IMG/VR virus record: IMGVR_UViG_3300019776_000583
Location: 1 to 20,161 of that record
DNA: 20,161 nt
From: a virus
Lineage: Duplodnaviria > Heunggongvirae > Uroviricota > Caudoviricetes
Direction: 5' to 3' (one strand)
The translations under genes and the position numbers were made by a program. The notes under the pieces are model-generated. The model did no database searches. It was not told where the DNA came from and saw only the letters and a list, made by a program, of their open reading frames with translations. Shown here in pieces: positions 1 to 20,161 of this stretch (position 1 is the first letter of the stretch; each line of letters begins with the position of its first letter).

Positions 1-98
1 AGCTGGCACACGCCGAGCGCCGGGCGCGCTGCGAGCGCGTGATGGCCACGCTGAAGGTGGAGCGCAAGGGTCTCGCGCTAGACGCGCAAGGCGCATAA
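1..98 (+). CDS. 3' end of a gene truncated by the window edge (hypothetical)
   Basis: Frame from nt 3 reads LAHAERRARCERVMATLKVERKGLALDAQGA, stop TAA at 96-98, with GC3-rich codons. Confidence 0.5.
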   Translation, partial: LAHAERRARCERVMATLKVERKGLALDAQGA

Positions 99-140
99 CC
101 GCCAGATGAGCTGCGCCGAAGGCGTCAGCTCCATCGAGCA

Positions 141-195
141 GTTGGGCGGCCAACCAGATGTTGTGCTATAAGGTCGCAACTCAACATTAAGGTTG
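141..195 (+). promoter_or_regulatory. Putative promoter/operator of the HU gene
   Basis: TGC-TATAAG extended -10 (164-172), CAACCAGATGTTG palindrome (151-163), further GTTG/CAAC half-sites at 141, 177, 182 and 192. Confidence 0.55.
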
Positions 196-200
196 CCGCT

Positions 201-500
201 GTGAAGAAGCACGATCTCGTCGACACCATCGCAAAGGCCAGCGGCATCCACCGGCAGACGGTTCGCGATGTCTTGAACGCAGCTGCAGGCGCGGTGCGAG
301 ACGCATTGGCCGCCGGCGAGCCGGTGTTCCTGTTCGGCCTGGGCAAGTTGTCGATCACGCAGCGCGGAGAGAAGGCTGCGCGCAACATTCACACCGGCCA
401 GCCGGTCATCGTGCCACCCAGGAAGGTCGCCGTGTACCGCTCCAGCTCCTCGGTAGACGATGCCATCAACGCTCGAAGCCCTGCTACGGCAGAGGCGTAG
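201..500 (+). CDS. HU/IHF-family histone-like DNA-binding protein
   Basis: MKKHDLVDTIAKASG N-terminus and V.LFGLGKL...RGEKAARNIHTGQPVIVPPRK arm typical of the HU family. GTG start. Confidence 0.92.
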   Translation: MKKHDLVDTIAKASGIHRQTVRDVLNAAAGAVRDALAAGEPVFLFGLGKLSITQRGEKAARNIHTGQPVIVPPRKVAVYRSSSSVDDAINARSPATAEA

Positions 501-912
501 GCAGGCCGTCGCCGCGCGCCGCAAGACGCCCGCGGATGAGGAGCACCAGCACCAGGCGGCGCTCATCGAGTGGGCTGGTATGGCGAGGCTTCCTGATGCA
601 CCTGACGTCGAGCCTGGCGCGCATGTTGCCGACTACCTTTTCGCGATCCCGAACGGCGGCAAGCGCAGCCCCCGCGCCGCTGGCCGGCTCAAGGCCGAGG
701 GGCTGAAGCCTGGCGTGTGGGACCTACATCTGGCGCTGGCCCGCGGCGGCCACCCGGGGCTATGGATCGAGATGAAGTCCAGCACCGGCTCGCTCGAGGC
801 TGATCAGAAGGCCTGGGGCGCGCGGATGAAGCTCGCCGGCTACCAGGCGCACGTCTGCCGCACGTTCGACGCAGCCAGGGCTGCCTTGGTGGCTTACCTG
901 GGCATGCGATGA
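460..912 (+). CDS. VRR-NUC-like PD-(D/E)xK nuclease (probable resolvase)
   Basis: EHQHQAALIEW, LFAIPNGGKR, LKAEGLKPGVWDL, LWIEMKS and Q..W motifs. Start uncertain (41-nt overlap with HU). Confidence 0.85.
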   Translation: MPSTLEALLRQRRRQAVAARRKTPADEEHQHQAALIEWAGMARLPDAPDVEPGAHVADYLFAIPNGGKRSPRAAGRLKAEGLKPGVWDLHLALARGGHPGLWIEMKSSTGSLEADQKAWGARMKLAGYQAHVCRTFDAARAALVAYLGMR

Positions 913-1436
913 AGCGATCCGGATTCAGGTCCAAGGGCTGGGAGCCGCGGCCCACCAAGACAATCGACTACGTGCCGCGCCCGCGCTCGACCGTGGTGAT
1001 CTCGGCGACGTCGACAGCACTCATCAAGCCGCAGCCAAAGAGCCCGCCAGGGCGCAGCCAGGCCTATCGCGACCTGGCTCGCGACAAGCCCTGCATGGTC
1101 CAGGTCCCGGGCGTCTGCTGCGGCGACGCCGCCACCACCGTGCTCGCGCATAGCAACGAGGGCGCCAACGGAAAGGGCCTTGGCCTGAAGGCTGATGACG
1201 CGATCGGCAGCGCCTGGGCCTGCTTCACGTGCCACGCCTGGGTCGACCAGGGTAGGGCGCCCGCGGAAAGCAAGAAGGCCGCCATGGAGGCGGCCTTCGC
1301 AAGGCAGATCGTGGAGATCGAGCGCATCGCTGCGTCGGGCAGTCTCCGCGACCGGGCGGCAGCCCAATGGGCCCTCGACAGGATCAGGCGGGCTGAGCCA
1401 CCGCAGTCGGAGCCAGCACCTCGAAGCGCTCGCTGA
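909..1436 (+). CDS. DUF1364/YbcO-like Zn-binding putative nuclease
   Basis: ARDKPCMVQVPGVC...TTVLAHS...GLGLKADD...AWACFTCHAWVD. ATGA overlap with the upstream gene. Confidence 0.8.
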   Translation: MKRSGFRSKGWEPRPTKTIDYVPRPRSTVVISATSTALIKPQPKSPPGRSQAYRDLARDKPCMVQVPGVCCGDAATTVLAHSNEGANGKGLGLKADDAIGSAWACFTCHAWVDQGRAPAESKKAAMEAAFARQIVEIERIAASGSLRDRAAAQWALDRIRRAEPPQSEPAPRSAR

Positions 1437-1626
1437 AGCCGGCCGACTCTTTCAGGGTCAACACCTTCAGGTCAGCGTCTTCGCGGCTGTCGGCCGTGGC
1501 TGCGTCGACCAGGTGCAGGCCGTCGTACTGAGCGACGACGAACTTGCCGGCTGCGCGCGCGGCCTGGATGGCAGTGTTGGTGACGCTGGCCTGGTTGGCC
1601 CGGTTAATCTGATTCAGGTCATTCAT
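1384..1626 (-). CDS. Hypothetical protein (80 aa)
   Basis: ATGA coupling to the upstream gene and phage-like codon use. Confidence 0.65.
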   Translation of the reverse strand: MNDLNQINRANQASVTNTAIQAARAAGKFVVAQYDGLHLVDAATADSREDADLKVLTLKESAGFSERFEVLAPTAVAQPA

Positions 1627-1979
1627 GGTGCTGCTTTCGTGGTGATGTAGGGCTGAGCGCCCGGGGAGGGAACAAGGTGCGAGCGCGTAGTGTAGTTGCA
1701 GATGTTGCCGATGCGATCAATGCTCACGCAATATCCGAGTGACTCAAGGTGCGACCGGATCTGGCTGCTCGTCATGCCGCACTGCTCTCTCAGGCGACGG
1801 GCCTCGAGGATCAGCTCATCGGAGCCTTTGCCTGGAGGCCGCGGGTGAGGCTGCTTTATCTTGATGGCGCGAGGCGTGGCATAGTCGGCGCCGAGCACTG
1901 ACGTCACCAAGCTGTCGCGCAAAGGGGTGCGGTGCGTGATAGAGGTGCCGCTGCTGCGCTTGGGGCGGTCCTGCATCAA
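1623..1979 (-). CDS. Hypothetical protein, possible HTH
   Basis: SDELILEARRLREQCGMTSSQIRSHL...SIDRIGNICNY resembles an HTH. Coupled overlaps at both ends. Confidence 0.55.
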   Translation of the reverse strand: MMQDRPKRSSGTSITHRTPLRDSLVTSVLGADYATPRAIKIKQPHPRPPGKGSDELILEARRLREQCGMTSSQIRSHLESLGYCVSIDRIGNICNYTTRSHLVPSPGAQPYITTKAAP

Positions 1980-2350
1980 GTCATCCTCGCGCCAGGCCTG
2001 GCCGGCTCTCGGTGCGACTGGGCCGCCGCGCAGATTGCGCTGGCCAGCACGTCGTACACCCGCGATCCGCCAAGGGTCCAGTTGTTGGGTGCCGCAATCG
2101 GCGTGCCGTCGTCATCGACTCGAGCGAGCTGGCCCCGACCGTCTGAGCAGCCGGAGACGCCAACCCTGCCGCGGGACACGCCGCTGGCTGTCGAGAGATC
2201 GACGAGCATGTCGACCTGCATCATCTTGTTGACGTTCTCGTAGACCCGCAGCGTGGCCGGCTGCACGACGAAAACCCCAGCCCCGCTTGGTAGGACGATC
2301 GCTTCTGGAGATGAGGTGGCCAGGAGGGCCGCGAGGATGAGGGCCTTCAC
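1976..2350 (-). CDS. Putative secreted/periplasmic protein
   Basis: N-terminus MKALILAALLATSSPEA is signal-peptide-like. Two Cys. GTGA overlap. Confidence 0.65.
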   Translation of the reverse strand: MKALILAALLATSSPEAIVLPSGAGVFVVQPATLRVYENVNKMMQVDMLVDLSTASGVSRGRVGVSGCSDGRGQLARVDDDGTPIAAPNNWTLGGSRVYDVLASAICAAAQSHREPARPGARMT

Positions 2351-2679
2351 AGGGCCTCCGTCAGTCTGATGAGGGCCCTTGCCGTGCGCGCCCGGGCCGC
2401 CAGGCCTTGGCGCATCGATGTCAGGCCATCGACCAGGAGGTTGCTTCTGCGCAGGTCAAACGTGTCGCCGTTCTTGAACAGCACGCCTTGGTCTGGCTGC
2501 GCGCCGACTATGTAACGGTGCAGAAGGATTGTGATGCCACCTTCGGTGCGGGCTACGTAGAGGTGGTTGGAGGTGTTGACAATGCGCCAGACGTATCCCC
2601 GGAGCAGGTATGCGTCTTGCGGGTCGACGGTGACAACCCGCTGCCCGTAGGGCTTGCTCCTGATGATGAAGCCGCTCAT
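2347..2679 (-). CDS. Degenerate HNH-family protein
   Basis: LLHRYIVGA...GVLFKNGDTFDLRRSNL matches the HNH_3 pattern apart from the catalytic positions. RBS GAAAGGA. Confidence 0.7.
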   Translation of the reverse strand: MSGFIIRSKPYGQRVVTVDPQDAYLLRGYVWRIVNTSNHLYVARTEGGITILLHRYIVGAQPDQGVLFKNGDTFDLRRSNLLVDGLTSMRQGLAARARTARALIRLTEAL

Positions 2680-2900
2680 TGGTTTCCTTTCTGCGCCATG
2701 GCGGCGTACTTCTTGCGGAGGGCCTCGGCCTTCTTTTCGCTGTCTGCATGGCGGCCTTCGGCGACGAAGACGTGGTCGACGCGCTGCAGGTCGGTGCGGT
2801 CGAAGATGGCGTAGGTATCACCGGCAGAGATGCAGAGGCCGACGAAGTGCGCGTTGCCGGCGCGCACGTGGCGGTTCATGGTGGGGGAGTTGACGATCAC
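2676..2900 (-). CDS. Hypothetical protein (74 aa)
   Basis: GTG start inside a GTGA overlap with the upstream stop. VIVNSPTMNRHVRAG... Confidence 0.65.
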   Translation of the reverse strand: MIVNSPTMNRHVRAGNAHFVGLCISAGDTYAIFDRTDLQRVDHVFVAEGRHADSEKKAEALRKKYAAMAQKGNQ

Positions 2901-3202
2901 AGCTTGGCTCCCAGTGCCTTCGCGTAGGTCTCGACGCAGTCGAGGACCTCGCGGCCGTCGGTGCAGAAGCTGGCGCCGTCGCAGGGGTCCTTGGGGCCCT
3001 GCAGCTTCGTGCACGTCACCCAGTAGGCGCTCACACCCTCGCGGTCGATGACGATGCTTGGGTGCGCGGCGGCCAGTTTCTTGGCCTTGGCGAGAGCGGC
3101 GGTGGACTTGCCGCGCTCGGACTGCAGGGTCTTGCGCAGCGCGCCGTCGTTGGCGCGCACAGGCACGCCGAAGTACTTGCCGAGGATGTTCCAGTCTGCC
3201 AT
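2897..3202 (-). CDS. Hypothetical protein (101 aa)
   Basis: AAGGAG RBS before ATG at 3202. MADWNILGKYFG... Confidence 0.75.
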   Translation of the reverse strand: MADWNILGKYFGVPVRANDGALRKTLQSERGKSTAALAKAKKLAAAHPSIVIDREGVSAYWVTCTKLQGPKDPCDGASFCTDGREVLDCVETYAKALGAKL

Positions 3203-3218
3203 GTGATCTCCTTGGTGG

Positions 3219-3704
3219 TTAGGCCGAGGCCTTGAGTTTGGTCTTCGCCGGCTTGCCGGCCTTGGTGAGGGTGGCCTGGTAGGCCAAGGCCTTCGCCCTG
3301 GCGGCCTCGAGCGCGTCGTTGTCGCGCACCGACTCCAGGACCGTGTCGGCCGTGTACCCGCCGATCGAGCTCGTGACACCGTTGCGCTTGTAGGTGATCT
3401 CGAGCCGGTCGGCGACGCCGTTGAAGACGGTCTTGCTCGGCTTGATCGAGACGACGTAGTGCCAGCGGTCGGGGCCCAGGCCCATGCTGCCGGTGGACAT
3501 GATGATGTTGTCGCCGGGCCTGATCTCTGAGATGGGCTTTTGGAGCAGCGAGCTCAAGAAGGCCTTGGCCGCCTTGCCGCGCTTCGTGAGCCTCAGGCCG
3601 GTGCCGCCGCAGCCGAAGCAGCGGGTGCCGTTCATGGGGTTGTAGCTGTAGTGGCCACCACCGCCGCAGCGGCCGCAGGTTTCGGTCTCGAAGATGGTGG
3701 CCAC
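3219..3704 (-). CDS. DnaJ-type Zn-finger (CxxCxGxG x2) protein
   Basis: CGRCGGGG and CFGCGGTG repeats. GTG start at 3704 after AGGAG. Confidence 0.75.
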   Translation of the reverse strand: MATIFETETCGRCGGGGHYSYNPMNGTRCFGCGGTGLRLTKRGKAAKAFLSSLLQKPISEIRPGDNIIMSTGSMGLGPDRWHYVVSIKPSKTVFNGVADRLEITYKRNGVTSSIGGYTADTVLESVRDNDALEAARAKALAYQATLTKAGKPAKTKLKASA

Positions 3705-3779
3705 GTAATCTCCTGTTTGCGTTGACGACAGAACAAATTGTGGCACAGCCAACAGAAAGTTGTATAGGTAGTTACCCTA
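3705..3779 (-). promoter_or_regulatory. Repeated promoter/RBS linker, copy 1
   Basis: Minus strand: TAG GGTAACTACCTATA CAACTTTCTGTTG GCTGTGC CACAAT TTGTTCTGTCGTCAACGCAAACAGGAG. Confidence 0.8.
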
Positions 3780-3977
3780 GAACACAAGCAGGAGCAGCGC
3801 GGCGCCGCAGACTGTGATCGTCAGGCCAAGGCGGTAGGCGATCGTCAGTAGCCTGTTGGCTTTGGTGAGGTTTTTGCGTGGCCACAGCAGTGGCGCCAGG
3901 AGGCCGAGCGTCACGGACAGGCCGGAGTACAGTAGGCCCGCCACGACGACGAACAGGGCGTTGGTGTCAGCACTCAT
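3777..3977 (-). CDS. Small membrane protein (66 aa, 2 TM)
   Basis: Two hydrophobic stretches. ATGA overlap. Confidence 0.7.
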   Translation of the reverse strand: MSADTNALFVVVAGLLYSGLSVTLGLLAPLLWPRKNLTKANRLLTIAYRLGLTITVCGAALLLLVF

Positions 3978-4195
3978 CGTCCGCACTCCCTCAAGAACTC
4001 GCGCGCCGCGGTGTCGGCGCCCTGCTGGTCGTGCGCGCTTCGGCAGCCGTTGAGCACGCGGTCCAGGTGATCCAGGGCCTGGCGCAGCTGGCGCTCGGTG
4101 TGCGTCTCGGGGCAGCCGTGTGGCCACGCCGAGCAGGCGCGCCGGTGGCGCTCGAGGATGGCGTCGTTGCTCTGGGGGTCGATGCCAGCACTCAT
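3974..4195 (-). CDS. Hypothetical protein (73 aa)
   Basis: Coupled overlaps at both ends. Confidence 0.65.
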   Translation of the reverse strand: MSAGIDPQSNDAILERHRRACSAWPHGCPETHTERQLRQALDHLDRVLNGCRSAHDQQGADTAAREFLRECGR

Positions 4196-4419
4196 CGTGT
4201 CACCGCCTCAGCGGCGGTCTCGACCCACACTTTGGCGCCGCAGCTCAGCGGCTTGTCGGGCGAGTAGACGACCCTGCTCGGCCCGAGGATCTCGACCTCA
4301 TGGGCGTAGGTGTTGGTGCGCCCGCGCTTGACCGTGATGACGGGGTCGCGCGCTCCGGTCTTGAGGTTGGCCCTGATGATTGCCTGGTTGACGTGGACCC
4401 GGGTGATAGCTGCGCTCAT
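4192..4419 (-). CDS. Conserved phage hypothetical protein (75 aa)
   Basis: RVHVNQ..IR.N...PVITVK.GRTNTYAHEVEILGPS.VVYSPDKPLSCGAKVWVET, recalled as a widespread phage family. Confidence 0.75.
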   Translation of the reverse strand: MSAAITRVHVNQAIIRANLKTGARDPVITVKRGRTNTYAHEVEILGPSRVVYSPDKPLSCGAKVWVETAAEAVTR

Positions 4420-4763
4420 CAGTAGCTCCCCCGCGCCAGGCGCGTCTTCACCACCGTGCGGAAGTGGCCCATGGCCAGCGGCTGCAGGCTTTCCTGCTCG
4501 ATGGTCAGCACGACACCGGAGTGTGCCGCGCGCTTCGCCAGGGCGCCCGCCTCGAGGCGCACGCGGTCGACCTCGTTGGAGGCCAGCTTGCGCTGCTGGT
4601 CGTGCAGCTCGGTCTTGAGCCGCCGGAAGCTGGCCAGGGCGCGATCAGCCTGGCCCAGGGCCTCGTGACGGGCGCCGTCGAAGCGCGCAAGCTCGCGCTG
4701 GAGGTTCTCGAGCTCGTCGAGTAGAAGGTTGCGCTCTGCGCGCAGGCGTTCAGCGTCGGTCAT
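4419..4763 (-). CDS. Coiled-coil hypothetical protein (114 aa)
   Basis: Heptad-rich sequence, GGAG RBS, TGATG overlap downstream. Confidence 0.7.
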   Translation of the reverse strand: MTDAERLRAERNLLLDELENLQRELARFDGARHEALGQADRALASFRRLKTELHDQQRKLASNEVDRVRLEAGALAKRAAHSGVVLTIEQESLQPLAMGHFRTVVKTRLARGSY

Positions 4764-4770
4764 GGATCTC

Positions 4771-4959
4771 CTACAGAGTGGTGGGAAGCGTCTGCTCGAC
4801 GCGGATCTCGTAGCCCAGCCGCTTGATCAGCTCGAGCGTGGGCTTGGTGAGGGTCTTGGTGCCTGCGATCTGGGCGAAGAGCTCGCCGGTGCGGCATGCG
4901 GGCTGCACGACCTTCTGGCCGTACTGCTGCTCGAGGCGGACGGTGATGTGGGTTGTCAT
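4771..4959 (-). CDS. Conserved phage hypothetical protein (62 aa)
   Basis: TAATG overlap. YGQKVVQPAC...FAQIAGTKTLT...IKRLGYEI recalled as a common phage family. Confidence 0.7.
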   Translation of the reverse strand: MTTHITVRLEQQYGQKVVQPACRTGELFAQIAGTKTLTKPTLELIKRLGYEIRVEQTLPTTL

Positions 4960-5456
4960 TAGAACTCCTGGTTGTAGCGATCGACGACACCCTTGACGAG
5001 GCCCCACGTGCCACCGGCCTGGGTCCAGCCGGAGGACAGCTTGTTGCGGTAGAACCGCAGCTTGCCGCGGGGCCCGTCGACGGTGATGACGCGGCGCGTC
5101 GGGGCGGCGCTGATCGAGATGATCTTGCCGATCGGGAAGTAGTCGCCGTTGAACCCTTTGCTCACCTCGTCGCCGACCTGCGGGCAGGCCATCACGTCGA
5201 AGCGCGGGCTCACGCTCGGGCCATTGTCGACGGGTATCCAGTCCTCGCCGGTGAGCGCGGTGGCGCTGGCCGCGAGGCGGGTCACGAACTCGAGGGACGG
5301 GAAGTCCCAGCGCTCGATCCATCCGGCGCCCAGCGGCTTGCCGGGCTGGCGGGCCCAGATGCTGGGGTCGCGGCCGGCGCCATCGATGTTCGTGCGGCCG
5401 TCGACGATCTCGACGACGTTGAGCTGGTTGTCCAGGCGGAAGTGGTTGACGGACAT
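4959..5456 (-). CDS. Hypothetical protein (165 aa)
   Basis: GAGGAG RBS and globular-looking sequence. Confidence 0.75.
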   Translation of the reverse strand: MSVNHFRLDNQLNVVEIVDGRTNIDGAGRDPSIWARQPGKPLGAGWIERWDFPSLEFVTRLAASATALTGEDWIPVDNGPSVSPRFDVMACPQVGDEVSKGFNGDYFPIGKIISISAAPTRRVITVDGPRGKLRFYRNKLSSGWTQAGGTWGLVKGVVDRYNQEF

Positions 5457-5466
5457 GGCGGTCTCC

Positions 5467-5754
5467 TCAGAAGGGTGCGGGGTCGGCCAGATCGCGGCCG
5501 GTGGGCGGCGCGCTGGCGGAGGCGCGCGGGAAGGGCCAGTTGAGGGCGGGCTGCTCGCGCGGCACGATCACGCCGTGCTGCTGCGACAGGTGCGGCCACA
5601 GGCCGTGCTGCTCGATCAGGTTCTCGAGCTCATCCTTCGTGCGGCGGGCGAGCGTCGAGCGGTGCAGGGTGGCCAGCGTCGCAGCCACGGCCGCCGGGTG
5701 AGTGGCAACCAGGGGCAGCGCTCGGTCGACGGCCTTCTGTTCGGACTTGTTCAT
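5467..5754 (-). CDS. Hypothetical protein (95 aa)
   Basis: ATG at 5754 just after the upstream stop. MNKSEQKAVDRAL... Confidence 0.65.
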   Translation of the reverse strand: MNKSEQKAVDRALPLVATHPAAVAATLATLHRSTLARRTKDELENLIEQHGLWPHLSQQHGVIVPREQPALNWPFPRASASAPPTGRDLADPAPF

Positions 5755-5758
5755 GGCG

Positions 5759-6061
5759 TCAGGCCGAGAAGTCGCCGGCCTGGGTGCGGTCGTGACGGCT
5801 GAGCAGGACGGACGCATTGACGGCAGGGATCTCGTGGCGGCGCCCGGTGGCGCTGTAGCGGTCGTAGCAGACCGATAGGCGACGAAGCGCTTCCAGCAGC
5901 TCGGTGTACGTCGGCAGCACGGCGTTGTTGAGGCAGCTGTCGGCAGTGGCGATGGCCTCTTGGGCGACGGTGGGCTTGCCGGCGTCGACATCGGCCTCAT
6001 GCGCGGTTTTGGCGATGCAGGCGGCGAGGAGGGTGTTGCGGGGAATCAAGGTGCCGGACAT
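5759..6061 (-). CDS. Hypothetical protein (100 aa)
   Basis: CAGGAG RBS of the linker before ATG at 6061. Confidence 0.75.
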   Translation of the reverse strand: MSGTLIPRNTLLAACIAKTAHEADVDAGKPTVAQEAIATADSCLNNAVLPTYTELLEALRRLSVCYDRYSATGRRHEIPAVNASVLLSRHDRTQAGDFSA

Positions 6062-6141
6062 GTAAAACTCCTGGTTGGTTTGCTTGACAGGCGAACGAAT
6101 AGTATCAAAGCCAACAGAAAGTTGTATTGGGACAAACCCTA
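6062..6141 (-). promoter_or_regulatory. Repeated promoter/RBS linker, copy 2
   Basis: Minus strand: TAG GGTTTGTCCCAATA CAACTTTCTGTTG GCTTTGA TACTAT TCGTTCGCCTGTCAAGCAAACCAACCAGGAG. Confidence 0.75.
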
Positions 6142-6321
6142 TGCCGACCGAACCAGGACAACCCGCCCCGTCGAGCGATCGCGCTGGATGATGTCGCCTG
6201 GCTTGATCGGCGCGCCCGTGTCTGCGCAGCGGCCGACGAATCGGGCCGTCTCGTCGCGCGGGCCGCGGGGCTCGCCCAGCTCGCGGCGGAAGTGCCCGCC
6301 CGTGCCTCGGTAGCCGGTCAT
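6139..6321 (-). CDS. Hypothetical protein (60 aa)
   Basis: ATGA overlap. ARFVGRCADTGAPIKPGDII. Confidence 0.65.
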   Translation of the reverse strand: MTGYRGTGGHFRRELGEPRGPRDETARFVGRCADTGAPIKPGDIIQRDRSTGRVVLVRSA

Positions 6322-6677
6322 CGGTGCACCCCGCCGGCGCGGCGATTGTTCTGCGGCGTTGCCAGGTCCCAGACGGACGCCACGCGCACGCGGCGCAATG
6401 CGCGGTAGCGCTCGCCGTAAGCAGCCTCACCCAGCGGCTTGGGCTTCGCGGGCCTGGCGCGCGGGCCCGGGCCGGCAGACCAGAGCGCGCGCGGGTACAG
6501 GCGGCCGCCATCGTCGTCTCGGCGCCAGCCGGAGATGTGGACCAGGCTCGATGTCCCCATGGTGCTGAGCTTTGCTCGGACACTGGCGACCGGGGACCCG
6601 ACCTCGGCGGCCAGCTCGCGGGCGGTCATCGGGATGCCGAGCGCGAGGGCTGCGGCGATGCGTTGGGATAGGGTCAC
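6318..6677 (-). CDS. Winged-HTH DNA-binding protein
   Basis: MTARELAAEVGSPVASVRAKLSTM...VHISGWRR. GTGA-coupled start. Confidence 0.65.
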   Translation of the reverse strand: MTLSQRIAAALALGIPMTARELAAEVGSPVASVRAKLSTMGTSSLVHISGWRRDDDGGRLYPRALWSAGPGPRARPAKPKPLGEAAYGERYRALRRVRVASVWDLATPQNNRRAGGVHR

Positions 6678-7051
6678 GCCGCCGCCTTCTGGGCCAGCTC
6701 GAGGCGCGAGCCGTCGGGCGTGATGAAGCGCCCGGGGTCGAAGTCGCCCCAGGCGGCGGCGCGGGGGCCGATCAGGCGGCCTTCCTTGCGCGCGGGCAGC
6801 CAGACAGCGATGGCGTCCTGGCCGGTCAGTTCGGCGACCTTGTGGACCGCGTCGGCTAGGCTGACGTCGACCTTGCAGTAGGTGGCCAGGCCCCACTCGG
6901 CGGCGACGACCAGGGTCGGCTCGGTGTCCGAATCGATCGTCTCGCTGGTGCGGACGAAGAAGCCGTGGGTGGACAGGACCTGCAGCACGCTGTTGGCTGC
7001 GACGATGCCGAAGGCCTCAGAGGCCAGGCCGATGTTGAGGTGAACGAGCAC
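6674..7051 (-). CDS. Hypothetical protein, candidate SAM lyase (T3 SAMase-like)
   Basis: TEPTLVV and GQDAIAVW resemble the T3 SAMase segments TEEKTVRV and EQDCVLVY. The ORF is secure, the function is inferred. Confidence 0.45.
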   Translation of the reverse strand: MLVHLNIGLASEAFGIVAANSVLQVLSTHGFFVRTSETIDSDTEPTLVVAAEWGLATYCKVDVSLADAVHKVAELTGQDAIAVWLPARKEGRLIGPRAAAWGDFDPGRFITPDGSRLELAQKAAA

Positions 7052-7117
7052 TCATTGCTTTCTGCTGCAGTGGGAGACTCCACTCGCCTGGGCTGGCTGC
7101 CCAAGCGGCTGGGGTCG

Positions 7118-7333
7118 TCAGCCGACGATGGTGAATCGGTGCCCTCGGCGGATGACGCAAGAGCCCGCATCCGCCTTGAACTCGACGCAGTCGACCGAGT
7201 CCGGCCAGCGCCGCGCCTCGACCTCGGGCGCGCCGAGGATGGCGCGTTCGCGCTGCCCGACAACGTCGGCCATCCGGCGCAGCAGGGAAAGACCGAAGCC
7301 GCGAGCTGGGGCGAAGGTGTGGCGGAAGTACAT
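7118..7333 (-). CDS. Hypothetical protein (71 aa)
   Basis: AGGAG five nt before ATG. First gene after linker copy 3. Confidence 0.6.
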   Translation of the reverse strand: MYFRHTFAPARGFGLSLLRRMADVVGQRERAILGAPEVEARRWPDSVDCVEFKADAGSCVIRRGHRFTIVG

Positions 7334-7406
7334 TTCATCTCCTGTAAGCGTTGACGACAGAGCCTATTGTGCACACCACAACAGCGTGTTGCGTAGGTGT
7401 TTACCC
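7334..7406 (-). promoter_or_regulatory. Repeated promoter/RBS linker, copy 3
   Basis: Minus strand: GGGTAA ACACCTACG CAACACGCTGTTG TGGTGTG CACAAT AGGCTCTGTCGTCAACGCTTACAGGAG. Confidence 0.8.
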
Positions 7407-7619
7407 GCGACTCTTGAGGAAGTTCACGTAGTGGTCCCAGTTCGCGCTGGTCAGGAACCAGAGCGTCTTGTCGATGCCGGGCCCGATCAGGCCCCAATCG
7501 AACTTCGCTCCGGGCCGCTGCGAGTCGCGCAGCACCAGCACGTAGGGGTACGCGCCGCCGGCGCTGTGCTTCTGGACGGACGAACCGTCGGGGAGGTGGC
7601 CTTGGTAGGTGGTGGTCAT
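7401..7619 (-). CDS. Hypothetical protein (72 aa)
   Basis: ATG shortly after the upstream stop. Its stop TAA lies in the linker. Confidence 0.7.
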   Translation of the reverse strand: MTTTYQGHLPDGSSVQKHSAGGAYPYVLVLRDSQRPGAKFDWGLIGPGIDKTLWFLTSANWDHYVNFLKSRG

Positions 7620-7628
7620 GGGTGACTT

Positions 7629-7808
7629 TCAGCTTTGGGTCGGGGGCAGCGGGATGTCGCCGGTCTTCTTGCAGTACGCCATGCAAGCCTCTTCGGACTC
7701 GTGACGCATGACGGACAAGTGCCCGGTCGGGTTGTAGCTGGACCACTTGGTGGGGTGGTGCAGTGCGGGGAGGGTCTTGCCCTCTCGCTCTTGGTGCCAG
7801 GTAGGCAT
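7629..7808 (-). CDS. Hypothetical protein (59 aa, not in the ORF track)
   Basis: GAGGAG RBS. MPTWHQEREGKTLPALHHPTKWSSYNPTGHLSVMRHESEEACMAYCKKTGDIPLPPTQS fills the gap exactly. Confidence 0.75.
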   Translation of the reverse strand: MPTWHQEREGKTLPALHHPTKWSSYNPTGHLSVMRHESEEACMAYCKKTGDIPLPPTQS

Positions 7809-7818
7809 ATCGGTCTCC

Positions 7819-8151
7819 TCAGTGTTTGATGCGGATGTAGGTCGGGCCGTCGCGCTCGCCGCCGCTCCAGCTCGGGCGCGTCATGGCGCGCACCCAGGCC
7901 TCGTGCTCGGCGATCGTCGGCTCTTCGTGACGCTCCTGGCCCGTCGAGATCCGGCCGACTGGGCCGCGGCGCACCGCCTCGTCGGAGAGCAGGTAGGTTT
8001 CGCCCGGGCCGACGAGGTACTGCTCCTCGCGGAGGTACTGGGCTGCCAGGTCGAAGCTGGTCGCTGCGACGTAGATGGCGATGTAGGGGCGGCGGCCCTC
8101 AGGCGTGGCGGGGGCGAACTGCAGGGCGCAGTAGATGCGGGGCTGGGTCAT
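7819..8151 (-). CDS. Hypothetical protein (110 aa)
   Basis: CAGGAG RBS before ATG at 8151. Confidence 0.75.
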   Translation of the reverse strand: MTQPRIYCALQFAPATPEGRRPYIAIYVAATSFDLAAQYLREEQYLVGPGETYLLSDEAVRRGPVGRISTGQERHEEPTIAEHEAWVRAMTRPSWSGGERDGPTYIRIKH

Positions 8152-8178
8152 CGTGGTCTCCTGGTTGACGGTCACAAG

Positions 8179-8215
8179 GGTCAGCCTCGGGGCTGACCGC
8201 TGCGACCTGCAGCGG
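8179..8215. other. Tandem intergenic hairpins
   Basis: GGTCAGCC-TCGG-GGCTGACC followed by CCGCTGC-GACCT-GCAGCGG (2-nt overlap). No U-tract. Confidence 0.55.
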
Positions 8216-8221
8216 GGGTGG

Positions 8222-8581
8222 TTAGGCGAAGGCCTCTTCTTCCGCCTCGCGGCGCTCGAGGGCGATCTCATCCTCAGGGTCGTAGGCGTCGCTGCCGTAG
8301 GCCGGCCGACCCTCTTGCCAGCGACCGAAAGCCACCGGCAGCTTGCCCAGGGCCAGGCGCGCGTTCAGTGCCGCGGCGACCGCCTCGGCGCCGGCCAGGC
8401 ACTCGCGCTCGTCTCGGCTGGTGGTGATGTAAAGCTCACGACGGTCACCGCTCTCGCTGTCGGCGACGACGTAGGCGGAGAAGCCGTACAGGTGACCGCG
8501 TGGGTTGCTGAAGTCGGCCATCTCGGGGTGACTGCCCACGACGACGATGTCGGTGCGGGCGAAAAATTGGGTGACTCGCAT
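8222..8581 (-). CDS. Hypothetical protein with acidic C-terminus (119 aa)
   Basis: AGGAG RBS. First gene of the leftward block. Tail DAYDPEDEIALERREAEEEAFA. Confidence 0.75.
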   Translation of the reverse strand: MRVTQFFARTDIVVVGSHPEMADFSNPRGHLYGFSAYVVADSESGDRRELYITTSRDERECLAGAEAVAAALNARLALGKLPVAFGRWQEGRPAYGSDAYDPEDEIALERREAEEEAFA

Positions 8582-8660
8582 CTTTCTGCTCCTGTTTGTG
8601 TTGACCACAGAACAGATTGTGCCACAGCCAACAGACGGTTGTGCGTAGGTGCTTACCCTA
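8582..8660 (-). promoter_or_regulatory. Repeated promoter/RBS linker, copy 4
   Basis: Minus strand: TAG GGTAAGCACCTACGCA CAACCGTCTGTTG GCTGTGG CACAAT CTGTTCTGTGGTCAACACAAACAGGAG. Confidence 0.8.
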
Positions 8661-8720
8661 TGCCCCTGCATGCTGGGCCCGAGATCGTGGAGTAGGGGCA
8701 CAAGGGCCGGTCGGCGACCC

Positions 8721-8764
8721 TAGAATCGCGCGCATCCGGTTGCGCGCTGTTGCTACCCTGTTGC
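8721..8764 (+). promoter_or_regulatory. Possible rightward (lysis/late) promoter -10 and leader elements
   Basis: TAGAAT at 8721-8726, GCGCGCA/TGCGCGC inverted repeat, CTGTTGC twice. No good -35. Confidence 0.4.
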
Positions 8765-8787
8765 CCACGAAAGGAACCCCCCCCACA

Positions 8788-9039
8788 ATGACCCCGAAAT
8801 TCTTGCCGCGTCGGCAGCTCCTGAAGCTGTGGAGCGTGCGCATCCAGGGCCTGTGGGCTGCCGCGTGCGGGGCGTACGTCGCACTGCCCGCGGAGCAGCA
8901 GGCCGCCCTGGCCGCGCTTGTCGGACTCGGCGGCGACGGCGGGGTTGCGGCACTCAGTCTCTTCGCCCAGGCCTCGATCGCGATCAGCGCCGCGACGATC
9001 GCAGCGCGCGCGACCCGCCAGCCGGGGCTCGACGCATGA
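8788..9039 (+). CDS. Putative holin
   Basis: 83 aa, basic N-terminus with LWSVRIQ, hydrophobic segments, C-terminal RQPGL, first gene of the lysis cluster, AAGGA RBS. Confidence 0.6.
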   Translation: MTPKFLPRRQLLKLWSVRIQGLWAAACGAYVALPAEQQAALAALVGLGGDGGVAALSLFAQASIAISAATIAARATRQPGLDA

Positions 9040-9419
9040 GTGAGGCGGACAAGAGCCAGGGCGTTGACCCATCCCAACTCGCCCTGGCCCTCGAGCGGCT
9101 GCGCGCGGTCAGCAGCGATGTCGCAGAAATGAAGTCGTCGATGATCCAGATGGCCGGCGCGGTCACCCGGCTCGCGGTCATGGAGGAGCGCCTCGGGTCT
9201 AGCCGCGAGGCGCTCGAGAGAGCTTTCCGAGAGATCACTGATCTACAGGGTCGAGTCAAGACGATCGAGGGCGCCCAGCCCGCCCACGCGCAGACATCGC
9301 GCTGGGTGCACCAGGCGGTCGGACTCATGATCGCGGCGGTGATGGGAGCTGTCGCAAGCGGCGTGATCCGCAGCCCTCGAGAGTCGTCCCCCGTGCCTGT
9401 GATCGAGCAGCGCAAATGA
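9036..9419 (+). CDS. Coiled-coil protein with C-terminal TM (lysis-associated, XhlA-like topology)
   Basis: Heptads followed by hydrophobic VHQAVGLMIAAVMGAVASGVI. ATGA overlaps on both sides. Confidence 0.55.
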   Translation: MSEADKSQGVDPSQLALALERLRAVSSDVAEMKSSMIQMAGAVTRLAVMEERLGSSREALERAFREITDLQGRVKTIEGAQPAHAQTSRWVHQAVGLMIAAVMGAVASGVIRSPRESSPVPVIEQRK

Positions 9420-10120
9420 CGCTCATCAAGCGCCTGCCCCTGAACGAACTGGGCCGAGACCTCATCGTCGGTGACGTGCATGGCGAGTTCGCCCGGCTCG
9501 AAGAGCTTCTCGCGGCAGCTGCGTTCAACCCCGCGCGCGATCGCCTGCTTTCTGTCGGAGACCTCGTCGACCGGGGCCCGGACAGCGACCAGGCCCTCGA
9601 GTGGATCGCCAGGCCCTGGGTCCATGCGGTGATGGGCAACCACGAGCTGATGGCCATTGCGCATGCGTGCGGCGGCGGCGATGACGCGGCTCACCACGTC
9701 ATCAACGGCGGCCAGTGGATGGCTGGCCTGGATGCCGACATCAGGTCGGAGTACGCCGAGGCGTTTTCTCGGTTGCCATTGGCTATCGAGGTGCAGACTG
9801 CGCGCGGCCCGATCGGGATCGTGCACGCCGACGTGCCGCCCGGCATGTCGTGGAGCGCCCTGGCCGCCGAGCTCGATGCCGGCGATCGCGCGTCGGCGAA
9901 CTGGCTGCTGTGGTCGCGCGAGCGGCTCGAGGCCGCAGTCCGTGGCGACGGCACGCCCGACGTCGCAGGCATCCGCCGGGTCTACGTGGGGCACACCCCG
10001 GTCAAGACGCCGGTCGCTGTGGGCAACGTCTGCTACATCGACACCGGCGCCTGCTTCGGAGGCCCGATGATGCTGATCAACGCGGCGACGGGCGCTCTGG
10101 TCGCGACGCAGGGCGGCTGA
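9416..10120 (+). CDS. Ser/Thr protein phosphatase (lambda NinI/PphA-like metallophosphoesterase)
   Basis: GDVHG, GDLVDRG, GNHE, VHAD, GHTP and IDTGA motifs all present. Confidence 0.93.
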   Translation: MTLIKRLPLNELGRDLIVGDVHGEFARLEELLAAAAFNPARDRLLSVGDLVDRGPDSDQALEWIARPWVHAVMGNHELMAIAHACGGGDDAAHHVINGGQWMAGLDADIRSEYAEAFSRLPLAIEVQTARGPIGIVHADVPPGMSWSALAAELDAGDRASANWLLWSRERLEAAVRGDGTPDVAGIRRVYVGHTPVKTPVAVGNVCYIDTGACFGGPMMLINAATGALVATQGG

Positions 10121-10740
10121 TGGATGTCCGGACCCTGATCGCCTGCGGCGTGGGGCCGACACAGGCCCGCCGCTTCGCAGCCCCCCTGGCTGCCGCGTGC
10201 GCCCGTTTCGGGATCAACGCGCCGGCTCGCATCGCCGCATTCGTGGCCCAGTGCCGGGTCGAGAGCGCCGAATTCACGCAGCTCGAGGAGAGCCTGTACT
10301 ACCGCGACCCTGGGCGCATCGCAGCCATCTTCCCTGGCAGGGTCAAGGGCGTGGCCGCGGCGCAGCCCCTGGCGCGCAACCCACAGGCCCTGGCCAACGC
10401 GGTCTACGCCGGCCGGCTCGGCAACGGCGACGCGGCGAGCGGGGATGGCTGGCGCTTTCGAGGTCGCGGGCTCAAGCAGCTGACGGGGCGCTCCAACTAC
10501 ACCGAGGCGGCTGCCGCCCTGGGCCGCCCCTACGTCGAGCAGCCCGGACTGGTGGCCGAGGACGCAGACGCATGCCTGACCGCGGCCTGGTACTGGCACA
10601 AGACGGGGTGCTCCGCTCTGGCCGACGCATGGCAGATCGACGAGATCACGCGCCGCGTCAACGGGCCCGGGATGCTGCAGGCCGCGACGCGCCGGTCCCA
10701 CTCCGACGAGGCGCTCTCAGAGCTCGGGCGGCTCGCGTGA
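10120..10740 (+). CDS. Glycoside hydrolase family 19 endolysin
   Basis: RIAAFVAQCRVES, LEESLYY, GNG..SGDGWRFRGRGLKQLTGRSNY, AAWYW, ITRRVNG. TGATG-coupled start. Confidence 0.92.
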   Translation: MDVRTLIACGVGPTQARRFAAPLAAACARFGINAPARIAAFVAQCRVESAEFTQLEESLYYRDPGRIAAIFPGRVKGVAAAQPLARNPQALANAVYAGRLGNGDAASGDGWRFRGRGLKQLTGRSNYTEAAAALGRPYVEQPGLVAEDADACLTAAWYWHKTGCSALADAWQIDEITRRVNGPGMLQAATRRSHSDEALSELGRLA

Positions 10741-10822
10741 AAATTCTTCGCGCATCACGGAACTCACTACCCGGCATCGAGTCACACCGAGGACGGGGAA
10801 TGTCCCCCGCCCAGGAGTAGAG

Positions 10823-11080
10823 ATGCTGGAGATTTTGATGTGGGCCGCGGTGGTGATGTCGGCTGTCGCGCTGGGGTTGGCGTGGTGGATCTCGCGAGAG
10901 TCCGCCGAAGCCATCCGCCGCCTCGAGGACGCCCTGCGCGGCGACCGAGAGGGGTGGTGGTCGCTGACAAGCAGGCTGGCCGAAGTCTCGGTCGACATGA
11001 CTGACCTGGCCTCGACCGTCGGCCTGCGCCGGGCCAAGCCCCGGGAGCGCCAGAATGCGTGGGAGCACAAGCTGCAATGA
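10823..11080 (+). CDS. Membrane-anchored hypothetical protein (85 aa)
   Basis: N-terminal TM and CAGGAG RBS. Confidence 0.7.
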   Translation: MLEILMWAAVVMSAVALGLAWWISRESAEAIRRLEDALRGDREGWWSLTSRLAEVSVDMTDLASTVGLRRAKPRERQNAWEHKLQ

Positions 11081-11337
11081 GGCCGTCCGAGATGAAGGTC
11101 CTCGAGTTGCTGCGCATCCACCAGCCAATCGCGAGGCGGGAGCTGGCAGCGTTGCTGAAGATCGCACCCGCCACGGCGTCGGTGCATCTGCAGTCGCTCA
11201 AGCGGCAGGGCCTGGCCACAGGCTCGGGCCACGGCTGCGGCTCTGTCTGGAGGCTCTGCACGGGTCGCAGGGCGGGAGCCGCCGGCGCTAGCGGGCCGAT
11301 GGTCAACGACGTCTTCAGCTTCGCGGCGAGCCTATGA
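11077..11337 (+). CDS. Winged-HTH DNA-binding protein (ArsR/MarR-like)
   Basis: KVLELLRIHQPIARRELAALLKIAPATASVHLQSLKRQGL. Confidence 0.8.
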   Translation: MRPSEMKVLELLRIHQPIARRELAALLKIAPATASVHLQSLKRQGLATGSGHGCGSVWRLCTGRRAGAAGASGPMVNDVFSFAASL

Positions 11338-11645
11338 GCCTGAACTGCCAGCAGGGCGACATGGCCCGCATCATCCGCAGCGAGGCCGGCAACCGCGACA
11401 AGATCGTGCAGTGCGTGCGCGCGATCGGCCCGAAGAAGGTGCTGTGGCCTGACGATCGGTTCACCGATGAATATCTGTGGGAGATCGACCGCGATCTGCC
11501 GCGCATGGATGGCCGCACGACGAGGATGATCCCCGACAGCTGCTTGCGCCCGATCCGCGACCAGCCGGGAGAGGACGAGATGCTACGCATCGCTGGGCGT
11601 CCGCGTGAGGTAGAGGCGCCAAGGGTTCCGGAGACGATGCGATGA
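11334..11645 (+). CDS. Conserved phage hypothetical protein (103 aa)
   Basis: LNCQQGDMARII...IPDSCLRPIRDQPGEDE. Coupled overlaps. Confidence 0.7.
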   Translation: MSLNCQQGDMARIIRSEAGNRDKIVQCVRAIGPKKVLWPDDRFTDEYLWEIDRDLPRMDGRTTRMIPDSCLRPIRDQPGEDEMLRIAGRPREVEAPRVPETMR

Positions 11646-11926
11646 CGCACAGCATCTTCGGCATTCCAATCGTCATCGAGTGCGGGAGGCCGCGCTATCA
11701 GCTGCCGGATGACCTGCCACTGCCACCAGCCTACCGCCAGAAGTTCAACCTCTGGGCGCGGGACTTCCTGGGGAGTCACCCGCCGCTCATTGGGGACGGC
11801 CAGTCGATCGCGATCAATGGGCGCCTCCACATGAATCGGAAAACCTTTGAGATGATCAAGCACCGAGTCACAAAATCGACGGAATGGAGCGGCTCTATGC
11901 AGCCCTCGGTGAGGGCCCGCCGGTGA
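11642..11926 (+). CDS. Hypothetical protein (94 aa)
   Basis: ATGA overlap upstream and GTGA overlap downstream. Confidence 0.65.
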   Translation: MTHSIFGIPIVIECGRPRYQLPDDLPLPPAYRQKFNLWARDFLGSHPPLIGDGQSIAINGRLHMNRKTFEMIKHRVTKSTEWSGSMQPSVRARR

Positions 11927-12129
11927 CCGCCGCGCCCCACCAGCAGCGCGTCATCGAAGAGAAGCGCGAGCTCGACGAGAAGCTGCACAAGCTGACCACG
12001 TTCCTGGCCACCGCAGCGAGCGCGCAGGTCAGCCTGGTTGAGGCCCGCCTGCTGCACGAGCAGCTGAACCACATGCTGCAGTACAGCCGCGTGCTGCAGC
12101 TGCGCATCAAGCTGTGGGAGGGGGGTTGA
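11923..12129 (+). CDS. Small helical protein resembling the crAss001_48-like family
   Basis: PHQQRVIEEKRELDEKLHKL..F...LL.EQL..M.QY..VL.LRI. GTGA-coupled start. Confidence 0.6.
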   Translation: MTAAPHQQRVIEEKRELDEKLHKLTTFLATAASAQVSLVEARLLHEQLNHMLQYSRVLQLRIKLWEGG

Positions 12130-12347
12130 GTACGCCCGCACGCAATGCCTGGCGGTGGATCACCGGAGCCGGCCTGCCGCCAGAGCCTCCATCCCCGTAC
12201 AGGCTCGTTGGAATTCGATCCGGCTGGCAGGTTCGGCTGTCTCCGGTGGGTCATGGCCTTGTGGCGCCTCACGCCACGGCTCCCAACGCGCTCCACAGGG
12301 CTGCTCAGCGATGGCTGCTCGGCATCAGGTGGGAGATGCTGCAGTGA
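12126..12347 (+). CDS. Hypothetical protein (about 73 aa)
   Basis: TTGA and GTGA overlaps fill the gap. Start uncertain. Confidence 0.45.
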   Translation: MSTPARNAWRWITGAGLPPEPPSPYRLVGIRSGWQVRLSPVGHGLVAPHATAPNALHRAAQRWLLGIRWEMLQ

Positions 12348-12607
12348 GCGAACAACCCAACCAGCGGCGCGTCATGATGAGCCTGCTCGCCCAGTGTTTT
12401 GAAACGCTCCTGGCCGAGCAGGCGCATCAGCCGGGCCGGCCGCTCACCATGACGGTCTCAATCGACGGCAAGGCCCCGCCAGGATTCCCTCGCGGGGAGC
12501 TGTTGAGTGTCGGCACCAATGGCTCTCGCAACATCGCGGTCGACCCCCTGAAGGTGCTGGCCTGGATGCGCAGAGTCGGTGCGGCGGCAGCGCAGAAGGG
12601 GGCCTGA
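12344..12607 (+). CDS. Hypothetical protein (87 aa)
   Basis: GTGA-coupled start and TGATG-coupled end. Confidence 0.6.
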   Translation: MSEQPNQRRVMMSLLAQCFETLLAEQAHQPGRPLTMTVSIDGKAPPGFPRGELLSVGTNGSRNIAVDPLKVLAWMRRVGAAAAQKGA

Positions 12608-12780
12608 TGGGCCTGCCCTACGACATCGCCAGGTGCAAAGGCACGCAGCACCCGCTGTGCCAGGCCTGCCGCCGGCGTGAGCCCGGTCACCCGGAGCGGC
12701 AGCCGTACATGGCCCCACCGATCGAGCATGGCTACTGCGTGCATCGCATCGCGCCGCCGCTGCCACGAGGTGTGGCGTGA
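12607..12780 (+). CDS. Small Cys-rich protein (57 aa, not in the ORF track)
   Basis: MGLPYDIARCKGTQHPLCQACRRREPGHPERQPYMAPPIEHGYCVHRIAPPLPRGVA, coupled at both ends. Confidence 0.7.
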   Translation: MGLPYDIARCKGTQHPLCQACRRREPGHPERQPYMAPPIEHGYCVHRIAPPLPRGVA

Positions 12781-13025
12781 GCCCTTTCAAGCCAGGCTTC
12801 GTGCCAGAGGGGTGGGACAGGGGAGATCGCCTGCTCGTCTCCTGGCCGCCCGTCGCCGGTCGCGACAGGGCCCGCGGCTATCTGCGCCAGGCTGATGTGC
12901 GGCCGCTGGGGCCCCATGACCAGGTCAATGAACGGCACGTTGCGCTTGTCCTGATTGAGCCAGGCCAAGAGGATGACGTGAAGCGATGGCTGGCCTGGTG
13001 GCATGAGGGATTGGCACGTGGCTGA
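12777..13025 (+). CDS. Hypothetical protein (82 aa)
   Basis: GTGA-coupled start. Confidence 0.6.
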   Translation: MSPFKPGFVPEGWDRGDRLLVSWPPVAGRDRARGYLRQADVRPLGPHDQVNERHVALVLIEPGQEDDVKRWLAWWHEGLARG

Positions 13026-13671
13026 GAGGGGCGACATCGACTGGACCGCCATCGAGCGGCACTACCGCGCCGGTGAGCTGTCTCTCAACGAGATCGCCAA
13101 GCGGTACAGTGTTTCCAGGCCTGGCATCCAGAAGCGGGCTGAGCGCGAGGGCTGGGTCAGGGACATCTCGAAGAAGATCGAGCAGGCCACGCAAAACAAG
13201 GTCATCGTGGCGGTTGCCAAGCAGCAGGTTGCCACCGAGTTGCCAGTGGCAACCAGGATGGCAGAGAAGGCCTACGTCGATGCCTACTCGGATGCCTCTG
13301 CAGCGGTGGACATGCAGCAGCGCGCCGACGTCAGGAGGGCGCTCGAGGTGCAGCGCTCGATGCTCGACGAGCTGGAGGCGCTGACCGACCCGAAGTTCAG
13401 GCCGTTCCTGGAGGCGATGGCTGAGGCGCTGGACGAGTCTGGGCCGGCGGCCAGCGGCGGCTGGAAGAACGACAAGATCAACGAGCTCTATCGCTACGTC
13501 ATCAGCCTGGCCGGAAGAATCAAGATGGCCAAGGAACTCGGCGCCGCGCACGGGGTCTACCTGCCTCTGCAGCGCAAGATGTTCAAACTCGACGAGAGCA
13601 AGAGCCTGGCGCCATTTGAGGAGATGCTGTCCCGGCTTGGGGAAGAACAGATGCAAAAGGAGCGCGCTTGA
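13018..13671 (+). CDS. Probable terminase small subunit (N-terminal HTH)
   Basis: IDWTAIERHYRAGELSLNEIAKRYSVSRPGIQKRAEREGWVRD is typical of phage TerS-like proteins. GAGGGA RBS before GTG at 13018. Confidence 0.65.
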   Translation: MAERGDIDWTAIERHYRAGELSLNEIAKRYSVSRPGIQKRAEREGWVRDISKKIEQATQNKVIVAVAKQQVATELPVATRMAEKAYVDAYSDASAAVDMQQRADVRRALEVQRSMLDELEALTDPKFRPFLEAMAEALDESGPAASGGWKNDKINELYRYVISLAGRIKMAKELGAAHGVYLPLQRKMFKLDESKSLAPFEEMLSRLGEEQMQKERA

Positions 13672-14138
13672 AGAAGGTCACCGTCTACGAGGTCAGCCAG
13701 ACCGTCCGCACGATCGCCGGCACACATGACGAGATCCCGATCCACGAGATGCGCATGGATGGCGGCCGCGCCTGGGGCAACCCGGGCGGCGGAGACACGT
13801 TCGTGCGCTACAGCCTGCCGGTGACGCACGTTGTCGAGGAGCGCGTCGAGGATGGCTTCACGCACCGCGCGGACAGCTACGTGGCCGTCGGGCCGCGACT
13901 GCTTGAGCTGATTGGGCCGGCTGTCAACAAGGCGCTGAGCGACCGGCTGCGCGTGGAGACGCGGTCGATTGAGCGCCTGCTGCAGGAGAAGCGCGAGCTG
14001 ACCGAGAGCCTGGCCAGGAAGCGATCGATCGCCGAACACCAGGCCGAGGTCGCCCATCAGCTGGAGCAGCGCATCGGGAACTTTCGCGAGGCCAGCCTAC
14101 TCAGACGCATCTGGCGCGCCATTCGGCGTGACATCTGA
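13668..14138 (+). CDS. Hypothetical protein with C-terminal coiled coil (156 aa)
   Basis: TTGA overlap. Confidence 0.65.
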   Translation: MKKVTVYEVSQTVRTIAGTHDEIPIHEMRMDGGRAWGNPGGGDTFVRYSLPVTHVVEERVEDGFTHRADSYVAVGPRLLELIGPAVNKALSDRLRVETRSIERLLQEKRELTESLARKRSIAEHQAEVAHQLEQRIGNFREASLLRRIWRAIRRDI

Positions 14139-14146
14139 GGAGCAAC

Positions 14147-14467
14147 ATGAACCCGAAGACACGAGGCGGCATAGCCGCAGCGATGGCAATGATGGCCATC
14201 ATGAGCGGCTCGCCTGCCGCAGCATCTGGCCCGTCGCGCATCCGCGCCGAGCCGATGCGCACTTCGCCCGCCCGGCCCCGCCCCTCGCGCGACAAGATCC
14301 GCGACACCGAGCGCATGCGCCGCGCCGAAGAGAGGCGCCTGATGCGTGAGCGCAAGCGCCTGGCAGCCCGGGCCGCTGGTGGCTGGGTGTCGAGCGATGC
14401 GTGGCTGTCCCGCTTGCAGCTGAGCCAGGCCGTGGCCGCTCGCGAGCTCGATGGGCGGCTGTCTTGA
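14147..14467 (+). CDS. Basic hypothetical protein (106 aa)
   Basis: GAGGAG RBS. Confidence 0.65.
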   Translation: MNPKTRGGIAAAMAMMAIMSGSPAAASGPSRIRAEPMRTSPARPRPSRDKIRDTERMRRAEERRLMRERKRLAARAAGGWVSSDAWLSRLQLSQAVAARELDGRLS

Positions 14468-14694
14468 GCGCCTGGCGCAGCGGCCCGCCGCCCTCTGTCG
14501 GGTGGTGGCCAGCGAGCACGATTCGGGACCCGAATGCCGTGAGGTGGTGGGACGGCAAGCTCTGGAGCATGTCTGCGCGGAGCGGGTGGTGCGCATCAGA
14601 GGTGATGTTCAGTGCCCAAGGGAAGTCGCCCAACCAAGAGGACATCCAGTGGCGCGACCGCCCGAAGTCGTGGCCCAAGAGGAGCATGACATGA
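14464..14694 (+). CDS. Trp-rich conserved phage hypothetical protein (76 aa)
   Basis: WRSGPPPSVGWWPAS..RD...RWWDGKLWS. TTGA and ATGA overlaps. Confidence 0.65.
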   Translation: MSAWRSGPPPSVGWWPASTIRDPNAVRWWDGKLWSMSARSGWCASEVMFSAQGKSPNQEDIQWRDRPKSWPKRSMT

Positions 14695-14954
14695 TGGAAG
14701 TGACCAGGGAGCCGGTGGAGGTCCAGAGCGCACCCGCCGTCATGCCAGCCCTCCCCACGGGCATGACCCTGCGCGCCTACTTCGCGGCCCATGCGCCCGA
14801 CGTGCCTGGCGATTTCCAGCAGCGACGCAAGACCGTCGTGGTCGACACGGGCATGGGCCTGAAGCGCATCGAGAGCGGGCTCGAGTCGAGGCTGGAGTGG
14901 ATCGTCCGCTGGCGCCTCGAGTACGCCGACGCCATGATCAAGGCGTTCAAGTGA
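14691..14954 (+). CDS. Phage hypothetical protein with GMTLRxYFAA motif (87 aa)
   Basis: GMTLRAYFAAHAP...YADAMI. GAGGAG RBS. Confidence 0.75.
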   Translation: MMEVTREPVEVQSAPAVMPALPTGMTLRAYFAAHAPDVPGDFQQRRKTVVVDTGMGLKRIESGLESRLEWIVRWRLEYADAMIKAFK

Positions 14955-15052
14955 AGCTCTCCTGGAGAAGCCCGCGGTTCTTCTTCCGCGGCGGCCTGTT
15001 CCTGCAGGTCTGGGGCAAATGGTATCGGGTGTTGAAGTGGGGGCCGACGTGA
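14951..15052 (+). CDS. 33-aa aromatic/cationic peptide (not in the ORF track)
   Basis: MKLSWRSPRFFFRGGLFLQVWGKWYRVLKWGPT with GTGA overlaps at both ends. Confidence 0.55.
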   Translation: MKLSWRSPRFFFRGGLFLQVWGKWYRVLKWGPT

Positions 15053-15390
15053 TCGGCCGCCGCTCATTCCTGGCCGGAATCCTTGGCGCCGCTGCAGCGC
15101 CGGCGATCGTCAAGGCTGAGAGCCTGATGAAGATCATCGTGCCGCGGCAGGCGCTGTACACGGGCGAGCTTGGGGCGATCGACGGCTTCAGGATCGTGAC
15201 CTCGAACACGATAGCGCGCGAAATGCTGCAGCATGCCGGCCCGCTGCTGCTGATGCGGCGGTTCTCCGCCTGTCTCCCGATGCCGCCGCCGGACTACCCG
15301 ACCATCAAGTTCAGAAGGCGCGCTGGCCCCACCTTCTCCGAATCAACAATCTTGCACGATCTCCTGAGAGGAGACAGAAAGACAACATGA
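15049..15390 (+). CDS. Protein with twin-arginine (Tat)-like signal
   Basis: GRRSFLAGILGAAAAPAIVKA. GTGA-coupled start. Confidence 0.6.
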   Translation: MIGRRSFLAGILGAAAAPAIVKAESLMKIIVPRQALYTGELGAIDGFRIVTSNTIAREMLQHAGPLLLMRRFSACLPMPPPDYPTIKFRRRAGPTFSESTILHDLLRGDRKTT

Positions 15391-15794
15391 ACAAACCCCA
15401 TAAGCACGCCGCAGTCATCAAGGCTTGGGCCGATGGCGCGGAGATCGAGTTCCTGAATAATTCCACCAACAGTTGGCAGGCAGTGACGCTCGACAATTCT
15501 CCTCTGTGGAGCTTGTCCACCCAGTACCGCGTGAAGCCGAAGCCCAGGATTGAGCGCATCCGGGTGGCGCTGATGCACAGTGGAAAGGGCTCTCATTGGA
15601 CCATGCTCGTGAGCACAGATGAAGACGCCGTATGGGCGGGGAACATGCCGGCCTTCCGCCGCTGGCTGTGCGACTGGCAAGAGATCGAGCTGCCGGAGCC
15701 GGTGAGTGTCCTCTCGAAATTCGAGGAGGCGTTCAATCAGCGCGCGCATAACCCCATCGATGACTTCCTGATCAGGATGGGCTCGGTATGCTGA
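15387..15794 (+). CDS. Conserved phage hypothetical protein (135 aa)
   Basis: PHKHAAVIKAWADGAEIE...YRVKP. GAGGAG upstream. Confidence 0.75.
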   Translation: MNKPHKHAAVIKAWADGAEIEFLNNSTNSWQAVTLDNSPLWSLSTQYRVKPKPRIERIRVALMHSGKGSHWTMLVSTDEDAVWAGNMPAFRRWLCDWQEIELPEPVSVLSKFEEAFNQRAHNPIDDFLIRMGSVC

Positions 15795-16048
15795 GGCGCA
15801 GTCCCGCCACCTCCACCCTGCTGGGTGCGCTCTGGCGATGCGTCGCCATGACGGCCATCATCGCGGTGCTGATCCCTCTCGTCTGGATCGGCATCTCGAT
15901 GCGCCTCGTGATCAACTCCCCGAAGATCGCCTGGCACGCCATCGATGACTGGCGCTTTCACCAACGCCGACACCCCGGGTGCGACTACAGGCTGAGCCAG
16001 TCCATCCGGCTGCACTGGCGCATCTGGCTGCGATCGGAGGGTCTCTGA
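15788..16048 (+). CDS. Small membrane protein (86 aa)
   Basis: Long hydrophobic segment. Confidence 0.6.
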   Translation: MLRRSPATSTLLGALWRCVAMTAIIAVLIPLVWIGISMRLVINSPKIAWHAIDDWRFHQRRHPGCDYRLSQSIRLHWRIWLRSEGL

Positions 16049-16329
16049 TGATCCGCAACGCAGTGCTGCGCGCGCGGCATGAGGCCAGCCTCGGCATCAC
16101 GAGGGATCACATCGATTCGGGGATCGCTGCGATGCTGCTCGAGGAGAAGAGCAACAAGCAGATGGTGGCCGCCACCGGGGTGCCGAACACCACGATCAAC
16201 CACCGGCTGCTGGCGATGTCCAGGCGGGCCGGGGCGAGGACGCGCGTGGGCCTGGCTCTGGCGCTGCAACGACAGCTGTGGTCGGAAGGCGCTGCCGATG
16301 GCCGCCAGGTGGCCGCGGTAGCCCGATGA
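16048..16329 (+). CDS. Stand-alone LuxR-type HTH protein (93 aa)
   Basis: LLEEKSNKQM.AATGVPNTTINHRL.AM.RRAGARTRVGLA. GGAGG RBS and TGATG overlap. Confidence 0.65.
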   Translation: MIRNAVLRARHEASLGITRDHIDSGIAAMLLEEKSNKQMVAATGVPNTTINHRLLAMSRRAGARTRVGLALALQRQLWSEGAADGRQVAAVAR

Positions 16330-19300
16330 CTGAAGACGATCCCAAGCTCGCCGGCCTGAAGCTCCTCAGGGACAACCTGGAGGTCTACAGCGCCCACTGC
16401 CTGAAGGTGAAGACCAAGGACGGCCGCATCGTTCCGTTCATATGGAACCGCGCCCAGCGCTTCGTGCACGCCCAGCTCGAGGAGCAGCGCAAGCGGCTCG
16501 GCTTCGTGCGGGCCTTGATCTTGAAGGGCCGTCAACAGGGCATCAGCACCCTGGTTGGGGCCCGCTTCTACCATCGCACAACGATGAACCTCGGCCAGCA
16601 GGCCTTCATCGTGACGCACGAGCAGAAGGCGACCGACAACCTCTACCAGATGGTGAGGCGCTACCACGACCACAACCTGATCCCGATCAGCACCGGCGCG
16701 ACCAACGCGAAAGAGTTGATCTTCGACCTGCTGGATGGAGGCTACAAGCTGGCCACCGCGGGCACCAAGGACGTCGGACGATCGAACACTGCGCAGCTTC
16801 TGCACGGCTGCTTGGGGGCGGGCGCCCTGGTAATGATGGCGGATGGATCGCTGCGCGCGATCGAGACCTTGGAGCCTGGCGACGTGGTCCGAACGCGCCG
16901 CGGCTTCGAGGCGCCGGTCAAGGGGATCAGCTGGCACTCGGGCTCGACCCGTGAGCTGCGCATTGCGATGAACGGGCTGCGCCTGCGCGCCACCGACAGC
17001 CACAAATTCTGGACTCGCCGTGGGATGGTCGCTCTGGCTGACCTGCGCGTCGGCGACGAGCTCGGCTTCCCGGTGCGCGAGATCACCGAGGAGATCTTGA
17101 CGACCCGATTCGCCTGCGATCCGACAGTGCGCGCCCACGGCGGCGGGAGGTCCGAGGCGCCTGGCCCAGAGTCCATGCCATTGACATTCGAGCTCGGCCG
17201 CATGTTGGGCCTGTACCTGGCAGAAGGGCACGTTGACCTGCAAACCAAGGCGCCCCATGCGCCGGCGGCCGTGATCTTCGCCTGCCACGAGCGCGAGCTC
17301 GAGCGCAACACCGCTTGGGTGCGCGAGGTTGGCGGCTTCTCGTCGCTGTCCGAGCGCTCGAACAAGGGCAGCAAGACGCGAATGACGAACGCCTATGGCC
17401 GGCAGTTCGCGAGCTTCGTGCTGCGCATGTGCGGCCGCAACGGCGGCAAGCACTTGCCCCACGAATGGTGGCGGATGCCGCGCGAGTTCGTTCGCGGCCT
17501 GCTGGTCGGCTACCTGGCTGGCGATGGGCACTGCTCGCCGGAGCGTGATCGACGCATCCAGGCGCCGTCTATCGTGCCGGCCATCGCCTACGGCATGCGC
17601 GACGTCGTGGCTGCACTCGGCTACGGGTTCCCGTCGGTCAGTTTCCGCGACGCCAGGCAGAGAGGAGGCCGCAACGAGAAGGCCCAGTACACGCTGCGCA
17701 TCACGGGCTCTGCGGTCGACGCGATCGCGCCGATGCTTGGCTGGGAGATGCCTCCACGCAGCAGGGCCGTACACGACACCCGGATTCAGGGTGGCTACGC
17801 CTGGCTCGCCATCGACTCGATCGGCGATCCGGCAGATGAAATGGTCTGGGACATCGAGGTCGACCACCCTGACCACGACTACTGCCTGACACAGTGCGCC
17901 ACCAGCAACAGCGAATTCGGCTTCTGGGCCAACGCTCAGAGCCACCTGGCCGGCATCGGCAACACCATCGTCGACGCCGCCCCGACGGAGATCATCCTCG
18001 AGTCCACCGGCAACGGCCTGGGCAATGCGTTCCACCTGATGTGGCAGGACGCGGAGGAGGGCAAGGGTCTCTACATCCCGATCTTCGTGCCATGGTTCTG
18101 GCAAGAGGAGTACCGCGCCCCAGTTCGAGCCGACCTTGAACTTTCCGATGCCGACATCGCATACCGCGACTGCCACGGCCTCGACATGGAGCAGATGCAG
18201 TGGCGGGCCAACAAGATCACCAGCTACGGCGACGGGTTCGCGTGGCTCTTCGATCAGGAGTACCCGGCGTGTGTGGTGGCGGGAACGCGCGTTGGCACGA
18301 GCGCGGGGCTGATCAAGATCGAAGACGTGGCCTCCGGTATGGCGGCGACAATGGGCGCGATCGAAGCCAGCAACAAGCAGCCGCCGTCTCAGATCTTCAA
18401 GCTCACCACCTCGCTGGGGTATGAGTTCAGGGGAACCTGGGATCACCCGGTCTTCACGGCGGGCGGGGTCCTGCTGCCGATGATGTCTTGCAAAGGGGTC
18501 GACATCAGGCTGCAGCCGCCGATGCTTGCCGAGGCGCAGCACGTCGAGCGCTGGCGCGAGTTCGGGGTCGACAGCTCGATCCGCGTCGAAGAAGACTTCG
18601 GCCTGCTGCTGGGCCTCTTTATGGGTGATGGGTCGCTGTACGACGGCTGCGTCAGCTTCTGCTGCGACGCCAGGGACGGTGATGTGGTCGCCGAGTGCCA
18701 GCGTCTTCTGCAGGATGTGCTGGGCATATCTTCTGCGACGCGACAGGTCGGCAGCAAGGGCGGCGGCGTCGAGGTCAGGGCGCAGCGCAAGGAGCTCACG
18801 GCCGTCTTTGACAGGCTTGGCCTGCTGCGTGACGGGGCTGGCAACTCAGGCCGCAAGCGCATGGTCTGCGTCCCGGAATGCATCTGGCGCTCTCCGCGGC
18901 CCGTGGTGATCCAGTTCCTTCGGGGCCTCTTCGAGTCTGACGGGTTCAATGGCTACGGGCATCCGCGCGTCACTCTGTTCAGCAAGCACAAGGACTTCCT
19001 CGGCGGCACACAGCTGCTGCTGCTTGCGCTCGGCATCACGTCGAGGCTGGGTCTCGAGACAAGCAGGAAGGGCGACAAGACTCACGTCGGCTACAGCCTG
19101 ACGATGCGCCGCAATGAGTCGATCAAGTTCAACGAGGTGGTCGGCTTCATCTCGAAGCGCAAGTCCGACAAGGCTGCCTCGTGGCGTGCGGTTGGCAAGA
19201 CCGGAGCTCGGCGCCTCGAGATCGAGATGGTCGATCGCGTCGCGTCGGTGGTCGAGGACGGCTTCGAGGCAACCTACGACATGACGGTCCGCGGAGGCGA

Positions 19301-20015
19301 GGCCTTCGATGCGAACGGCATCCTGACGCACAACACCGCAGCTCTCGCATTCCAGACCGGCACGATGAACCCGCTGTGCTCGCCGCACTTCGTGAGCTCG
19401 GCAGCCAACGGCGACTTCTACGACGAGGCCGGCGCCCTGATCATCGGCTGCGACCCGGCGAGCGACGGCGCCAGCACCAAGGACCGGACCTGCATCGTCT
19501 TCCGCCGCGGCCGCGTGGTGTTTCGTGTGGAGTACCACGACAAGCTCAGCTCGATGCAGGTCGCCGGCAAGCTGGCCAACTACTACGCAGAGTTCGATCC
19601 TGACGCGATCTTCGTGGACAAGGGCGGCATCGGCACTGGCATCGTGGATCGCTTGCAAGAGCTGCAGATTCCTGTGATCGGAGTGATGTTCGGGGAGGCC
19701 GCAAGCGAGCCCGACATCTACGCCAACAAGAAGGCCGAGATGTGGTGGCGAATGAAGGATTGGTTCGAGGAGAAGCCGAACCGCATCGTCAACAACCCCG
19801 CGTTCATCAGCGACATCTGCGCGCCGCAGCCCGACGTCTCGAGCAACGGGCGCAAGCTCCTCGAGTCGAAGGAGAAGCTCGAGAAGCGCCAGATCAGAAG
19901 CCCTGACGGCGGCGACGCGCTGGCCCTGACGTTCGCCGAGAAGGTCATGTCCAAGGCAGCTATGGCGGGCAGCACCAAGACGTCGCACGAGACGGCATCC
20001 AAGGCCGGCTACTGA
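16326..20015 (+). CDS. terL: Terminase large subunit precursor with two inteins (1229 aa, 507 aa spliced)
   Basis: Walker A ILKGRQQGIST, Walker B QLLHG/SE, motif III LESTGNG, QEYPA/T, RNase H-like nuclease IGCDPA, FVDKGG, SPDGGDALALTF. Confidence 0.95.
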   Translation: MTEDDPKLAGLKLLRDNLEVYSAHCLKVKTKDGRIVPFIWNRAQRFVHAQLEEQRKRLGFVRALILKGRQQGISTLVGARFYHRTTMNLGQQAFIVTHEQKATDNLYQMVRRYHDHNLIPISTGATNAKELIFDLLDGGYKLATAGTKDVGRSNTAQLLHGCLGAGALVMMADGSLRAIETLEPGDVVRTRRGFEAPVKGISWHSGSTRELRIAMNGLRLRATDSHKFWTRRGMVALADLRVGDELGFPVREITEEILTTRFACDPTVRAHGGGRSEAPGPESMPLTFELGRMLGLYLAEGHVDLQTKAPHAPAAVIFACHERELERNTAWVREVGGFSSLSERSNKGSKTRMTNAYGRQFASFVLRMCGRNGGKHLPHEWWRMPREFVRGLLVGYLAGDGHCSPERDRRIQAPSIVPAIAYGMRDVVAALGYGFPSVSFRDARQRGGRNEKAQYTLRITGSAVDAIAPMLGWEMPPRSRAVHDTRIQGGYAWLAIDSIGDPADEMVWDIEVDHPDHDYCLTQCATSNSEFGFWANAQSHLAGIGNTIVDAAPTEIILESTGNGLGNAFHLMWQDAEEGKGLYIPIFVPWFWQEEYRAPVRADLELSDADIAYRDCHGLDMEQMQWRANKITSYGDGFAWLFDQEYPACVVAGTRVGTSAGLIKIEDVASGMAATMGAIEASNKQPPSQIFKLTTSLGYEFRGTWDHPVFTAGGVLLPMMSCKGVDIRLQPPMLAEAQHVERWREFGVDSSIRVEEDFGLLLGLFMGDGSLYDGCVSFCCDARDGDVVAECQRLLQDVLGISSATRQVGSKGGGVEVRAQRKELTAVFDRLGLLRDGAGNSGRKRMVCVPECIWRSPRPVVIQFLRGLFESDGFNGYGHPRVTLFSKHKDFLGGTQLLLLALGITSRLGLETSRKGDKTHVGYSLTMRRNESIKFNEVVGFISKRKSDKAASWRAVGKTGARRLEIEMVDRVASVVEDGFEATYDMTVRGGEAFDANGILTHNTAALAFQTGTMNPLCSPHFVSSAANGDFYDEAGALIIGCDPASDGASTKDRTCIVFRRGRVVFRVEYHDKLSSMQVAGKLANYYAEFDPDAIFVDKGGIGTGIVDRLQELQIPVIGVMFGEAASEPDIYANKKAEMWWRMKDWFEEKPNRIVNNPAFISDICAPQPDVSSNGRKLLESKEKLEKRQIRSPDGGDALALTFAEKVMSKAAMAGSTKTSHETASKAGY
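16809..17909 (+). mobile_element. Intein 1 with LAGLIDADG homing endonuclease (367 aa)
   Basis: Starts CLGAGALV, block B TDSHKFW, GLYLAEG and GYLAGDG motifs, ends TSN before +1 Ser. Removal restores LLHGSE. Confidence 0.92.
18270..19334 (+). mobile_element. Intein 2 with LAGLIDADG homing endonuclease (355 aa)
   Basis: Starts CVVAGTRV, block B TWDHPVF, GLFMGDG and GLFESDG motifs, ends NGILTHN before +1 Thr. Removal restores QEYPAT. Confidence 0.95.
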
Positions 20016-20017
20016 GG

Positions 20018-20161
20018 ATGAACATGGACCCACGCATCTACCTGCGCCTTGCGCCGTACGCCGTCATCCTGGGCCTGTGCCTGGGCCTGTGGAGCGCCAT
20101 CAACTGGGGCCAGGGCCACAAGGTCGCGAGGCAGGCTGCGGAGGCCGCGATCGTGACCCTG
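20018..20161 (+). CDS. 5' end of a membrane-anchored protein, possibly an i-spanin (truncated)
   Basis: GAGG RBS. MNMDPRIYLRLAPYAVILGLCLGLWSAINWGQGHKVARQAAEAAIVTL is an N-terminal TM followed by Ala-rich helix. Start could be 20024. Confidence 0.45.
   Translation, partial: MNMDPRIYLRLAPYAVILGLCLGLWSAINWGQGHKVARQAAEAAIVTL

Follow-up and report, generated by a model that had tools for sequence, protein, structure and literature searches.

Putative promoter units of the leftward accessory block

The window analysed here, a stretch of 20,161 nt, is part of the 84,161-bp genome of a temperate phage. It contains an HU-like gene with a predicted promoter of its own and a leftward block of small genes, which is antisense to the rightward operons on either side and into which four copies of a conserved promoter-like unit are set (Table 1).

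Table 1. Features of the window that bear on the box promoters (all positions in + strand coordinates; RBS, ribosome-binding site).
Feature	Position	Strand	Description
Predicted promoter of HU-like gene, two-box	141–172	+	GTTG-N6-CAACCAGATGTTG-TGC-TATAAG; gene at 201–500
Leftward block	1384–8701	−	About 25 small accessory genes behind four putative cassette promoters
First gene of cassette 1	3219–3704	−	161 aa
Putative cassette promoter unit 1	3705–3785	−	Box 3750–3762; upstream stop TAG within TAGGGTAA; TGC; CACAAT 3737–3742; GTCAAC 3721–3726; RBS 3710–3716; GTG just outside, 3702–3704
First gene of cassette 2	5759–6061	−	100 aa; unrelated to the gene after the L025 counterpart promoter
Putative cassette promoter unit 2	6062–6146	−	Box 6112–6124; upstream stop TAG within TAGGGT; TGA; TACTAT 6099–6104; GTCAAG; RBS CCAGGAG; ATG just outside, 6059–6061; counterpart is the copy at L025:7297
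First gene of cassette 3	7118–7333	−	71 aa, no family match
Putative cassette promoter unit 3	7334–7407	−	Box 7379–7391; upstream stop TAA within GGGTAA; CACAAT 7366–7371 without TGn; GTCAAC; RBS; ATG just outside, 7331–7333
First gene of cassette 4	8222–8581	−	119 aa, no family match
Putative cassette promoter unit 4	8582–8662	−	First of the leftward block; box 8629–8641; GGGTAAGCACCTA; TGG; CACAAT 8616–8621; GTTC; GTCAAC; RBS; ATG just outside, 8579–8581

The original prediction described four palindromic CAAC-N5-GTTG boxes beginning at 3750, 6112, 7379 and 8629, and all of them were found there. On the + strand the first two read CAACAGAAAGTTG, the third CAACAGCGTGTTG and the fourth CAACAGACGGTTG, while the minus strand is the functional strand of all four. 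The predicted spacer of exactly 7 nt between box and hexamer (CACAAT in three copies, TACTAT in one) was confirmed in every unit, as was the TGn directly before the hexamer in units 1, 2 and 4 and its replacement by GTG in unit 3. After the hexamer come, in order, GTTC, GTCAAC or GTCAAG, a ribosome-binding site (ACAGGAG or CCAGGAG) and the start codon, so that the GTCAA and ribosome-binding site expected behind each box are present in the sequence. The parts first described are thus real, but the conserved unit is longer than was thought: it opens with GGGTAA..ACCTA, which contains the upstream stop codon, and its approximately 80 bp span exactly the interval from the stop codon of the upstream gene to the start of the next. 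The exact 12-mer AACTTTCTGTTG occurs five times, always in intergenic DNA or at a gene edge.

The −35 region had been called poor, and a sigma-70 consensus scan of positions 1300–8900 bore this out, with zero promoters scoring at least 9 of 12. Three further copies of the cassette are found in the close relative L025. Among the seven copies the hexamers are CACAAT (three), TACTAT (two), AACAAT and TACACT, all of them fitting nACnnT, and TGn precedes the hexamer in three of the four copies here and in 5/7 overall. With A2 and T6 kept in every copy and TGn in most, the hexamer shows the conservation that a real −10 would. The four units would accordingly be putative extended −10 promoters for host RNA polymerase with a weak −35. 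In the cassettes the box occupies roughly −32 to −20, which places it between the −10 and this weak −35. Over the −10 and the start site lies another box, in degenerate form (nAC-N5-GTTC), with a further CAAC half-site 6 nt later. A second conserved element, GGGT(T)AAC..CCTA, which forms a 10-bp palindrome in L025, has its centre close to −42.

Other readings of the unit were dropped by eye. A sigma-54 promoter on the other strand lacks TTGC, an ECF-type promoter made of a GGGTAAC −35 and a GTTG −10 would have a spacing of 16–19 and an AAC that is not conserved, and TGTCGT as a −10 misses the essential A. A LexA site (CTGT-N8-ACAG) is absent, and the general box does not agree with the IHF consensus. 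No stem-loop or hairpin was found in the RNA of the unit, for which the consensus fold reached only −2.7 kcal/mol with 0 covarying pairs.

Distribution of the box in the phage genome

The window holds five matches to CAAC-N5-GTTG against 0.15 expected, and the whole genome ten against 0.91 expected, an enrichment of about tenfold; the maximum in 200 first-order Markov simulations of the genome was 4. Chance is therefore no explanation for the copies. On its own, the dyad GTTG-N6-CAAC shows no enrichment (3 versus 0.88 expected genome-wide). The four units are a real family, but four was an undercount. The fifth match in the window (151–163) belongs to the promoter of the HU-like gene, 3 nt from its TATAAG, and putative internal promoters at 68.4, 73.8, 75.9, 76.8 and 81.1 kb also carry the box. 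The box at 73827 abuts TATAGT, tandem pairs 19 bp apart occur at 68379, 75946 and 76755, and the box at 81076, 3 nt from TAGAAT, has the reverse orientation with respect to its promoter. In this genome, box and −10 are thus separated by 0–3, 7 or 19 nt, and at all box promoters CAAC-N5-GTTG covers the spacer or the −35. Box-like sites also lie on P_R (TTGGCA-N18-TACAAT, 80104–80151), which adjoins the HTH_3 gene at 79607–80077; they are degenerate in this phage (9 of 12) and clearer in L005, L007 and L035. As far as they can be predicted, all recognisable early promoters of this phage are marked by the box or by box-like sites.

No near-identical phage record was found in the phage collection, no viral contig matched the exact promoter pattern, and single-protein scans with two window proteins returned no matches. 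A literature search found the 12-mer box word in no paper, and a look-up of sequencing runs gave none for this DNA.

Conservation in related phages and in a Polynucleobacter genome

The same box grammar is present in related uncultivated phages and in the prophage of a Polynucleobacter lysogen, assembly GCA_018881575.1. Across about 30 promoters from ten phage records of 51–66% GC, the box tetramers are conserved and the spacers variable. This is the behaviour expected if a single symmetric DNA-binding protein recognised the box and so linked many promoters. The dimeric regulator originally proposed survives in this general form. Four HTH genes of the window (at 1623, 6318, 11077 and 16048) had been named as candidates, and 0/4 were matched in G001, a complete box-bearing genome (81 kb, 99% complete, no integrase). 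Of the four, only the HTH gene at 1623 was seen in another relative; the other loci leave out the regions of 11077 and 16048.

Boxes occur in 11/11 records with a 434-type repressor, a raw count uncorrected for shared ancestry, and are absent in 3/3 relatives with other repressor/Cro types (L018/L039, L044 and L046). These box-free relatives still keep the neighbouring gene for a 118-aa protein. Boxes accompany the repressor in the prophage L033 and in L034, neither of which has the 118-aa or the 195-aa early protein. G001 and the fragment L009 have no such repressor, yet keep the boxes in partial or degenerate form, with the distal box retained and, of the proximal one, its CAAC, so that part of the conservation is independent of the repressor. 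Some of it is due to RNA polymerase, since the distal box provides, in its TTG, the −35 as well, and a GTTG can serve as the TG of an extended −10; the −10s of the box promoters in G001 range up to TATAAT. Only 2/7 proximal boxes are still palindromic in G001, a small sample that suggests decay after loss of the repressor.

The scan of phage and host genomes that had been proposed as a check gave the tenfold excess in the phage, whereas in one host genome the exact copies of the box words searched turned out to be confined to a prophage stretch. In a 2-Mb Polynucleobacter genome, 3/3 exact composite sites and 6/6 exact CAACWTTTTGTTG sites fall within 1.097–1.153 Mb, a stretch that contains a prophage locus, and outside it looser matches are as frequent as in the controls.

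A 434-type repressor as candidate reader of the box

The best candidate reader of the box is the CI-like HTH_3 protein encoded at 79607–80077, outside the window. Its HTH aligns with that of the 434 repressor (E 7e-6), and in the 156-aa protein Pfam finds the HTH only, with no LexA-like cleavage domain. We consider it somewhat probable, at roughly 55%, that the box is an operator for this 434-type repressor of the phage itself. The variable distance to the −10 and the tandem boxes point to operators laid over core promoters rather than to an activator site in place of a −35. Host RNA polymerase would then use the four extended −10 promoters, each heading small early accessory genes, and in the lysogen repressor dimers bound to the phased boxes would turn off every early promoter, those of the four cassettes among them. 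The cassette genes would be early lytic genes and not genes expressed from the prophage. That the promoters are active, that the protein binds them and in which direction it acts are all inferred.

Alternative explanations

The three L025 copies are flanked by unrelated genes, and G000 and L025 resemble each other only in islands of about 60–80 bp that are bordered by unrelated genes, which makes the units look like mosaic joints as well. A joint role and an operator role are compatible, and one does not exclude the other. It is conceivable, though rather unlikely, that the units are mobile "expression adaptors" for the capture and exchange of accessory genes, possibly with a second reader of the phased CAAC/GTTG arrays. 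Such an adaptor may be a single piece with its own promoter, operator, leader and ribosome-binding site, and the genes exchanged through it would probably be anti-defence genes. A second reader protein would explain why boxes are kept in relatives without the repressor.

The persistence of boxes in G001 and L009 could also fit another conserved phage protein, Cro-like or HU-like, that damps early promoters during lytic growth, with the CI-type repressor either sharing the boxes or not using them. The model for an HU-like protein that turns early promoters down is TF1 of phage SPO1. Every relative with a locus covering its region has the HU-like gene, which is here itself preceded by a box promoter, and half-sites every 9–10 bp over 30–40 bp would match the footprint size typical of HU/IHF proteins. 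Against this, the HU-like protein is closest to ordinary, non-specific HU and was rejected as reader. The 118-aa protein in the Cro position was rejected too: its confident model (pLDDT 88) matched no fold in the PDB and no DNA-binding fold, relatives free of boxes have its gene (with a short wHTH homolog in L018), and both it and the 195-aa protein are missing from the box-bearing L033 and L034. We regard a reader of this kind as unlikely.

The original prediction favoured an activator box standing in for the −35, of the MotA or Mor/C kind, and binding from the opposite face, as with lambda CII or MerR, can be imagined. In its favour, a usable −35 is missing from the four units, the box spans about −32 to −20, the GGGT(T)AAC..CCTA element near −42 occupies the classic class II activator position, and a winged-helix protein is encoded at the CII position of the P_R operon. 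However, an extended −10 with TGn (5/7 copies) can work without a −35, and the box-bearing L033 and L034 lack the winged-helix protein. Elsewhere the box abuts the −10, stands at 0, 3, 7 or 19 nt from it, occurs in tandem, and lies on P_R and on promoters with a TTG −35 and a near-consensus −10. P_R and the near-consensus promoters need no activation, and P_R must fire before any phage protein exists, which speaks against an activator site. Models of the MotA C-terminal domain (MotCF) and AsiA, and of sigma-factor domains r2 and r4_2, matched nothing in the phage genome. An activator site thus appears quite improbable.

More doubtful still is the suggestion that no dedicated regulator exists, and that the units are portable promoter-leader cassettes, PeSL-like joints homogenized by recombination for swaps of accessory genes. 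PeSL cassettes are documented in T4-type phages (PMC2839356, PMC4122927), and both the limited islands shared by G000 and L025 and the precise stop-to-start extent of the units agree with such joints. But recombination alone would not keep the tetramers while the spacers diverge, nor does it explain the same box in differently built promoters of genomes from 51 to 66% GC, and the units contain no stem-loop. Binding of the box by a host transcription factor, also entertained at the outset, has the dyad symmetry as its one point in favour and is very unlikely, since exact copies of the box are confined to the prophage stretch of the Polynucleobacter host genome; a host regulon was rejected.

Comparison with known systems

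The operators of phage 434 read ACAA-N6-TTGT. As with 434 CI/Cro, the sites here are short, dyad-symmetric and placed over core promoters, the (A)CAAC half-site resembles ACAA, the HTH of the candidate reader aligns with the 434 repressor, and boxes lie in the divergent switch region beside the repressor gene. Unlike the 434 operators, the sites are also found on at least ten promoters far from the switch region, their half-sites are one base pair further apart, and the repressor has no LexA-like cleavage domain.

The stoperators of cluster A mycobacteriophages (L5 gp71; D29) are asymmetric 13-mers that function in one orientation and block elongation. The two systems share many sites per immunity repressor, a location in short early-operon gaps, and sites that resemble a −35 and can coincide with promoters, whereas the boxes are palindromic, sit on promoters and may face either way, as at 81076; host and repressor family are also unrelated. 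Lytic D29 keeps its stoperators after losing the repressor (PMC12266134), a persistence paralleled here by G001 and L009.

PeSL units of T4-type phages are likewise repeated early-promoter units next to variable genes without a known function, and they too are conserved between genomes in which the adjoining genes are different. PeSL consists of a promoter and a terminator stem-loop, however, and the present unit has no hairpin that we could find, carries a putative operator, and occurs in temperate siphovirus-like phages that are not T4-like. Like the MotA boxes of T4 and the Mor/C sites of Mu, the box is a conserved element near −30 in promoters with a poor −35. Unlike them, it is palindromic, keeps no fixed distance to the −10 (0–19 nt) and is also present on an immediate-early promoter, and the MotCF and AsiA models found no match in the genome.

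Implications

Most likely, the box represents a form of phage gene control that is already well known rather than a new activator system, and no new principle of gene control is revealed. Were the units mobile adaptors, they would constitute a PeSL-like system outside the T4 group. If the operator reading is true, the 156-aa repressor would be a master switch, with one 13-bp word marking the early promoters, and the 25-gene accessory block would be switched off in lysogens and expressed at an early stage of the lytic cycle. This predicted expression would help in reading the unknown genes of the block, for example as candidate anti-defence genes. The operator reading would also give this group of uncultivated freshwater Burkholderiales phages a regulatory map that experiments can test, and in related metagenomic contigs the box could be used as a marker to find both early promoters and immunity groups.

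The phage genome and its leftward gene block

The virus record, of which the window forms the first 20,161 bases, comprises 84,161 bp with a G+C content of 64.8%. Its integrase, recombination, replication and HU-like genes are listed in the table, and it also encodes a NinI-like phosphatase, a small terminase and a large terminase with an intein; on this gene set, the phage is a temperate, lambda-like mosaic. Family matches are absent for almost all the small genes of the leftward block. To the right of the fourth cassette, the divergent region at 8745–8795 (+ strand) contains CTGTTG as a direct repeat (two copies), a C8 run and CACAAT; it may serve the NinI-like phosphatase/terminase operon as its rightward promoter.

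Coordinates of the main features (numbering of the whole record)
Feature	Position	Strand	Detail
Cassette units	3705–3785, 6062–6146, 7334–7407, 8582–8662	-
GGGT(T)AAC..CCTA element	3764–3785, 6125–6146, 7392–7407, 8642–8662
Two-box promoter of HU gene	141–172		-10 TATAAG
HU-like gene	201–500
~25 small genes	1384–8701	-	antisense to operons either side
Integrase	65177–66271
Two-box promoter	68379		-10 TACGAT
Erf- and RecE-like genes	70–74 kb	-
Single box	73827		abuts TATAGT
Two-box promoter	75946		-10 TATACT
Two-box promoter	76755		-10 GATAAT
Immunity switch region	79607–80184 (locus L004:9607–10184)		outside window
156-aa HTH_3 protein gene	79607–80077	-	outside window; transcribed away from P_R
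P_R (listed among two-box examples)	80104–80151		TTGGCA-N18-TACAAT
118-aa protein gene	80185–80541 (L004:10185–10541)		first gene of P_R operon
Same 13-mer, inverted	81076		3 nt upstream of TAGAAT; ahead of replication genes
O-like, DnaC-like, NinB genes	81–84 kb	+

Architecture of the promoter units

The repeated units are real, and everything described at the four units in the original prediction was found again when the sequence was re-read. On the minus strand, each runs from an upstream stop codon within (TA)GGGTAA..ACCTA through the CAAC-N5-GTTG box, 7 nt (with TGn in three of the four) and CACAAT or TACTAT to ..GTTC, 6 nt, CAAC/CAAG, ACAGGAG and the start codon. The window contains five such boxes (0.15 expected). 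A sigma-70 consensus scan found no full promoter in the leftward block, so that the -35 is indeed poor, as had been noted.

L005/L025, the closest relative (73% identity in the repressor), has three further units of this type (L025:3804, 4360, 7297), giving a footprint set of seven copies. GGGT(T)AAC..CCTA, CAAC, GTTG, A2, C3 and T6 of the hexamer, GTTC and CAA are invariant or nearly so. TGn is present in 5/7 copies; its conservation alongside that of A2 and T6 speaks for the hexamer as a true -10. The hexamer lies within nAC-N5-GTTC, a stretch that lines up with the proximal box in the two-box promoters described below, and a second predicted operator therefore probably overlaps the -10 and start site. 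In every one of the seven copies, the GGGT(T)AAC..CCTA element precedes the box by 15–17 nt, with its centre near -42; two-box promoters lack it. Its L025 version forms a 10-bp palindrome (GGGTTAACCC).

The box across the genome

Rather than a four-copy family, the box is a genome-wide feature with 10 matches (0.91 expected), also found on other promoters. All five exact copies of the 12-mer AACTTTCTGTTG are intergenic or at a gene edge. The common two-box promoter comprises a distal box, 6–7 nt, a proximal CAAC-N5-GTTG box, 0–3 nt and a good -10, with the -35 provided by the distal-box TTG, which precedes the -10 by 16 nt. Depending on the promoter, the box lies at -24 to -13, -31 to -20 or -43 to -32. 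Such movement would not be expected of a promoter element with a set position or of a classical activator's site and suggests, from sequence, operators that overlie core promoters; the activator originally proposed to replace the -35 is not favoured. Phages with repressor operators repeated across many of their promoters are well known.

A two-box-like promoter, GTTG-N6-CACC-N5-GTTG-TATATT after a T-run (79400–79440, - strand), probably drives a 2.1-kb structured-RNA array. A zinc-ribbon (CxxC...CxxC) ORF of ~54 aa (68399–68563, - strand), with a homologue in the complete relative G001, has its TAA stop within the distal box of the promoter at 68.4 kb.

Candidate readers of the box

The 156-aa protein carries an HTH that can be aligned with the 434 repressor. 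Downstream of P_R come, in order, genes for a conserved 118-aa protein, for a 195-aa protein that has a winged helix at its C-terminus, and for replication. No recognisable promoter of the repressor gene itself was found at the switch region. The two switch promoters of relative L007 point towards one another, as those of coliphage 186 do.

Repressor homologues were found on many metagenomic contigs of ~80–86 kb and in a Polynucleobacter genome. Ten records (51–66% G+C) whose contexts were compared share the gene order and promoter grammar, with box tetramers kept and spacers differing. Boxes are present in 11/11 records with the 156-aa repressor type, including two (L033, L034) that lack the 118-aa and 195-aa proteins, and absent from three relatives with the 118-aa gene but other repressor/Cro sets (L018/L039, whose repressor is lambda-type, L044 and L046). 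This pattern favours the 156-aa repressor as candidate reader but is not proof, since the raw counts take no account of common descent and RNA polymerase also contacts part of the box. Two relatives lacking the repressor, G001 (81 kb, also without integrase) and the fragment L009, retain the distal box along with the proximal-box CAAC; in G001, only 2/7 proximal boxes remain palindromic. This persistence parallels mycobacteriophage D29, which lost its L5-type repressor gene and kept its stoperators; these resemble -35 elements and can act as promoters (PMC12266134).

In G001 (L012:1330–1380) and L009 (5090–5140), the leftward switch promoter and the rightward one are arranged back to back around a single shared pair of boxes, with a -10 abutting each outer end. 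In L009, a 721-aa RtcB-like RNA ligase gene, apparently intein-interrupted (7798–9963), adjoins the structured-RNA array found in this phage group downstream of its switch region. In more distant relatives (L034:11780–11850 and 20000–20070), an intrinsic terminator hairpin has as its U-tract the T-rich left side of the distal box, which fuses terminator and next promoter.

The HTH genes first put forward as regulators (1623, 6318, 11077, 16048) had no match in G001 (0/4), and only that at 1623 was seen in L025; absence from G001 counts against them weakly, because G001 also lacks the 156-aa repressor. The candidate at 11077 is a real ArsR-like winged helix (11059–11337). That at 6318, listed as 6318–6896, is real but shorter (6318–6677, - strand, ~119 aa); its GTG start codon overlaps the stop codon upstream (GTGA), and its product looks like a winged-helix protein, with no Pfam match found. 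A host factor, also suggested originally, is unlikely, since exact composite sites (3/3) and exact single boxes (6/6) in the 2-Mb Polynucleobacter genome all fall within 1.097–1.153 Mb, the stretch holding the prophage locus, and outside it hits with one mismatch are as frequent as in the control. The 118-aa protein, also encoded in relatives with unrelated repressors, was rejected: its model is confident (pLDDT 88), yet it matches neither a solved-structure fold nor a Pfam family. The HU-like protein resembles ordinary HU, and sigma-factor, MotCF and AsiA domain models had no match in the genome.

Promoter units as possible mosaic joints

In the comparison with L025, the promoter units stand out as islands of ~60–80 bp with 55–90% identity over a background of ~30%; directly flanking genes are unrelated, and genes further along are homologous. 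The units thus appear to behave as mosaic joints, a role that can coexist with that of operator. They resemble the PeSL cassettes of T4-type phages (PMC2839356, PMC4122927), but those carry a stem-loop, whereas no conserved RNA structure was found in the cassette units. Judged by sequence, the four units are most plausibly extended -10 promoters that drive cassettes of early accessory genes under repressor control, and the proposed grammar of promoter plus operator is common to a lineage of uncultivated Burkholderiales phages.
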